Source: Candidatus Bathyarchaeia archaeon (GTDB lineage Archaea > Thermoproteota > CALKCG01 > B24). From it: a stretch of DNA of 64,000 nucleotides. The notes beneath the pieces were generated by a model. The model saw nothing but the letters and a program-made list of their open reading frames with translations. It was not told the DNA's origin and did no database searches. Positions 1 through 64,000 of the stretch are shown here, in pieces. Made by a program: the position numbers and the translations under genes. The stretch's first letter is position 1. Each line of letters opens with the position of its first letter. The stretch lies in the NCBI GenBank assembly GCA_038870975.1, contig JAVZJD010000001.1:224001-288000 (forward strand), given 5' to 3'.

Positions 1-330
1 TATAGTTTTTTAGTTTAAAAACTCTTAAAGACGAACTCATCGTCCAAGTATGTAATAATCATTCTCAAAAGAACGGTAATAACGTTTCAACCTATAAAGA
101 AAACATCCAAAAACAGTTAAATCTGGAAAATGGAGCATTATGTGGAATTTCACACATGCGTTGAGTACTCGAAATTCTCCTAACACCATAAATTGTTTCC
201 CTCTTTCTTTCCTTATCTTAGTTAGAAAAGAAAGATTAACGATTACCTTAGCCGTTGTTTACAGGGGCTACTGGTTGCGTAAAAAGGTATTTTCCTCTTT
301 GAAAGAATAGAATAAGGGGATAGAAGCTGA

Positions 331-664
331 TTAATAGATGTACACGTCCATATACCTTTTTCAGGACTTGATGATATTGAAGTGACATTTGAGAAGTTAG
401 TGAGAGCTACCGAAAGAGCTGGCATCGATAAGCAGGTTGTTCTAGATCTCTCCAGCAATAATGAGTATGTTAAGGAGCTGGTGGATAAATATCGACAAAT
501 TAATAGGGTTTGCTAGAGGCTCTTGTACAGATCCCAACACGACAACAATTATAGAGAGATTCATAAGAGAATATGGCTTTAAAGGGGTGAAAATTCATGC
601 CGAGCCAAACTGGCCTTTGTCAGGTTTACTTAGCACCCGTGCTATTTTATCATCAAACTCTTAA
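331..664 (+). pseudogene. Amidohydrolase_2-family (TIM-barrel metallohydrolase) relic, frameshifted and truncated
   Basis: Frame from 331 reads LIDVHVHIPF...AGIDKQVV...NNEYVKELVDKY (DxHxH motif). A frameshift near 493 continues as DKLIGFA...GFKGVKIH, ending at the stop at 664. In-frame TGA directly upstream and no start codon. Confidence 0.7.
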
Positions 665-691
665 ATAGTTGAGAGAATTTAACTAAATACT

Positions 692-1111
692 ATGAATATG
701 GGAAAGGAATTGAGTTTAACGTTGATCATCGTAGTGTTTTTGGCTTTAGGCAACATAGACCCTTGCTTAGCTGAAAATGGTGTTGATCTATCATCGTTAA
801 TTTCAGAGATGATGTCCAATCCAATAGTACTCGCATCTTTCGCCGTAAAGTTTAGTCTAGGCTTAGCCTTAGGCTACTTTTCAGCTAAAGTGTTCAAATA
901 TATTCTAGCTTTAGTGGCTATTGCGTTAATAGGACTACTTCTCGACTTATGGCAACTCGGCGGACTAGGAGAGTTCTTCTCAAAGACGGGTTTAGACTGG
1001 CAGAAGACCTACTCTCTAATTCAAACAATCATATCTGCATTAGGAGTACTGACGATTCTTCCAATAGGTGTGGGTTTTTTAATAGGGGTTATAATAGCAG
1101 TAAAACGTTGA
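692..1111 (+). CDS. FUN14-like membrane protein
   Basis: Hydrophobic helices; LGLALGYFSAKVFK and C-terminal LPIGVGFLIG resemble the FUN14 family. Confidence 0.55.
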   Translation: MNMGKELSLTLIIVVFLALGNIDPCLAENGVDLSSLISEMMSNPIVLASFAVKFSLGLALGYFSAKVFKYILALVAIALIGLLLDLWQLGGLGEFFSKTGLDWQKTYSLIQTIISALGVLTILPIGVGFLIGVIIAVKR

Positions 1112-1193
1112 CTGCTATGGAGGTTGGAACTATTTAAGATGGATTTTCTCTTATAATAGTCAGAAATTTGTAAAAAAGGTTTATTTTTCTCAT

Positions 1194-1211
1194 GTAGATT
1201 GACTAATCTAC
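1194..1211. promoter_or_regulatory. Inverted repeat GTAGATT-gact-AATCTAC between a TATA-like element and the purF start
   Basis: Perfect 7-bp arms directly before the ATG at 1216. Confidence 0.3.
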
Positions 1212-1215
1212 GTTA

Positions 1216-2625
1216 ATGGCGTCTCCAATGAGTCTTAGAGAGTCTTGCGGTGTCTTCTCTTTTTCATCCAATTCAGACGCTGTGAACGTTTCACCGATGA
1301 TATTTAGCGGTCTCTTAGCCTTACAACATAGAGGCCAAGAGTCGGCTGGAATATCTGTAGTTAAAAACGGAAAAATATTAACATTTAAAGGCCTAGGTCT
1401 TGTAATAGAGGTTTTTAACTGGAATATCATGCAGAGTTTGAGTGCCCCGATTGGAATAGGACATGTACGGTATTCAACTTATGGCTCTTCAGACCTCATC
1501 AATGCACAGCCAATGGAATTTAATTCAAAACCTAAGTTTGCCCTATGCTTTAACGGTACGATAGCTAATTATGAAGAGCTTAGAACCGAGCTTGAACGCG
1601 AAGGCTACACATTTAAAACAACGTCAGATGCAGAAGTTATGGGATTTCTAATATCTAAAGCTCTCAAACGTAGTTTAAGCCTAACCGACGCTATTGCACA
1701 GGCGATGGAGAGACTGAAGGGTGCTTATTCAGCACTCCTACTGGCTGAAGATGGGACAATAACGGCTTTTAGAGACCCGTATGGATTTAGACCATTATGC
1801 CTGGGATATTTGAAGGACTTAGAGGCATACGTATTTTCATCTGAAACATCTGGGTTAGATTCAGTAGATGCAACTTTTATTGAGGATGTACAGCCTGGAT
1901 CTATAAATGTTTTAAAAGGTGGGGAAGTGACACGGCTAAAAGTGTATTCAAGTAATCATGCTCACTGCATGTTTGAATGGGTGTATTTTTCACGTCAAGA
2001 TTCAGTAGTAGAAGGGGTAGATGTTTTCAGCGTGAGATGGAAACTTGGGGAGAAGTTGGCCGAGCTTAATCCAGTAGAGGCCGACTATGTGGTTCCAGTT
2101 CCAGAGACTAGTAGAATAGCTGCTCTAGGTTTTTCATCGAAATCAGGTATACCTATAATGGAGGGGTTTGGCGTTAATAGATATGCTCTCCGAACATTTA
2201 TAATGCCTAGAGATAGAGGATATTTCGCAAGACTTAAATTGAACCCTCTGAAGCGGGTTTTAGAAGGCAAGCGTATAATCCTCATAGATGATAGTATCGT
2301 AAGAGGAACCACTTCTAGAGCAATAGCCTCAATGCTTAGAAAAGTTGGAGTTAAAGAAGTACATCTTAGAATAACGTGCCCACCTTTAATTGCACCATGC
2401 TATATGGGAGTTGATTTTCCGACGTTCGAAGAGCTTATTGCCTATAAGAGGGGGGTAGAAGACGTTAGAAAGCTTATAGGCGTCGACAGTTTAACATACA
2501 TGACAATCGACTATTTAGTTGAGGCTATAGGTCTACCTAGGAACGAGCTTTGTTTAGCATGTCTAACTGGCGAATACCCCGAGGAAATCGAACAGTTTTT
2601 GAGAAAAGAGGCGATTAAAAGATGA
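1216..2625 (+). CDS. purF: Amidophosphoribosyltransferase
   Basis: Propeptide then CGVF (Cys1), QHRGQESAG, GHVRYST, DDSIVRGTT PRPP loop, Fe-S cysteines (CLAC). Confidence 0.96.
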   Translation: MASPMSLRESCGVFSFSSNSDAVNVSPMIFSGLLALQHRGQESAGISVVKNGKILTFKGLGLVIEVFNWNIMQSLSAPIGIGHVRYSTYGSSDLINAQPMEFNSKPKFALCFNGTIANYEELRTELEREGYTFKTTSDAEVMGFLISKALKRSLSLTDAIAQAMERLKGAYSALLLAEDGTITAFRDPYGFRPLCLGYLKDLEAYVFSSETSGLDSVDATFIEDVQPGSINVLKGGEVTRLKVYSSNHAHCMFEWVYFSRQDSVVEGVDVFSVRWKLGEKLAELNPVEADYVVPVPETSRIAALGFSSKSGIPIMEGFGVNRYALRTFIMPRDRGYFARLKLNPLKRVLEGKRIILIDDSIVRGTTSRAIASMLRKVGVKEVHLRITCPPLIAPCYMGVDFPTFEELIAYKRGVEDVRKLIGVDSLTYMTIDYLVEAIGLPRNELCLACLTGEYPEEIEQFLRKEAIKR

Positions 2626-3899
2626 GCGGTGTAATCGGAATATTTGCATTCGATGAAAATTGGCCTGTCTCCAGGTTTCTATATTATGGCCTCATGGGTT
2701 TGCAACATAGAGGTCAAGAATCCACAGGTATCGTAACGCTTCAGCATAATAGGTTTTATAGAAGACTCTGTAAAGGATTGGCTGAAGAGTCTTTTAAAGA
2801 GGAAGATCTTAATGAGCTTAAGGGTAATGTTGGATGCGGCTCGGTCTCGACAAGTTCAGATATATTGCAACCTATCTTAGTAAAGGAAAGTGATAAAAGT
2901 ATAGTGTTAGCGTTTTCAGGAGCTATAATAAATGGCAGTCTTGAAGACTTTGCTTCAACACTTCTCAAGGAATACTTAAGAAGTGATCTCGATCAAGCCG
3001 CTTTGACCGTTATGGAGAAGTTCAAAGGAGGATACAGTTTTATAGCTTTAACAGATTGTGGGAAAATGGTTTCTGGAAGAGACCCTATGGGCATTAGACC
3101 ACTTTGCGTCGGAGGATTGGGGTTTGACTTAGCTGTTTTTGCATCAGAATCTTCGGCATTAGACGTTATAGGCTCCGACTTATCTAGGGAGGTTGAACCT
3201 GGAGAGATTATAACAGTTGAATTATTCAGCGTGAAGAAGGCTTCCCTACATTCCTGTAGTAGAACAGCATACTGTAGTTTTGAATACGTATATTATGCGA
3301 GACCGGACTCAATAGTGAACGGTATACCAGTGTATGATGTGAGGAGGCGTATTGGATTGGCTCTCGCCAGAGAAGAATCAGTTGAGGCAGATGTAGTCAT
3401 AGGTGTTCCCGAAACGGCTATACCATTTGCGATGGCTTATTCACAGGCTACGGGTATACCTGTGGAGATGGGATTCGTTAGAACAGGCAGGTCTATTAGA
3501 ACGGCTATAAAACCGACACAATTCGAAAGGCTGGTAGGTGTTCAGCTAAAACTCAATCCGATACAAGCAAGTGTGAGAGGTAGACGCGTCATCCTAATAG
3601 ATGATAGCGTCGTTAGAGGAACTACTCTTAGGAATACTGTTTATCTTCTTAGAAAGAAGGGAGCTAAAGAAGTCCATGTGAAAATTGGAAGCCCACCTAT
3701 AGTCGCAAGATGCCCATATGGAGCAACCGTACCACCCGAAGACGAACTCATAGGTAGAGCATTAACGTCTGATGAAATAGCCCAAGTTATAGGAGCCGAT
3801 AGTTTCAGTTATTTGAGTATGAATGGACTCCTCAATGCCATTGGACTCCCCAGAGAGAAACTGTGTTTAGGATGTTTTACAGGAGAATACCCCGTTTAG
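2622..3899 (+). CDS. purF: PurF paralog lacking the catalytic N-terminal Cys
   Basis: QHRGQES, DDSVVRGTT, CLGC. N-terminus is MSGVIG and the GHVRYST motif is absent. ATGA overlap with the first purF. Confidence 0.88.
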   Translation: MSGVIGIFAFDENWPVSRFLYYGLMGLQHRGQESTGIVTLQHNRFYRRLCKGLAEESFKEEDLNELKGNVGCGSVSTSSDILQPILVKESDKSIVLAFSGAIINGSLEDFASTLLKEYLRSDLDQAALTVMEKFKGGYSFIALTDCGKMVSGRDPMGIRPLCVGGLGFDLAVFASESSALDVIGSDLSREVEPGEIITVELFSVKKASLHSCSRTAYCSFEYVYYARPDSIVNGIPVYDVRRRIGLALAREESVEADVVIGVPETAIPFAMAYSQATGIPVEMGFVRTGRSIRTAIKPTQFERLVGVQLKLNPIQASVRGRRVILIDDSVVRGTTLRNTVYLLRKKGAKEVHVKIGSPPIVARCPYGATVPPEDELIGRALTSDEIAQVIGADSFSYLSMNGLLNAIGLPREKLCLGCFTGEYPV

Positions 3900-3978
3900 T
3901 TTTTACAAAAACTAATCAATAAAGATTAAAGGTATGCTTATTCTTGCACTAATATGTGCAATTAGAAGGTGAATTGTA

Positions 3979-5448
3979 GTGAAGGTCTTAGTTGTTGGCG
4001 ATGGCTCAAGAGAACAGGCCATAGCTGAGGCTTTTTCCAGAAGCACCAAACAGCCGAGGATGTATGCGATAATGAAACTTATAAACCCGGGTATAGCGAG
4101 AGTCTGCAACTCTACTGGCGGAGGATTCAAAAGGGGAGACCCGACAGACCCCGTGCAAGTTGCCAATTACGCCGAAAGTCTTAATGTTGATTTTGTATTT
4201 GTAGGTCCTGAAGAGCCGTTGTTCCACGGTGTGGCAGATGAGGTTGAACGGAGAGGTATATGCTGTATAGGAGCAAAGAAAGCCTTAGCGGAGATAGAGA
4301 TGTCTAAGGCTTTCATGAGACGTTTAATGTGGAAGTATGAAGTGCCAGGTAGGCTTCGATTCAAAGCATTTAAAAATATTGAGGATGCGTTAGCCTATAT
4401 AAACGAGTACGCTGAGAGTTTAGCTATAAAACCAGCTCGACAGGCCGGAGGAAAGGGTGTTAAAGTTATAGCGGATCTTCAAGCATATCTCTCCAAAGAA
4501 AAGAGGGATGTTAAAGCTAAACATGCTATCGCAGTGTTTGAAAAGTATATGAGTGAGTATTCTGACATTGAAGACCGTATACTTATAGAGGAGAAGGTTG
4601 AAGGCCCAGAGTACACACTACACTGTTTTTCCGATGGTAAAACTGTTCTGCCAATGCCTTTAGTTCAAGATAATAAACACGCTTTCAATGAAGATATAGG
4701 TCCCGAAACTGGTGGAATGGGCTCTATAAAGGGTAGGGGATTAACCCTTCCATTCATAACTATGGATGAATACAACCGTTCAGTAGAGATAGTGAAGAGA
4801 CTTGTTGAAGCCGTCCAGAGAGAGTCCGATGAAGAGTATAGAGGCGTCATAGCTGGACAGATGATGTTAACTGACAAGTGGGGTCCAACGATTATAGAAA
4901 TGTATAGCCGTTTTGGGCAACCTGAAGGTGAAAATATTCTACCGCTTCTTGAAACAGACATCGTTGAAATTTGCGAAGCCATAGCAAGTCAAAGCTTGGC
5001 TAAAGTAAAGCTCAAATTTAGAGAAGAGGCCACTGTGATAAAGTGTTTAGCACCGAGGGGATATCCAGACCATAGGGATCTCGCTAAGGGTCATCCAATA
5101 TGGATTGATGAAAAAAACATCGAAAAAATGGGAGGGAAAGTTTTCTGGAGTTCAGTAGATACTGTTAATGGGTCATATCTTACAGGCGGCTCTAGAGCAT
5201 GTGAGATCTACGCAGAAGCTGAAACGATAGAAGAGGCTTCTCAAATCGTAGAGAAGTGTATACCTTACGTGAGACTTTTAGATGGATGGGAATTATTTTA
5301 CAGGAGCGATATAGGTAGTCCCAGTCTTCTTGAGAAACGGAGGAAACTGGCTGAAATCGTTAGAGAAATCTATCAGTATAGGGAGAAGAAGAATATACTA
5401 GGTAAGACTATAGATTGGATTCCAGGTAGAGGAAAGATAGAGGTGTAG
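3979..5448 (+). CDS. purD: Phosphoribosylamine--glycine ligase (crenarchaeal type)
   Basis: [36 protein letters not shown]-grasp. Confidence 0.95.
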
Positions 5449-5453
5449 AGCAT

Positions 5454-6710
5454 ATGAGCTTTTTAAGAAAACTAGATATTGTTGAGAAGATAGACCCAGA
5501 AATAGCTCAACTCGTATTAAGAGAGTTGGATAGGCAGGTTTATGGATTGGATCTGATAGCCTCTGAAAATTATGCCGATGAAGCAGTGATACAAGTTCAA
5601 GCATCGGTTTTGACTAATAAATACGCAGAGGGTTACCCAGGTAAAAGGTACTATAGCGGATGTGAAATATATGACCGGATAGAAAGTATAGCTGTAGAAA
5701 GAGCCAAAAGACTCTTTAACGCCGAACATGCAAATGTACAACCACACTCTGGCTCACAGGCAAACCTAGCCGTTTACTTGGCGTTTTTGAAGCCTGGAGA
5801 CACTGTTTTAGCTATGGATCTTGCTCAGGGAGGGCATCTTACACACGGTAGTCCCATAAATTTCTCGGGGATGATTTACAAGTTTGTACATTATGGTGTA
5901 GATAGGACTACGGAGCTCATAGATTATGATCGAGTTGAAAAACTGGCCTTAGAGTATAAACCTAAGATGGTGGTTGCTGGTGCAAGTGCATATCCAAGAG
6001 AGATAGACTTTAAAAGGTTTAGGGAGATATGTGATGAAGTTGGAGCATACCTCTTAGTAGATATGGCTCATATAGCTGGCTTAATAGCAGCTGGCCTACA
6101 TATGAGCCCTGTTCCCTACGCAGATTTCGTAACAAGTACAACGCAGAAGACACTTAAAGGCCCTAGAGGGGGATTTATACTTTGCCGTAAAGAGTACGCT
6201 GAAGCCATAGATAGAGCAGTATTTCCAGGTACACAAAGCGGCCCACTTATGCACATAATAGCAGCTAAAGCAGTAGCCTTCAAGCTGGCTTCTACAGAAG
6301 AATTTAAAGAGTATCAGCGCCTGATAGTTAGAGACTCTAAGGCTTTGGCCACATCATTGGACAGTAGGGGGTATAGAATTGTAAGCGGTGGAACGGATAA
6401 CCATCTTCTGCTTTTGGACCTTAGAGGGGTGGGGATTACAGGTAGGACAGCTCAGGATGTACTTGAAAAAGTTCGGATTTATGTAAATAAGAACTTAGTA
6501 CCTTATGACGAAAAACCGCCGTATATAACAAGCGGTATTAGGCTCGGAACACCATGCGTAGCTGCCAGAGGTATGAGAGAATCAGAGATGGATGTTATAG
6601 CTAGGTTTATAGACACTGCTTTAAAAAATAGACGTGATAGTCTTACACTGAAGAAGATTGAGGAGGAAGTTGTCGAACTCTGCAGAGAGTTTCCCATATA
6701 CGGGGATTAG
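5454..6710 (+). CDS. glyA: Serine hydroxymethyltransferase, bacterial/THF type
   Basis: [55 protein letters not shown]. Confidence 0.97.
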
Positions 6711-6712
6711 CC

Positions 6713-7570
6713 TTGAACAGACCTATAATCATGGATGGTAAATCATTATCATTAACTTTTATTGAGAAGTTTAAAGTGGAAATATCGCACTTAGCCGATG
6801 CTGATATAATTCCCAGTTTATCTATAATTATGGTTGGTGAAGACCCTGCTTCAAAAATCTTCGTTAGGAATAAGCTACGCCTTTGCGAAAACATTGGCGT
6901 AAATGCAAAAGTCTTGGCTAAGCCGAGCAACATAAGTGAGGAAGAACTATTGAAGGTTATAAAAGACCTTAACGAAGATGAAAAAGTTCATGGAATATTA
7001 GTTCAACTTCCGCTTCCACCGCATATAAACATATCTAGAATTTTAGCGGCTATAGAACCTTCTAAAGATATAGATGGATTAACTCCTCTAAACTTAGGTA
7101 GACTTATGCATGGTGATGAAACTTTAGCACCATGTGGTGCTAAAGCTGTTATGGAAATTCTAACAGCATATAGAGTCGATCTTGAAGGCCTCAATGTCTG
7201 CATTGTAAGCAATAGCATACTAGTTGGCAAACCTCTGGCAATAATGGCGACGAACAGATTTGCCACCGTAACAGTATGCCATGTAAAAACAAAGAATCTA
7301 AAAGAGTACACATCGACTGCGGACGTTCTAATTTCAGCTACAGGAGCCCCACACATCATCAAACCAGATATGGTTAAGGAGGGGGCTATTGTTGTAGATG
7401 TGGGAATAGCGAAATTAGGTGGAAAAACTGTTGGTGATGTAGACTTTGAAAACGTTAAAAATCGGGCATCTATGATAACTCCTGTGCCAGGTGGGGTTGG
7501 ACCTATGACAGTAGTAATGGTGATTGCGAACCTTTTAAATGCAGTAAAGCTTCAGAAGTGTTTAGTATGA
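6713..7570 (+). CDS. folD: Methylene-THF dehydrogenase/cyclohydrolase
   Basis: GILVQLPLP, KDIDG, VGKPL, ITPVPGGVGPMT. Confidence 0.96.
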   Translation: MNRPIIMDGKSLSLTFIEKFKVEISHLADADIIPSLSIIMVGEDPASKIFVRNKLRLCENIGVNAKVLAKPSNISEEELLKVIKDLNEDEKVHGILVQLPLPPHINISRILAAIEPSKDIDGLTPLNLGRLMHGDETLAPCGAKAVMEILTAYRVDLEGLNVCIVSNSILVGKPLAIMATNRFATVTVCHVKTKNLKEYTSTADVLISATGAPHIIKPDMVKEGAIVVDVGIAKLGGKTVGDVDFENVKNRASMITPVPGGVGPMTVVMVIANLLNAVKLQKCLV

Positions 7571-8259
7571 GCTACGGTAACGTAGATACGACATATATAT
7601 TCCAACCTGTGAAGGATAGACCGATAAGGCTTATTGTGCTCGGATCAACTAGAGGAACAGACCTACAGGCAATAATAGATGCTATAACATCAGGTACTCT
7701 TAATGCTGAAGTGGTTTGCGTCATAAGTGATAGGAAGAACGCATACATCCTTGAAAGAGCTAGACAAAATGGGATTGAAGCCCTATTTATAAATCCTAAA
7801 GGTCTAACTAGAGAAGAATATGATAAGTTGATTATGGACGAGATTGAAAAACGTTCCCCAGTAGATCTTATACTTTTAATCGGGTATATGCGGATACTTA
7901 GTAGCCAATTCGTCAGAAAATACCGATGGCGGATAGTTAACATCCACCCGTCGCTCCTGCCAGCTTTTGCGGGAGGTATGGATCTTGATGTACATAAGGC
8001 AGTCTTAGATTATGGTGTTAAAGTTACAGGATGTACTCTACATTTTGTTGATGAAGGCGTAGATACAGGGCCGATTATTCTTCAAAAGCCAGTTATGGTC
8101 GATGAGAGTGACACGCCTGAAACACTTAAAACTAAAGTGCAGAAGGCGGAACAGGAGATTATCCTCGAAGCCATAAAGCTTTTTCAGCAAGGATTAATTA
8201 AAGTAGAGGGTAGGCGTGTGAGAATACTTAGAGACAGGATCTCATTTGAGCAATTATAA
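7567..8259 (+). CDS. purN: Phosphoribosylglycinamide formyltransferase (folate-dependent)
   Basis: GSTRGTDLQAI, GYMRIL, NIHPSLLP, TGCTLHFVDEGVDTGPII. Start placed at the ATG overlapping the folD stop. Confidence 0.95.
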   Translation: MSYGNVDTTYIFQPVKDRPIRLIVLGSTRGTDLQAIIDAITSGTLNAEVVCVISDRKNAYILERARQNGIEALFINPKGLTREEYDKLIMDEIEKRSPVDLILLIGYMRILSSQFVRKYRWRIVNIHPSLLPAFAGGMDLDVHKAVLDYGVKVTGCTLHFVDEGVDTGPIILQKPVMVDESDTPETLKTKVQKAEQEIILEAIKLFQQGLIKVEGRRVRILRDRISFEQL

Positions 8260-9583
8260 TGAGGTTACAGAATACATATACAATCTCAAAAGGCTCGGGT
8301 CTAAGTTAGACCTTAGAAACATTCGGAGACTTCTAAAATTAATAGGGAACCCCCAAAATTCGTTTAGATCTATACTTGTTGGAGGGACAAACGGTAAGGG
8401 TTCAACAGCCACGATGATAGCATCCATACTTATGGAAGAGGGATTTAGAGTCGGCTTGTTCACCAAGCCGCATCTCTCGAGCTACACAGAAAGATTTACT
8501 GTTAACGGTGTATCAATATCTGAGGGAGACGTTGTTAGAATATTCTATGAGCTTAAACCATACATGGAAAGAATGTCTCTATGTAAACGATATAGACATC
8601 CGAGTTTCTTCGAAGCAACAGTAGCTTTGGCGTTTAAGTATTTCTGTGAACAGAATGTAGATTTTGCTGTTGTTGAAGTAGGATTAGGAGGCCGATTAGA
8701 TGCCACGAATGTTTTGAACCCCTTGGTTTCGGTGATAACAAACGTTCATCTTGAACATACCAAAATCCTCGGAGATACCATTGATAAGATAGCTTGGGAG
8801 AAAGCTCATATAATAAAGTCTAACGGATTAGCTATAACAGCGACTGATAGGGAGGAGGCGTTTAGCGTCATAAGTAAAATCGCCCGGAGGAGGAGAGCAA
8901 GACTTTTCCGAGTCGGCTCAGATCTAACATTCAACATAAAGAGAGCAGATTTAAATGGAGAAAAATTTGATGTTAAAGGTTTAACAACGTATTACAAAGA
9001 CCTAGAGGTAAAAATGTTAGGGCTCCACCAGGTTGTTAACGGTACACTTGCTGTTGGAGCTGTCGAGCTATTAGAACTTAGAGGTTTAGACGTGTCTGAG
9101 AACGCTATCAGAAGAGGACTTAAAAGGGCTTTTATACCCGGAAGGTTTGAAGTCGTTCAGAAAAACCCTATGGTAATATTAGACTGCGCTAAAGATCCAG
9201 TAGCCGCATCGACTTTTAAAAGTGAATTTATGCGGTTATTTAACGGTAAAAAAGCTATTCTTGTCGTAAGTATATCATCTGATAAGGACTATAGAAGCAT
9301 GATGAGAGAGTTCTGTAGTTTCTCTGAAGTTATTATTACCTGTAAACATAAAGTCATGGAGAGGGGATTAAACCCTGATATTTTAGCTTCAGAGGCGGAA
9401 AAATACGGTAGAACCACCATTATAATGGACGACGTTAAAGAGGCTGTTAAAGAGGCTTTAAAAATAGCTTCAAAAGACGATGTAATAGTTGTTACAGGTT
9501 CAGTGTTCACCGTAGGTGAAGCGAGAGAACTTTGGTTTAATAAAGTGGGTTGGATTGGTAGAGAGTTTAATGAGTCAATTTAG
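8246..9583 (+). CDS. folC: Folylpolyglutamate synthase/dihydrofolate synthase
   Basis: GTNGKGS, PHL, FFE, EVGLGGRLDATN, PGRFE, TGSVF. Confidence 0.95.
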   Translation: MSNYNEVTEYIYNLKRLGSKLDLRNIRRLLKLIGNPQNSFRSILVGGTNGKGSTATMIASILMEEGFRVGLFTKPHLSSYTERFTVNGVSISEGDVVRIFYELKPYMERMSLCKRYRHPSFFEATVALAFKYFCEQNVDFAVVEVGLGGRLDATNVLNPLVSVITNVHLEHTKILGDTIDKIAWEKAHIIKSNGLAITATDREEAFSVISKIARRRRARLFRVGSDLTFNIKRADLNGEKFDVKGLTTYYKDLEVKMLGLHQVVNGTLAVGAVELLELRGLDVSENAIRRGLKRAFIPGRFEVVQKNPMVILDCAKDPVAASTFKSEFMRLFNGKKAILVVSISSDKDYRSMMREFCSFSEVIITCKHKVMERGLNPDILASEAEKYGRTTIIMDDVKEAVKEALKIASKDDVIVVTGSVFTVGEARELWFNKVGWIGREFNESI

Positions 9584-9595
9584 GAGGTCATTTTC

Positions 9596-10081
9596 TTGAG
9601 AAAGAATTGGAGCATATGTATCCACTATAGAGATGAAACATTCGACCCGCTAAGCAGAAGAACAGCTTGGGAAATTCAGGATTTAGGTATTAGCGGGGTA
9701 GAGAGCGTTAAAACAGTTCAAGTTTTTCAACTAGTGGGGCAGTTAGACGACGAAGATATCAGAGTGTTATGTGAAGAGCTCTTACACGACCCTATAGTTC
9801 AGCAATATTACTATATTGAGGGGGTTGACGCATCCCCTCTTTTTAAGACCCCTAATACCTGGTCTATTGAAGTACGACTCAAACCCGGTGTATTCGACAG
9901 CTTGGCTGAAAGTGTTATTGAGGGCGCTAAAGTTATAGGTATCCATGATATTGAAAAGGTTGAAACCTACATGGTTTATCTCATACGCGGAAGCTTGAGC
10001 TATGAAAAGGTTGAGCTTATATGTAGAAGATGTTTAGCTAACCCTATAATCCACAATTATAAGATATATCCACCCTCCTAA
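9596..10081 (+). CDS. purS: FGAM synthase PurS-like subunit with two tandem PurS domains
   Basis: Two repeats ending LLHDPIVQQY and LANPIIHNY; IEVRLKPGVFD motif. Confidence 0.8.
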   Translation: MRKNWSICIHYRDETFDPLSRRTAWEIQDLGISGVESVKTVQVFQLVGQLDDEDIRVLCEELLHDPIVQQYYYIEGVDASPLFKTPNTWSIEVRLKPGVFDSLAESVIEGAKVIGIHDIEKVETYMVYLIRGSLSYEKVELICRRCLANPIIHNYKIYPPS

Positions 10082-10133
10082 ATTCTAATATTTATGTCGG
10101 AGGGACCTTAGAAAAACTCAACGTAGCGAAATT

Positions 10134-10991
10134 CTAGGGTGAAGATGAATTGTAGCTACGCCATGGCTCATGATTGCTTTCATACCATAGAAGATGTGCT
10201 CTAAGGAAAGTTATGAAAGCTAATAAAATTAAAAGTAGCAACCATATTATTGGAAGCTTTGAATAGAATCCTCTATCTATATTCTCGATAATTCTCTGAA
10301 AAACCATAGGGTTATTACTTTTGAAATTTGAAAGTAGATTTTTGACATCCTCTAAATTTTTATCAAGACTTAGAATCCTATTCTTTTCTACTTTTATTTT
10401 TTTAAATAAAATTGAGCCATCAATTCTTATAATTCCTTTTTCAGTTAAATGAGTTTCAACCAGTTTTAGTATAAAACTAGAGCTAGTGGGAATACCGAAA
10501 AATCCTGATACCCCTCTTAAATCTAAAATTTTCCGTGTTATATTGTAGACGCTCAGTGGCCTGTCTTCCATTAAAACCTTAGTCAAAATAGTGTTTTCGA
10601 GGCTATTGTCTCCTAGATCTGTTGAAGTTGCCTTGCGAACCACCACCACTGGGAATTTTATCAAACCACTGAAAATACTCTCCTCGGAAAGGTCCATGTA
10701 GACTAGACCTTTTTCTTCAAGTCATATAAGTGAGCCGGCTATAATCATGATAGAAACGCTTCTTTCATCAACACTCACATTTGAGGTTGGTGATTTAAAA
10801 CCTCTCACTCCAAACATGAGCTGCATAAGCCTTAGAGGTGGTAGAAAATGGTCTGGGAAAAGATATATAAGCGCTGAGGGGGCTGTTAAGCCTTCAACAT
10901 ACATGAAACGTATAGGCTTTCCACAGTAAGGACAGTAGTAAGCTCCACTTGGAATAGCCCTCCCACAATCAGGACAGTACAATTGATGCAC
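10134..10991 (-). pseudogene. Zinc-ribbon plus helical domain plus C-terminal TM protein interrupted by one in-frame TGA (10722-10724)
   Basis: ORFs 10722-10991 and 10134-10697 share a frame and join as ...IAGSLI*LEEKGLVYMDLS...; N-terminal CPDCG...CPYCG. Confidence 0.6.
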
Positions 10992-11138
10992 TCCATCAAT
11001 TTCTTACGGTGAAACGACTTTAAAAGCTTTATAATAGTTATGGTTGACTAAGATGTTTTAAGTGTTTCAAATTAGTGGAGCTAGGGATAAACTTAGAAGA
11101 TAAACTAAAATAAGGTGTAAGTGCGAGGAATGAACCGT

Positions 11139-12254
11139 ATGAAATCAGTGTCTGTAAAGATTAGAGCTCTAACTTTATACTTGAACCCAAACTCGTGGGA
11201 TTTTAAAGATATCATAGAATACGTTTCAAGAAGGGTAAGTAGGTTTCACAGTTTTCTGGATGATGCTGAATGGAAAAAAGCTGTGTGGAGTGTTAGAGTA
11301 TCTATACCTCCACCACCGGATGAATTGAATATTGTCAAGTTGGCTGAAGTTATCTACGAATCTTCATTTCGATCAGGGGTATCTCTCGTTTCCGGTTTTA
11401 CCATTAAATCTGAAAACATCGATTACAATATTGTTGAACAGCTTCTTCAAATAGGTGTATACGTTTGCATAGATGCCAATAATCAAAAGTATTTTAGAAG
11501 AATAGCTGAAGCTCTCCTCAGAATAGCTCAGAAAAACCCTGTACTATTGTCTAAAGTAGCTGTTAAACTTGGACAGTCCAAGAGGTTTTTAACTCCATAT
11601 TTTCCATTATCTTCAAATGTAGAATTTAGAGAAGGATTGGCGATAGCATTACTTTATTCAACAGACCTTCTTAAAGCATATCAATCTAATGGCATAAAGG
11701 GTTTAATCGATAAGGCTGGCGAATTAATGGTCTGTTCGGAAACTTACGGTTTAGAAGCTTCTTCAAACCTAGGAATAGATTTTTATGGTTTAGACTACTC
11801 TATTTCACCATGGATGGAAGATTCATCTGCAAGATTAGTCGAAGAAATATCAGGTGTCCCAATACCGGAACCCGGTTCAATAGCGGCAGTTGTTAAATTG
11901 AATGGGGCAATTTACAAGGCTGCTCTTAAAAGCAACATAAAGTCAACGGGATTCTGCGAACTTATGCTACCTGTAGCGGAAGATAATATTCTCAAGCAGA
12001 GAGTATTGGAAGGGAGACTCAGACTAAGAGACCTTACAGCTTTATCTATGGTGTGTGTGGCAGGAGTAGATATGGCTGTAATTCCAGCTGAAAACTCGAT
12101 GAAAACAATCGAGGGGCTTCTAAGAGATATGTCTAAAATTGCCAAAACTAAAGGTAAAGTTTTAGGAGTTAGGTTAATTCCATACTATCATGTAAAGTCT
12201 GGTGAATCTGTAGACTTAGGTTTATTTGGCACCGTACCTGTAATTTCCCCTTAA
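11139..12254 (+). CDS. DUF711 (UPF0210) family protein
   Basis: KIRALT N-terminus, GLDYSISPW, GFCELMLPVAED, VCVAGVDM. Confidence 0.8.
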   Translation: MKSVSVKIRALTLYLNPNSWDFKDIIEYVSRRVSRFHSFLDDAEWKKAVWSVRVSIPPPPDELNIVKLAEVIYESSFRSGVSLVSGFTIKSENIDYNIVEQLLQIGVYVCIDANNQKYFRRIAEALLRIAQKNPVLLSKVAVKLGQSKRFLTPYFPLSSNVEFREGLAIALLYSTDLLKAYQSNGIKGLIDKAGELMVCSETYGLEASSNLGIDFYGLDYSISPWMEDSSARLVEEISGVPIPEPGSIAAVVKLNGAIYKAALKSNIKSTGFCELMLPVAEDNILKQRVLEGRLRLRDLTALSMVCVAGVDMAVIPAENSMKTIEGLLRDMSKIAKTKGKVLGVRLIPYYHVKSGESVDLGLFGTVPVISP

Positions 12255-12330
12255 ATCCAAGCCACAACTTTTGAAAGTTTGGGGAAAAATTAATAGAATA
12301 CTCTCCTCTCATATCTTAGAGTTTCTAGAG

Positions 12331-14691
12331 ATGACTGCTGTTGAATATATCCGATTAAGATCTGCGGATGAGAAAAAGTTAATCGAGATCAGTCAAAAGT
12401 ATATGCTTTCACTATCTCTCGAAGAAATGAAAGCCATTCAAAACTACTTTCAGACTTTAGGTAGAGACCCGACAGACGTAGAGTTAAATACAATAGCTCA
12501 AACATGGTCTGAGCACTGTTACCATAAAACATTCAAGGGAATGGTAGAAACGCCAAGCGGTACAATAGATGGACTGTTGAAGACATTCATATTTAAAGCA
12601 ACGGAGACCCTAAGTAAACCGTGGTGTCTTGTCGTTTTCAAAGATAACGCTGGTTTGATAGCGTTCAATGAAGAGTGGGCAATAGCCGTTAAAGTTGAAA
12701 CACATAATCATCCAACAGCTTTAGATCCGTATGGTGGCGCTGGGACAGGTACAGGAGGGGTTTTCAGAGACGTTATGGGAGTAGGTGCTAAACCCATACT
12801 TTCGACAGATGTCCTGTGTTTTGGACCTTTAGATTATCCGTATGATAAACTCCCACCAGGCATTATGCATCCCAGGCGTTTAATGAGGGGGGCTATAGCT
12901 GGTATTCGAGACTATGGCAATAAAATGGGTATACCAACTGCATGTGGAGCTATATGCTTTGACGAAGGCTATCTATGCAATCCTTTAGTGTATGCAGGAT
13001 GCGTGGGCATTATTCCTACCAACAAATACGTTAGAAATCCTAAGCCTGGAGACCTTATTGTCTTAGCAGGAGGTAGAACTGGAAGGGATGGATTAAGGGG
13101 TGTTACTTTCGCAAGCATGGAACTGACACCAGAGTCAGAGCAAATATCAGCAGTATCGGTGCAAATAGGAAATCCCATAGAGGAGAAGAGATTACTAGAG
13201 GCTATTCTAAAGGCTAGAGATAGGTATGATAAACCTCTTTACTCCGCTATAACTGATTGTGGAGGGGGAGGACTTTCATCTGCCGTAGGTGAAATGTCAA
13301 AGGGGTTGGGAGCAAACGTTGAACTGGCGAATGTTCCTTTAAAGTATAGTGGTTTAAGACCTTGGGAGATCTGGCTTTCAGAATCTCAAGAACGTATGGT
13401 TTTGGCAGTCCCTAGGAGTAACATCGAAGAACTACTTGAAATTTTTAAAGATGAAAACTGTGAAGCCACAGTGATAGGAGAGTTTACTTCTACTGGGCGT
13501 CTATGCGTAAAATACCATGGTGAGCCAGTATGTGATTTGGACTTGAATTTCTTATTTGAAGGCATTCCAAGGGTTAAACGTAGAGCGTTATGGACTCAAT
13601 CACTCGAAGAGGAGATAGATACCCCCCAACCTGAAGACCTAATGGGCATCTTAAAGGAGATTCTTAAAAGCCCAAATGTTGCTAGTAAAGAGTGGGTAAT
13701 TAGACAGTATGACCATGAAGTTCAAGCCAGAATGATAGTTAAACCGCTTGTTGGCATTAATCAAGATGGGCCGAGCGATGCCTGTGTAATTAAGCCATTA
13801 AAAGACTCTTGGAGGGGTATAGTTATCTCTTGTGGTATAAACCCTAAATATTCAATAAATCCGTATAAGATGGCGCTATCCGCTATAGATGAAGCTATAA
13901 GAAATAACACAGCTGTTGGAGGACGTAGAATCGCATTACTCGACAATTTTAGTTGGGGCAACCCAGAAAGAGAAGAAGTACTCGGCGCATTGGTTGAAGC
14001 TGTGAAAGGATGCTACGATGGAGCGCTGGGATTCGACACACCTTTTATATCCGGTAAAGATAGTTTGTACAACGAGTATAGATTTCCAGATGGAAGGTAC
14101 CTCTCAATACCTGGAACTCTTCTAATTACAGCCGTGGGGATAATTCCAGATGTTAGAAATGCCGTGACGATGGATTTTAAAGAACCTGGAGACCCTATAT
14201 ACATATTAGGTCTTACTAAAAACGAGTTGGGAGGGTCACACTACTACACGGTTTTAGGTTTGAGGGGAGGAGTTATACCAAGTGTAGATGTAAAAAAGGC
14301 TAAATTCATAATGGATAGGCTGGTGGAAGCAATAGATTCAGGCTATGTTAGAGCTTGCCATGACTGTTCTGAAGGAGGACTGGCCGTAGCCTTAGCTGAA
14401 TCGAGCTTCTCTGGAGGATTGGGCGTTGAAATCTGGCTGTCTAAAGTTCCAGTAGATGGAGTAAATAGAGAGGATAAAATTCTGTTCTCAGAATCTAACA
14501 GCAGGTTCATAGTTGAAGTTTCAAAGTATAATTCTCAAGAATTTGAAAGCCTTATGATGGGGTTACCCTGTTCAAGAATCGGCTTTGTGAAACCCAATAG
14601 TAGTTTTATTATTCATGGTTTAAATGGAAAAATCTACGAGGAAAACATTTGGGAACTTAAAAAAGCTTGGAAGTCTACATTCGACTGGTGA
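12331..14691 (+). CDS. purL: FGAM synthase subunit PurL
   Basis: QTWSEHCYHK, KVETHNHP, DCGGGGLS, SESQERM, ISGKDSLYN, HDCSEGG. Start set at ATG 12331. Confidence 0.96.
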   Translation: MTAVEYIRLRSADEKKLIEISQKYMLSLSLEEMKAIQNYFQTLGRDPTDVELNTIAQTWSEHCYHKTFKGMVETPSGTIDGLLKTFIFKATETLSKPWCLVVFKDNAGLIAFNEEWAIAVKVETHNHPTALDPYGGAGTGTGGVFRDVMGVGAKPILSTDVLCFGPLDYPYDKLPPGIMHPRRLMRGAIAGIRDYGNKMGIPTACGAICFDEGYLCNPLVYAGCVGIIPTNKYVRNPKPGDLIVLAGGRTGRDGLRGVTFASMELTPESEQISAVSVQIGNPIEEKRLLEAILKARDRYDKPLYSAITDCGGGGLSSAVGEMSKGLGANVELANVPLKYSGLRPWEIWLSESQERMVLAVPRSNIEELLEIFKDENCEATVIGEFTSTGRLCVKYHGEPVCDLDLNFLFEGIPRVKRRALWTQSLEEEIDTPQPEDLMGILKEILKSPNVASKEWVIRQYDHEVQARMIVKPLVGINQDGPSDACVIKPLKDSWRGIVISCGINPKYSINPYKMALSAIDEAIRNNTAVGGRRIALLDNFSWGNPEREEVLGALVEAVKGCYDGALGFDTPFISGKDSLYNEYRFPDGRYLSIPGTLLITAVGIIPDVRNAVTMDFKEPGDPIYILGLTKNELGGSHYYTVLGLRGGVIPSVDVKKAKFIMDRLVEAIDSGYVRACHDCSEGGLAVALAESSFSGGLGVEIWLSKVPVDGVNREDKILFSESNSRFIVEVSKYNSQEFESLMMGLPCSRIGFVKPNSSFIIHGLNGKIYEENIWELKKAWKSTFDW

Positions 14692-14696
14692 AAAAT

Positions 14697-15497
14697 CTAC
14701 AGAATGATGTTGTTGAGGAAGTCTAAAGCTCTTGGCACGGCTATTAGAGGATCATCTTTTCCCTCATACTCTAACGAAAGATACCCATTGTAGCCGTATC
14801 TCGCAATTATTTCAATTATCCTCCTATAGTCGAGTCTTTTTTCGATCCAATAGCTACTTAACCCATACCATTCTAATGCCAACTCGTATATTTTAGCGTG
14901 TATATGAACAGTATACGGCATAACAGCTTCTATACTTTCGTAGATATTTTCCCTAAAGTTGCCAAAGTCGAGGTTTACTCTAAACCAGTCGGAATCCACG
15001 GCTTTAATCAGTTTTAGAACTTGCTCCGCTGTAGAAGTTATACCTCCATGGTTTTCCACCACCACCATAAGTCCGTATTGTTCAGCATATTCTACAGAAT
15101 CCTTTATACATTTAACTGCTACTTCGAATACATCACTTTCTGAAACACCTTTAGGGGGCCATCCAGCGTTTATCCTCATAATCGGAGAGCCGAGTTTAAC
15201 AGTAGCATCTATCCAGTTTTTAACGAATTCCACCTCCCTCTTCCTTTCATTTGAATCCAGCTTGCAGAAATTGTTATCGACGGTTACACACGATAGATCT
15301 AATCCATACTCCAGTAGAGATTTCTTAATGGTTTTAATTCTATCGACCTCTGGTTTAAAATAGAGCTGATTTAACTCAACACCATCTACATCTTGTTCAA
15401 ACGCTTCATCTATGAAGTCCTCAATTGTCATACTTCCATCACTAAGGTATTTGTTATACGAATAGCTAGCTATACCCAATTTCACGACAGACCACAT
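14697..15497 (-). CDS. Sugar phosphate isomerase/epimerase (xylose-isomerase-like TIM barrel)
   Basis: VENHGG, NLDFGN, HIHAK, LSLEYEG metal-binding motifs. Confidence 0.85.
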   Translation of the reverse strand: MWSVVKLGIASYSYNKYLSDGSMTIEDFIDEAFEQDVDGVELNQLYFKPEVDRIKTIKKSLLEYGLDLSCVTVDNNFCKLDSNERKREVEFVKNWIDATVKLGSPIMRINAGWPPKGVSESDVFEVAVKCIKDSVEYAEQYGLMVVVENHGGITSTAEQVLKLIKAVDSDWFRVNLDFGNFRENIYESIEAVMPYTVHIHAKIYELALEWYGLSSYWIEKRLDYRRIIEIIARYGYNGYLSLEYEGKDDPLIAVPRALDFLNNIIL

Positions 15498-15548
15498 TTA
15501 GAAAATACCTAAAAACTCTTTTAACAGTTGTGCTTCCTTCAATAGAAT

Positions 15549-16352
15549 ATGATGAGCCTTTATACTGTTAAGGTATTAGTGCTCAGAGTTGAAGGCACGA
15601 ATTGCGACATAGAAACCGTTGAAGCTTTCCAAATGGTTAATGCAGAAGCAAAACTCGCACATTTAAATGAACTTTTAAAAAACGAAGTGGATTTAAATGA
15701 TTACCATATTTTCTGCATACCTGGAGGTTTCAGTTATGGGGATGACTTGGGAGCAGGTAAACTACTAGCAAATCAACTTAAGTATCGACTTAGAAGAGAA
15801 ATCGAGAATTTTCTAAGCGAAGGAAGAGCTATAATAGGAATATGTAATGGTTTTCAAGCCTTAGTTAAAGCGGGACTGTTACCAGCACTTAAGAAGCCTT
15901 TTTTGAAACAGGAGGCTACATTAGCTTTAAATGAAAAAGGCTTGTTTATAGATAGATGGATCTACGTTAAACATGAGGAAAATTGCAAATGTATATTGAC
16001 AAAAAATCTAAACGCAAAAATATTATACATCCCTGTGAATCATGCCGAAGGGAGATTTATTGCTTCAAAAGAAACTATTGAATTAATGGAGGAGGAGGGA
16101 TATGTAGTTTTTAGATATGTAGATCCAGGTGGTAGGATTGCTGGATATCCTTGGAATCCAAATGGATCTATGAACAATATTGCAGGGATATGTAACACTG
16201 ATGGAAATATTCTTGGTTTAATGCCTCACCCTGAGAAATATGTACACCATTATCTTCATCCAAGTTGGTCTAGGTTCCATTCTAACTCAGAGCCAGACGG
16301 TTTACTATTCTTTAAGACGGTGGTCGACAATGTGGCTAGGAGCCTCATGTAG
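15549..16352 (+). CDS. purQ: FGAM synthase glutaminase subunit PurQ
   Basis: GTNCD, PGGFSYGD, GICNGFQ, HAEGRF, MPHPE. Confidence 0.96.
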   Translation: MMSLYTVKVLVLRVEGTNCDIETVEAFQMVNAEAKLAHLNELLKNEVDLNDYHIFCIPGGFSYGDDLGAGKLLANQLKYRLRREIENFLSEGRAIIGICNGFQALVKAGLLPALKKPFLKQEATLALNEKGLFIDRWIYVKHEENCKCILTKNLNAKILYIPVNHAEGRFIASKETIELMEEEGYVVFRYVDPGGRIAGYPWNPNGSMNNIAGICNTDGNILGLMPHPEKYVHHYLHPSWSRFHSNSEPDGLLFFKTVVDNVARSLM

Positions 16353-16447
16353 AGAAACTAGCTTTACATTACTGCTTTAATGACCATCTTCTTATTTAAG
16401 AAAAGTTTATAAATAGAACTATTATTCAAATACCTAGATCTTTTAAA

Positions 16448-17956
16448 ATGGAAACTTATCTACCAGATGAAATGGCAGTTGAAAGTGGCTTATTGTCTAG
16501 ACTTATTCTAGACGGAAGAATAAAAGGTAAGATTTTGGTACATAATTCCATAATTAAGAGGCTTGAACATAAAGCTTTAAACGGCGACTTCAGAGGAGTA
16601 GAGGAGCTTGAAAATATCCGTAGATCTGCCGAAAGTCTGGGGTTAAGATTCGAAATTTTAAACGGAGATTCCAACATCGATCCAAAAGAGGCCTTAAGAG
16701 AAGTTGCCTTAAAAACAGATTCAATAATTGTTACACCAGACTATGTTTCAGCAGCTATTTCTAAAGCCTTGGGAATAAAAGTGTTACATGAAAGAGCACA
16801 AGTCGAAAAGCGGTTAGAAGATTTTTTCAATGATGGAACTATGTCCGTACATCTTAAAGAGGGGGTGCCTCCAAGGGTTAAAAAAGGTAAGCCTGGTAGG
16901 TGGACTTTTGAGGTGTTACATAGTAAGCCTTTATCTAGAAAAGACATCGAGGACATTGTAAATGACATTCTAAATAGAGCGAGGGCTGGAGAAGGCTTCA
17001 TAGAAACTGATAGGAATGGGTCTTCAATAATTCAACTTGGAACTTATAGGATCGTCATAACTAAACCGCCTTTTAGTGACGGTTTAGAGGTAACAGCTGT
17101 GAGACCGATAACCTATAGACACCTTGAAGATTACAATCTTCCAAGCAAGCTTCTGAAAAGACTCGCCGAGCAAGCTGAGGGAATACTTATCGCAGGAGCG
17201 CCGGGCATGGGAAAATCGACCTTCGCTCAGGCTTTAGCTGAATTTTATCTTAGAGGTGGAAAAATAGTTAAAACAATTGAAGCTCCTAGAGACCTTCAAC
17301 TTCCAGATGAAGTTACGCAATATTCTAAAGTCATGGGAGGGTCTCAAGAAATCCATGATGTTCTACTCTTAAGTAGACCAGATTACACGATTTTTGATGA
17401 AATGCGTGATACTGAAGACTTTAAATTATACGCAGATTTAAGGCTTTCAGGCGTAGGTATGGTCGGAGTGGTACACGCCACAACAGCCATAGACGCTATT
17501 CAACGGTTTATAGGTAGAGTTGAATTGGGTATGATACCTTCTATAATAGACACTGTTATATTTATGAAAGATGGTGAGGTTACCAAAGTTTACAGTGTGG
17601 AAAACGTAGTTAAAGTTCCGCATGGATTGAAAGAGGCAGATCTTGCAAGACCTGTGGTAGTTGTAAGAGACTTCTTAACGGAGGAGCCTGAATACGAGAT
17701 GTATGTCTTTGGTGAAAAGACATTTGTAGTGCCTATTAAACGTAAGAGTTCTAAGGAACAGATGATGTTAAATAGTATAAATACGTTATTACGGAAACAT
17801 ATAGATGATTATAGGGTTGAAGTAAACGAGGGAGTTTTAGAAATATATGTTTCTAGGGAATCCTATCCTATGATAACTAGGAAATATTTAAGAAAACTAG
17901 AAAGAATTTGCAGAAAAGCAGGGTTTGCAGAAGTATCCGTACATGTAATGAGTTGA
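16448..17956 (+). CDS. PINA-type ATPase (PIN domain, secretion-type ATPase, KH-like C-terminus)
   Basis: MSVHLKEG, GAPGMGKST Walker A, PRDLQL, DEMR, QRFIGRVELGMIP. Confidence 0.9.
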   Translation: METYLPDEMAVESGLLSRLILDGRIKGKILVHNSIIKRLEHKALNGDFRGVEELENIRRSAESLGLRFEILNGDSNIDPKEALREVALKTDSIIVTPDYVSAAISKALGIKVLHERAQVEKRLEDFFNDGTMSVHLKEGVPPRVKKGKPGRWTFEVLHSKPLSRKDIEDIVNDILNRARAGEGFIETDRNGSSIIQLGTYRIVITKPPFSDGLEVTAVRPITYRHLEDYNLPSKLLKRLAEQAEGILIAGAPGMGKSTFAQALAEFYLRGGKIVKTIEAPRDLQLPDEVTQYSKVMGGSQEIHDVLLLSRPDYTIFDEMRDTEDFKLYADLRLSGVGMVGVVHATTAIDAIQRFIGRVELGMIPSIIDTVIFMKDGEVTKVYSVENVVKVPHGLKEADLARPVVVVRDFLTEEPEYEMYVFGEKTFVVPIKRKSSKEQMMLNSINTLLRKHIDDYRVEVNEGVLEIYVSRESYPMITRKYLRKLERICRKAGFAEVSVHVMS

Positions 17957-18013
17957 TATATCTTCATGGGTTATTTTAAATATCAACATGGGAATTGGTA
18001 TTAGAATCTTTTA

Positions 18014-18034
18014 TGTTCAAAAAATTTTTGAACA
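18014..18034. promoter_or_regulatory. 21-bp palindrome TGTTCAAAAA-A-TTTTTGAACA upstream of purE-purC-purM
   Basis: Perfect 10-bp arms about 30 bp before the purE start, overlapping the AT-rich promoter zone. Confidence 0.4.
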
Positions 18035-18064
18035 CTTTACTATTCTTATTTGAGGTGTTTAAAA

Positions 18065-18553
18065 TTGCCAGACGTTCTAGTTGTTATAGGTAGCATGTCT
18101 GATAAAGAGTACGCTCTTAAAGCCGTCGAAATACTCACTACAATGGGCATTAAAGCTAAAGTGGAAATCGCCTCAGCTCATAGGACTCCGGATAGAGTTA
18201 AAACTATTATCGAGATGGCTGAAAAAGAAGGAGTTTACGCATTCATAGCCATAGCCGGGTTATCTGCGCTTCTACCCAGCTTAATCGCCGCATACACTAC
18301 TAAACCTGTTATAGGTGTTCCTGTTAAAAGAGCTTTAGATGGCTTAGACTCACTATTATCGATCGTGCAGACACCCCCGGGTGTACCAGTAGCTTGTGTG
18401 GGTATTGATAATGCTGTCAACGCCGCTCTTTTAGCTGCTGAGATAGTGGGTTTACAGAGACCTGAAGTGGTTGAAAAGCTTGTAAAATATCGCAATTCTT
18501 TAAAGTGTAATGTTGAACAATCGGCTGAAGAGCTTAGAAAGTTTTCGGAGTAA
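18065..18553 (+). CDS. purE: AIR carboxylase / N5-CAIR mutase
   Basis: GSMSD, SAHRTP, AGLSALLP, PVIGVP, PPGVPVA. TTG start after a GAGGTG RBS. Confidence 0.95.
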   Translation: MPDVLVVIGSMSDKEYALKAVEILTTMGIKAKVEIASAHRTPDRVKTIIEMAEKEGVYAFIAIAGLSALLPSLIAAYTTKPVIGVPVKRALDGLDSLLSIVQTPPGVPVACVGIDNAVNAALLAAEIVGLQRPEVVEKLVKYRNSLKCNVEQSAEELRKFSE

Positions 18554-18571
18554 AAGTTTGGAGGTGGCAGT

Positions 18572-19402
18572 TTGCGTCTTCTAAAACGAGGAAAAGTTAA
18601 AGATGTGTATGAGGTTGACGAACACACCCTGCTATTCCATTTCACTAATAGAGTTTCAGCTTTTGATGTAGTCCTCCCCTCAGAAATACCGTTCAAAGGA
18701 GAAGTTTTATGCCGCATGACTGGTTTTTGGTTTAAAACCCTTCATTATCCAAATCACATGCTTGAGCTTATACTTCCAGATAAAATGCTGGTTAAACGCC
18801 TAGAAATGATACCCATTGAGTTCATAGTTAGGGGTTATATCTACGGTGGTCTTTATGAGAGAATGTTGAAGGGGGAGACTCAAATTCCGGTTGAACCTAT
18901 ACTAGCCGCTAAACTTCCAGAACCCATGTTAGATCTAACCACTAAATTTGAGGCTAAAGATAGACCTCTAACTAAGGAGGAGGTGTTTTCAAGAGGATGG
19001 CTTACTTCAGATGAGTATAACATGCTTAAGGACGCCTGCATAGATATTTATCAATCTATGGCTTCTAGAGCTGAAGAGAAAGGATTCATACTGGCTGATC
19101 TTAAATTGGAATTTGGCCGTACCCAAGATGGAAAGATACTATTAGCAGATTCCATCGGCCCAGATGAATTCAGACTCTGGTTGAAATCCAAATATAGTCC
19201 TGGAAAGAGACAGGAAAGCTATGATAAGCAGCCAGTTAGAGATTGGTTGGAGAATGTAGGATATAGGAGGGCTTTAGAAGAGGCTGTTAGATTGGGTAAA
19301 CCAATACCGCCTCCTCCGAAGCTTCCGGAGCATATAATTGCTGAAGTAAGTAGGCGTTATATTGAAGCATTTGAAAAACTTACAGGTGAAAAATTCCGAT
19401 AA
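18572..19402 (+). CDS. purC: SAICAR synthetase
   Basis: GKVKDVY, RVSAFD, ADLKLEFG, PDEFRLW, DKQPVRDW. Confidence 0.95.
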   Translation: MRLLKRGKVKDVYEVDEHTLLFHFTNRVSAFDVVLPSEIPFKGEVLCRMTGFWFKTLHYPNHMLELILPDKMLVKRLEMIPIEFIVRGYIYGGLYERMLKGETQIPVEPILAAKLPEPMLDLTTKFEAKDRPLTKEEVFSRGWLTSDEYNMLKDACIDIYQSMASRAEEKGFILADLKLEFGRTQDGKILLADSIGPDEFRLWLKSKYSPGKRQESYDKQPVRDWLENVGYRRALEEAVRLGKPIPPPPKLPEHIIAEVSRRYIEAFEKLTGEKFR

Positions 19403-19417
19403 TTGGGGGGTTGAACC

Positions 19418-20485
19418 ATGAGTATTCCTAAAGATTATCGTGAGGCTGGCGTAGATTTAGACGAAGTTTCTGAAATACATAGATTAGCGAAGAAGATTCT
19501 TGAAAGAACATTCATTTTCAGAAAAGGACGAGTTGGCAGTGTATTAACAGAAATAGGACATTATGCTGGTGTAATAGATTTAGATGGTAGTAAAGCAATA
19601 GCGGTTCACGTTGATGGTGTAGGTACTAAGGTTTTGATAGCTCAAATGATGGACAGGTATGATACAATAGGTATAGACTGTGTAGCCATGTGTGTAAACG
19701 ACTTGATATGCATAGGTGCAGAACCCATAGCACTGGTGGACTATCTTGCAGTTCAAGAACCTAGAAATGATTTGATAGAACCCATTATGGAGGGTATAGC
19801 TAGGGGTGCTGAGGAGGCTTCAATAGCCATAATAGGCGGTGAAACGGCGATTATGAAGGATGTAATTAAAGGCTTTAGAGAGGGGTATGGTTTCGACTTG
19901 GCCGCTATGTGTGTAGGAGTTGTAGATAAACGTAAGATAGTAACTGGTTCTTCCATCAAACCTAGGGATTGCGTAGTAGGTTTAGCTAGTACTGGTATAC
20001 ACTCTAATGGGTTGACTTTGGCTAGAAAAGTTCTACTATCCAAGTTTACAATCAATAGCTACATAAAGGAGCTTGGATGTACATTAGGTGAGGAGCTTTT
20101 AAAACCCACGCGAATATACGTTAAACCTATTCTGAAGATTTTAAGCGAATTTGAAGTTCATGGATTAGCGCACATAACAGGCGGCTCTTTTACAAAGCTT
20201 ATGAGGATAGGTCGTCTAGCCAATGTAGGTTTCGAACTTTATAATATGCCTGACCCGCTACCCATATTTAAACTCATACAGAGCATAGGTTTGATAGATG
20301 ATAAGGAAATGTATAGAACTTTTAATATGGGCATAGGTTTTTGTGTAATCGTTCCACCATATGAGGCAGACAGTGTAGTAGAGACGTGTAAAAAAATGGG
20401 GGTTGAAAGCTACATCATTGGAGAAGCTTCTGAAGATATGAAAGTTAAAATTAGACTTAATGATAGATCTTTTATTTTATATTAA
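19418..20485 (+). CDS. purM: AIR synthetase
   Basis: YREAGVD, DGVGTK, GGETA, HSNG, HITGG, TFNMGIG. Confidence 0.96.
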   Translation: MSIPKDYREAGVDLDEVSEIHRLAKKILERTFIFRKGRVGSVLTEIGHYAGVIDLDGSKAIAVHVDGVGTKVLIAQMMDRYDTIGIDCVAMCVNDLICIGAEPIALVDYLAVQEPRNDLIEPIMEGIARGAEEASIAIIGGETAIMKDVIKGFREGYGFDLAAMCVGVVDKRKIVTGSSIKPRDCVVGLASTGIHSNGLTLARKVLLSKFTINSYIKELGCTLGEELLKPTRIYVKPILKILSEFEVHGLAHITGGSFTKLMRIGRLANVGFELYNMPDPLPIFKLIQSIGLIDDKEMYRTFNMGIGFCVIVPPYEADSVVETCKKMGVESYIIGEASEDMKVKIRLNDRSFILY

Positions 20486-21020
20486 TTTTCTTGACCATAT
20501 TATTATTTGCCTCTAGATAACCTTTAGCATACTCTTGCGTAACTTTTTTCTCTGATATAGGTGCTTCTAAAATCTTAGGAATTAAACCAGTTTGAAGACT
20601 CTTTATAATTGGCGTCGCAAATTCTATTTCAACATTCATGTCCTTAAGTTTTGAAAGAATGTCATCTATTTCTTCTTTATTCCTGCCAACTACGAACAGT
20701 ATTCCCTCTGGTTTCCCTAGGGAGCTTACAACCATAGTGACTTGAGGTATTTCTCGAATTCTTTTCAAAAACTCGCTTCTAAACCTATGGTCTGGGAAGT
20801 TAATACCTATACACATGTACTCAGTTAAACCAAGCTTTTCTAGATCCAGCACGACAGTGTAGCCTTTTATAATACCCATCTCTTCAAGCTTGTTGATCCT
20901 ATATGCCACGACGTTGGGATGCATGTTCAATTTCCTACCTATATCCACGAGTGAAATGCTGGAATCCTCTATGAGCAGTGAAAGTATTCTCAGGTCTTTT
21001 TCATCTATTTCAGAGTTCAT
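20472..21020 (-). CDS. Lrp/AsnC family transcriptional regulator
   Basis: IDEKDLRIL...RINKLEEMGIIKGY helix-turn-helix N-terminus. Confidence 0.85.
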   Translation of the reverse strand: MNSEIDEKDLRILSLLIEDSSISLVDIGRKLNMHPNVVAYRINKLEEMGIIKGYTVVLDLEKLGLTEYMCIGINFPDHRFRSEFLKRIREIPQVTMVVSSLGKPEGILFVVGRNKEEIDDILSKLKDMNVEIEFATPIIKSLQTGLIPKILEAPISEKKVTQEYAKGYLEANNNMVKKINIK

Positions 21021-21033
21021 TTCTCCACCTCAT

Positions 21034-22155
21034 CTAAACGGCTTTAAATCTCTTCCACCACTTATCATAGAGCTGTACCATGTCTTCGGAGACACTGGGC
21101 ATCCTATTTTTAATGATTTCGATAAAGTCATCCATTGTTATCGCCCTAGCTTCGCTTTCATTATTCTCAAATACCTCTCGAACTACTCTGATCTGTGCTT
21201 CTTGAACCACATCCCTGATATCGCTACCTGTATAACCCTCGGTTAATCTAGCGAGCTGGTTAAAATCTACACTTTCATCAAGCTTTAACCGTTTACAGTA
21301 CAATTTAAATAATTCGACCCGTGCTTCGTAGTTTGGTGGAGGTATGTATATTCTCTTCTGGAACCTACGTATGAAAGGTTCATCTAAACTCCAAGGTTTA
21401 TTTGTGGCACCTATGACGTAGAGGTAGAAGTTTTTATTTTTATCGTAAAGACCATCCATCTCTTTGAGTAATTGATTCCTAGCTCTAACCTCTCCTCCGA
21501 CTTCATGATCCCTTATCCCAACTAGGGAATCTATTTCATCTATGAATATAATCGTGGGTCTCCCCTTAAGCGAAAGCTGCCTAGCATTGTCGAAAAGAGC
21601 AGCCACGTTTTTCTCAGATTCACCGAGCCATTTAGACATTATAGTAGCAGAATCCACGTAGAAGAAGTTTGCATCGATTTCATTAGCCACAGCAGCAGCA
21701 AGCATAGTTTTACCACAACCGGGGGGTCCGAAAAACAGTATTCCTCTTGGCCATCCAAGTGGGAAAAGGTCTGGCCTTTTAACTGGATACACTATTGCTT
21801 CTGTTATGGCCCTTTTAGCTTCTTCTAAGTCTGCAATGTCGTCCCACTTGACATTCGGCCTATCTTTATCTTCAAGTAGATTAGATGTCTGGGCTTTCCC
21901 TGCCGATTTTACGTCAAAGCCGGTTGTTTCTAAATTTAGACTTTGAAAATCCTTAGCCCTCCTCAAGTACTCTTCTGCTTTTTCAGCGTAAATCCTAGCT
22001 TGGGGAGATTGGGGATATAACGAGCATACAGTTAAAAGTATTTCAGCGGCCCTATGATATTTAACAGCTGCTAACCTAGTTGCTCCCTGCTTATCTAGGT
22101 TTATAGCCTCTAAAACATTCTTTTCAGCCATCTTTATGAGTTCTTCGTAGGCCAT
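21034..22155 (-). CDS. cdvC: CdvC / Vps4 AAA+ ATPase with MIT domain
   Basis: N-terminal MIT helices, LFPLGWPRG, GPPGCGKT, FIDEID, ATNKPW, RRFQKR. Confidence 0.95.
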   Translation of the reverse strand: MAYEELIKMAEKNVLEAINLDKQGATRLAAVKYHRAAEILLTVCSLYPQSPQARIYAEKAEEYLRRAKDFQSLNLETTGFDVKSAGKAQTSNLLEDKDRPNVKWDDIADLEEAKRAITEAIVYPVKRPDLFPLGWPRGILFFGPPGCGKTMLAAAVANEIDANFFYVDSATIMSKWLGESEKNVAALFDNARQLSLKGRPTIIFIDEIDSLVGIRDHEVGGEVRARNQLLKEMDGLYDKNKNFYLYVIGATNKPWSLDEPFIRRFQKRIYIPPPNYEARVELFKLYCKRLKLDESVDFNQLARLTEGYTGSDIRDVVQEAQIRVVREVFENNESEARAITMDDFIEIIKNRMPSVSEDMVQLYDKWWKRFKAV

Positions 22156-22173
22156 GAATCCCCCCCGGTTAAG

Positions 22174-23004
22174 CTATATCACTTTTATAATACCCTTCTC
22201 CCTAAGACGTTTAATCGCATTTTTAACTTCATCAGTAGATAATCTAAGCTCGAGAGCACATTTACTAATGCTAATCTTACCCTGGTTTCTGACTATATAG
22301 TTGTAAACTTCTTCATCTATTCTTCTATTGATCCAATTTACAGTTCGTGTAGGAATAGAGGAGGATGTTGCGATACTGATCTCACCCTCTCCGAGTGGTT
22401 CACCTAGCTTGGGTAATTCTGGAAATCTCTCCTTAATCTTTTGTTCCGCGATTACCGAGGCTTCTTCAATTATATGCTGCGCTTCTTCGCTTAACACATG
22501 TGGCGTATCAAACCCTTGAGTAGAGACCCCGGTTTCGAGAACTGTTTGATTTAGAATTCTATGGATCTTATCAAGTTCATTTGAGACCTCGGGTACAATT
22601 CCAGAAAGCTTCTTACTGACCTCGCTGACGATTCCTATAACTGGAGATAGTTGAGCCATAATATCTCCAAATTCTTTGACAGTTTCAAGTCTTAGAATAA
22701 CACGTTCAATACTTAGCTGAGCGCTCATTATGAGTTTTGCCATATTTCTTATTTCTGCACATTCATTAGCGTACATCACGGCATGGGCTCTGTCGTTTGA
22801 AAGATGAGCACCTATACATTTCTCAAAAACTTGTCTATCTCTTCTCTGAAGCTTATTTAATGTATTTTCAAGCTTGTCCTTTTGAATCTGAAGGTTGTAA
22901 ATGGCCTTAACTATACGCTCCTTCAGAGGTTTATTTGATATCTTGAGCTTATCTTCAATCTTTCTCCAAAGGCTACGATCTTCGCTGGACCACCGTACCC
23001 TCAA
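22174..23004 (-). CDS. cdvB: CdvB, ESCRT-III with C-terminal winged helix
   Basis: Snf7 core (YANECAEIR, LRLETV), FPELP MIM2-like motif, C-terminal wHTH. Confidence 0.92.
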   Translation of the reverse strand: MRVRWSSEDRSLWRKIEDKLKISNKPLKERIVKAIYNLQIQKDKLENTLNKLQRRDRQVFEKCIGAHLSNDRAHAVMYANECAEIRNMAKLIMSAQLSIERVILRLETVKEFGDIMAQLSPVIGIVSEVSKKLSGIVPEVSNELDKIHRILNQTVLETGVSTQGFDTPHVLSEEAQHIIEEASVIAEQKIKERFPELPKLGEPLGEGEISIATSSSIPTRTVNWINRRIDEEVYNYIVRNQGKISISKCALELRLSTDEVKNAIKRLREKGIIKVI

Positions 23005-23023
23005 AGATCACCCTCCTTCGATG

Positions 23024-23782
23024 TCACTCTACGATTTTTACATTTATCGGGGAACCCTCTTTCTTATCTTTAGTACCCTTATCCTCCGTCTTCGATTCTC
23101 CAATATTGGAGGGTGTAAGTCCGCTTCCAATTTCAATCTTCGGTATAACTGGTTTGACTTCTGGCTTTATGGCTGAAGGGGGTTTAAAATCAAGTTTTGA
23201 AAGCTTCATTATAGTATGTTCGAGTTGTTCTTTCTCATTGAAGGATTTTGTTAGACCGTCTTCAACTATGGATATTGCATCCTTGAATAGGTCCTCGCCG
23301 ATTTCACCAGTAGATTTCTGCATTTTAAGACTTGTTCTAAACATCTGGAGTTCTTTTATTTGGCCATTCAGTTTATCTACGCGGGTTTTAAGTCTCGTAA
23401 TTAAGTTGTCTCTCTTATCCTTGAGTTCTTTTAGAGAGGCTTCATGTGTTTTCTTGAATTCATCGTAGGTTTCAGTAGGAATTTCACCCATCCTGAATAA
23501 TTCATCTAATGCCTGTATTCGTTTAATTGCTAAGTCGAGGGCTTTAGCTATCTCCATCGATTCCAGTTCCCACGGATAAAGATATACCAACGCCCCAGAT
23601 TCTATGCTAAACTGTTTACTTGGACACCTTAGGAAGTCGCCGTTTCCAAATTCAACCTCTACGTCTGTAACCTGCTGATTTACATCCGCTATAAGCCCCA
23701 CTATTCGACCAAGAGTTCTTCCATAGCTATCTCTCACATGTTTACCCAAAAACTTCTTAAACTCATTCAACTCAAAACTCAT
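23024..23782 (-). CDS. cdvA: CdvA cell-division protein
   Basis: PRC-barrel start (GKHVRDSYGRTLG), coiled coil, C-terminal beta peptide INVKIVE. ATG at 23782 follows an AGGAGGTGA RBS. Confidence 0.9.
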   Translation of the reverse strand: MSFELNEFKKFLGKHVRDSYGRTLGRIVGLIADVNQQVTDVEVEFGNGDFLRCPSKQFSIESGALVYLYPWELESMEIAKALDLAIKRIQALDELFRMGEIPTETYDEFKKTHEASLKELKDKRDNLITRLKTRVDKLNGQIKELQMFRTSLKMQKSTGEIGEDLFKDAISIVEDGLTKSFNEKEQLEHTIMKLSKLDFKPPSAIKPEVKPVIPKIEIGSGLTPSNIGESKTEDKGTKDKKEGSPINVKIVE

Positions 23783-23787
23783 GCATA

Positions 23788-24393
23788 TCACCTCCTAACA
23801 CGTTCAGATTCAGGAGATGGGAGCTCAGGAAGTCTCTCTTTCAGTTTTTGCTCTGCCAAGGCAGATGCTTCAGCTAGTATTTTCTGAGCTTCGCTACTCA
23901 TCGGTTCTAAGTCCCATCTTTGACCTGAGGCCTCTCCAACCTCTACCACCATTTTACTCAATTCATCGCCTATACGGCCAAGCTCATAACTAACCTCTGG
24001 AACTATGCCTCCAAGCTGTTTCCTTAAAGCTGTTATAACCCCTGCAACGGGCCCCATAACTGTTATAACATCTCCGAATTCCTCGATAGTCTCAAGCCTT
24101 AAAAGGACGTGTTCTAACGCGAGTTTGCTTTTCAGTAGGATTTTTGAGATCTTCCTGACTTCTGCGCACTCATTTGCGTAAAGGGAGGCCCGGGCGTCAT
24201 CTCCCATAGCTTGAGCGGCGACACATTTCTCGAATAGTTCCTTTTCGTGTTGTTCCATTCTTATAGACGTCATGTCAAGCTTACTCAGTTGACCTTTAAG
24301 TCTATATATAGTCTCATCTATTCTCTCTTTGAGCGGCTTCTCCCGTTTGACTACCCCAGTTGGCTTATCCCAACCTTTCAGTTTTTTACTCAT
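23788..24393 (-). CDS. ESCRT-III paralog without winged helix (CdvB1/B2-like)
   Basis: YANECAEVR, LRLETI, terminal LPELPSP MIM2-like motif. Confidence 0.9.
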   Translation of the reverse strand: MSKKLKGWDKPTGVVKREKPLKERIDETIYRLKGQLSKLDMTSIRMEQHEKELFEKCVAAQAMGDDARASLYANECAEVRKISKILLKSKLALEHVLLRLETIEEFGDVITVMGPVAGVITALRKQLGGIVPEVSYELGRIGDELSKMVVEVGEASGQRWDLEPMSSEAQKILAEASALAEQKLKERLPELPSPESERVRR

Positions 24394-24416
24394 GGATTCA
24401 CCTCAAGTCGGCGGAA

Positions 24417-24438
24417 GTTATAACGTTCAGAACTGAAC
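24417..24438. promoter_or_regulatory. Abutting palindromes GTTATAAC and GTTCAG-aa-CTGAAC upstream of the cdv cluster
   Basis: Located between a TATA-like element (about 24461-24468, minus) and the GAGGTGA RBS. Confidence 0.35.
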
Positions 24439-24729
24439 TTAAGGATAGTCTAAGATTTTTTAGTTAAACTTGACCTGTGAAGGTCTGAGTTTTTTCTTAC
24501 TCCAAAAACATCTTTTAAACTCACATATGCGAAGGTATTACGTACGTGTAGCTTTGCGTCTTATCCAGCGGAATACCATGATTAAAACTCACTTAATAAG
24601 TATCTTATTCATTATTCACATCTTAGATAATTACCAGCTCAAGACGCTTAGAATATATACGAGCATCAGTAATTTTAACCAAGCTCTTTCACCTATAGGG
24701 TTAGAATTCTCAAACTCTAAGGCGGGAGG

Positions 24730-25998
24730 TTACTTAGTTATGTTTGCTTCCTCTTCAAAGCATCTGATGTCTGTGAACAGTAGTGAAAGAGTTAGACATA
24801 GTGTCCCGAGAATACTACACCCTAGAAACAGATTAACTATACCCATGTAATCCGCTAATGGCCCCGAGATTATCATCCCCACGGGTGATGCGAGGTTGCA
24901 TAAAGTCATCATTACTGAGCTCACTCTACCGTATAGGTGTTTAGGGACGATTATTTGAACCAGTGTGATGAATGACACGTTTATAATCGGCAGACAGAAG
25001 TGTGATGCAAACATGGCAGATGCGATAAGCCAGAAGAAACCCTTAGGAGAAAGAGCTATAAGAGCATACATGGCGAAGAAGACGTAGAGAAAGTACATGG
25101 CAGTAAGCATCTTTCTTCTAAATCCTTTGATTACAGACATGAGTACTCCGCCAAGGAGCATTCCAATCTGGGAAGCCGCTACTATGAATGCTAACTCCGA
25201 TGCTTCACCTTGATGAGTAAATTTAATATAGTATGGAAGAAGGACGTCTAATGGCATGGCTAGGAAGTTAATCATCATAGCCATCATGAATACTGCCATA
25301 AAACCCTTAGTATGCTTTATGAAGGCTAAACCATCTATAAAATCTCTAGCGAAGGACGTTTTCTCCTCGCTGGTTTTTATTCTTCTAGTAGGTATTTTGA
25401 TCATCGTTAATGGAATTACGGCAATTAGAAAAGTTGTAACGTCAAGCCAGAGTATCTCATGAATCGCCCATATTTCCAACATCACAGCTGCTGTGATGGG
25501 CCCTATAAAGCCGACAGCACCGCCTAGTAAGAAGTTCAAACCATTTATACGGCTCAACTTATCGCTTGGAACCATAAGGGGGATTAAAGTAGATATTGCT
25601 GGTGCTTGAAAGGCTTGGAAAACACTTCTAACCGCGATTAGAACGATTAAAGTCCATACTGAGATTACGTTAAACCAGAACAGTAGTATAATCATCAGAG
25701 CGATTAAAGCCTGAAGAAAATCTGTAACACCTATCAGAATTTTACGGTTCCATCGATCAGCGAAGACGCCAGTGAAGGGTGTTAAAACTACGAAGGGTGT
25801 GAATGTTGCAAAAGATGCTATAGATAGGTATACAGTACTCCTAGTCTCAAGAGTTATCCACCATGTTATTACAAATTGAGCTACACTTGAACCTAGCATG
25901 GAGGTGAATTGTCCAGAGAGAAATATCAGATAGTGCTTAAAAGTTGTTTGAGATGGTTGTAAGTCCATAGCATCGCACCCTTCAACTTTAAATGTCAA
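24730..25998 (-). CDS. MFS transporter (MefA/DHA3-like H+ antiporter)
   Basis: About 12 TM helices, GQFTSMLGS, GVFADRWNRK motif A, GRVSS. Confidence 0.88.
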   Translation of the reverse strand: MTFKVEGCDAMDLQPSQTTFKHYLIFLSGQFTSMLGSSVAQFVITWWITLETRSTVYLSIASFATFTPFVVLTPFTGVFADRWNRKILIGVTDFLQALIALMIILLFWFNVISVWTLIVLIAVRSVFQAFQAPAISTLIPLMVPSDKLSRINGLNFLLGGAVGFIGPITAAVMLEIWAIHEILWLDVTTFLIAVIPLTMIKIPTRRIKTSEEKTSFARDFIDGLAFIKHTKGFMAVFMMAMMINFLAMPLDVLLPYYIKFTHQGEASELAFIVAASQIGMLLGGVLMSVIKGFRRKMLTAMYFLYVFFAMYALIALSPKGFFWLIASAMFASHFCLPIINVSFITLVQIIVPKHLYGRVSSVMMTLCNLASPVGMIISGPLADYMGIVNLFLGCSILGTLCLTLSLLFTDIRCFEEEANITK

Positions 25999-26166
25999 TA
26001 TAAATATCTATTGTACGACGGAATTAAAAATTAACGCACATAAAGAGATCATGAAGTGTGATGCAATCAAGTAGTTTCATGGCTAAAATTTGGATTTTCA
26101 ATTTAAATCATCGACTAGAAACGTAACTTCTCGATTTCAGTTAATTGAGATGCCTTCAAAGCTTAT

Positions 26167-27483
26167 TTACGGTATGTGCCAACACTCTATGAGTTTGTAT
26201 TTAATATCTTTCTTCTCCAAGCCGTACCTTGAAAGAGGCTTTGTAAGATGGCGTTGAGCCCTAGGAGGAGGAATGTATAAACCTGGTTTAATCTCTCTAG
26301 GCGTTTCAACTTCTAACTTATGCATGTTTGAATCTCTAAGTCCGCACTTTTCACACTTAAACCCTTTAGCACGGCCCATAGACTTCATAGTTGAATTGCA
26401 TTTGGGGCACTTAGGGTTGAAGTATTTAACATCCCTGGCAAGAGAAACTATTCTTATTTTTTCGAGGTTAATAGTCATAGTGCCGTTTAAAGGTCTAACA
26501 CCACCATAGATTTCTACTACATCGCCTGGGATAAGCTTTTTAACAGCTTCTCTGAAGCTACCAGTAGGCTCATAAGCAGCGCAATCGAAAAATCTATCTT
26601 TAAAGGCTATTTTAAAGATTACATGACCGCCAGGTACTACATGAGGCTTCTCACAGACAACTCCTTTAAATGCAACTGCTCTATACGGCTTAACATCCCT
26701 AGGATTTTCCACCCACTTAAGGTGGGCATCGGTACCTTGATTTGTTCTAAATATGACCCAGCGTTCTATGGGTTCATAGACATCGACTATTTTCATGGCT
26801 TTGACAAGCACAGTTGGGTCTTCTCCTCTAATTCCATACAATACAGGATCCGGCCCCCTGGGAGTTATAAGTATACGTCCAGTCTCGAGATCTAAGTTGT
26901 TAAAGGTCATAGGGCTTGTAACTCTATCCATTAAAAATACGCTTTCGGCAGAAACCATTCTAGGCATACCTCTGTAATCATCGGTCCTATAGGCTAGAAG
27001 CTCGTAGGTGTAATCATCCTGAAGTGTTTCACCTACTGCTGCTAATGCTCCGATAATTCCTTTAAGGCTTTTACTTGCATATACTTCAACGCCACATTTA
27101 CCAGCGACTTTTAAAGCGCAATCTACATTTAGAAAATCGTATAAAGCCATCTTAGAAAACATTTTAATTTTATTTGGAATAGTTCCGCTTAGGAAAACCA
27201 CCGCTGGATCTGCATCATGTTGAGAAAGCGTCTCAACCGTATGTAAGACCTCGTACTTAATTTTATCCATCTGTTCAACTTTAGTTTTCAATCTTATCGC
27301 AACAGCACCATTTCCCCTAGTTTTCCATGGGATATTAGGGTTTAACCTAATCAAAGCTGGGTAGTCTTGAAACTCTACATTTAGCTTTGTAAGCCTCTCA
27401 ATAAGCACGGCAGCAACATAAGTTGTACATCCCCCGTGTAAGGAGTCTGTATCGTCAATACCAATGTGCAGTGTAACGTCCAT
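26167..27483 (-). CDS. tiaS: tRNA(Ile2) agmatinylcytidine synthetase
   Basis: GIDDTDS..GGCTT, RLNPNIPWKTRGNG, GPDPVLYGIRG, TNQGTD, Zn ribbon, RHLTKP. Confidence 0.96.
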   Translation of the reverse strand: MDVTLHIGIDDTDSLHGGCTTYVAAVLIERLTKLNVEFQDYPALIRLNPNIPWKTRGNGAVAIRLKTKVEQMDKIKYEVLHTVETLSQHDADPAVVFLSGTIPNKIKMFSKMALYDFLNVDCALKVAGKCGVEVYASKSLKGIIGALAAVGETLQDDYTYELLAYRTDDYRGMPRMVSAESVFLMDRVTSPMTFNNLDLETGRILITPRGPDPVLYGIRGEDPTVLVKAMKIVDVYEPIERWVIFRTNQGTDAHLKWVENPRDVKPYRAVAFKGVVCEKPHVVPGGHVIFKIAFKDRFFDCAAYEPTGSFREAVKKLIPGDVVEIYGGVRPLNGTMTINLEKIRIVSLARDVKYFNPKCPKCNSTMKSMGRAKGFKCEKCGLRDSNMHKLEVETPREIKPGLYIPPPRAQRHLTKPLSRYGLEKKDIKYKLIECWHIP

Positions 27484-27528
27484 AACATAGCCCTCGACAA
27501 ACCAAGGTGAAAATTCCAGCCTATCAAA

Positions 27529-28089
27529 TTAAGCCTTAAACCAGTTGAATAGCAAGTATACGACCCTATTTTCATCGAGTTTAGGTATGGCTACTATAAA
27601 CCTTTTTCTGACAGTTGTAGCCAATCTACCAGACCTAACAATTTCAGTAGCACTTATGGTTTCATTTAGCATTTTAACTTGAACAATGTAAGGAGCATGA
27701 TCTATACCTGGACCTCTTCTATAGACCGCAAAGTCTGAACCGAACTTTATGCCTGTAGTTACTACATAACCCTTCTCTCTCAAATCCCGGTAAACGAGGT
27801 ATTTTCCATCAAATCCTTCTATAGCAAGTCTACCGTACTTCTTAACATCTTCTGCGGTGAGCTCTAAATTCGTCAACTGATCCAAGACCCTTATGAATCC
27901 CTTCTCTAGCAGATATGTTCCTTCTAAAAGATCTAATATTAAAGGCTTATCGAATTCGGCTGTTTTAGGTTTACTTATACCTACTGGTTTACCGTAAAAG
28001 CCGAGTTTATAGAGTCTCGATCCTTCCTCAGGATTCCAAACTATAATTCTATCACCTGCTAAAGTAGTAGTTATTAAAGAAGCTTTCAA
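27529..28089 (-). CDS. endA: tRNA-splicing endonuclease catalytic (alpha) subunit
   Basis: VYRDLREKGY, GIKFGSDFAVY, GPGIDHAPY, TVRK; crenarchaea-specific-loop-like GKPVGISKPK. Confidence 0.93.
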   Translation of the reverse strand: MKASLITTTLAGDRIIVWNPEEGSRLYKLGFYGKPVGISKPKTAEFDKPLILDLLEGTYLLEKGFIRVLDQLTNLELTAEDVKKYGRLAIEGFDGKYLVYRDLREKGYVVTTGIKFGSDFAVYRRGPGIDHAPYIVQVKMLNETISATEIVRSGRLATTVRKRFIVAIPKLDENRVVYLLFNWFKA

Positions 28090-29834
28090 ATAAGCTCACC
28101 CAAGCTTTCAAATGGAATTTCACAGTTGAAGAAGCCTCTAAGCTTATTCTCAATACTGTCAAGATGTGTTCTAACTTGCCTCCAGCTATCTCTATTCCTT
28201 AACGTGACTGTATTATCTTGGAGAGTTTGATAGTCTACTGTTAATGCTAATGGTATTCCCATTTCATCAGATCTTACATACCGTCTACCTATGGAGCCGG
28301 AGTCATCATAATACACTTCGAAGCCGAATTTTAACAGATGTCTATAGATCTCTAAAGCTTTCTCTGGAATACCGTCTTTGGTTACGAGTGGATATACGGC
28401 TATCTGTATTGGAGCTACAGTTATGGGAAGCTTGAGAACGACCCTTCCCTCACGTTCGGTGTAGGCATACTCTAAAACAGCGTAGAATATTCTTTCTAAG
28501 CCAAAACTTGGCTCTATTACATGAGGTATAAACTTTTTACCTTTTTCTTCAATAATGGACTCGCTTAGTTTAATGTGTTCAGATTTAACTAAGAAATCTC
28601 TAAGTTTAATTGTTCCATTACTGGCCAAACTATTGACTAAAGTTTCAGGTTCTATGCTCATTATCAGCTTCGCGACTATATCAGATTGCTCTCCAAAATC
28701 TCTACGTATGGCTTCATATTCTGGCTCCACTCGAATCTTTCTCGTAGTAGTAGGCTTCTCAAATTGCTTGTAAACCGTCATGTCAACGCCGCTGAAGTTC
28801 ATATGTCTTTTCAAGTCATAATCAGTCCTGTAATTATGACCTGATACTTCAACCCAACCCCACCTGTCGAGGTATACTTCTTGGTCGAATCCCTGAGAAG
28901 AGTAGTGCGCCCTCTCCCATGGAAGCTTTTCTACAAATCTTTGATAATCGTGAGGGATACCGAGGTTTTCCATAAATTGCTTAGCTCTAACCATGAAGTA
29001 CGCGAGCCACTCCATACCTATGAGACCCTTATCCAGACACTCTCTAACGGTAAGATCTACGGGCTCCTCGCAACCCTTTATTCTCACACTACTAGATACT
29101 ATCCTCAAAGACTCGTTTTCAACTTCACTTATCTTAGGACACTTGGGATCTTCGGGGTCGATGAAAAGCTCAAACTCCATTATTGTAAATTCTCTTAATC
29201 GTATTGGTCCTTGTCTCGGCGATATTTCATTTCTTAACACTTTACCAACTTGAGCTATAGCGAATGGGAGTTTTCCACGCTTTAACTCTAGAACCCTCTT
29301 AAAGGCTAGGAACATACCTTGAGCAGCTTCAGGTCTACCATAGCCGATATTTTCCATGTAGGGTCCGATGAAAGTCTTAAACATCGTAGTAAAATAGTAC
29401 GGCTCACTTAGATCGCCCCCACATTCGGGGCATTTTAAACCTCTATCTAAGACGAGCTTTTGGAGTGCTTTCAAATCCATATTTTCTACCTCAATACTAC
29501 TTAAGCCTAGAGTTTCTTCAATCAAATGGTCGGCTCTAAATCGTCTATTGCATTTCAGACAGTTAAATGCTGGCTCTTTGAAACTGTCGATGTGGCCTGA
29601 GGCTTTGAAAACTACTTCGGGATTAATTATGGGCGTTTCAACCTCTATGAAGCCCTCGTTTTTCACAAACCATTTAATCCACATGTCTGAAATCCTACGT
29701 TTAAGTAGGACTCCTAACGGACCATAGTCTAGAAAGCCACTAACACCACCATATATTTCAAAGGCCTCCCAGAAAAACCCTCTACTTTTAGCGAGCTTAA
29801 GTACCTTCTCGTACTTATCTGCCTTAAAATTCAT
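28086..29834 (-). CDS. glyS: Glycine--tRNA ligase (archaeal/eukaryotic type)
   Basis: IYGG, SGH, RPEAAQG, RNEISPRQG..RLREF, RAHYS, HVIEPSFG, GSIGRRY. Confidence 0.96.
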   Translation of the reverse strand: MNFKADKYEKVLKLAKSRGFFWEAFEIYGGVSGFLDYGPLGVLLKRRISDMWIKWFVKNEGFIEVETPIINPEVVFKASGHIDSFKEPAFNCLKCNRRFRADHLIEETLGLSSIEVENMDLKALQKLVLDRGLKCPECGGDLSEPYYFTTMFKTFIGPYMENIGYGRPEAAQGMFLAFKRVLELKRGKLPFAIAQVGKVLRNEISPRQGPIRLREFTIMEFELFIDPEDPKCPKISEVENESLRIVSSSVRIKGCEEPVDLTVRECLDKGLIGMEWLAYFMVRAKQFMENLGIPHDYQRFVEKLPWERAHYSSQGFDQEVYLDRWGWVEVSGHNYRTDYDLKRHMNFSGVDMTVYKQFEKPTTTRKIRVEPEYEAIRRDFGEQSDIVAKLIMSIEPETLVNSLASNGTIKLRDFLVKSEHIKLSESIIEEKGKKFIPHVIEPSFGLERIFYAVLEYAYTEREGRVVLKLPITVAPIQIAVYPLVTKDGIPEKALEIYRHLLKFGFEVYYDDSGSIGRRYVRSDEMGIPLALTVDYQTLQDNTVTLRNRDSWRQVRTHLDSIENKLRGFFNCEIPFESLGELI

Positions 29835-29913
29835 GAATCTTCCCACTGAAGAATATAGAAAACACAATAGCCGTATATTATCCTTTTCTTTCACACGTGT
29901 CTATATAAAACAG

Positions 29914-30072
29914 CTAAACGGCTTTTACCTTTTTGACAACGGGAGGTCTTACCTTTGTTAAGATTTTACATCCACATTCAGGGCATTTAAGGTCTGGACT
30001 TAACTTCAGCCTTCCATATGGTATTAAAGTGCCGCATTTAAAACACTTGTAGAATATTTCACTTGAAGCCAT
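29914..30072 (-). CDS. rpo12: RNA polymerase subunit Rpo12 (P), 52 aa; not in the ORF track
   Basis: Manual translation MASSEIFYKCFKCG...KCPECGCKILTKVRPPVVKKVKAV. Confidence 0.88.
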   Translation of the reverse strand: MASSEIFYKCFKCGTLIPYGRLKLSPDLKCPECGCKILTKVRPPVVKKVKAV

Positions 30073-30321
30073 TAGCTTCTATTGTAAATAGACTCAGCTT
30101 AAAACTTTTCTATAATCTTCATTTATGGAGTTTTAAGCCTTTCAGCATAACCGTTAGTTTAAGACTTAGATTTTTCTATATCAGATAGAAGATACCATTA
30201 GATCGACGTTAGATACCCAGTTAAAGGCTTATCGTCTTTGACGCCTTAATATTAATTTGAAGTACCCCGCTAATGAAAAAATTTGAAGAGTTTAGAAGAT
30301 ATTTCATAAAGAAGTAAACCC

Positions 30322-31665
30322 TCACTTTTTGAAGAAGAGCGGTAGATACTGTGCATGAGCATTGAGAAGGTCATCTAAGAGTTTACCAACTTCATCCGGT
30401 TTCAGTTTCGAGGCAACTTGTGGATCTTGAAGGAGCGCTTGAAACGCTAAACTTCTATCACCAGTCAAAGCAGCTTCAACTGTAAGTCTCTGAACTTCAA
30501 TATGATTACTTAACACTGCTGCCAATGGCGGTGGAAGTTTACCCACGTGTATTGGAATTATTCCATAACCTCCTACTACAGAGGATACTTCTACAATGGC
30601 ATCGAACGGAAGGTTTTCTATCGCTCCTCTGTTGAGAGTATTGACTACAAATACTTCGTTCCTGTTCTCCAAGAGTGCTTCAATTATATCTACTACTAAT
30701 ACGGCTTCTCCGCTAGGTAAAACATCGAGGCTTAAATCCCTCATGCCAGTAGCCATATCTTCGACAAGCTTCTCCCATTTAGCTGTTCGTTGTTGCTCCT
30801 CCACCATATCATGGACTTTCAAACCAAATTTCATTTTGAGCCCCTGTAATCTACCCTTATACTCCTCTTCTAAGCCACATAGAAATGGGAAGAATTCGGT
30901 CCAGTGGGACCAGCAGTATGGAAGCACACCATAGTTTTCTACAAATAGCTTCTCAACTAGGTTTGAAGATCTTTCCTTTACTAATTGAAGACCGTCTCTC
31001 CCATCTTTGAGTTTTAAGCTTAATATAGCCGCACAATGGTTTATACCTGCTGCTGGTGCAGGTGTTAAAATATCCTCAGGATTTACGCCTACAATTTCAG
31101 CTAAATAGTTGGGATTTGACGGTATTGAAGAACACGTGCAAAGACCTACGACTTTTATCTTTGAATTCCTAACCATAGCCATACAGTTGGTGGGCACTGG
31201 ATTGGTATAGTTGAAGACCCAAGCCTTTGGAGACACCTCCTCCAATTCTTTTGCCATTCCCACTAGAACAGGTATGTGACGAAATGCACGCATTATACCG
31301 CCTGGACCTACTGAATCACATATGGCCATGTAAACTCCATATCTTGCGGGTATCTCTATATCGTACTCCCAAGCTTTTAAACCGCCGACTGCTATAGCGG
31401 TTATAACAAAGTCTGCGTCTGTTAATGAGTCTAACCTATTTGTCGTAGCTTCGACTTTCAGAGAAGCATTTGTCTTTTCGATCAGTCTTTGGGAGAGCCG
31501 GAACATTACGTTAAGCCTATGCTCATCTATGTCCATTAGACATATTGTACTATCCTGTAGAAGCCTAGACTCGATAAACAACCTCATGAGCTGAGGTGTG
31601 AAAGTACTGCTTCCACCACCTACTATAGTTATTTTGTAGCCCATATTGAGAGTATATTCAATCAA
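30322..31665 (-). CDS. Glycoside hydrolase family 4 (NAD/Mn-dependent, alpha-galactosidase-like)
   Basis: KITIVGGGS, DSVGPGG, NYTNP, GLC, GINH, NRGAIENLP. Confidence 0.9.
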   Translation of the reverse strand: MIEYTLNMGYKITIVGGGSSTFTPQLMRLFIESRLLQDSTICLMDIDEHRLNVMFRLSQRLIEKTNASLKVEATTNRLDSLTDADFVITAIAVGGLKAWEYDIEIPARYGVYMAICDSVGPGGIMRAFRHIPVLVGMAKELEEVSPKAWVFNYTNPVPTNCMAMVRNSKIKVVGLCTCSSIPSNPNYLAEIVGVNPEDILTPAPAAGINHCAAILSLKLKDGRDGLQLVKERSSNLVEKLFVENYGVLPYCWSHWTEFFPFLCGLEEEYKGRLQGLKMKFGLKVHDMVEEQQRTAKWEKLVEDMATGMRDLSLDVLPSGEAVLVVDIIEALLENRNEVFVVNTLNRGAIENLPFDAIVEVSSVVGGYGIIPIHVGKLPPPLAAVLSNHIEVQRLTVEAALTGDRSLAFQALLQDPQVASKLKPDEVGKLLDDLLNAHAQYLPLFFKK

Positions 31666-31703
31666 CAGCGACTATTTATAGGTTTTGACGGATCTAATCT
31701 GAC

Positions 31704-31767
31704 GCGGCTCAGACAAATGCCTTACGTTCATAGATTTGTCACAGTAACTTTGACTCATCACAGCCGC
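31704..31767 (-). ncRNA. C/D box guide sRNA with two guides targeting 23S rRNA helices 69 and 71
   Basis: Minus strand: GCGGC stem, C box GTGATGA, guide GTCAAAGTTACT, D' GTGA, C' TCTATGA, guide ACGTAAGGCATTTGT, D box CTGA, GCCGC stem. TATA-like TTTTAAAA about 25 nt upstream. Confidence 0.85.
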
Positions 31768-31861
31768 TAGATTGATTATACTTGAACTATTTTAAAAGGT
31801 TTTTACATGTAAACGGTAAAGATTTATTTAAGAAAGCATTTTCATAGTCTCTGAGGAAGTC

Positions 31862-33205
31862 TTGACCCTAGAAAGCCTAGGAAGATCCCTTAGAGACGCA
31901 TTAAACAAAGTTTTAAAGGCATCTAGGATGGATAAGGATCTAGTAAAAGGTCTAGTAAATGATCTTGTCAGAAGCCTTCTTCAGGCCGATGTCAAAGTAG
32001 ACCTCGTAATAGATCTTGCAAAGCGAATTGAAAACAGAGCCTTAAACGAAAAACCACCGTCTGGTTTTACCGAGAGAGAGTACCTTGTGAAGATAGTCTA
32101 TGATGAGATTGTGAGTCTTTTAGGTGGAGAAGGTGTTCCGCCTTTCACGATAAAACCAGGTAGGTTAAATGTCTACATGCTTGTTGGCTTACAGGGCTCA
32201 GGTAAAACTACAACCGCTTGCAAACTCGCTTTTTACTACCAGAAAAGAGGAGTCAAATGCGGGCTTATATGTGCAGACGTCTACAGACCAGGAGCATACC
32301 ATCAACTTAAACAGTTGGGGGATATGGTCAACATACCGGTTTATGGAGAACCAGATGGGAAAGACCCTGTTAAAATATCGTTAAATGGTTTAAAATTCTT
32401 CCGTGATGGTAAACGCGAACTTGTGATAATAGATACTGCTGGAAGACATAAGGATGAAGAATCGCTTATGAGGGAAGTGAAAGAGCTTCATGAGGCCATA
32501 AAACCTGATGAAGTTATTCTAACGATCGACGCTACGATAGGTCAGCAAGCCTATAATCAGGCTAAAGCATTCCATGAAACGGTTAAAGTCGGTTCTATAA
32601 TATTGACTAAAATGGACGGTTCTGCAAGAGGAGGGGGAGCATTATCGGCGGTAGTTGCTACAGGGGCGCCTATAAGGCTTATAGGTATCGGTGAAAAAAT
32701 TGAGGATTTAGAGGTATTTAACCCTAGAAGGTTTGTCGCCAGATTATTGGGATTTGGGGATATTGAAGGACTTATAGAGAAGTTTAAACAAGCTGAAATC
32801 AAGGTTTCTGAAAAAGAGGCTAAAGAAGTTTTAACTGGAAAGTTTACGCTTGAAGATCTGTATAAACAGATGGAGAACTTGAGAAAAATGGGGCCTCTCA
32901 AATCCATCGTAAGTCATCTACCCGGTTTCGCCTACAGTCTTCCAAATGGATCTCTCGAAGAGGTTGAAGTAAAGATGGATAAGTGGAAGGCTATAATAGA
33001 GTCTATGACTAGAGAGGAGAGAATAAACCCTAGGATTTTAAACTCTTCGAGAATACGTAGAATAGCCCGCGGTGCTGGAGTTGCTGAAAAAGAGGTAAAA
33101 GACCTAGTTAAATATTATGAGCAGACTGTTAGGCTTCTAAAAGCTATGCGTAGCAGAAGAGACTTGCTGAGAATGGGGAGACTATTTAGTTCAAATGTAT
33201 CTTAA
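31862..33205 (+). CDS. srp54: Signal recognition particle 54 kDa protein
   Basis: GLQGSGKTT, DTAGRH, TKMDG.ARGGG, M domain SRIRRIARGAG. Confidence 0.97.
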   Translation: MTLESLGRSLRDALNKVLKASRMDKDLVKGLVNDLVRSLLQADVKVDLVIDLAKRIENRALNEKPPSGFTEREYLVKIVYDEIVSLLGGEGVPPFTIKPGRLNVYMLVGLQGSGKTTTACKLAFYYQKRGVKCGLICADVYRPGAYHQLKQLGDMVNIPVYGEPDGKDPVKISLNGLKFFRDGKRELVIIDTAGRHKDEESLMREVKELHEAIKPDEVILTIDATIGQQAYNQAKAFHETVKVGSIILTKMDGSARGGGALSAVVATGAPIRLIGIGEKIEDLEVFNPRRFVARLLGFGDIEGLIEKFKQAEIKVSEKEAKEVLTGKFTLEDLYKQMENLRKMGPLKSIVSHLPGFAYSLPNGSLEEVEVKMDKWKAIIESMTREERINPRILNSSRIRRIARGAGVAEKEVKDLVKYYEQTVRLLKAMRSRRDLLRMGRLFSSNVS

Positions 33206-33345
33206 CTGGCGCTCAACACTAAGTTCACTTAACAATTTTCCTAATGTGGACTGTAAATCTGGCATTTTAGAATTGACAGTTTAAGGAAATGCTTAAAAGA
33301 GCGCGATTCATTATCAAAAATGTTTGAAAACAGGGGGGAGCATTA

Positions 33346-33636
33346 ACGCCCTATTCCAAGGGTTTTAGAAGAAAAACTAGACAACTTTTACGTCTTAGGA
33401 GACGAGAGAATCCGCTCAAAGTAACCTCTATCTTGAGAGAGTATAAACTAGATGAGCCTGTTGTAATTGATATAAATCCGAGTATTCATAAAGGTATGCC
33501 TCATAGAAGGTACCACGGTAGGGTTGGAATAGTTACTGGAAAAAGAGGAAGGGCTTATATATTGAAGATGACGATAGGAAGCGTGGAGAAGACTCTCATA
33601 GTTAGACCAGAGCATCTGAAACCATTAACTCATTAA
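33346..33636 (+). CDS. rpl21e: Ribosomal protein eL21; apparent ACG start codon
   Basis: xPYSKGFRRKTR...IHKGMPHRRYHGRVG...VRPEHLK. GGGGGGAG RBS 5 nt before ACG; in-frame TGA at 33325. Confidence 0.9.
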   Translation, partial: TPYSKGFRRKTRQLLRLRRRENPLKVTSILREYKLDEPVVIDINPSIHKGMPHRRYHGRVGIVTGKRGRAYILKMTIGSVEKTLIVRPEHLKPLTH

Positions 33637-33663
33637 AATCTAATTTGATGGGGGAGGGATAGA

Positions 33664-34005
33664 ATGGTTCTCAGGAAAATCAAAGAGGTAGATATAACTA
33701 TAGCTGAAGCATATAGCATACTTAAGGATTTAAAAAACCCCAATCCATTCCAAGCTAGAGTTTTAGAATACGCACGTAAAATGACTAAAGTGGACCCCTC
33801 AAAAGCATCTGAGCTTATTGATAAGTTGATAAATGAATTCAATATTGAGCGTGATAGAGCCGTACAAATAGTTAATGTTATGCCCGAAAGTGTTGAAGAG
33901 CTTAGAATATTCTTCACAGGTTTAAAAGGTAAACTGATAACGACTTCTCAACTTAAAAAGATATTAGAATTGCTAAATGAGTATAGGCTTCAAGAGGCAA
34001 TCTGA
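33664..34005 (+). CDS. rpo4: RNA polymerase subunit Rpo4 (F)
   Basis: ITIAEA, AVQIVNVMPES.EELR; conserved position after rpl21e. Confidence 0.9.
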   Translation: MVLRKIKEVDITIAEAYSILKDLKNPNPFQARVLEYARKMTKVDPSKASELIDKLINEFNIERDRAVQIVNVMPESVEELRIFFTGLKGKLITTSQLKKILELLNEYRLQEAI

Positions 34006-34036
34006 ATTTTCGGTATAATTTGAGGTGTTATTATTA

Positions 34037-34600
34037 ATGAAGACCCAGAAGCCGTATGAAGATTACGGCTATATATTAAACATTCTTCCATATCCTTCTA
34101 GAAGAGCACCTAAAATAGTTCAATTTGCGGGAAGTTGTGTAGAGATAATAGGCGAGAGGTATTTTACCTTATTGGAGGGTGTTCTCAAGAAAAATGCCTC
34201 TGTAACGGTAGGTGAAAGAGTTGCTTTAACTAGAGGACCTGAAAGTAAGATTGCATTTATAATTGGACGGTTAAGTTACCGTGAACTTTCTGGGCCAGCT
34301 CAAGCAGAAGTTCCGGAAATTGTAGAGAAAATAATAGCCTTCAATGAAAAGGAATTTGTAGAGTTTTTTAACAAATCCCAACCGATAAGCCCTAGAATGC
34401 ATGCTCTAGAATTGATACCAGGTGTTGGAAAGAAACACATGTTAACTATATTAAGAGAGAGAAGTATAAACCCCTTCAAATCCTTTAAAGATATAAAGGA
34501 ACGGACTGGGATACCCGATCCCATTAAGCTTTTAACCAAAAGAGTTTTAGAGGAACTCATGGAGGAGAACCCAAAGTATAGACTTTTCGTAAAAGCTTAG
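34037..34600 (+). CDS. DUF655 putative RNA-binding protein
   Basis: GERYFTLLE, FVEFFN, RMHALELIPGVGKK; conserved synteny. Confidence 0.9.
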   Translation: MKTQKPYEDYGYILNILPYPSRRAPKIVQFAGSCVEIIGERYFTLLEGVLKKNASVTVGERVALTRGPESKIAFIIGRLSYRELSGPAQAEVPEIVEKIIAFNEKEFVEFFNKSQPISPRMHALELIPGVGKKHMLTILRERSINPFKSFKDIKERTGIPDPIKLLTKRVLEELMEENPKYRLFVKA

Positions 34601-35007
34601 AATATTCAATGATTCGATATTCATCACCTCCCATGAACTTCTCTTCATTTCAAACTCTTCTATTTCACACCTAGCGTTTAATTATCCATGGACATGTTAA
34701 TTCCAAGGCCTTACACACCGCTGCGTAAGTTTTTATCTCCCATTCTCTAAGATTATGGAAGTTTAAAGCAACTTTCCGAGAAGCTTGAGAATACGGAAAA
34801 GAAATAGTATAATAGTTCTATCCATGGAAAAATCTATGAGGGTCTACCGCACCTTAAAGAATCCCTGGAATGCTGTTATAATAACCCGTGAAAGCGCGGT
34901 AAAGCTAGAACCCTACCAGGTAAGTAAAGACATGGTTGTGGATGTGACGAATAATAGTTTTTAGAAGGCAGAAGTAACACATATAATTTTTGAGAGAAAG
35001 GTTAACC

Positions 35008-35808
35008 ATGGATTTTAAAGATGTTGTTCAAACACTCATAAGAGTTGGAATCATTTCTCCTAAGAGAAGACTCGGCCAATATTTTATGGTTGATGAGAAT
35101 ATTCTACGTAGACTTGTAGATTATGCTTATATTTCAAATGGAGACGTCGTTTTGGAAATTGGTGCTGGGATAGGTCTTCTAACGAAATTACTATCTGAAA
35201 AAGCAAAGACTGTGTATGCTGTTGAGTTAGATCACAAGCTTGTAAACTATTTGAAAAGTAGGTTTCCTGATGGATCTAATGTTAAAATAGTCGAAGGAGA
35301 CTTCCTTAAAATTGGAATAAAGGGATTTAATAAAGTTGTTTCAAATCCTCCATACGCAATATCAACTCCAATGATTCTTAAACTCATCAAAGAAAAACCA
35401 GACATTATTGTTTTAACTCTTCAAGAAGAGTTTGCTAGAAAATTATGCGCTAAACCAGGAGATACGGAATATGGTAGGTTAACAGTCCTAACTTATTTAA
35501 ATTACGAAGTTGAAATTATGGAGAAGATTCCCAGAGAAGCTTTCTATCCGCGAAGTAAGGTCAATAGTGTCGCCGTTAGACTCAAACTTAAAACTCATGC
35601 TTTAGACTCTGTAGCTTTTGAAAACGCTGAAAAAATTGTAACTAAAGCGTTCAGTCTGAGGAATAAAACGCTGAACGCCTTCATTAAAAAAACATTCCCA
35701 AATATGCAATTACACTATGACCCTAAGATCAGAGTGTATCAGACTCCTCCGGAAGTTTTCTTAGAAATTGCGGAACGTTTTTTAAGAAGGCAAATCGATA
35801 AAAATTAA
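35008..35808 (+). CDS. rsmA: 16S rRNA dimethyladenosine transferase
   Basis: LGQYF, LEIGAGIG, VSNPPY, YGRLTV. Confidence 0.94.
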   Translation: MDFKDVVQTLIRVGIISPKRRLGQYFMVDENILRRLVDYAYISNGDVVLEIGAGIGLLTKLLSEKAKTVYAVELDHKLVNYLKSRFPDGSNVKIVEGDFLKIGIKGFNKVVSNPPYAISTPMILKLIKEKPDIIVLTLQEEFARKLCAKPGDTEYGRLTVLTYLNYEVEIMEKIPREAFYPRSKVNSVAVRLKLKTHALDSVAFENAEKIVTKAFSLRNKTLNAFIKKTFPNMQLHYDPKIRVYQTPPEVFLEIAERFLRRQIDKN

Positions 35809-35819
35809 TGTGAGCGGCT

Positions 35820-36314
35820 TTGAAGGCAAGAAACTTTAGGAAAATTTCTGGTTCAGCGTATACTAGACGGGAATATATTGGAGGAGCCCCTCAGAGTAAA
35901 GTAGTTCATCTTACAATGGGAGACCCTAATGGGAATTTTAAATATGAAGCTAGGCTTATAGCGCTTGAAGACGCACAGGTAAGACATAATGCTCTAGAAG
36001 CGGCTAGAATGGCTGTTAACAAGTTTCTAGAAGAAAAGCTAGGTGACAAAGGATATTTTTTAAAAATATCCGTATACCCACATCATGTTCTTAGAGAGCA
36101 TAAAGTTATGACTGGAGCTGGAGCCGATAGGCTTTCAGAAGGTATGCGGAGAGCATTTGGTAGGCCTGTAGGGCTAGCTGCTAGAGTTAAAAAAGGACAG
36201 AACATAATAATACTTCGTACTACTGAAAACGGATTAAGCTATGCTAAGGAAGCTCTAACCAGAGGAGCTAGTAAAATGCCCATTCCTACACGGATTGACG
36301 TGGTAACACTATAA
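35820..36314 (+). CDS. rpl10e: Ribosomal protein uL16 (L10e)
   Basis: YTRREYI, ALEAAR, GAGADRLSEGMRRAFGRP. Confidence 0.96.
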   Translation: MKARNFRKISGSAYTRREYIGGAPQSKVVHLTMGDPNGNFKYEARLIALEDAQVRHNALEAARMAVNKFLEEKLGDKGYFLKISVYPHHVLREHKVMTGAGADRLSEGMRRAFGRPVGLAARVKKGQNIIILRTTENGLSYAKEALTRGASKMPIPTRIDVVTL

Positions 36315-36335
36315 ACGCTATGTAGACGATTAGAG

Positions 36336-37346
36336 GTGTTCATCTTCTGCTGTTTAAGACTTGAAGAAGATGAGATTCAGAGGGAAGTCGTCTCTAGAGG
36401 TTTTAAACGCATTTTAGTTCAAGCTCCTGAAGGTCTTAGACCTCACTTGAAAAAATTAATCGAAAAGCTTAGAGAATGCGGAGCTACTATTTTGCTTTCC
36501 GGAAATCCATGTTTTGGCTCTTGCAACGTGGCTCTAACAGAGGCTGAGAAGCTTAAAGCAGATGTGATAATTCACATTGGACACAGTCCAATAATCTCAT
36601 ATGCAAATATCCCAGTCTTGTATTTTGACGCTATGTGTGTTCCCACATTCGAAGAAGGTCTTAGAATGTTTAAAGAGGAGATTAAAAATGCTGGTAGGAA
36701 AGTGGCATTATTCTCAAACCTCCAGTTTGTAGGATGTTTAGAGGAAGTACGTAGTGTTCTCGAAAGCTGGGGTTTAGAAGTCTCAATAGGAAGAGGAGAA
36801 GGTGTTAAATATCCAGGTCAGGTTTTAGGCTGTAATTATACAGCTCCCTTGAGTGTTGAAAGATATGTAGACTTCTTCCTGTTCGTAGGAGATGGAAAAT
36901 TTCACCCCTTAGGATTGGCGTTACTTACCAATAAGAGGGTTTTAACATTAAACCCGGTAACTTCCTCGCTTCAAGATATGTCAGAGTTAAAGCGTAGATA
37001 CCTGAGAAAAATCTACGCATCAATAGTCAAGGCGAGAGAAGGGAAAATTTTTGGAGTACTTGTTGGACTTGAGCCTGGACAATTTAGACTTGAGAATGCC
37101 GAAGGGATTAAAAAACTCATTGAAGCCACGGGTAGGGAAGCCTATCTTATAGGCTTCAACTATTTGGACCCAGGTTTCTTGGAAGCATACACATGGATAG
37201 ATGTATTCGTCAATACCGCTTGTCCAAGACTTTCGATAGAAGATTCAGATAGAATTAGTAAGCCTATTTTAAATACGGCTGAACTTTTAGTAGCACTGGG
37301 CTTAACTAGTTGGGAGGAGTATGTTGGAGAACATTCCAAAGCGTAG
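36336..37346 (+). CDS. dph2: Diphthamide biosynthesis protein Dph2
   Basis: QAPEGL, CFGSC, HIGHS, GQVLGC, GKFH, TACPR. Confidence 0.93.
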   Translation: MFIFCCLRLEEDEIQREVVSRGFKRILVQAPEGLRPHLKKLIEKLRECGATILLSGNPCFGSCNVALTEAEKLKADVIIHIGHSPIISYANIPVLYFDAMCVPTFEEGLRMFKEEIKNAGRKVALFSNLQFVGCLEEVRSVLESWGLEVSIGRGEGVKYPGQVLGCNYTAPLSVERYVDFFLFVGDGKFHPLGLALLTNKRVLTLNPVTSSLQDMSELKRRYLRKIYASIVKAREGKIFGVLVGLEPGQFRLENAEGIKKLIEATGREAYLIGFNYLDPGFLEAYTWIDVFVNTACPRLSIEDSDRISKPILNTAELLVALGLTSWEEYVGEHSKA

Positions 37347-37950
37347 AGAACTTGAAATATTGCTTAATGGTCTTAAAGCCCATCCATCACCAAACAGACT
37401 TCTGGAGCAGTATACAATACCAGCTGACTTAGCAGCTAAAATTCTATCAGTAGCTACATATGTCTATGGTGATATCTCAGGTAAAATCGTATTTGACTTT
37501 GGATGTGGAACTGGTAGATTATCCATAGGTGCGGCTATTCTAGGAGCCGAATATGTTGTAGGTTTTGATATAGACAGAGTTGCTCTAGAGGTAGCTAAAT
37601 TGAATTCTGTTAAAGCTGGAGTTTCAGGTAGAACTGACTGGGTTTTATGTGACATAGCTAAGGTTAAAGGATACTGTGATACCGTTATTCAAAACCCCCC
37701 ATTTGGAACCGGATTTAGAGGAGCTGATAGAATATTTCTAAAGAAGGCACTAGAGGTTGGACATGTGATATATACGATTCATAAAAGTGAAACTGATGAG
37801 TTTATTAGGAAGCTTGTAGAAGAATATGGTGGTTCAATTTCGGTAGTATTTAGGTCTTCAATAAACATACCTAGAATGTTTGAATTTCACAGAAGGAGGT
37901 TTTACAAGTTTCAGGTGAATGTGTATCGGATTGAGGTGAAACACGTTTGA
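37321..37950 (+). CDS. METTL5-family N6-adenine RNA methyltransferase
   Basis: LEQY, DFGCGTG, NPPFG, YTIHK, FEFH. Confidence 0.9.
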   Translation: MLENIPKRRELEILLNGLKAHPSPNRLLEQYTIPADLAAKILSVATYVYGDISGKIVFDFGCGTGRLSIGAAILGAEYVVGFDIDRVALEVAKLNSVKAGVSGRTDWVLCDIAKVKGYCDTVIQNPPFGTGFRGADRIFLKKALEVGHVIYTIHKSETDEFIRKLVEEYGGSISVVFRSSINIPRMFEFHRRRFYKFQVNVYRIEVKHV

Positions 37951-38525
37951 TGGGGAGGCTGAAGAATAGAATCGTCGTCCCAGGAGATAAGATAGGTGTC
38001 ATAGAGGAATACATTCCTCGCGATGGAGCTTATGAATATAACAATGAAATTCTATCATGTTTAGTTGGATTTTTGGAGGAGGACGTTGAAAAACATACGG
38101 TTAGTGTAAAGACTGAAAGACGAAATTTGCTTCCAAAACCTGGAGATGTAGTATATGGTGTTGTCGTGACGGCTTCCGAGAAAAACGCATCGGTCATGAT
38201 AATATCCGTAAATAATAGATTACTTAACTATTACTTTTCAGGTTTAATACAGACTAGGTTATTTTCCATGAATAATGTGAAAAGCGTTAGAGGAGCAATT
38301 AAACCAGGAGATTTGGTGAAGTGTGAAGTCCTAAGTTACAATAATGACGTCTATCACTTAATGATGCATAAACCGGAGTTTGGAGTAGTTTACGCTCTAT
38401 GTACGAAGTGTGGAGGAGTATTAGTAAGAAGCGGGAGAGGACTCAAGTGTCAGATTTGTGGCAATGTTGAAGGCCGTAAGATTGCTAACGATTATGGTGT
38501 TATTAAATTGGGGTGTTTTACATGA
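37947..38525 (+). CDS. csl4: Exosome RNA-binding subunit Csl4
   Basis: VVPGDKIGVIEEY, S1 domain, C-terminal Zn ribbon, RKIA..Y. Confidence 0.92.
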   Translation: MMGRLKNRIVVPGDKIGVIEEYIPRDGAYEYNNEILSCLVGFLEEDVEKHTVSVKTERRNLLPKPGDVVYGVVVTASEKNASVMIISVNNRLLNYYFSGLIQTRLFSMNNVKSVRGAIKPGDLVKCEVLSYNNDVYHLMMHKPEFGVVYALCTKCGGVLVRSGRGLKCQICGNVEGRKIANDYGVIKLGCFT

Positions 38526-38812
38526 AAATTCAAGTTTTAAAGTGGACGGAAAGAGAAATAGAGCTTGAAGTGGAAGGGGAGGGACACACCTTCCTAGGCG
38601 CTCTTCAAAGCATCTTCTTAGAAGACCCTAGAGTCGAGTTTGTAGGATACAATATTCCACACCCATTGATACCTAAAGCTATATTCATGCTAAAAGTTAC
38701 CTTAGGCAATGATGTAAGGACTATATTAAAAGACGGTTTGAGAAATCTAAACATTAGACTTAAAGAACTTGAGGAACGCTTCCTTGAAGCCTATAGAAGT
38801 GTTAAGAAGTAG
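38522..38812 (+). CDS. rpo11: RNA polymerase subunit Rpo11 (L)
   Basis: EGEGHT, YNIPHPL. Confidence 0.93.
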   Translation: MKIQVLKWTEREIELEVEGEGHTFLGALQSIFLEDPRVEFVGYNIPHPLIPKAIFMLKVTLGNDVRTILKDGLRNLNIRLKELEERFLEAYRSVKK

Positions 38813-38829
38813 CATGAGAGGCTTAATAT

Positions 38830-39213
38830 TTGAAAATTGAAGATATTCTTCGAGACAAAGGGCTAGCACGATTTGGGGATTCTCTAGTTAATTTTCTCTT
38901 TAGCTTAGCAATTACAAGGACTTCAGGTAGGCCTACTGGTTTGAGAATGGATAATAAAATACTTGCAGAAGCCGTTAGAAAATCTACATTAAGAGGCCTT
39001 ATACCCAGGAGAACCGATAGAAAAGCTGTGGGAGATTATGCGGAGGCCATAATAGCTTATGCATGGCTTAAGGGAATCATAACTACAGATGAGTCCATAG
39101 AGATACTTGCAAGAGACCTTGACAATCCCGTTAACGCATTTAAAAATCTCATAGAGAAGATTATGGAGGATTCAATGGAACATGTCGATAAGGACAGTCA
39201 AAAAGGAAATTAG
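38830..39213 (+). CDS. Archaeal mini-RNase III family protein
   Basis: DKGLARFGDSLVNF...GDYAEA signature. Confidence 0.82.
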   Translation: MKIEDILRDKGLARFGDSLVNFLFSLAITRTSGRPTGLRMDNKILAEAVRKSTLRGLIPRRTDRKAVGDYAEAIIAYAWLKGIITTDESIEILARDLDNPVNAFKNLIEKIMEDSMEHVDKDSQKGN

Positions 39214-39610
39214 AAATCTGAGTTTAACTAAAGTATTGCTAGATGGTAGAACAGATATTTTAGGAGTAGTATACAGGGGCCGTTCTATCATAGATGGTAT
39301 ACTGTATTTTAAATCTGCAGAAGTTGAAAAATATGGTCTCCCGAAGCTTATCAGAGAAAGTAAGCACTTTAAACAGTTGAGAGTTATAGTGTTAAAGTCT
39401 GAAGATGGATTTAACTGCGAGGAACTTTGGAGGGAAACCAATATAGCTATTTTATGTTTAGAAAAAGACGGCATAAAAGTCTACGGCGTAGATAAAGAAA
39501 CAGCTCTTAAAATACTACGCGTAACTTCAGGAAACAACGGCGAGCCTGAAGCTTTAAAAGTTGCTTATAAGCTTAAATCCGCACTAGAGGAAAAATTTAA
39601 AAGAGACTAA
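39182..39610 (+). CDS. DUF99-like (endonuclease V fold) protein, shortened or divergent
   Basis: GVVYRG..IIDG, HFKQLRVI, PEALKVA; synteny with tfs. Confidence 0.65.
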   Translation: MSIRTVKKEIRNLSLTKVLLDGRTDILGVVYRGRSIIDGILYFKSAEVEKYGLPKLIRESKHFKQLRVIVLKSEDGFNCEELWRETNIAILCLEKDGIKVYGVDKETALKILRVTSGNNGEPEALKVAYKLKSALEEKFKRD

Positions 39611-39636
39611 TACTTGTCTCTGAAGAGAGAAAGTTG

Positions 39637-39975
39637 ATGGAATTCTGCCCTAAATGTGGAGCGAGAATGATAATTAAGCGTACTGATGAAGGCGTGAAGT
39701 TAGCATGTCCTAAATGTGGATATGAAGAGCTTAGAAAAGTTAAAACTCTACAGGCCAAGTACGAAAATCAAACTAGAGTGTCAAAGGAAACTTTAATAGT
39801 TATAACGAAGGAGAATGAAGACTTATCTACATTGCCTACTACGGATGTTGAATGCCCTAAATGTGGATATGGAAAAGCCTATTGGTGGATTATGCAAACT
39901 AGAAGCGCAGACGAGGCACCGACACAATTCTTTAAATGTAAAAACTGTGGACATGTGTGGAGAGAATACGCATAA
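39637..39975 (+). CDS. tfs: Transcript cleavage factor TFS
   Basis: Two Zn ribbons; QTRSADE acidic hairpin intact. Confidence 0.94.
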   Translation: MEFCPKCGARMIIKRTDEGVKLACPKCGYEELRKVKTLQAKYENQTRVSKETLIVITKENEDLSTLPTTDVECPKCGYGKAYWWIMQTRSADEAPTQFFKCKNCGHVWREYA

Positions 39976-40025
39976 ATAGTGCTTTACCGAGGCAAAATAC
40001 TTCTTCCAAGATATTGGAAAGTTTA

Positions 40026-40418
40026 TCAGCTTTTAACCCTTATAAGTTTTGGTCTACCCATAATTATCCAATATTCCACTTCAACAGAGGGTTTTAGTTT
40101 ATCTTGTAGGTCGGTTTCGATATTTGAAACATCGAAGACTTCAAAACTCTCCAAATCCATGATTTGAGCCGTATTTCCACTTACTGATATTATTTGACCA
40201 TTACGCTTATCTATCAAGGGTACATCTATTTTAGCGTCTACAGGTGACACTATGCTTCTTTTAACGCCGTCGAAAACGCCTATAGCCACCAGTCTGACTT
40301 TAGCACTTCCATGCTTACCCGGTTTAGATTTCTCGATGGTTACTACTCTAGATGGTTCACCATCTATAACTACATACATGCCTTCTTTGAGAGAACCAAT
40401 TTCGACAGGTCGGCTCAT
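40026..40418 (-). CDS. eif5a: Translation factor aIF5A
   Basis: SKPGKHGSAK hypusine motif. Confidence 0.96.
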   Translation of the reverse strand: MSRPVEIGSLKEGMYVVIDGEPSRVVTIEKSKPGKHGSAKVRLVAIGVFDGVKRSIVSPVDAKIDVPLIDKRNGQIISVSGNTAQIMDLESFEVFDVSNIETDLQDKLKPSVEVEYWIIMGRPKLIRVKS

Positions 40419-40441
40419 TAATAAACACCATCATAAAAATA

Positions 40442-40948
40442 TCAGTAGTTTCCTCTTAAATCTTCCGACTTAAAAACTTCAGGTCTAAGAGAGAGCCTAC
40501 CGTAAGCGTTCAAAATTCTGGCGACGGCTTCATCAATGGTTATTAAAGAGCCTAAGTATACAATATGGCTGAAACAACCGAATCTGCAGTCGGAAGAACC
40601 GAAACCTTTCAGTTGAGGGTTGTGAAGACCGATTTTCGCGATCTCCTTGACGACTGAACACTCCATATTATTCGTAGTTTTACATATTATTACTCTTTCT
40701 ACTGAGGCATCTTCGCTGGAGAGAAGGAAATCTATATGCCACTTTGCCTTTTTATATCTAGATAAATGTCTTCTAATGCGATTTTCAAGGTTTTGCGCCT
40801 TAGATCCCATGGCAGATCCAACGTAAACGTAGAGGCCTTCATCGAATTTTACATAGCCTAAAGCCCCTATTCTAACGGTAGTAGGCTTCCGAATCCTCAA
40901 GATCAAACTGTAACATCCTTTACTACTCGTTTTTCTCACGTTAGACAT
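40442..40948 (-). CDS. DUF123 GIY-YIG nuclease
   Basis: GCYSL, YVYVGSA, RIRRH, WHIDFL, GFGSSDC. Confidence 0.88.
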   Translation of the reverse strand: MSNVRKTSSKGCYSLILRIRKPTTVRIGALGYVKFDEGLYVYVGSAMGSKAQNLENRIRRHLSRYKKAKWHIDFLLSSEDASVERVIICKTTNNMECSVVKEIAKIGLHNPQLKGFGSSDCRFGCFSHIVYLGSLITIDEAVARILNAYGRLSLRPEVFKSEDLRGNY

Positions 40949-41015
40949 TCACCGCCTCCACCGAGGAGAAGTTTACATTATGGAGATATTAAACATAAGA
41001 AGCTTAAAACGGCTA

Positions 41016-41345
41016 TTATTCTGTTTTTCCATTCATTTTAATCCAATCAAACCGCGGTGTTAAACCCATTAACATTAAACCTTCCAAAGCTTCTTTAAAC
41101 ATCCAGTAAGGATCTTCTTTCTCAAGAATTAAAACCTTACCCTTCTTGAGAGTATTGAAATGTTTTCTATCCCTTGTTATGAGTACCGCTTCCTTCGATT
41201 CTACAAACTGCCGGATATACTCATCCCCTACATCCAGAGGATATAAATCTCTTAAATGATAAACGTTAACATATCCTAGAACTTTAAGATAGGCTTTCAT
41301 ATAATGTGGGATCATAGCGTCGAGGACTATTACTGGCTCCTCCAT
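41016..41345 (-). CDS. PIN-like (DUF5615/Mut7-C) domain protein
   Basis: VLDAMI, LGY, D..I, LITRDRK. Confidence 0.65.
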   Translation of the reverse strand: MEEPVIVLDAMIPHYMKAYLKVLGYVNVYHLRDLYPLDVGDEYIRQFVESKEAVLITRDRKHFNTLKKGKVLILEKEDPYWMFKEALEGLMLMGLTPRFDWIKMNGKTE

Positions 41346-41422
41346 TCTTGGATGTAGAAGATGGGGACCGGGTAAATAAATTTTGTACACTTTTTTATAT
41401 AAAAAAATTCATTGATTTATAC

Positions 41423-43261
41423 TTAACCCGTGCTGATTAGAGGTTGAGTGGAGGTGCCGAATTGCGTTTCATACAGTTTAGCATACAAACCTCCATTACG
41501 TAGAAGCTGTTCATGAGAGCCTTCTTCAACTATTCTACCGTTATCCAACACTATTATCCTATTTGCAAGTTTAACCGTTGCAAGCCTATGTGCGATTATT
41601 ATACAAGTTCTTCCTTTTAGAAGCTTAACCATAGCTTCCTGAAGCAACGACTCAGTCCTTGAATCCAGACTACTAGTGGCTTCATCAAGAATTAGAATTT
41701 TCGGATTTTTAAGCATAGCTCTTGCGAAACTTATAAGTTGTCTCTGACCTACTGAAAGATTTTCCCCGCCAGGAGATACTATTGTATCGTATCCTTTGGG
41801 AAGACTCTCTATTAGTTTTTCAAGACCTAACGATTTAATGATATTCTCAACATGCTCTCTAGATGCCTCCGGAAAACCAGCTCTAATGTTTTCAAAAACG
41901 GTATCGTTGAAGAGAACCGGCTCTTGAGGCACTAGAGCCGTTGCTCTACGTAAAGACCTGAGAGTGAATTCTCTAAGATCGTGGCCGTCGATCAATATGC
42001 GACCTTTCTGAGGATCGTAAAGCCTCAATATGAGGTTTGCGATTGTTGTCTTACCTGCACCAGTAGGACCAACAATTGCAAGGATCTCCCCAGCTTTAAC
42101 TTTAAAGCTTATATTCTCAAATACCATGTTTGAGTTGTAACTGAAGCTGACGTTTTCAACAACTATCTCGCCATTCTTGACTTCTAAATCTTTAGCGTAT
42201 GGTGTATCTTTGACAGCTGGTTCTGTGTTTAAGAAAATGTAGACTCTTTCAGCTGCAGCTAGGGCTGATTGGAGAGTTGTATAGAACATTGTGATCATCA
42301 ATATGGGTCTAAAGAAAGAATCAGTGTAACCGTAGAAGGCTAAAAGTCCACCTATTGTGAACTCATGTGAAGCTATCAGATAACCACCGTAACCCACCAG
42401 TATTGCAAAAGAGAGAGCTCTGACGGAATCTAAAGACGGACGTATAAGTGAGGATATCAGTATCGCTTTAACCCTTGTAGCCATTGTTTCCCGACTTACA
42501 CGTTCAAATGATTGAACATCGATATTTCTACGCTCAGTAAATGCTTGAGCCACTCTTGCGCCAGATACACTCTGCTCAACACTACTAGTGAGTTGACTTA
42601 CCTTAACTCTAGTTTCTCTGAACACTTCACGAGCCTTCTTCGCAAAAAACCTTGTGAGAATGACCATGATGGGTATCGTCGATGTAACGGCCAGTGTAAG
42701 CGCTAAATGCATACTTGCCATCATATATACAGCACCAACTATCGTAGACGCGCTTATTAGAAATTCTATAGCACCCATTGTAACAACCTCACCTATCGCC
42801 GTTATGTCATTCGTTATCAGAGAGATCAATCTACCTGATGGCCTTTGCGTTACATAGTGTACATCGATATCCATTAAATGTTGGAATGCCCTGCGTCTTA
42901 AATCGAATAAAAGTCTCTGGTTTAGGTAGGCCGTTAAATATCTTCTGAGCGCTGTTAAAAGAGCGCCAGCGGAAATAGCGAGGATGGCTAAAATCGTGTA
43001 GAACACTAACGCGTCGGCATTCATAGCTACAACTCCTTTGTCTATGAGTAGCTTGCTAATATAGGGGGTTGCTATGTTTAAGCCAATAGAGGCTACTGAG
43101 AGTACAATGATAGCCAATACTACGAGTTTCATCGGCGCTAGAATTTTAAGAAACCATTTAAGCAGAGTAGACGTCGGGACTTCAACTGGTTTTTCATCCG
43201 TGGCTCTCTCAGCATGGTGCATAATATGCCATCCCATGATCTTACACCCCCTCAGCCCCAA
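41423..43261 (-). CDS. ABC exporter ATP-binding/permease subunit
   Basis: TM domain plus GPTGAGKT, LSVGQRQ, LDEATS, IAHRL. Confidence 0.93.
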   Translation of the reverse strand: MGLRGCKIMGWHIMHHAERATDEKPVEVPTSTLLKWFLKILAPMKLVVLAIIVLSVASIGLNIATPYISKLLIDKGVVAMNADALVFYTILAILAISAGALLTALRRYLTAYLNQRLLFDLRRRAFQHLMDIDVHYVTQRPSGRLISLITNDITAIGEVVTMGAIEFLISASTIVGAVYMMASMHLALTLAVTSTIPIMVILTRFFAKKAREVFRETRVKVSQLTSSVEQSVSGARVAQAFTERRNIDVQSFERVSRETMATRVKAILISSLIRPSLDSVRALSFAILVGYGGYLIASHEFTIGGLLAFYGYTDSFFRPILMITMFYTTLQSALAAAERVYIFLNTEPAVKDTPYAKDLEVKNGEIVVENVSFSYNSNMVFENISFKVKAGEILAIVGPTGAGKTTIANLILRLYDPQKGRILIDGHDLREFTLRSLRRATALVPQEPVLFNDTVFENIRAGFPEASREHVENIIKSLGLEKLIESLPKGYDTIVSPGGENLSVGQRQLISFARAMLKNPKILILDEATSSLDSRTESLLQEAMVKLLKGRTCIIIAHRLATVKLANRIIVLDNGRIVEEGSHEQLLRNGGLYAKLYETQFGTSTQPLISTG

Positions 43262-45008
43262 TTATCTGAGATTTGTAAATTTTAGCATATAACCCGTTCC
43301 TAGCTATTAACTCATCGTGAGTGCCATCTTCAACTACACGTCCATCGTCGAGCACCACAATCCTATCGGCGAGTTTTAAAGTGGATAAACGCTGAGTTAC
43401 TATGAAGACTGTTTTGTCTTTTATGAGCTCTTTTAAGGCCTCGCATATCTCTTTCTCAGTTTCAGAGTCTACGCTTGATGTAGAATCATCGAGTATTAAA
43501 ATTCTTGGGTTTAAAATTAAAGCTCTAGCAATAGCTAATCTCTGCCTTTGACCTCCAGACAACGTCACACCTCGTTCACCTATTATGGTATTGTATTTTT
43601 CAGGCAGACTCATTATGAAGTCATGGATACGGGCAATCTTAGCTGCTCTCTCTATTTCTTCATACGTAGCATTGGGTTTACCGTACGCGATATTTTCCCG
43701 GATGCTTATTGGAAATAGGAAGATATCCTGGTGTACAACACCTATCTGTTTACGTAGGGAGTGAATTTTAACGTCCTTTATATCGTAACCGTCTATCAGA
43801 ATACGGCCTTCCTGTGGGTCGTAGAACCGGGGTATAAGCTTTATCAACGTACTCTTACCTGAACCTGTAACCCCTACTAGAGCAACTTTTTCACCTGGTT
43901 TAACTTCTAAGTTTACACCTTTAAGCACAGGCTTATTTGAATCGTAACCGAATACAACGTTCTCGAAGACTACATGCCCTTTAATATTCGGAAGCTCTAT
44001 TGCATCTGGCTTTTCTTTGACTTCTGGTTCAGCATCTAAAGCTTCAAAAACCCTTCCAGCAGAGACACTCGTCCTCTGATAGTCTGCGAATAGGAATCCG
44101 AAGGACATTATAGGCCAGACGAGATAACCTAAGTACATCGAGAAGGCTACGAGGTCTCCTATTGTAATCTCATTGCTGAAAAACTTTAACCCTCCATACC
44201 AGTATACGATGGCTGATGCCACACCTATAACGAGGTTCAGAAATGGCCACGTTCGAGTTGCTAGTTTTTCAGAGTACATACTAAGGTTGTAGACCTGTTT
44301 ATTTACGGAGTTGAACTTTGTAAAAGCCCAGTTTTCAATCCCAAGTGCCCTTATTATTCGAAAGCCTGAAATGGATTCTGCTACGGCAGTGTTTAGTTTA
44401 CTCTGTTCAATCCACCTACGTTCAAATATCGGCCTTACGAGTTTAGCGAAAATCATGGCTATTATTGCTATGAATGGTACCGTGATAGATATGGCTATTA
44501 AAGCCATTGAAGCATTTATTGAAATAAGTACTGCGGAGACCAATAGAACCATTAGAATAGAGCTTAATAATTGCGTTATGCTAGAACTTATGAAATTGCC
44601 GATCGTATCTATGTCGCTGGTGAGGCGGTTTATTATCTGCCCAACATCAACTCTATCGAAAAAGCTGTAGGATAGATCTTGTAAATGTCTATAGAGTTGC
44701 ATTCTCATATTATGGCTGATCTTCTGAGACATTAAACCAGATAAATAGTCTCTTAAGAAGAATAGAGTGCCATGTAAAACTGTTAAACCTAGTATTGCTA
44801 CCGCATAGAGCCATATGTTTGAGACAGACCCTATGAATACATTGTTCACGACGTCTCTACTGATCCAAGGCAGAAGAAGATCTATTACTGTTCCTACTAC
44901 TACGAGCACTGTTGAAGCTATAAAGAGCAGCTTATGCGCTATAAGGTATTTAAAAAGCCTCGGTAGAATTCTTCGAACTGGCTTACCTGCATAAGTCACG
45001 TACTTCAC
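43242..45008 (-). CDS. ABC exporter ATP-binding/permease subunit (degenerate-site half)
   Basis: GVTGSGKS, LSGGQRQ; LDDSTS and TQR replace the catalytic Glu and His, as in TM287/288-type heterodimers. Confidence 0.93.
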   Translation of the reverse strand: MKYVTYAGKPVRRILPRLFKYLIAHKLLFIASTVLVVVGTVIDLLLPWISRDVVNNVFIGSVSNIWLYAVAILGLTVLHGTLFFLRDYLSGLMSQKISHNMRMQLYRHLQDLSYSFFDRVDVGQIINRLTSDIDTIGNFISSSITQLLSSILMVLLVSAVLISINASMALIAISITVPFIAIIAMIFAKLVRPIFERRWIEQSKLNTAVAESISGFRIIRALGIENWAFTKFNSVNKQVYNLSMYSEKLATRTWPFLNLVIGVASAIVYWYGGLKFFSNEITIGDLVAFSMYLGYLVWPIMSFGFLFADYQRTSVSAGRVFEALDAEPEVKEKPDAIELPNIKGHVVFENVVFGYDSNKPVLKGVNLEVKPGEKVALVGVTGSGKSTLIKLIPRFYDPQEGRILIDGYDIKDVKIHSLRKQIGVVHQDIFLFPISIRENIAYGKPNATYEEIERAAKIARIHDFIMSLPEKYNTIIGERGVTLSGGQRQRLAIARALILNPRILILDDSTSSVDSETEKEICEALKELIKDKTVFIVTQRLSTLKLADRIVVLDDGRVVEDGTHDELIARNGLYAKIYKSQIIGAEGV

Positions 45009-45580
45009 CTCGAAACTATGGAAATAAGTTCATCCATAAGCTTACGGAATTTTTCATTTCTGTAGAGTTCTAAATGGGTTAAAATATCCATCAATAGGAA
45101 GGATGCCGGAGGTTTTAAAACTGAAGGATTTACATCCCTACTGACTAAATTCTCTAAAACTATTCTTTTAAGGGTGTTAAACTCTTCGATTAGTTTAATA
45201 AGCTTAGACATATTTGATATACTATAGCCGAAGTTCTGCATAAGCAATGCAACGTCTTCAGAGAGTTTTTCATCCCAATCTTTAAACAAAGATGCATCTC
45301 TCTCACTCAAACTATAACTCACGATGTAATGCCTAGCTGAAGCCCTATAGAACCGTTCAATGATATTACCTCTCCTGCGCTCATACGTAAGCTCGATCAA
45401 ACCAGCAGCTTTAAGAGTTTTTAAGTGATGATCAATAGAAGAGGCTGGTTTATCTAAGATCTTAGCAAGTTGATTTGTAGACATCTCCTTAATTTTTAAA
45501 AGACTCAATATTTTACACCTAGTTTCGTCAGCTAGAAGTTTTGCCACTTCAGCATCTTTAATTATAAGGAACTCTTTCAA
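45005..45580 (-). CDS. ArsR-like winged-helix regulator
   Basis: LADETRCKIL...HHLKTLKAAGLI...ERFY. Confidence 0.88.
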   Translation of the reverse strand: MKEFLIIKDAEVAKLLADETRCKILSLLKIKEMSTNQLAKILDKPASSIDHHLKTLKAAGLIELTYERRRGNIIERFYRASARHYIVSYSLSERDASLFKDWDEKLSEDVALLMQNFGYSISNMSKLIKLIEEFNTLKRIVLENLVSRDVNPSVLKPPASFLLMDILTHLELYRNEKFRKLMDELISIVSR

Positions 45581-45590
45581 GTTTCCCCTC

Positions 45591-45624
45591 TTCCAATTCT
45601 TTGGAACGCTACAATAAATTGTAA
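45591..45624. promoter_or_regulatory. Tandem 16-bp palindromic operators, TTCCAA-N4-TTGGAA and CTACAA-N4-TTGTAA
   Basis: Two related inverted repeats 2 bp apart, between the TATA element (about 45632-45639, minus) and the regulator start. Confidence 0.65.
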
Positions 45625-45830
45625 TAGAGGAATATAAATTTTGCTCAATACGTCTAATGCAAAAATCACCGTGTTAGAACATAGTTTAGAAAATGCCTAT
45701 GTCGACGTGTAAAACCCTTCTTGGAAATGCATTAGAGTTTAACAATTGGATTAGGTATGGAAAAACGGTATGTAACGTTGGAGAGGACAGTCGAAAGAAG
45801 CTAAACCTCAATGTTTTTACGTCGTAACCA

Positions 45831-46139
45831 ATGATATATCTTATGGATATTATGAGTGTAAGAGATTTGCAGAAACTTATGGGAGATTTATACTTAGAGA
45901 GGGATAGGAAAAGAGGGGTTCTCACAACCTACATATGGTTTATATCTGAAGTGGGAGAGTTAGCTGATGCCCTAATCGAAGGCAATGTGAAGGACTTTGG
46001 TGAAGAGGCAGCTGATGTAGTAGCTTGGCTACTAAGTCTCTGCAATTTGATGAATATAGACTTGGAAAAGGTAGTCTATGAGAAATATGGTAGAGGGTGC
46101 CCAAGGTGTCATACTATGCCATGTCAATGTGGATATTAA
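45831..46139 (+). CDS. MazG-like nucleotide pyrophosphohydrolase
   Basis: SEVGELADA, EEAADVVAW, KY..GCPRC. Confidence 0.88.
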   Translation: MIYLMDIMSVRDLQKLMGDLYLERDRKRGVLTTYIWFISEVGELADALIEGNVKDFGEEAADVVAWLLSLCNLMNIDLEKVVYEKYGRGCPRCHTMPCQCGY

Positions 46140-46193
46140 TGGAAATATCTACAAATTCCCATCTATGTCAATAATTACAGTCGAATGTAACAA

Positions 46194-46751
46194 TCAGTCG
46201 ATTAACGATTCCGTGTTAAAACCTTGAGAAAGCTTGTAATAGACTACTTCACCTCTACGGTCTACAACGGCAAGTATAAGCTCTTTGTTTAGAGAAGCAC
46301 TAGATTTAGCTATTCCAATTAAATCTTCTACTTTTAATGGCCTACCTTCTGAAACCCCTACGACGAGATATTTAGCAGGTTGCTCACCATATGTCCCCCG
46401 CTCATACAGTAAAAAGTCCAATCCTAGTCCATATCCCTTACGAATTACATAGCCTTTATCTCTTAAATCCCTATATACCAGGAATTTGACCCAGACGTCT
46501 GGGTCTATAGAGATCAATTTTTCAGTGGCATCCTTCAGTGTAAGTTCACGTCCACCTTCAAGTAGTCTAAGCTTACCTTCACTCATCAAGTAGAGTGTTT
46601 CTTCACCAGTCAAAACTAGAGAGTTGTCGTCTTTAGTACCATAGCCCTTTTGAATCAGAAAACTTCTATAATCACCGTTCTTAACTAAGACCCTGCCATT
46701 TTCTAAGATGGCTATACCAGTTAGGGGTTTAGACTCTGAATTCATCTTCAA
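46194..46751 (-). CDS. tRNA-splicing endonuclease structural (beta) subunit
   Basis: EETLYL, VYRDLRDKGY, DFLLY, AVVDRRGEVVYY; lacks the catalytic His. Confidence 0.85.
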   Translation of the reverse strand: MKMNSESKPLTGIAILENGRVLVKNGDYRSFLIQKGYGTKDDNSLVLTGEETLYLMSEGKLRLLEGGRELTLKDATEKLISIDPDVWVKFLVYRDLRDKGYVIRKGYGLGLDFLLYERGTYGEQPAKYLVVGVSEGRPLKVEDLIGIAKSSASLNKELILAVVDRRGEVVYYKLSQGFNTESLID

Positions 46752-47028
46752 AGTTCTAATGGTAAATATTTAATTTAAACATTATTGAAAATTTGAAAAT
46801 CTATCAGATGCCGTCTGACGAAAATAAAAGCATAGAGAGGAAATAACTATAGTTTTAATGAAAGATGCTGATTCATATTGGAGCCTAAAATAAGATCGTC
46901 TACATTTCTCTATTCTTAAGAATCAAGGTAGTAAATAGCGTCGGGTGTAAAGGCATACTATATAATGACTTAGAATATATTATGGTGAGAGGTGCGTTAG
47001 AAGGTTTGTTGAAACAGAGTAGCGACCA

Positions 47029-48951
47029 TCACTTAAGTCTCATGCTCTCAAGGTTTTTTGGAGCAGCAGCTGGAAGCTTGAAAACGTGTGATATTGCTGA
47101 AGATAGATTTTGCGTCTTCTGTGCTTCACCGTGACATACAATGACCATTTTAGGTCTTGGAGATAATCTTTTAACGTAGGAGAGAAGCTGTCTTCTATCA
47201 GAATGCCCACTGAAACCTTCGATAGATTTAACGCTCATGTTGACTTTAATAACGTCTACTTTACCATCTCTAGATATTAAAGGAACTTCTCTTAGACCAT
47301 TTTTAATCCTACGGCCTAAAGTACCTTCGATTTGATAACTGACAAACATGAGGGTATTTCTCGCATCTTCAGCCATAAGCTTAAAGTACTCGAGCACGGG
47401 TCCACCCTCCAGCATACCCGATGGGGCTAAAATTATCGAAGGCTCACCTTCAGCTATTTCAATCCTTTGATTCGAATTTGAAACTTGGGTAAAACGTTCA
47501 GATTGAAATACATTCACGTCCTCACGTAAGATGAGGTCTCTAAGCTCTTGAGATAGATATTCTGGATATGCTGTGTGAATCGCCGTAGCTTCATTTAACA
47601 TACCGTCTACATATATTGGAACCTCTTTAAGCAGACCTTTTCTCGCATAAGAGTCTAAAACTATCATTATCTCCTGACCTCTCCCTATGGCAGGAGTAGG
47701 TATCAGAACTTTCCCACCCTTCTCAATGGTTTCGTTTATCGCAGAGATGAAAGATGTCTCTACTTCAGATCTAGGAGGCATAACATCTTCTTCACCACCA
47801 TATGTAGACTCCATTACTAAAGCTTCAATTCTCGGAAAGCTTATTGAAGAGGGGTCTAAGAGCATTGTTTTACCATATTTGAAGTCCCCAGTTATTACAA
47901 TGTTATAGTGTCCCTCACCTACATGTATATGAACTATTGAAGAGCCAAGTATGTGACCAGCATTCCATAGGGTGAGTTTAATATCTGGAGCTATGTCTAC
48001 AACATAGCCGTATCTAAGCGTTACAGTATGTAAAATCATATCTCTAACATCCCTTTGGGTATACGGAGGGATAACGCCTTCCTTCATAGCCACGTCTAAA
48101 TAGTCCAGTTGAGCTAAGACCATAAGACTCAAAGCTGGCTCAGAGCAGTAGACTGGCCCTTTGTAGCCATATTTGTACAACAATGGAATAGCTCCACAGT
48201 GGTCTAGATGACTATGTGTGACAACGACAGCGTCAAGAGTATCGAGGTCTAATCCATCGAAGTCAAGATACGGAAACATTTGATTAGGCTTAGTGGCTCC
48301 TGGGTTTATACCGCAATCCACTAATACAGAACTCTCCTTTGTTTTAATCAATATGGCGGATCTACCGACTTCTCTAAATCCTCCAAGAGGTACTAGCAAA
48401 ACTTCATCGACTGGGAAAACTAAGGGCCTGAATATTCGTTCACCATCTTCTCTTAAAGCCCTCTCCCTATCCTTTGTATCACTATAAAGCACATGTCTTA
48501 TGTTGGCGATAATTTTTGAAGGCATCGAAGGAGCTCTGAGGACTCTAGGTATCCACTTTGTCCTCCTCAAGATTTCCTGTAGAAGTGCACCGTCTTTACC
48601 TATGGCTAAACCAGTCTTCTTAGCCTCTATTATCACCTCACCTAATACCTCGTCAAAAACGAGGTTTTCCACACTTGCCTCTTTAGGGATTATCTGACTT
48701 ATGGTAGCTTTAACTTCCTCCTTCGGCGCTCTGACAGACGGGTCCGATCTAACTACAATCCTCTTCTTCATCGTTTCGACTATGTCGGAAATTATATAGC
48801 TTCTATCTATGAGTAAGACCTCCGGTTTCTTAACGTAGATTGCAAGCTTAGACCCTTCAAAGTTTATCCTAGTTACCGCTACATCTTCCGGTATCTTAGA
48901 TAGCACTATTTCCCTTATCTTAGATAATGGATCTTGCAATTGTTTTTTCAC
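47029..48951 (-). CDS. beta-CASP ribonuclease aCPSF1 (FttA)
   Basis: Two KH domains, EVGRS, HSHLDH, AGHILGS, ESTYG, FSGHSD, HGE. Confidence 0.96.
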   Translation of the reverse strand: MKKQLQDPLSKIREIVLSKIPEDVAVTRINFEGSKLAIYVKKPEVLLIDRSYIISDIVETMKKRIVVRSDPSVRAPKEEVKATISQIIPKEASVENLVFDEVLGEVIIEAKKTGLAIGKDGALLQEILRRTKWIPRVLRAPSMPSKIIANIRHVLYSDTKDRERALREDGERIFRPLVFPVDEVLLVPLGGFREVGRSAILIKTKESSVLVDCGINPGATKPNQMFPYLDFDGLDLDTLDAVVVTHSHLDHCGAIPLLYKYGYKGPVYCSEPALSLMVLAQLDYLDVAMKEGVIPPYTQRDVRDMILHTVTLRYGYVVDIAPDIKLTLWNAGHILGSSIVHIHVGEGHYNIVITGDFKYGKTMLLDPSSISFPRIEALVMESTYGGEEDVMPPRSEVETSFISAINETIEKGGKVLIPTPAIGRGQEIMIVLDSYARKGLLKEVPIYVDGMLNEATAIHTAYPEYLSQELRDLILREDVNVFQSERFTQVSNSNQRIEIAEGEPSIILAPSGMLEGGPVLEYFKLMAEDARNTLMFVSYQIEGTLGRRIKNGLREVPLISRDGKVDVIKVNMSVKSIEGFSGHSDRRQLLSYVKRLSPRPKMVIVCHGEAQKTQNLSSAISHVFKLPAAAPKNLESMRLK

Positions 48952-48992
48952 AATTGAACACCTAAATTCTCAATAAGACCATAAAATTGTGA

Positions 48993-49643
48993 TCAAGCAC
49001 TACTCATAAGCTTGATTTTATCGTCTTCAGATAATTCTTTAAAGCCTTTGGAATCTATTACGATAATGTCGATGCTGTCTCCTGTAGCAATGTCTCTACG
49101 CATAGCCGCTTTAAGAGACTTAACCACCAAGGGAATTGCCTCTTCAACAGTTAAACCATCTCTAATGTTTGTCTCGAGTTCACCCATAGCTATTGGGGAG
49201 CCTGAGCCTGTTGCAAAGTACTTCTCCTCTGTAACTCCTCCAAATGGGTCTAGAGCGTAGATGTGTGGACCATTTTCATCTACTCCTCCTACTATCGCTT
49301 GAACTGAAAGAGGCATAAGTCTATTGGTGTAGAGTATTTGAGAGGCTAGCCTGGATGCAGCACTAACTGGTATAGGTCTGTTATGTTCAAGCTTATACAG
49401 TTTAGCGTAGAACTTAAGCATATCGACGACGTTCTGACCCTCGGCTACAGTCCCCGCTATGGTCATAGCTAAGTGGTCGTCTATCTGGTATATTTTACGG
49501 CCTCTCTTATGGGCTACTGTAAACCCCATGGTAACTCTTGTATCCGAGGCTAAGATAATACCGTCTTTACAAACTAAACCTATTGTTGTTGTTCCAGTTT
49601 TCAATACTTTGAAACCGTCGTACAATCCTAGAACCTCCTGCAT
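48993..49643 (-). CDS. psmB: Proteasome beta subunit
   Basis: Propeptide ending KTG then TTT, ATGSGS, RRD..TG. Confidence 0.96.
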   Translation of the reverse strand: MQEVLGLYDGFKVLKTGTTTIGLVCKDGIILASDTRVTMGFTVAHKRGRKIYQIDDHLAMTIAGTVAEGQNVVDMLKFYAKLYKLEHNRPIPVSAASRLASQILYTNRLMPLSVQAIVGGVDENGPHIYALDPFGGVTEEKYFATGSGSPIAMGELETNIRDGLTVEEAIPLVVKSLKAAMRRDIATGDSIDIIVIDSKGFKELSEDDKIKLMSSA

Positions 49644-49775
49644 TTAGTTGAGGATTGTGAAAATGTATCATGTATGAGAAGCGTTTAGAGATATTTTAAC
49701 CTTACTATTTAGAAATGCTTCAAAAGAGTAGAGTTATATACTCTTATCGAGTAGATTGTATATTGCGGTGGTGTT

Positions 49776-50387
49776 GTGAAGATTAAATATCTTAGCCATG
49801 CATGTTTTGAAATATCAGACCACAAGAGAATACTCATAGACCCATATTTCACAGGGAATACTCTAGCCCCTAAATACGAGGATAGTCCTGATATAATCTT
49901 AGTAACGCATGAGCATTTCGACCACTTTGACAAACCTTTCATAAGTAGGTTTCCCAAAGCTAAAGTGATAGTTCCTCCGGTATGCGAATATCCTGGAGCC
50001 ATTGTTATGCGCGTGGGAGAGAGGAGAGAAATCGATGGTATTCTCGTTGAAATGATCCCAGCCAGCCACTACCAAAGCAAGTATCCGACGGGTTACATTG
50101 TAGAATTTGAGCAGAAAAGAATTGTACATTTAGGAGACTGTTATCTCGACGGTGTAAAGCCTCTGGAACACGTAGATTTATTGTTAATACCGATAGGGGG
50201 GACGTATACGATGAACGTGGATGAAGCTTTAAAAGCTTTAGACATACTGAAGCCTAAACTTGCAATACCCATGCACTATAATACCTTCCCGCAGGTGAGA
50301 GCAAATCCTGAAACATTTAAGAGAGGAGCTGAGAAGAAAGGCTACAACGTTAAAATTCTGAGAATAAGTGAAGAGGCAGTTTTATAA
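49776..50387 (+). CDS. Metallo-beta-lactamase fold hydrolase (UPF0173)
   Basis: THEHFDH, HLGD, PIGGTYTM, PMHYNTF. Confidence 0.9.
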   Translation: MKIKYLSHACFEISDHKRILIDPYFTGNTLAPKYEDSPDIILVTHEHFDHFDKPFISRFPKAKVIVPPVCEYPGAIVMRVGERREIDGILVEMIPASHYQSKYPTGYIVEFEQKRIVHLGDCYLDGVKPLEHVDLLLIPIGGTYTMNVDEALKALDILKPKLAIPMHYNTFPQVRANPETFKRGAEKKGYNVKILRISEEAVL

Positions 50388-50893
50388 TGACCATTGAGGT
50401 CGATGATGCTGGATGGGGAGACCTAGTAGGAGGATGTATAATAGTAGTTAGAAGGGTTGAAACTGGCGAATACTACGTAGGTGAAATACCTGTAGAATTG
50501 TTTCAGGAGCCTAAGTTTAAAACTAAACACTACCTGGATAAAGCATTAGAGATAGTTGAGAGTGGATTAAGGAGTCTTAAAGCTTCTATAAGCGAAGAAA
50601 TACGTATGTGTACAGGCTTCATACTTTCTAAAGCGAGGAAAAAACTCTCCCAACAAGGGTATAAAGTTACTCCAGTTAAGATAACCGGAGAAACCCAGAA
50701 GCTTGCTGAACAAATGTTTTTGAAAACGCTAGAGAAAATAGGGTTGATGCTTACGGAGGAGGAGCCTAGGAGGAGATTTCAGAGCCTTTTAAAATGGGTT
50801 AAAGATGAGCCAGAAATTAGAGAAAAATATGTTAAAACAGGATGGGGAAGTTGGAAGAGTAAATGGCGTGCTAGGGTATTTGGAGTAGTTTAA
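50387..50893 (+). CDS. Uncharacterised RNase H-fold-like protein
   Basis: N-terminal IEVDDAGWGDLVGG resembles RNase HII motif I (VDEAGRG); TAATG coupling to the upstream gene. Confidence 0.55.
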   Translation: MTIEVDDAGWGDLVGGCIIVVRRVETGEYYVGEIPVELFQEPKFKTKHYLDKALEIVESGLRSLKASISEEIRMCTGFILSKARKKLSQQGYKVTPVKITGETQKLAEQMFLKTLEKIGLMLTEEEPRRRFQSLLKWVKDEPEIREKYVKTGWGSWKSKWRARVFGVV

Positions 50894-50901
50894 ACAGGTC
50901 T

Positions 50902-51993
50902 TTATGCGAGGTTTAAAAGCCCTATTGACCTAGCGTATTCTAAAGCCTCAACATACTCTGCATGCGTAAGTCTCCTACGAAGCTCTGGAACTTCAAAAGC
51001 CCTCCAATGCGGTCTATATTGATCCATTATGTTAACCCTAACCCATCCGCCTAGATTATCTCTAATCCATTTAAGGATGGGTTTTCCACAACATTCTATA
51101 TGGTTTGGGAGCAGGAGAACTCTTATTATGAGCTCACCGCTTTCTAAGGCTATTAAATGGTTCCTACTGCAGACTTGCACATAGTTTGGAGCATTAGATA
51201 TTTTAATGGCACATTCATCCCGTCCATACTTGTAATCTAATAGGTACACGTCTATGAATCCTTTTAATAGTTTAGCTGTCTCAACACTATAGTAGCTGTT
51301 ACTATTCCAGACTGTGGGAACATTCACTTTAACGTATTTAAATGCCTCAAGCCAGGCATGTAGCCAAGGAGTGGGAGAGCCACCGACCATGTTACAGTTC
51401 CGACAGCCTTCACGTCTAAGTTTAGTAACTATCTCTGCAAGCTCTTCAGGTATTATAGGTTCACCAGGCTCTATTTGCTGAGAAATAGTCCAATTCTGAC
51501 AATGTAAACAGGTAAGATTACATCCCAGTGAGAATACGGTTCCACTTGGAACAAGTTCGGGTTCTTCACCTAAATGATGGAAAGCTGAAGACAGAAGGAA
51601 GGTATATCCGCATCTACAGTAGCCGAGTTTACCTTCTAAACGGTTAACTCTACATTTCCGCTCACAGAATACGCAGGACTTTAAAAGCCTCTTGGCTATT
51701 TCAACTTTAAGATCTAGATAACTCCTTTTAGGCTCTCCAAGATCCTCAAGAGAGACCTTTCCACTATCTACCATAGATTCCGCACGGTAATATTCAACAG
51801 TTAATTTATCATGTAGAGCCCAAAGTTCATCTAATGAGTAGTTTTCGTCAAAAACTGCTTCTATCCTCTTAGCTATTAAGAATTTAGCTGGAAGTTTATC
51901 TCTGAAAACCTTAAAATATCTACTTAGCGAACGAAGAACCTTATCATCCTTAAAAACTGTTAAAGCATCTGGCCTTACGAGATACCAGTTCAT
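50902..51993 (-). CDS. Radical SAM protein, PflX-like
   Basis: CVFCERKC, GEEPELVPSGT, CNLTCLHCQN, NIMDQYRP. Confidence 0.9.
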   Translation of the reverse strand: MNWYLVRPDALTVFKDDKVLRSLSRYFKVFRDKLPAKFLIAKRIEAVFDENYSLDELWALHDKLTVEYYRAESMVDSGKVSLEDLGEPKRSYLDLKVEIAKRLLKSCVFCERKCRVNRLEGKLGYCRCGYTFLLSSAFHHLGEEPELVPSGTVFSLGCNLTCLHCQNWTISQQIEPGEPIIPEELAEIVTKLRREGCRNCNMVGGSPTPWLHAWLEAFKYVKVNVPTVWNSNSYYSVETAKLLKGFIDVYLLDYKYGRDECAIKISNAPNYVQVCSRNHLIALESGELIIRVLLLPNHIECCGKPILKWIRDNLGGWVRVNIMDQYRPHWRAFEVPELRRRLTHAEYVEALEYARSIGLLNLA

Positions 51994-52031
51994 ATTCTAA
52001 CAAATTTTATGAGACTCTAAAGAATAAATGT

Positions 52032-52811
52032 TTACTCGCTCTTCTTTTGACCACAATCTTCTTTAAATATTTCCTCAAGCTCTTTTCTGGTTTCCTCCTG
52101 AAGCTCTTTGATTTTATGAAGCCTTTCTTGCACCCTATTAAGCCAGTCTCTACTAGCTTCAATACCTTTATGCGCAAAATAGGCTAGAGCCTCATTTCTA
52201 CTTCTGAATATACCAGCATCTACTAGGAGCTTTATAAGCTTAGCATCGGATTCGGGGATCCTAATCGAAGAAACAACTTCAGTAGCTTTGGATAATATTT
52301 TCTCGGTTGATGAGAAGACTTCTTTTAAAGCATCTTCTAGAGCCTCACTTAAACCGTCGATTTTTACAGAGACTAGGGGGGTTGAAGAGGCCCCTGTGAC
52401 CAGAAGACTTTTAATACGGGATTCAAATTCTCTAAGGGATTTCTCCAAATCCCGGGATAGATGTAGGTATTTCTCAAGGTCCTTAGTTGCTTCAATCAGT
52501 ATGCTTCTAATTTCATCAGCTACCTCACCATACCCTTTGGGAAGGTCGAGAGCAAGTTCTCTAAGATTTCTCCTAAAACCGTAGATAGTATCTCTGAAAT
52601 TTGTGTAGAGGTTTTGAAGCTCGTGTTTAAAGTCTATTCTCAATCTTTTAACATCTAAGTAGAGGGCTATGAGCTTATCTTTAGAGGATAGGTCTGCTTT
52701 TTTAAGATCCTCCAGAGACTTTTCATACTTCTTAAGGACATTTTCATAACTTTCTCTCATATGTTCTCTAAATTCTTCGATTTTCTTTTTAAACTCGCCT
52801 AAACTATTCAT
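52032..52811 (-). CDS. Coiled-coil protein with a ribbon-helix-helix-like domain near the C-terminus
   Basis: Long amphipathic helices, then VVSSIRIP...LVDAGIFRSRNEAL. Confidence 0.7.
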   Translation of the reverse strand: MNSLGEFKKKIEEFREHMRESYENVLKKYEKSLEDLKKADLSSKDKLIALYLDVKRLRIDFKHELQNLYTNFRDTIYGFRRNLRELALDLPKGYGEVADEIRSILIEATKDLEKYLHLSRDLEKSLREFESRIKSLLVTGASSTPLVSVKIDGLSEALEDALKEVFSSTEKILSKATEVVSSIRIPESDAKLIKLLVDAGIFRSRNEALAYFAHKGIEASRDWLNRVQERLHKIKELQEETRKELEEIFKEDCGQKKSE

Positions 52812-52841
52812 ACAAAAATACAAAAATACAGGAATACATAT
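52810..52841. repeat. Four ATACA direct repeats at 8-bp period (putative operator)
   Basis: ATACAAAA ATACAAAA ATACAGGA ATACATAT between the TATA box and the start codon. Confidence 0.6.
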
Positions 52842-52852
52842 AAACTTTGCTG

Positions 52853-53923
52853 TTAAGGTTTTATCACAACTTTTAAAGCACCATACTCTTCTTTATTCAA
52901 AGCTATATGGAAAGCTTCTTCAATTTCAGTAAGCGGCAATACATGCGTTATGATCGGTTTAACCCTAACCTTACCAGTTTTAAGCAGATTTACAGCTAGA
53001 TAGTATTCAGGGTACAGATTGTTGGAGGAAACGGTTAAAACCCGTTCGCCAGCTAAAAGCCTTAGATCTAATTGAACATTTTCAGTAGATACGGCTAGTA
53101 AAACCTGCACTCCTCCCCTAGCGAGCATTCTCAAACCTTGTAGGATAGTTTCAGGTGAACCAACCGTGTTGATTACCGCTTCAACTCCAAATCCACCAGT
53201 TTTAGAAAGCACATAGTCGACTGGATCTACTTTAGAAGAATTCACAGTATAATCAGCACCAAGGTTCTCTGCGACGTGTAAAGGAGTATCCCATACATCT
53301 ATGCAGAAAGCTTCATGAGCCCCGAAGGCCTTAGCAGTCTGAAAAGCCATGAGTCCTATGGGGCCAGAGCCTATGACCGTTATCCTATAGCCTGGTTTAA
53401 CTCCAGCCCTATAAGAGGCATGAACTGCGACAGCTAAACCATCCAATTGAGATGCTTCCTCTGGATCCACAGGCCAATCTAATCTAACTGCTTTATCTTC
53501 CCAAACTGTGCAGTATTCAGCCATGCCTCCTGGTGAAGGGCTAAAATTCCAAGCCTCATCGTGACCTATATGTAAGACATCTGCACAGATGTTGTGCCTT
53601 CCCTCGCTACAGAATCTACATTTACCACACGCCTTATAGGCGATTACACCTACTTTCTCACCAACTCTATGTTTGAATTGCTTATCACCTACATCTATAA
53701 TAGTTCCTGAAATTTCATGCCCTAGTATCATGTCAGGTGGATTCGCCTTATCGATACCCAGCGTATGTAATGCCCAGGGATTTCTACCTTGAAAATAGTG
53801 AATATCGCTTCCACATATGCCACATGCATCAACTTTTATAAGAACCTCATCAGACTTAGGTTCAGGCTTTGGAACATCCATAAGCTCGATTTTAAATGGT
53901 CTTCTCAAAACAGCGGCTAGCAA
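52853..53923 (-). CDS. Zn-dependent MDR dehydrogenase (polyol/sugar type)
   Basis: CGICGSD, GHE, CGKCRFC...C, GSGPIG. Confidence 0.92.
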   Translation of the reverse strand: MLAAVLRRPFKIELMDVPKPEPKSDEVLIKVDACGICGSDIHYFQGRNPWALHTLGIDKANPPDMILGHEISGTIIDVGDKQFKHRVGEKVGVIAYKACGKCRFCSEGRHNICADVLHIGHDEAWNFSPSPGGMAEYCTVWEDKAVRLDWPVDPEEASQLDGLAVAVHASYRAGVKPGYRITVIGSGPIGLMAFQTAKAFGAHEAFCIDVWDTPLHVAENLGADYTVNSSKVDPVDYVLSKTGGFGVEAVINTVGSPETILQGLRMLARGGVQVLLAVSTENVQLDLRLLAGERVLTVSSNNLYPEYYLAVNLLKTGKVRVKPIITHVLPLTEIEEAFHIALNKEEYGALKVVIKP

Positions 53924-54189
53924 ACTATACACCTATACAGAGGTATAGTTGATTCCTAGGATTTAATCCTTTCATCAGGGTACCAACCTGAATAATACTC
54001 ATAGAAGACGGAGATACCACCGTTGAATAAACTGAGGCATGTGCTCTCAGATTTCTACTATCAAGTTCTCTAGCTTTAATACAGTAGTATCATTGGCAGA
54101 AGACTACTGGCCAACCTTCAGACGTAGCTACTCCGTGAAATATAACCTTTAAATTAGGTCAAAATTTGGAAAAAGCTATTTTATTTTTC

Positions 54190-55371
54190 TTATATGAAGT
54201 TTAATCCGTAGTTAAAAGACGGTATTGGGAAGACTCTTTTAAACACATCGGGTATTCTAGTATGGTCAAATTCAATGATATCTGAGCTATGGACGGTCTC
54301 AGGTCTACCAAAGACGAGAAGTGTAAATGCTTTGGGATCTTCAAATCTTACAGATTCTCCAGACATGTAAACTTTAAAGCCGCCATCACTACAACTAGCG
54401 ACCTTAAAATTGGCTTTAACGCCGAGCTTCTCCTCAATGTAGGGGCGAATCTTCTCCGCGAAAACAGCTGGATTTAGTATGGCTAAACTTGCGGGAGCAC
54501 TGGAAGTTTTAGGTTTTAAGCCAGATTCTTCTAAAAGGGCTATAAGTTCCCAGTCTCCATATGGAACAGGTAGCTTAACATGTTCAACTTTAAGAGTCTT
54601 AGATACTTCACAGATTGTTTTAAGAACGGCAATTCTAGACCCTGCATACTCAACAACAGTTAAATCGTCCCAAACTCCTTTAACAAATGCTACATAGGAA
54701 GACGGCTTACCCATTCTATGCGATACAAATATGTTTAACGCTCCAACTTCAGCCAAGAAGGCTCTATCTGTAAGCAACTTAAACTCCTCAAGACTTCTCT
54801 TAAACCTAATAGGTTCCCTCTGATATAGCTCAATTAAACTCAAAATTTTATCCTCAGTATAAGATTCAATCTTTAACTCGTCTGAATACATTGCCAAATG
54901 TTCAAGAGTATCAAGTGGAACATGATAATCGTAGATTATACCAGCTTCTACACAACCAGCTCTACTGTAAAGTGATCTAGCACCTGAGACCATAACGAGG
55001 TCTACATGGTCATTAGACAATTTCGCAAAGGCATCTTGAACCAAGGTTGAGGCATAACCTTTCATCCTGTAGTCTGGATGGGTGCATACACATCCGATGA
55101 GCCCTACTTTGAGTTGAGTACTGTAAAAGTAAAGATAACCCTCCCAAATACCTAAGTGGGAGATGACTTTTCCATTAGATACAATGACCCTTAAATTTTC
55201 AATGTTTTCTTCGCAGAAGACGTGAGGGAAAACCTTGTCTAAATAAACACCGTGCTTCTCAAAACCGAAAATCCAACTTGTAAGTTTAACTATTTGCGGA
55301 AGTTCTTCTGTTTTAGCAGCCCTAGGACCTTCAATCATAGTCTGTACCCTGGAACTCAAAAATACTTCCAC
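54190..55371 (-). CDS. Eis-like tandem GNAT acetyltransferase
   Basis: VCTHPDYRMKGYAS motif A, LYSRAG, about 390 aa. Confidence 0.82.
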   Translation of the reverse strand: MEVFLSSRVQTMIEGPRAAKTEELPQIVKLTSWIFGFEKHGVYLDKVFPHVFCEENIENLRVIVSNGKVISHLGIWEGYLYFYSTQLKVGLIGCVCTHPDYRMKGYASTLVQDAFAKLSNDHVDLVMVSGARSLYSRAGCVEAGIIYDYHVPLDTLEHLAMYSDELKIESYTEDKILSLIELYQREPIRFKRSLEEFKLLTDRAFLAEVGALNIFVSHRMGKPSSYVAFVKGVWDDLTVVEYAGSRIAVLKTICEVSKTLKVEHVKLPVPYGDWELIALLEESGLKPKTSSAPASLAILNPAVFAEKIRPYIEEKLGVKANFKVASCSDGGFKVYMSGESVRFEDPKAFTLLVFGRPETVHSSDIIEFDHTRIPDVFKRVFPIPSFNYGLNFI

Positions 55372-55574
55372 TTGTAATATTTAAATTTTCAAAGTCTCAG
55401 CAGATCGACTTGTTGACGCTATCGGAAGTCGTTGAACAGCTTTTAAATCCTTTAAGAACGGGAAAATGAGCCGTCACCCGTTTCAAAAGCTATGTAGATT
55501 CTGAATCCGATGTGATTAGATTTTGAAGTAGACTTACATGACTTTAACTATAAAGTCGTTGAGTTGTCTCTCAT

Positions 55575-56108
55575 TCAACCTAAACCTTTCACATGTAGAA
55601 CCATATGAGCCGCCTCTGGGATTATAAGTCGTTCGAGGGCTAGTTTAACGGCTCTAGGTGAACCTGGTATGACGAATACTACTTTACCTTTATAGACGCC
55701 CGCTGTAGCCCTCGTCAATATGGCTATGGAGCCCTCTTCCTGGAACGTTAACACGCGGAAGAGTTCTCCAAATCCAGGGATTTCTTTTTCAAACATAGGG
55801 CTAACTGCCTCAATAGTCACATCTTTTGGTGATAAACCTGTACCTCCTGATAAGACTACAATGTCTACATCTGATTTAGAGCATAATTCTTCAATTGTCT
55901 GCTTAATCATAGTAGAGTTGTCTGATATCAGGGTTCTATAGGATAGGGAAAAACCAGCCGATTTGATTATTTGCTCAGCTAAGTCTCCAGATTCATCTCT
56001 AAAAGGCTTACCTTGTTTAAAAGATTCAAACCTAGAACTACTACAAGTAATTAGAGCAAATCTGAGGGTTTTAGGAGCCTTAAGTTTATGCTCTTCCGAG
56101 CCCATCAA
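55575..56108 (-). CDS. moaB: Molybdopterin adenylyltransferase MoaB/MogA
   Basis: DESG, GGTG.SPKDVT.EA, PGFGELFR, PGSP. Confidence 0.92.
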   Translation of the reverse strand: MMGSEEHKLKAPKTLRFALITCSSSRFESFKQGKPFRDESGDLAEQIIKSAGFSLSYRTLISDNSTMIKQTIEELCSKSDVDIVVLSGGTGLSPKDVTIEAVSPMFEKEIPGFGELFRVLTFQEEGSIAILTRATAGVYKGKVVFVIPGSPRAVKLALERLIIPEAAHMVLHVKGLG

Positions 56109-56251
56109 ACTGCACTCAGAGGAAAGTATGTCGTATATTTATAAAAATTCTACTAGCCGTAGACCATTCAATAGCTTGATAGCTACATCGTCATATATGG
56201 TCCATTAAAAGTTAAATGAAAGTCGGAGATAAGAATGGATATAGATTACGT

Positions 56252-56782
56252 ATGACAGCTGAAGGATGGATTATGTGGATTACTGGCCTACCATCAAGTG
56301 GGAAGTCCACAATAGCTAATGGTGTTGCCCAGAAGCTTAGAGAAATGGGTCTGAAAATTGAAATCTTAGAATCAGATGAGCTTAGAAAGGTTTTAACACC
56401 TAAGCCGACCTATAGTGAGGAAGAGAGAGATTGGTTTTATAGCGTTATAGTTTACATAGCTAAACTGCTCGCCAGGAATGGTATTGACGTAATCATAGAT
56501 GCTACTGGCAATAAGAGAGTCTATAGAGATAATGCTAGAAGACACCTATCAAAGTTTATAGAGGTTTACGTTAAATGTCCTTTAGACGTCTGCATGAAGA
56601 GAGACGTTAAAGGACTCTATAAAAGAGCTCTAGAAGGTATGATTGAAACTTTACCAGGAGTTCAAACGCTCTACGAGGAGCCTTTAAAACCTGAAGTAAC
56701 AGTTGAAACAGATAAACTCACCATAAATGAATCCGTTGAACTCGTATTAAATAAGCTTAAGGAAATAGGCTATATAAGTTAA
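56252..56782 (+). CDS. cysC: Adenylyl-sulfate kinase family protein
   Basis: WITGLPSSGKST, EVYVKCPL..C..RD.KGLY, YEEP. Confidence 0.85.
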   Translation: MTAEGWIMWITGLPSSGKSTIANGVAQKLREMGLKIEILESDELRKVLTPKPTYSEEERDWFYSVIVYIAKLLARNGIDVIIDATGNKRVYRDNARRHLSKFIEVYVKCPLDVCMKRDVKGLYKRALEGMIETLPGVQTLYEEPLKPEVTVETDKLTINESVELVLNKLKEIGYIS

Positions 56783-57383
56783 GTTAGCTGGTACACTTTA
56801 TTTTAGAATTTGAAATCAATCTCATGAGAAACTAAACGTCTTGTGTAGGACTCTACAGACCCATCTCTCGAATACCTGTATCAATAGTGGTTTTAATATT
56901 CTTGAAGCAACTCAACCTTTCAACCCTCAGTCCATTGTCTTAAAGGTTTATTCGGCCAGATGACTAGGCAAATCCTTAGATAGCTGGGAGTAAAATCTTA
57001 TGAGCCATTATCAAGAATGGGGGGGTTTTTGTCTCAGTTAAAATATCGTTAAATTCTTCAGTTGCGAATTTTGAAGTCTATCGATGTAAAAATTGAATGA
57101 ACCTTCTTTTCTTTCAGCTCAGCGGATTTTAAGAGAACAGTCACCCCAATCTTCGTTAATGATGGAGAATCTATCCGATGGATGTTCTCCCTAGGACTTT
57201 AAAAATAGTAACTACCACAACGTAGAGTCTTATTATTCTACTACACGTAACAATTTTTGTATTGCCTGAGTAGTTCAGTAGATAGATATAGTGACACTTC
57301 GTTGAATCCGTACTGAATACCGCAGTCGCCGAATTCGCAATCGACTATTCTTAAGTTAGAGAATCAAAAGAGTGAAGTAGAGG

Positions 57384-58352
57384 ATGTATTCGGAGGAATT
57401 GAGAAAAGGAGAAATAGGAGAATTATCCAAGCATAAAATTGTGAGAGATCCTAACGGGAGAGCCCTCCTAGTTGTCCTTCTCATTATAAGTCTTGCTTTA
57501 AACGTCTATTTAATGATAACAATTGTAAACTTCAAATCTTACATCGTAAGACTTGAAAAAGAGCTTAACAATCTTGCCGCTCAAAACGAAAACCTCTCTA
57601 GGGAGGTTCAAAACCTTAGAAACGTTTTAGATATCACTAGGAGGCAACTTGAGTACTATAAAAATCAAACCTACTATCAAGGGTTTATCTCAACTGGAGG
57701 CTTAATCGGAGAGACTGATGTCAATATTGTTGCCGTTAAAATCGCTCGCGGAGACTTATTTACAACATACTATGAAGGCGTAACACTTAAAGCTGAAGTT
57801 GAACTTAGAGATGGAAAAGGGAGAATATTAGTAAACACAGAGCCTAGAATAGGTATAGACCTTCAGACAAGTGCTCGAATAGCGGTGTCAGTAGCTGAAG
57901 CATACACCGGGTTAAACCTAACGACGGTAGATGTCATCATTACGATTAAAGGTGAGGAGGAGGTGGAAGTCGTAGATGGTCCAAGCGCAGGATTGCCCAT
58001 AACAGTAGCCATCATATCAGCCCTCAGACATGAAAACATCTCGAATGAAGTTTACGCCACTGGGACCATAAATCCTGATGGTTCTATAGGAGCCGTAGGA
58101 GGAATAGCTGAAAAAGCTTTAGCGGCTGCCGAGAAGGGGGCCAGATTCTTCCTAGTACCTAAGGGGCAGAGTAAAATAGTCATTTACGAGAGAAGGGAGG
58201 AGGAAATCCTACCCGGTTTTAAGATAATCCGCTACGTACCTAAAGAAGTATCGTTAAAAGACTACCTTAAAAATCATGGATTTGACGTCGAGGTCTTCGA
58301 AGTATCAAACATAGTGGAGGCATATAGTCTTTACACAATAAAACGCTATTAA
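57384..58352 (+). CDS. Membrane-anchored Lon-like (S16) Ser-Lys protease lacking an ATPase domain
   Basis: N-terminal TM plus coiled coil, DGPSAG, TGTI.PDG.IG.VGGI.EK. Confidence 0.88.
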   Translation: MYSEELRKGEIGELSKHKIVRDPNGRALLVVLLIISLALNVYLMITIVNFKSYIVRLEKELNNLAAQNENLSREVQNLRNVLDITRRQLEYYKNQTYYQGFISTGGLIGETDVNIVAVKIARGDLFTTYYEGVTLKAEVELRDGKGRILVNTEPRIGIDLQTSARIAVSVAEAYTGLNLTTVDVIITIKGEEEVEVVDGPSAGLPITVAIISALRHENISNEVYATGTINPDGSIGAVGGIAEKALAAAEKGARFFLVPKGQSKIVIYERREEEILPGFKIIRYVPKEVSLKDYLKNHGFDVEVFEVSNIVEAYSLYTIKRY

Positions 58353-58500
58353 GTTGGCACTATATGGTTTACTTGAAAACTTCGCAGATTTTCTTTTACT
58401 TTAAATATGTATGGAGAAGGTTTAAAGTAAATAGATTGCGAGCATAATGCGTAATGCTTCCCTTTAAGCTGGCAATTTAATGGTGTGTAGATTCAGTTTT

Positions 58501-60027
58501 TCAATCAGATAGCTCAGCCAATATTTTGAAACATTCCTTATAGTGTTCGTATATCTTCTGGTAGACTTTAAGTAATTTAGTGTACTTATCATGAACTTTT
58601 AAGTTGGGATTGTAAGTCTTAGATATTCTAACCATTTGATTTACAGCTGTTTTAAAGTCTACATGTGCTTTTACACCCACGCTGGCAAGTATGCATGATC
58701 CTAAAGCTGCAGCATCGAGTACTTCAGAAATTTGGATACTCATACCTAGGACGTCTGCCTTTATCTGATTCCATAAGTTGCTTTTAGCCTCACCGCCAGT
58801 CATAGTGATTCGCTTAACATCTACTCCAAGCTCTCTGACCAGCTGTAGGGTTTCAGAATATTGGAAAGCAACACCTTCGAGTATTGCCCTTATGAACTCG
58901 GATTTCCTATGAGCGTGTGTAAATCCTATGAATGCTGATCTAGCTAGAGGGTTGAATTTAGGAGCTCTAGCACCCCATAAATATGGATAGTAGAAGAGTC
59001 CTCCTGCCCCAAGAGGTACATTAGCCGCAATTTTATCGAAAAGTACGTAAGGAGATAGCCCTTCTTCCTTAGCCTTATGTACCTCCTCATAGCCGAAGTT
59101 ATCTCTAAACCATCTTAAGGATTCACCTGTTGCATTTATTATTATTTCATACTCCCATGTATCTGGTACGACGTGACAACAACAGTCAATCAAACCTTTA
59201 GAATCTGGCTTAGGTCTTGAGAGGGGCACTTCAAAAACTGTCCCAGTACCAGTACCTATGTTTACACTACCTTCTATATACACGCCTGCACCCAATGCTT
59301 CACAGGGACGGTCACCACCACCTGAAACAACTGGGACTCCAACTGGTAAACCAGTCTGCTCGGAGGCATTACTACTAACTTCACCTACAACCTCCCAAGA
59401 CCCCTTGACATCTGGAAGTATATCCATGGGTATTTCTAAGGATTCGCATATTTCGTCAGACCATTGAAGCTTATTTATGTCAAATAACATCGTCCGCGAC
59501 GCCATACTTCGGTCGGTGGTTTTTACTCCACATAGTTTAAAGATCACGTAGTCTTTGGCGAATAGGATAGAGTCTATTTTTTGGAATACATTTGGTAGAT
59601 TGTCCTTTATCCATAGAATTTTCGCGGCTGAGAAAATGTAGTCAATGGGAACCCCAGTTATTTTAAGGACCTTTTCCGGAGGGATCAGTTTTTCAATTTT
59701 ATCTTTTTGCGGAGTCGCCCTCATATCTAACCATATTATGCTATTGTAGAGTTTTTCTCCAGCTTTATCTATTGGGACAAACGCTTCTCTCTGAGATGTT
59801 AAACCGATACCTACTATCCTCTCAGATGGTATTTTAGAAGTAATCTGCTTTAAAGTGGATTGAGCGGCTTTCCACCATTCCTCAGGGTCCTGTTCGGCCC
59901 AGTTCATTTGGGGATGGTAGACTTGGTACTCTTTAAACGCTTCTGTAACAATATGTCCATTAATATCGAAGGCTACGACTTTACAGCCACCTGTACCGAT
60001 ATCTATTCCGATTAGAATTTCACTCAT
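58501..60027 (-). CDS. FGGY carbohydrate kinase (xylulokinase-like)
   Basis: GIDIGTGGCK, EQDPEEWW, IIWLDMR, D.SMASRT, GGGD, EGVA, GGEAKS..W. Confidence 0.92.
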   Translation of the reverse strand: MSEILIGIDIGTGGCKVVAFDINGHIVTEAFKEYQVYHPQMNWAEQDPEEWWKAAQSTLKQITSKIPSERIVGIGLTSQREAFVPIDKAGEKLYNSIIWLDMRATPQKDKIEKLIPPEKVLKITGVPIDYIFSAAKILWIKDNLPNVFQKIDSILFAKDYVIFKLCGVKTTDRSMASRTMLFDINKLQWSDEICESLEIPMDILPDVKGSWEVVGEVSSNASEQTGLPVGVPVVSGGGDRPCEALGAGVYIEGSVNIGTGTGTVFEVPLSRPKPDSKGLIDCCCHVVPDTWEYEIIINATGESLRWFRDNFGYEEVHKAKEEGLSPYVLFDKIAANVPLGAGGLFYYPYLWGARAPKFNPLARSAFIGFTHAHRKSEFIRAILEGVAFQYSETLQLVRELGVDVKRITMTGGEAKSNLWNQIKADVLGMSIQISEVLDAAALGSCILASVGVKAHVDFKTAVNQMVRISKTYNPNLKVHDKYTKLLKVYQKIYEHYKECFKILAELSD

Positions 60028-60097
60028 ACTATTCTGAATATCGAACTATGAGAAGATAAGACTTCGCCTCTTAAAATATGATGAGAGAGATGCTATA

Positions 60098-62122
60098 CTA
60101 ATCTTCAAAGTAGAGTATTTCAACATCATGCGAGTTAAGTGTAACTTTAACGGTTTCACCTTTTACATGTAGACCTCTGAGTAAGCTTTTAGCTTCCAAT
60201 ACTTTACCGAAGTCTAATTCTACAGTCTTACTTTTGGGATCATGGTTTATTAAGAATAGTAGACGATAGTCACGTCCTTCTTTAGAAACCAATTCAACAG
60301 GTTCTCCTCTGAGTTCGACTGGAGGTTTAACTAACCTTTCCTCAATGATTCTATCTGCTATAAGTTTAGATGCGTCTTGAGTCAGAAAGCAACCAATGTA
60401 TACAGCGTAACCCCTACCATAACGATTAAGTGTTATAGCTGGTCTACCCTTAAGCCATTCATATTCATGAACCCCCAGAACTTGGGCAGAAGTTACCGTT
60501 AACTCTTCCAGCCAACCTGAAACCGACGTTTGTCCATATTGAGTAGATACTTTCACCTCTATCTCAGGTGGTATAGATGTGTAATCTGTCACCCGTAGTC
60601 CGAATAGATCTTTAAGTTCGCCTGGAAGGCCGTTTGAGTATACACGGTTAAATTCATCTTTAACAGAAGTTCTAGCCGTTGCTATAAGCAAACCTCCGTT
60701 TTCCACGTAGTTTTTAAGTTTTTCTATTAGATTTTTATTCGTCAAATATAGGAATGGGGCTAGTAGTATACGGTAGTTTTTAAAATCATGGTCTGGAGAT
60801 ATTACGTCTACATTTACGCCATGATGCCAGAAGCCTTTATAGGCATTCAATGCTTGTTCATGGTAGCTTTTAGCATAGTACCTATTTTCAATTAATGTAG
60901 CCCAGAGAGAATCATATGAGAATATAAGTCCGACATCGCTTTTACATTTTGCATCGACTAGGATTTCACCAATCTTCTTTAGCTCTTCACCGGTTCTCTT
61001 TACTTCTAAGTACCTTCGGTTTATCTCACCATCATGGTTTAAAATACCATGCCAATACTGTTCTTTGCCAAAACACACGGTACGGTATCTGAAGTAGACT
61101 ACGCCTTCAGCTCCATGGGCAATTGCTTGGTAAAGCCATTTCCTTAACTCACCTGGGTCAGGTGTTACTCCTATTGGATGCCCAGCATAGCCATCAGTTG
61201 GTCCAGCCTGAAGCTCCATAACCCAAAAGCTCTCCATACCCATGCATCTAGTAGCATCGTGAAGCATGGATATCCAAGCAGGATCGTAATATGCTCTAGC
61301 AAACTTAGGGTAGCAATCCCATGAAGGAAAGTCTAGGTTTCTACTTAAATCGTAATAGTCCACGCCTGGAAAAAGCCCCATTAGATTCGTCGTCACCTTT
61401 TTATTAGGGCTTATAGATTTCAATATTCGTACCTGTATTTTAAGGAACTCTACAAAAGACTTTGACCTAAATCTAAACCAGTCTAAGCTTAGCCCTCTGT
61501 TACATTCATCGAAGGGTGGGGTTGGAGGATGTATTTCATCCCAATCTCCATACTCATGGCTCCAGAATATCGTTCCATATACTTTATTGAGTTCACTTAT
61601 AGATCCATACTTGTTTTTAAGCCAGTTTCTAAAGAGAGTAACACAGTGGTCACAGTAGCAGTATTCGTCGCCAAGGGAGAGCTCGTTATCTATCTGATAT
61701 CCTATGACGTCCGGATTATCCCTATAGTGTTTAGCCATAGCTTCCACAATTCTCTCAGAGGCTTTAATGTAGTTTGGATTATTGGGACAGTAGTGCCTCC
61801 TAGCAACAGGAGGCATTCTATGTCCTTGGAAATTTACAGGTAGGATGTCTGGATGGGCTTTTACAAGCCATGGTGGGGGAGCCGCAGTCGGAGTACCTAA
61901 TACTGCCTTAATACCCTTAGTGGAGAGAAGCTCTATAACTTCATCAAGCCATTGAAAGTTGAACTTGCCTGGTGAAGGCTCAAGTCTACACCATGCAAAC
62001 TCTGCAAGTCTAACCACGTTAAACCCAGCGCTACTGATAAGCTCGGCATCCAACCCTCTTCTCTCAATAGGCCAATGTTCAGGATAATAGTCTACACCAA
62101 ACCACAGTTTAATGCTACTCAT
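60098..62122 (-). CDS. GH42 beta-galactosidase family glycosidase
   Basis: GVDYYPEHW, AEFAW, PTAAPP.W, IDNE (acid/base), VMELQ (nucleophile), EQYWHG. ATG 62122 follows AAGGAG; alternative GTG 62158 overlaps the RuBisCO stop. Confidence 0.92.
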   Translation of the reverse strand: MSSIKLWFGVDYYPEHWPIERRGLDAELISSAGFNVVRLAEFAWCRLEPSPGKFNFQWLDEVIELLSTKGIKAVLGTPTAAPPPWLVKAHPDILPVNFQGHRMPPVARRHYCPNNPNYIKASERIVEAMAKHYRDNPDVIGYQIDNELSLGDEYCYCDHCVTLFRNWLKNKYGSISELNKVYGTIFWSHEYGDWDEIHPPTPPFDECNRGLSLDWFRFRSKSFVEFLKIQVRILKSISPNKKVTTNLMGLFPGVDYYDLSRNLDFPSWDCYPKFARAYYDPAWISMLHDATRCMGMESFWVMELQAGPTDGYAGHPIGVTPDPGELRKWLYQAIAHGAEGVVYFRYRTVCFGKEQYWHGILNHDGEINRRYLEVKRTGEELKKIGEILVDAKCKSDVGLIFSYDSLWATLIENRYYAKSYHEQALNAYKGFWHHGVNVDVISPDHDFKNYRILLAPFLYLTNKNLIEKLKNYVENGGLLIATARTSVKDEFNRVYSNGLPGELKDLFGLRVTDYTSIPPEIEVKVSTQYGQTSVSGWLEELTVTSAQVLGVHEYEWLKGRPAITLNRYGRGYAVYIGCFLTQDASKLIADRIIEERLVKPPVELRGEPVELVSKEGRDYRLLFLINHDPKSKTVELDFGKVLEAKSLLRGLHVKGETVKVTLNSHDVEILYFED

Positions 62123-62154
62123 AGAACCATAGCTCCTTGAGGGGGGATAAGTAG

Positions 62155-63501
62155 TCACTCTTCAGAGAGGAATTTCGTACCCCAATATTCTAAGGCTTCT
62201 CTTAATTCAATGTGCTCTTTAGCGTATTCTTCCAATGGGATGCCTTCCATAAATGCTTCCATAGCCTGCAACATGGCTGTTGCACCGATTCTAGTCCCCT
62301 TAGGATGCCCGTGAATTCCACCTCCAGCGTTCAACTGAATATCTGGAGAGCCTAACAGTTGTAGGTTTATCGGGACTAGGGCTGGATGTATTCCGCCTGA
62401 GGCGACGGGCAATACTGGTTTAAGATCATACCAATTGCTTCTTAGGAAGTCATTTATGTAACGGATCCCAGCAATGCCGGAGAATTTTTCAAACTGTTTC
62501 AAAGTGCCGCTACCAGGCTTTTCCATTTTACCTTTAGCTGTTCCAGTATGTAGCTGATCTCCACCAGCCAGCCTAACTAGTTTAGCCAATACAAGCATAT
62601 GAATACCGTGATCTGGGGTTCTAGTCATAGCAGCATGTAAACATCTATGAACATGAATTGGAACTTTAACAGAGGGGTCTTCTGCAAGCGCTCTTAAAAT
62701 GGGATAACCTGTGCAAAGTACGTCAACCATTATACAATTAGCACCATTATCAAGCGCTGTTTCAACGTTTTTCCATAGCATATCTAAATCCGCCGTAACG
62801 TCGACTGCGTACAGTACCGTTCTACCAGTTTCCTCTTTAACCTTATCGAGCATATCCATTACGTGTGAGACCCTCTCCTCCAAACGATTAAACTTTTGAC
62901 TTGTAAGCGTTTCATCGTCTTTTATAAAGTCAACGCCACCTATCGCCGCCTCATAAGCCACTTTAGCAGTTTCTTCGGGGCTAAGCCCTACTTTAGGCTT
63001 AATTATCGTACCTAGGTGGGGTCTTGGATTTCTATTAGTACCAATTATCTTCCTAACGCCTTCTATGCCAAACTTTGGTCCTTTAAACATCTTAACGTAC
63101 TGCTTGGGTAAATTCACATCCAGTAGTCTTACGCTTTTCAAAGCACCTATTCCGAAAAGGTTGCCAGCTATTATTGAAAGCATATGTGAAATCCCAGCTT
63201 CCAAATCGAATAGGTCCAGAGGGAAGGCTACTTGCACCAGCCCTCCGCCGTTCAACTTATCCACGTGAAATACTTTACCCGCCAGCTTCAACACTCTATC
63301 GGTTATTGTTACAACTTTAGTCCATGTTCCTATCGACTGTTCAGCCGCAAGGTTTATTGCAGCGCCTTGAAGGTTGACTCCTTCCTTTGGAGTCATATAG
63401 TATAGACATGTAACATAACGGTCTGGGTCTATCTCTTCAACACTAGCTGTAAACGTCTTTATCCAAAATTCCTCTTCAAACCACTCCTTTAGCGCACTCA
63501 T
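62155..63501 (-). CDS. rbcL: RuBisCO large subunit, Form III-like, catalytic residues intact
   Basis: AAEQSIGTWT, AGNLFG, KPK, DFIKDDE, HRCLH, QLHTGT, GKM (loop-6 Lys), ASGG, GGGIHGHP. Confidence 0.92.
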   Translation of the reverse strand: MSALKEWFEEEFWIKTFTASVEEIDPDRYVTCLYYMTPKEGVNLQGAAINLAAEQSIGTWTKVVTITDRVLKLAGKVFHVDKLNGGGLVQVAFPLDLFDLEAGISHMLSIIAGNLFGIGALKSVRLLDVNLPKQYVKMFKGPKFGIEGVRKIIGTNRNPRPHLGTIIKPKVGLSPEETAKVAYEAAIGGVDFIKDDETLTSQKFNRLEERVSHVMDMLDKVKEETGRTVLYAVDVTADLDMLWKNVETALDNGANCIMVDVLCTGYPILRALAEDPSVKVPIHVHRCLHAAMTRTPDHGIHMLVLAKLVRLAGGDQLHTGTAKGKMEKPGSGTLKQFEKFSGIAGIRYINDFLRSNWYDLKPVLPVASGGIHPALVPINLQLLGSPDIQLNAGGGIHGHPKGTRIGATAMLQAMEAFMEGIPLEEYAKEHIELREALEYWGTKFLSEE

Positions 63502-63861
63502 GAAAAATAGACACCCATTTAAGAGTCAGAATAGTTGAAAATAAAAACCTAATTGTTCATTTCCATTACACAGTCCTTGCTGCAAACAGTTGAGTTTATT
63601 AGAAGTATCCCCATGATTGATTCTTCCATAGTTGCAGGAATATGCCAACTTTATCCAATTTAAGACGATATAACATTGCCTTTGGTTTAAGATTAAATGC
63701 TGAATACAGTGTCTAAATGCTTGTGTAAGATCGGTCTTGAGTATGTATTGTCAAACGATAACCTAGAGTCATTCAGAATACGTATGAAGATGTAGATTTT
63801 ACTGAAGGAAAGGAAAATGATTAATTTTTAAACAGAGACAACTATTTAGAGGAGTTTAACT

Positions 63862-64000
63862 ATGAGGTATTTCTTAGGTTTAGATATAGGTACTAAAAAT
63901 ATTAAAGCAGCCATTTTGAATGACGAAGGCAAAGTAGAAGAAGATGCTTTAACACCAGTTTACGACCTTATACATCAGCCCAGAGATGGGTTCGTGGAGC
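63862..64000 (+). CDS. FGGY carbohydrate kinase, N-terminal fragment (runs off the window)
   Basis: MRYFLGLDIGTKNIKAAILNDEG...QPRDGFVE; GAGGAG RBS. Confidence 0.8.
   Translation, partial: MRYFLGLDIGTKNIKAAILNDEGKVEEDALTPVYDLIHQPRDGFVE

What the first reader, a model, noticed from the sequence alone, without database searches (positions are those of the whole stretch)
31704..31767. Unannotated dual-guide C/D sRNA predicted to install two eukaryote-type Am marks in 23S rRNA
Seen: complete C/D'/C'/D layout with a terminal GCGGC/GCCGC stem and its own TATA-like element, in the divergent GH4-srp54 spacer. The D' guide GUCAAAGUUACU is complementary to the helix-69 sequence AGUAACUnUGAC, and the D guide GUAAGGCAUUUG to CAAAUGCCUUGC (one G-U pair); both target sequences are recalled consensus, since the rRNA is not in the window. 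The N+5 rule gives adenosines equivalent to E. coli A1913 and A1938, i.e. yeast 25S Am2256 (snR63) and Am2281 (snR13). Inference: one archaeal sRNA guides two sites that yeast assigns to separate snoRNAs, a possible ancestral arrangement at an intersubunit bridge region.
Basis: partly seen in the sequence, partly recalled or inferred. Interest (0 to 1): 0.75.

Follow-up and report, generated by a model that had tools for sequence, protein, structure and literature searches.

The report
Conserved two-site rRNA methylation guide RNA
This is a real small guide RNA of an uncultured archaeon, built to direct sugar methylation of two nearby ribosomal-RNA adenosines that yeast and humans also methylate; it is a widely conserved new member of a well-known class, and using one RNA for both sites looks like a later simplification rather than the ancestral state.

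Summary
Confirmed: a 64-nt box C/D sRNA on the minus strand (31767-31704) with its own conserved TATA element, in a Bathyarchaeia (order B24) genome encoding fibrillarin, Nop5 and L7Ae. Both guides pair with the host 23S, 25 nt apart; N+5 gives A1913 (D') and A1938 (D), yeast Am2256 and Am2281. Corrections: the host loop reads CUCUGA, so the D' guide has one A.C mismatch; C' is AUGAACG. The same RNA occurs in about 17 Thermoproteota families, including ammonia oxidisers; no Rfam family. Both sites were already predicted in Sulfolobus and Ignicoccus (Dennis 2015); the D guide is that of Sac-sR125/Iho sR109, whose D' guide hits G1906 instead. The ancestral claim is not supported: Sulfolobus, Ignicoccus and an Asgard genome use two RNAs with both guides at D boxes, as eukaryotic snoRNA models do. 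No same-order RNA was found in 150 Asgard genomes, but one Asgard clade has a mirror-image version. Expression evidence is two reads; methylation is untested. The scan found this family before on other DNA (e1-5479112, e1-5474309).

The parts
31704..31767 (-). box C/D sRNA gene, 64 nt
   Evidence: family model hit E 3.3e-14, single copy; two RNA reads confined to about 31701-31759
31763..31767 (-). 5' arm of terminal stem (GCGGC)
   Evidence: stem covaries in 43 homologues, 6 of 7 pairs with changes on both sides
31755..31761 (-). box C (GUGAUGA)
31743..31754 (-). D' guide for the helix 69 loop; the -5 base (31747) pairs with host 23S A2065 = E. coli A1913; A.C mismatch at -8 (31750)
31739..31742 (-). 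box D' (GUGA)
31725..31731 (-). box C' (AUGAACG); its A5 and C6 can pair with U2 and G1 of D', replacing the consensus U.U and G-C
   Evidence: alignment; the C-G form of this pair occurs in 10 of 94 homologues, G-C in 42
31713..31724 (-). D guide for the helix 70/71 junction; the -5 base (31717) pairs with host 23S A2090 = E. coli A1938
   Evidence: same core as Sac-sR125, Iho sR109, SNORD15 and SNOR75
31709..31712 (-). box D (CUGA)
31704..31708 (-). 3' arm of terminal stem (GCCGC)
31790..31805 (-). BRE-TATA-like promoter of the sRNA, TATA ending 22 nt before the stem
   Evidence: TTT(T)A element at similar spacing in three congeners, two family members and most other homologues printed; function inferred
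31673..31686 (-). separate BRE-TATA-like element of the downstream GH4 gene (probable ATG at 31644)
   Evidence: the congener's GH4 is called at 440 aa, matching this start; function inferred
30322..31644 (-). GH4 glycoside hydrolase gene, downstream neighbour, no functional link implied
31862..33205 (+). srp54, divergent neighbour

Best explanation
A stand-alone archaeal double-guide box C/D sRNA. It is transcribed from its own promoter (inferred), folds C/D into a kink-turn and C'/D' into a kink-loop, and binds L7Ae, Nop5 and fibrillarin (established pathway; genes shown present). Its guides pair with pre-23S rRNA on the helix 69 loop and 25 nt downstream (pairing shown), opening helix 69 and holding the two segments together, and fibrillarin 2'-O-methylates A1913 and A1938 by the N+5 rule (inferred). 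By descent it belongs to the Sac-sR125/Iho sR109 family, with a fixed D guide for A1938 and a D' guide that slides along helix 69 (G1906, A1912, A1913, 1920-1923 in different lineages). Here the slide landed on A1913, so one RNA does the work of two; no second guide for either site was found in the host.
For: Boxes, stem and promoter. Pairing above chance, with a combined score of 41 against the published double-guide cut-off of 32. Homologues in 14/17 genomes of the class, with the same layout in about 17 Thermoproteota families. Stem covariation. The guide base facing 1916 is G where the rRNA has C and U in Asgard where it has A. Machinery present. Two RNA reads confined to the gene. Sac-sR125 and Iho sR109 are published with A2204/G2172, Iho sR91 with A2179/G2211. 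No other host guide for these sites.
Against: No methylation data. Expression rests on two reads that may be one molecule. The D' duplex has a central mismatch and a non-consensus C'/D', so A1913 methylation is less certain than A1938. The family history rests on layout comparison; the sRNA tree is unresolved.
Confidence: 0.85

Rival explanations
1. Only the D guide methylates (A1938); the mismatched D' guide is a folding clamp on helix 69 that raises specificity and does not install Am1913.
For: A conserved A.C mismatch costs about 6 kcal/mol and is kept in 18 of 94 variants. The D' target slides between lineages, and 44 of 94 variants, mostly ammonia oxidisers, have the A1912 register. Clamp-only guides are published (Pyrobaculum sR33).
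Against: The -5 pair and positions -1 to -7 are Watson-Crick in the host; the A1913 register is kept in 49 variants across many families; the host has no other A1913 guide.
Confidence: 0.2
2. One RNA for both sites is the ancestral state of Thermoproteota plus Asgard; the Asgard mirror form arose from it by swapping guides, and Sulfolobales and eukaryotes later split it.
For: The layout is spread over many Thermoproteota families. An Asgard clade has one RNA for both sites. D/D' transposition of guides is a published process. It may well be ancestral within Thermoproteota alone.
Against: No same-order RNA in 150 Asgard genomes (best E 4e-5, D guide only). Ignicoccus and Asgard G281 share the identical pair [G1906+A1938] and [G1945+A1913]. 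The A1913 guide sits at a D box in Sulfolobus, Ignicoccus, Asgard, Giardia GlsR7 and plant snoR442.
Confidence: 0.15
3. Chance box-like sequence in an intergenic spacer.
For: No Rfam match at gathering score; fold z-score only -0.85.
Against: Conserved in over 100 genomes, covarying stem, two rRNA matches 25 nt apart, reads confined to the gene.
Confidence: 0.01

Closest known systems
Sulfolobus acidocaldarius Sac-sR125 and Ignicoccus hospitalis sR109 (Dennis et al. 2015, PMC4644070, Additional files 1 and 3)
   Same: Same D guide and predicted site (alignment A2204 = E. coli A1938), same order with the D' guide on helix 69; the family model built here picks up Sac-sR125 weakly.
   Different: Their D' guide targets G2172 (G1906) on the 5' strand; here it has moved 7 nt onto the loop, A1913.
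Sac-sR113 and Iho sR91 (same paper)
   Same: Guide the same A1913 site with nearly the same guide.
   Different: The guide sits at the D box; the partner guide is G1945 (sR91) or no helix 71 site (sR113).
Yeast snR63 and snR13, human U46 and U15 (SNORD15), plant SNOR75 and snoR442, Giardia GlsR7
   Same: Same sites, Am2256 and Am2281; the D-guide 14-mer matches the SNORD15 model exactly.
   Different: Separate RNAs. A short shared guide is forced by the shared target and does not prove common descent.
Unpublished Asgard mirror-image sRNA (this work, 15 copies read, e.g. G370, G380)
   Same: One RNA for A1913 and A1938.
   Different: Order swapped (D' = A1938, D = A1913); the guide fits the eukaryote-type CUAUGA loop without mismatch.

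Membership tests
Archaeal box C/D sRNA | Boxes C, D', C', D in order within 50-70 nt | tested here: met
   64 nt; C and D consensus, D' GUGA and C' AUGAACG with compensating pairs
Archaeal box C/D sRNA | Terminal stem closing the kink-turn | tested here: met
   5 bp; covariation 0.373 vs 0.187 in shuffles, above all slid controls
Archaeal box C/D sRNA | 10-12 nt guides complementary to rRNA with a Watson-Crick pair at N+5 | tested here: met
   both guides; D' has one mismatch, allowed by the double-guide rule
Archaeal box C/D sRNA | Host encodes fibrillarin, Nop5, L7Ae | tested here: met
Archaeal box C/D sRNA | Expressed as a discrete small RNA | tested here: inconclusive
   two reads in one metatranscriptome, confined to the gene, none on the flanks
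Archaeal box C/D sRNA | L7Ae binding and guided methylation | not testable with these tools
   needs pull-down, RiboMeth-seq or reconstitution
Sac-sR125 / Iho sR109 family | D guide for A1938 | tested here: met
Sac-sR125 / Iho sR109 family | D' guide for G1906 | tested here: not met
   D' guide targets A1913; a related composite, not the same two-target family
Any Rfam family | Score at or above gathering threshold | tested here: not met
   no hit; best 21.9 bits vs 38

The most novel reading that the evidence does not exclude
A single guide RNA for the equivalents of yeast Am2256 and Am2281 predates the Thermoproteota-Asgard split, survives in one order in Bathyarchaeia and ammonia oxidisers and in swapped order in an Asgard clade, and was split into two snoRNAs on the way to eukaryotes.
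Probability: 0.15. Interest if true: 0.55.

Novelty: new member of a known kind. Interest (0 to 1): 0.3.

Why it matters
Published work treats archaeal C/D guides as fast-turnover; this one is kept across about 17 families, including 19 of 19 sampled genomes of a family whose copies match named Nitrosopumilaceae. It marks A1938 and the helix 69 loop as methylation sites under long-term selection at intersubunit bridge B2a, where loss of yeast modifications alters translation accuracy (PMC2794176). It is testable in cultured ammonia oxidisers, and the layouts give a small model of how guides shuffle between D and D' boxes. It adds no new mechanism.

Tried and rejected
Rfam at gathering score: nothing in the window. 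The promoter scan is sigma-70 type and uninformative for archaea. Single-strand folding is not significant, as expected for C/D RNAs. An alternative host target explaining the A.C mismatch: none, the perfect complement occurs only in the gene itself. A same-order guide with the eukaryote-type loop sequence in metagenomes: 10 hits, none with a C box and stem. A loose helix 69 guide pattern in Asgard gave chance-level counts. A tree of the sRNAs was unresolved and is not used. Runs X2 and X3 had no reads (no test); X1 contigs cover only the flanking genes. Literature searches found no C/D catalogue for Nitrosopumilus or Asgard; the Pyrobaculum supplement is not held. Brockarchaeia as host was considered and rejected. 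The genome-contig scan stopped at 120 rows, so it gives no census. Euryarchaeota and DPANN were not searched.

Full report
Observation. The element lies on the minus strand, 31767 to 31704, between the divergent GH4 and srp54 genes. It has a 5-bp terminal stem, consensus C and D boxes, D' GUGA and C' AUGAACG. The alignment of 43 homologues fixes C'; its fifth and sixth bases can pair with D' in place of the consensus pairs. A TTTTAAAA element ends 22 nt upstream of the stem and recurs at similar spacing in relatives; GH4 has a separate TATA-like element at 31680-31673. Promoter function is inferred. No Rfam family reaches its threshold.

Host. A same-genus genome is GCA_018396755, listed as Bathyarchaeia, order B24, genus DTBU01 in a supplement of PMC11094006. 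The genome encodes fibrillarin, Nop5 and L7Ae. A rough scan found only a handful of other convincing guides (9 candidates against 1-4 with shuffled rRNA) and no second guide for 1906, 1913, 1938 or 1945.

Targets. The host 23S aligns without gaps to E. coli across helices 69-71. The D' guide places its fifth base on host A2065 (E. coli A1913) and the D guide on A2090 (A1938). The numbering is anchored by Dennis 2015 (A2178 = A1912) and by yeast pseudouridine 2258 = 1915, which makes these Am2256 (snR63) and Am2281 (snR13). The D' duplex has an A.C mismatch at -8 because the loop reads CUCUGA. Scores are 21 and 20; shuffled guides match as well in about 2% of trials each, and within 100 nt of the partner site in 4 of 5000. 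The sum of 41 passes the published double-guide cut-off of 32.

Conservation. A pattern scan returned over 60 archaeal copies, from Nitrosopumilaceae, Nitrososphaeraceae, Caldarchaeales and Bathyarchaeota. The terminal stem covaries. A covariance model hit 100 of 151 phylum genomes, 14 of 17 in the class and 29 of 81 in the main Bathyarchaeia class. The hits fall into two layouts sharing the A1938 D guide. In about 17 families the D' guide covers the helix 69 loop, as here. In four it covers the 5' strand (G1906); one of these genomes is S. acidocaldarius, matched by coordinates to Sac-sR125. Of 94 loop-type variants, 49 have the A1913 register and 44, mostly ammonia oxidisers, carry one extra base and give A1912. 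The A.C mismatch is shared by 18 variants, and in all seven such genomes checked the rRNA has C at 1916; its purpose is unexplained.

Expression. One hot-spring metatranscriptome gave two reads at least 99% identical, covering about 31701-31759 with nothing on the flanks, oriented as a minus-strand RNA would be in a stranded library. This fits but is thin.

What is known. Dennis 2015 lists Sac-sR125 and Iho sR109 with targets A2204/G2172 (A1938/G1906) and Iho sR91 with A2179/G2211 (A1913/G1945); Sac-sR113 carries the A1913 guide at its D box. Both sites were therefore already predicted in archaea, on two RNAs. Half of the 489 RNAs in that study are double guides, and composite or transposed guides are described in Pyrobaculum.

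Ancestry test. Earlier scan notes suggested that Asgard archaea use the two-RNA layout, so I tested it. From a Lokiarchaeia genome the model found no same-order RNA in 150 Asgard genomes; many are incomplete, so this is not proof of absence. The weak hits were real guides of other layouts: G1906+A1938, G1945+A1913, and 1920-1923+A1938. G281 holds exactly the Ignicoccus pair. A swapped-order search of 301 genomes found a G1940+A1913 RNA in about 20 genomes (target assumed from the conserved sequence, not checked on their own rRNA) and an A1938+A1913 RNA in 17, of which 15 were read. The latter puts A1938 at D' and A1913 at D and matches the CUAUGA loop of its hosts. Eukaryotic models show both guides at D boxes of separate RNAs. 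The simplest reading is two ancestral RNAs, each with a fixed D guide and a sliding D' guide on the other helix; a single RNA for both sites then arose at least twice, in mirror image. This is inference from layouts. The single RNA could still be ancestral within Thermoproteota.

Verdict. A real, well-supported double-guide C/D sRNA and an unannotated, widely conserved family, but of a known kind with known target sites. The ancestral reading is unlikely. Interest 0.3.

Noticed in passing
L161 (G002), L162/L163/L169 (G006, G007), L164, L165, L166, L167, L168, L349, L464-L467: 23S insertions, probably introns, of about 30 to 800 nt sit at E. coli 1925-1932, between the two guide targets, in at least ten genomes including close relatives of the host; simultaneous binding would need splicing first or looping out.
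   Followed up: partly
L010, L012, L013, L170-L184 and similar: Nitrosopumilaceae and many Nitrososphaeraceae copies have one extra base before D', moving the N+5 site from A1913 to A1912.
   Followed up: partly
L444-L457, L365: Asgard clade with the mirror-image RNA (D' = A1938, D = A1913), non-consensus D boxes and a longer terminal stem; lineage within Asgard not identified.
   Followed up: partly
L420-L439: A second Asgard group has an RNA with D = A1913 and a D' guide two bases shorter, predicted for G1940.
   Followed up: partly
G000:C1:1022906(-), C1:702897(-), C1:326888(+), C1:636205(+): Four more probable C/D sRNAs in the host, each behind a TATA-like element; one targets host 23S U2701 in the A-loop sequence, two target 16S.
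   Followed up: partly
L002 (G000:C1:504336-505972): The host 16S hit spans 1637 nt against a 1478-position model and the 23S 3085 against 2987; insertions or introns are likely.
   Followed up: no
L204-L207 (family f4 of the host order): Homologues lack a recognisable D' box and C'; the middle forms a short hairpin while both guides are kept.
   Followed up: no
L202 and L203 (G011); L229 and L230 (G192): Two genomes carry two related copies; the second G011 copy has a changed D' guide.
   Followed up: no
window 33206-33663: No plus-strand ORF for rpL21e was listed between srp54 and rpoF by the 60-aa scan apart from 33433-33636, which reads like its C-terminal part; probably an unusual start codon.
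   Followed up: no

What the first reader, a model, noticed from the sequence alone, without database searches (positions are those of the whole stretch)
58501..64000. Catalytically intact Form III RuBisCO heading a sugar-catabolic gene cluster: candidate sugar-to-RuBP pathway
Seen: rbcL, a GH42 glycosidase and an FGGY kinase are co-oriented with gaps of at most 32 and 70 bp, and a second FGGY kinase starts divergently. The RuBisCO keeps equivalents of E60, T65, N123, K175, K177, K201, D203, E204, H294, R295, H327, K334, S379, G381 and G403/404, so it does not look like a Form IV RLP. Known: archaeal Form III enzymes are normally fed by AMP phosphorylase plus R15P isomerase, or by phosphoribulokinase; neither is in this window. 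RuBisCO-family genes in sugar loci are usually Form IV RLPs (apiose/hamamelose catabolism). Inference: glycoside-derived sugar is routed to RuBP, for example by an FGGY kinase phosphorylating C5 of ribulose or ribulose-1-phosphate, giving a carboxylating heterotrophic pathway. Alternatively, a Form III enzyme has been recruited for branched-sugar (trans)carboxylation.
Basis: partly seen in the sequence, partly recalled or inferred. Interest (0 to 1): 0.82.

Follow-up and report, generated by a model that had tools for sequence, protein, structure and literature searches.

The report
Archaeal RuBisCO paired with sugar kinase
A hot-spring Bathyarchaeia archaeon keeps its only, fully intact RuBisCO next to sugar genes; the partner conserved across distant archaea is an unstudied sugar-type kinase (usually with an aldolase), which hints at an undescribed way of feeding sugar carbon into RuBisCO alongside the usual nucleotide route.

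Summary
On the minus strand, rbcL (62155-63501), a GH42 beta-galactosidase-type gene and an FGGY kinase follow each other; a second FGGY kinase (FGGY2) starts divergently at 63862. All 17 catalytic residues checked in RbcL are intact, and its best matches are Form III enzymes.

- Against: this is the genome's only rbcL. AMP phosphorylase and R15P isomerase are present elsewhere, so the standard supply route is complete. The GH42 and XylB-like kinase linkage is confined to one genus.
- For: FGGY2 belongs to a distinct subfamily, found here only in archaeal or unnamed metagenome records.
  - Its members lie within 5 kb of RuBisCO-family genes in 10 of 31 lineages.
  - These cover three clades of intact RuBisCO and one RuBisCO-like clade, in divergent or convergent order.
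  - An aldolase is often alongside; in two loci its best match is ribulose-1-phosphate aldolase.
- The family lacks transketolase, ribulose-phosphate epimerase and phosphoribulokinase, so pentulose phosphates have no classical exit.

Best reading (about 45%): FGGY2 makes RuBP or its direct precursor. No biochemistry exists, and no paper in the held library links FGGY kinases to RuBisCO. This scan noted the same pairing earlier on other DNA (e1-1405380, e1-5417265).

The parts
62155..63501 (-). rbcL: Form III-type RuBisCO large subunit, 448 aa, the only RuBisCO-family gene in the genome
   Evidence: Pfam PF00016 and PF02788. Best NCBIfam hit is TIGR03326 rubisco_III, 446.7 bits, under its cut-off of 497. 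Best solved structures are Form III enzymes 2cwx, 8dht, 6hun and 1geh. All 17 catalytic residues are present. Single copy.
60098..62158 (-). GH42 glycosidase (beta-galactosidase type); the likely true start is ATG 62122, 32 bp after the rbcL stop
   Evidence: Pfam Glyco_hydro_42, 42M and 42C. PDB best hits are GH42 beta-galactosidases, 414 bits. AAGGAG lies before ATG 62122. Linked to rbcL only in genus g1.
58501..60027 (-). FGGY1: XylB-like pentulose kinase, 508 aa
   Evidence: TIGR01312 XylB, 390.3 bits against a cut-off of 380.25. Best PDB hit is E. coli xylulokinase 2itm. A TATA-like ATATTTTAA lies in the 70-bp gap upstream. No RPE or transketolase was found in the lineage to use xylulose-5-P.
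63502..63861 (.). Divergent intergenic region between rbcL and FGGY2, with A/T-rich TATA-like boxes facing each gene
   Evidence: Sequence reading: TTTTTAAA lies about 35 bp before the FGGY2 ATG, followed by a GAGGAG ribosome-binding-like site. A/T-rich boxes lie 20-45 bp before the rbcL ATG. Not tested experimentally.
63862..64000 (+). 5' end of FGGY2 (482 aa in full, L007:7862-9310 = G000:C1:287862-289310), the conserved RuBisCO-associated kinase
   Evidence: FGGY_N and FGGY_C. XylB model scores only 249.5 bits against a cut-off of 380. Nearest structures are 3ifr and 2itm at about 132 bits. All named homologues are archaeal. Adjacent to RuBisCO-family genes in 10 of 31 lineages.

Best explanation
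Shown:
- The rbcL gene encodes a catalytically complete Form III-type RuBisCO. It is the only one in this Bathyarchaeia genome, which also encodes AMP phosphorylase and R15P isomerase.
- The genome family lacks transketolase, ribulose-phosphate 3-epimerase and phosphoribulokinase. It makes pentoses through a Fae-HPS (reverse RuMP) enzyme.

Inferred:
- RuBisCO is the gateway by which five-carbon sugar skeletons reach glycolysis, and it has two feeds.
- One feed is the standard nucleotide route: AMP to R15P to RuBP.
- The other is a sugar branch defined by the divergent kinase FGGY2, which is normally accompanied by an aldolase. That aldolase is either class II FucA/Ru1P-aldolase-like or class I DeoC/LacD-like.
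- In this branch a pentulose is phosphorylated by FGGY2 to give RuBP or its immediate precursor. The pentulose would be either D-ribulose 1-phosphate, made by a 1-kinase or by the aldolase from DHAP and glycolaldehyde, or D-ribulose 5-phosphate, made by the XylB-like FGGY1.
- RuBisCO then carboxylates RuBP to two 3-phosphoglycerate.
- GH42 and FGGY1 are a genus-specific add-on that brings glycoside-derived sugar to this node.
For: - RbcL is intact and of Form III type.
- FGGY2 is a separate FGGY subfamily; every named record is archaeal.
- Across genome and metagenome loci, FGGY2-family genes lie within 5 kb of a RuBisCO-family gene in 10 of 31 lineages defined at 80% identity, and in 6 of the 14 with at least 2.5 kb on both sides.
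- The linked RuBisCOs fall in four clades. Three of them, at 73-100%, 58-61% and 41-42% identity to this RbcL, keep all 17 catalytic residues.
- The arrangement varies: divergent with 46-361 bp between the genes in most loci (712 bp and 2.7 kb in two genus members), convergent with 3-377 bp, or 1-3.4 kb apart. Linkage has therefore survived rearrangement.
- By simple arithmetic, a random gene would lie within 5 kb of a single-copy gene in well under 1% of cases.
- Aldolases of two unrelated folds sit beside FGGY2 in 8 of 31 lineages. Those in L056 and L093 score best against the haloarchaeal ribulose-1-phosphate aldolase model, at 158-160 bits and below its cut-off.
- A second FGGY kinase recurs nearby: XylB-like in genus g1 and L093, rhamnulokinase-like in L056. 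This fits two successive phosphorylations.
- No PRK, transketolase or true RPE was found in any of the 8 genomes of the family. Fae-HPS is present.
- Ru1P and RuBP are interconverted in a proven archaeal pathway (PMC9700705).
Against: - No enzyme assay or expression data exist.
- AMP phosphorylase and R15P isomerase are present here and in nearly all FGGY2-bearing genomes tested, so RuBisCO needs no new feed.
- About two thirds of FGGY2 lineages show no RuBisCO within the flanks available. The closest outside relative (G291, 75% identical) has rbcL on another contig.
- To my knowledge, no FGGY kinase is known to act on a sugar phosphate.
- In this genome a rearrangement has moved the HAD, cyclase, DeoC-aldolase and DUF6785 block that follows FGGY2 in sister species to a site 140 kb away.
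- Genome-level co-occurrence is weak evidence: 4 of 4 genera with FGGY2 have RuBisCO, against a base rate of 79 of 161.
- FGGY1 passes the XylB cut-off.
Confidence: 0.45

Rival explanations
1. Standard pathway only. RbcL works solely in the AMP/pentose bisphosphate pathway (AMP phosphorylase, R15P isomerase). The neighbouring kinases are ordinary pentulose kinases. Any link is indirect: pentulose-5-P to R5P to PRPP to AMP to R15P to RuBP, or merely co-regulation within a carbohydrate island.
For: AMP phosphorylase and R15P isomerase score over their cut-offs in this genome and in G291 and G401-G403; G392 has the isomerase only. There is only one rbcL. This is the published reading for hot-spring Bathyarchaeia (PMC8407382). 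FGGY1 scores as XylB. The GH42/FGGY1 linkage is genus-only. In the sister genus rbcL also lies among sugar genes but without FGGY2.
Against: It does not explain why one particular FGGY subfamily, and not the six other FGGY paralogues of this genome, is next to RuBisCO in four RuBisCO clades and in several gene orders. It also does not explain why aldolases of two folds travel with it.
Confidence: 0.28
2. FGGY2 is a non-orthologous ribose-1-phosphate 5-kinase. It would convert R1P from nucleoside phosphorylases to R15P, the step done by PfkB-type kinases in Thermococcus and haloarchaea, and so feed RuBisCO through R15P isomerase.
For: Every FGGY2-bearing genome tested has R15P isomerase. The genome has two PNP/UDP-type nucleoside phosphorylases. 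R1P kinase is a defined step of the known pathway (PMC9700705).
Against: Five PfkB-family kinases are present, so there is no obvious gap to fill. The recurrent aldolase and second FGGY kinase are not explained. FGGY kinases are known for acyclic or ketose substrates (my knowledge).
Confidence: 0.1
3. FGGY2 plus aldolase is a FucK/FucA-like ketose 1-kinase and aldolase pair, acting on D-ribulose/D-arabinose or a deoxy-sugar. It yields DHAP plus an aldehyde. It meets RuBisCO only through the shared intermediate Ru1P, that is, a non-carboxylating branch as in haloarchaea, or not at all.
For: Kinase-aldolase pairing occurs in 8 of 31 lineages. L056 carries a FucI-like isomerase, a rhamnulokinase-like kinase and a class II aldolase. 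A HAD_2 phosphatase follows FGGY2 in sister species. The haloarchaeal pathway runs RuBP to Ru1P to DHAP plus glycolaldehyde.
Against: The HAD_2 protein scores only 60 bits against the RuBP 5-phosphatase model and scores better against PGP/PpaX models. RuBisCO adjacency is more frequent than aldolase adjacency. The RuBisCOs keep both phosphate-binding sites.
Confidence: 0.12
4. The RuBisCO has been recruited for a non-RuBP reaction, such as branched-sugar (trans)carboxylation or an RLP-type isomerisation.
For: One FGGY2 clade is linked to a RuBisCO-like protein that lacks R295, H327, K334, S379 and G380. OiaX and MtnW models give weak secondary hits.
Against: All 17 carboxylase residues are intact here and in three linked clades. 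Form III models and structures are by far the best matches. No apiose- or tetronate-pathway genes are nearby.
Confidence: 0.05

Closest known systems
Archaeal AMP / pentose bisphosphate pathway (Thermococcus kodakarensis: AMP phosphorylase, R15P isomerase, Form III RuBisCO; Sato 2007, Aono 2015 as cited in PMC9700705 and PMC8407382)
   Same: A Form III-type RuBisCO with all catalytic residues. AMP phosphorylase and R15P isomerase are both encoded in the genome. There is no PRK. [quoted passage not shown]
   Different: rbcL is not next to its nucleotide-pathway partners. It lies next to a glycosidase and two FGGY kinases, and one of those kinases (FGGY2) is a conserved neighbour across distant archaea. 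No FGGY kinase or aldolase is part of the described pathway.
Non-carboxylating pentose bisphosphate pathway of haloarchaea (RuBP 5-phosphatase HAD, Ru1P aldolase FucA; PMC9700705)
   Same: The neighbourhoods of FGGY2-family genes contain class II aldolases whose best model in two loci is the Ru1P aldolase, and in sister species a HAD phosphatase. This points to Ru1P/RuBP chemistry.
   Different: Here RuBisCO is present and intact. All scores are far below the haloarchaeal models' cut-offs. A kinase is present that would run Ru1P towards RuBP rather than away from it.
PRK-dependent RuBisCO pathways (CBB cycle; reductive hexulose phosphate pathway of methanogens, PMC5241800)
   Same: In the proposed mechanism, a dedicated kinase sits next to RuBisCO and would supply RuBP from a pentulose phosphate.
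   Different: No PRK-family gene was found. The kinase has the FGGY (actin-like ATPase) fold, unrelated to the P-loop fold of PRK. The context is heterotrophic sugar catabolism, not autotrophy.
E. coli L-fucose/D-arabinose route (FucI, FucK, FucA) and xylulokinase XylB
   Same: FGGY kinases combined with a class II aldolase and, in L056, a FucI-like isomerase. FGGY1 passes the XylB model.
   Different: FGGY2 fails the XylB, FucK, RhaB and AraB models. There is no RPE or transketolase to use xylulose-5-P. RuBisCO is a neighbour.

Membership tests
Form III RuBisCO | RuBisCO large-subunit N- and C-terminal domains | tested here: met
   PF02788 at 107 bits and PF00016 at 265 bits.
Form III RuBisCO | Complete set of carboxylase active-site residues, including the carbamylated Lys, loop-6 Lys and both phosphate sites | tested here: met
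   17 of 17 checked positions are conserved. The alignment to 2cwx and 8dht shows the same motifs.
Form III RuBisCO | Scores as Form III rather than I, II or IV | tested here: inconclusive
   TIGR03326 is the best model at 446.7 bits, but this is below its cut-off of 497.45. The seven best solved structures are archaeal Form III enzymes. No reference phylogeny with named IIIa, IIIb and IV sequences was built.
Form III RuBisCO | RuBP carboxylase activity | not testable with these tools
   Needs an enzyme assay.
Form IV RuBisCO-like protein | Loss of several carboxylase residues | tested here: not met
   None is lost here. By contrast, the RLPs in L114, L117 and L122 carry R295P, H327L, K334S, S379A and G380A.
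Archaeal AMP / pentose bisphosphate pathway | AMP phosphorylase and R15P isomerase in the same genome as RuBisCO | tested here: met
   TIGR03327 at 619.6 bits (cut-off 535) at C1:380145-381626. TIGR00511 at 405.4 bits (cut-off 314.1) at C2:667109-668020.
PRK-dependent CBB or RHP pathway | Phosphoribulokinase (PF00485) | tested here: not met
   No match in the own genome or in any of the 8 genomes of the family. The genome is 92.9% complete.
Xylulokinase XylB (FGGY1, 58501-60027) | Score over the TIGR01312 cut-off | tested here: met
   390.3 bits against a cut-off of 380.25.
Xylulokinase XylB (FGGY1, 58501-60027) | Downstream enzymes for xylulose-5-P (RPE, transketolase) | tested here: not met
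   No Transketolase_N match. The only RPE hits are about 25-bit cross-hits to the Fae-HPS fusion.
Xylulokinase XylB (FGGY2) | Score over the TIGR01312 cut-off | tested here: not met
   249.5 bits against a cut-off of 380.25. All other FGGY equivalog models are also far below their cut-offs.
Non-carboxylating pentose bisphosphate pathway | Ru1P aldolase (NF053831) and RuBP 5-phosphatase (NF053830) | tested here: inconclusive
   The aldolases beside FGGY2 and RbcL in L056 and L093 have NF053831 as best model, at 158-160 bits against a cut-off of 300. HAD_2 of the sister species scores 60 bits on NF053830 against a cut-off of 330. The own genome's class II aldolase (C1:153322-153996) is unlinked and scores best on other models.

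The most novel reading that the evidence does not exclude
FGGY2 is the founding member of a RuBisCO-dedicated kinase family that makes ribulose-1,5-bisphosphate without phosphoribulokinase or R15P isomerase. It would act as a Ru1P 5-kinase or a Ru5P 1-kinase on an actin-fold scaffold. Together with an aldolase this would give archaea a carboxylating route from free pentuloses, or from DHAP plus glycolaldehyde, to two 3-phosphoglycerate.
Probability: 0.33. Interest if true: 0.85.

Novelty: new variant of a known kind. Interest (0 to 1): 0.62.

Why it matters
Known routes to RuBP use either phosphoribulokinase or the AMP phosphorylase/R15P isomerase pair. A third, FGGY-based supply would change how Form III RuBisCOs in heterotrophic archaea (Bathyarchaeia and other Thermoproteota, perhaps Asgard) are read. 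[quoted passage not shown] It would also provide a natural Ru1P-to-RuBP or Ru5P-to-RuBP kinase of interest for engineered glycolaldehyde or photorespiratory bypasses. The question is directly testable with two recombinant proteins.

Tried and rejected
1. A loop-6 insertion in RbcL, raised by earlier notes. The alignment to 8dht is ungapped there and the T. kodakarensis enzymes match over the same span; only P. horikoshii 2cwx is 13 residues shorter. It is not a special feature.
2. An RLP or branched-sugar role. Rejected because all catalytic residues are intact and no apiose- or tetronate-pathway genes are nearby.
3. PRK. Not found.
4. GH42/FGGY1 as the conserved partners. Rejected: the linkage is absent outside the genus. 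The sister genus has two amidohydrolases and other genes between rbcL and a xylB homologue, and other families have unrelated neighbours.
5. Genome-level co-occurrence of FGGY2 with RuBisCO. All 10 FGGY2 genomes have RuBisCO, but they represent only 4 genera against a 49% base rate, so this is not informative.
6. Using R15P isomerase or AMP phosphorylase presence to separate the hypotheses. Uninformative, because nearly all FGGY2 genomes have both.
7. Rfam scan of the window: no hits.
8. Protein atlas for FGGY2: only generic carbohydrate-kinase clusters.
The contexts of the Asgard, Brockarchaeota and other homologues listed could therefore not be examined one by one; a metagenome scan was used instead.
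10. The sigma-70 promoter and terminator scan was not used, because it does not apply to archaea.
11. No structure was predicted. Model coordinates cannot be inspected here, so a pocket analysis would not have been possible.


Full report
**What is there.** The window is G000:C1:224001-288000 of a 1.85-Mb, two-contig genome that is 92.9% complete. Sister genomes found by sequence are public MAGs titled Candidatus Bathyarchaeia, several from hot springs. On the minus strand lie three genes:
- rbcL, 62155-63501, 448 aa;
- a GH42 glycosidase, 60098-62158;
- an FGGY kinase, here called FGGY1, 58501-60027.

The GH42 frame opens at a GTG that overlaps the rbcL stop. An ATG at 62122 preceded by AAGGAG is the more likely start and gives a 32-bp gap. 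The gap to FGGY1 is 70 bp and contains a TATA-like ATATTTTAA, so FGGY1 may have its own promoter.

A divergent ORF begins at 63862. Read beyond the window (L007), it is a 482-aa FGGY kinase, here FGGY2. It is followed by a HAD-IB phosphatase, an RNase J-like gene, argG, argH and a GH3 glycosidase. The 360-bp divergent spacer has A/T-rich TATA-like boxes facing both genes. Rfam finds nothing in the window.

**The RuBisCO.**
- The best NCBIfam model is type III RuBisCO at 446.7 bits, somewhat under its cut-off of 497. MtnW and OiaX RLP models score far lower.
- The best solved structures are archaeal Form III enzymes: 2cwx, 8dht, 6hun and the T. kodakarensis entries.
- All 17 catalytic positions I checked are conserved.
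- An insertion after loop 6, suggested in earlier notes, is not special. The alignment to 8dht is ungapped there; only the P. horikoshii enzyme is shorter.
- It is the only RuBisCO-family gene in the genome.

**The standard partners exist.** AMP phosphorylase (619.6 bits against a cut-off of 535, C1:380145-381626) and R15P isomerase (405.4 bits against 314.1, C2:667109-668020) are both present and uninterrupted. PRK was not found. This is the published reading for hot-spring Bathyarchaeia: Form III, AMP metabolism, no PRK (PMC8407382).

**Which linkage is conserved?**
- In five other species of the genus (RbcL 87-91% identical), four keep the whole rbcL-GH42-FGGY1 string with the divergent FGGY2. 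The fifth has rbcL and FGGY2 on short separate contigs.
- In the sister genus, rbcL (76% identical) is followed by two Amidohydro_2 genes and others. A xylB homologue lies 4.6 kb downstream, with no GH42 and no FGGY2. A rhamnogalacturonan-lyase-like gene lies upstream.
- In another family of the order, rbcL lies between rpoB and an ADP-ribosylglycohydrolase.
- The GTDB class has only 17 species. RuBisCO is present in 15 of the 16 others, but FGGY2 only in the genus.

GH42 and FGGY1 are therefore a genus-level feature.

**FGGY2 is the conserved partner.** FGGY2 fails every FGGY equivalog model: XylB scores 249 bits against a cut-off of 380. Its nearest structures are an uncharacterised FGGY kinase (3ifr) and E. 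coli XylB, at about 132 bits. A search of 5.8 billion proteins gave about 60 clusters at 39% identity or more. Every record that carries an organism name is archaeal: Bathyarchaeia, Thermoprotei, MAGs labelled Nitrososphaeria, Brockarchaeota, Aigarchaeota and several Asgard groups. In a 401-genome sample of the phylum, the family occurs in 10 genomes from 4 genera.

Scans of the GTDB genomes and, with a family alignment (A1), of JGI metagenomes gave 69 loci falling in 31 lineages at 80% identity. A RuBisCO-family gene lies within 5 kb in 10 of the 31, and in 6 of the 14 with at least 2.5 kb on both flanks. For a single-copy gene in a genome of about 1,900 genes, chance adjacency would be well under 1% (my arithmetic).

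The arrangements differ:
- divergent, 46-361 bp apart in most loci (712 bp and 2.7 kb in two genus members): the genus, L087, L056-L058, L091, L093, L094;
- convergent, 3-377 bp apart: L085, L102, L119;
- 1-3.4 kb apart: L096, L109, L114, L117, L122.

**Trees.** Quick maximum-likelihood trees (SH-aLRT support only, several long branches) place the linked RuBisCOs in four clades:
- A: the window's own clade, 73-100% identity;
- B: 58-61% identity;
- C: 41-42% identity;
- D: a RuBisCO-like protein carrying R295P, H327L, K334S, S379A and G380A.

Clades A to C keep all 17 catalytic residues. The kinase tree broadly mirrors this, with at least one mismatch: the L085 kinase groups with clade-B partners while its RbcL is in clade A. 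The pairing is therefore old and has survived rearrangement, although many FGGY2 lineages are unlinked. The closest outside relative (G291) has FGGY2 at 75% and RbcL at 76% identity, on different contigs.

**Other recurrent neighbours.**
- An aldolase lies within 5 kb of FGGY2 in 8 of 31 lineages, and it comes in two unrelated folds.
  - Class II (FucA-like) occurs in L056, L057/L058, L093 and the clade-D loci.
  - Class I DeoC/LacD (ADH-synthase/FbaB-like) occurs in the sister species, L084 and L087.
- The class II aldolases beside RbcL in L056 and L093 score best on the haloarchaeal ribulose-1-phosphate aldolase model, at 158-160 bits against a cut-off of 300.
- A second FGGY kinase is nearby in the genus (XylB-like), L093 (two XylB-like), L056 (rhamnulokinase-like, next to a FucI-like isomerase) and the clade-D loci.
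- In sister species FGGY2 is followed by a HAD_2 phosphatase (best models PpaX/PGP; 60 bits on RuBP 5-phosphatase), a cyclase-family gene, the DeoC-type aldolase and a DUF6785 gene. In this genome that block lies 140 kb away at C1:428176-432900, so a rearrangement has cut the cluster just after FGGY2.
- Class III aminotransferase and DAPDH-like genes accompany some clade A and B loci.

**Metabolic context.**
- No Transketolase_N match occurs in any of the 8 genomes of the family.
- The only RPE hits are about 25-bit cross-hits to a Fae-HPS fusion (NF009833, 566 bits); a true RPE elsewhere in the class scores 197.
- The single transaldolase-family hit is a 40-bit partial match in a 724-aa frame with no NCBIfam assignment.
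- The literature states that archaea without this pathway use the RuBisCO-containing pentose bisphosphate pathway for ribose carbon. It also shows RuBP to Ru1P to DHAP plus glycolaldehyde in haloarchaea, through a HAD phosphatase and a FucA-type aldolase (PMC9700705).
- The genome has seven FGGY paralogues, two nucleoside phosphorylases and five PfkB kinases. An R1P-kinase gap is therefore not evident.

**Interpretation.** Shown: an intact Form III-type RuBisCO, a complete standard supply route elsewhere in the genome, and a conserved genomic association with one FGGY subfamily and with aldolases.

Inferred: RuBisCO is the gateway for five-carbon skeletons, and FGGY2 provides a second, sugar-derived feed. 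Most simply, FGGY2 would phosphorylate Ru1P at C5 or Ru5P at C1 to give RuBP, with GH42 and FGGY1 as a genus-specific front end. I put this at about 45%.

Rivals:
- only an indirect link through PRPP and AMP (about 28%);
- a FucK/FucA-like pair that meets RuBisCO only through Ru1P (about 12%);
- an R1P kinase analogue (about 10%);
- a non-RuBP reaction (about 5%).

**Literature and earlier notes.** Searches for FGGY with RuBisCO, for Bathyarchaeia with RuBisCO and xylulokinase, and for ribulose-1-phosphate with glycolaldehyde and Rubisco returned nothing that describes this pairing. Earlier notes of this scan reported similar pairings on other DNA.

Noticed in passing
G000:C2:~729438-730524 (L005:963-2049): The second e2b2-family (MtnA/aIF-2B-like) gene is broken between ...LTHC and NAGALATTGYGTAL by a 19-nt insert containing the palindrome GGCTTAAGCC. 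Removing it restores the reading frame and the THCNAG motif. It is probably another tRNA-type (BHB) mini-intron of this genome.
   Followed up: partly
G000:C1:428176-432900 versus L083:9543-13912: The HAD_2, cyclase, DeoC/LacD-aldolase and DUF6785 block that follows FGGY2 in sister species lies 140 kb away in this genome. A rearrangement breakpoint therefore sits immediately downstream of FGGY2.
   Followed up: partly
whole genome G000 (for example C1:428176-430182): About 25 paralogues of a 650-680-aa DUF6785/DUF6784 protein are scattered over the genome. One lies in the FGGY2 cluster of sister species, and in G002 it lies between rbcL and FGGY2. This may be a transporter-like family expanded for sugar uptake.
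   Followed up: no
L114, L117, L122 (metagenome contigs): An FGGY2-like kinase, a class II aldolase and a RuBisCO-like protein (R295P, H327L, K334S, S379A, G380A) lie together with another FGGY kinase; the adjacent genes include a 2-oxoacid dehydrogenase E2 (the two genes next to it were not annotated). This is an RLP module related to the kinase family studied here.
   Followed up: partly
L102:2506-2787, L119:1461-1733: An HPr-family phosphocarrier gene (98 bits in L102) sits between the FGGY2-like kinase and an intact, divergent RuBisCO (41% identity) in clade C loci.
   Followed up: no
L039:9520-10863 (G010): In another family of the order, rbcL lies next to an ADP-ribosylglycohydrolase, ThuA and a GFO/IDH/MocA oxidoreductase, beside rpoB. 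This may be a link between ADP-ribose and RuBisCO.
   Followed up: no
G000:C2:19085-20311 (L140:5085-6311): A Fae-HPS fusion (NF009833, 566 bits) is present, while transketolase and a true RPE were not found in any genome of the family. Pentoses are probably made by the reverse RuMP route.
   Followed up: yes
G401:C12:202101-203011: In the genome of L057, the only R15P isomerase-like gene of high combined score is split in two pieces with a TAG between them (203 and 190 bits). That genome also has a second, divergent RuBisCO-family gene on C10.
   Followed up: no
L057:12465-14800, L091:9465-11562, L085:10929-12284: A class III aminotransferase, with a 2,4-diaminopentanoate-dehydrogenase-like gene in two of the three loci, lies next to the FGGY2-RuBisCO pair. 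This echoes the kinase-aminotransferase-RLP modules noted earlier in this scan.
   Followed up: no
L037:6321-11253 (G007): In the sister genus, rbcL is flanked by a rhamnogalacturonan-lyase-like beta-propeller protein and two Amidohydro_2 (lactonase-type) genes. There too, rbcL lies in a carbohydrate island without FGGY2.
   Followed up: no
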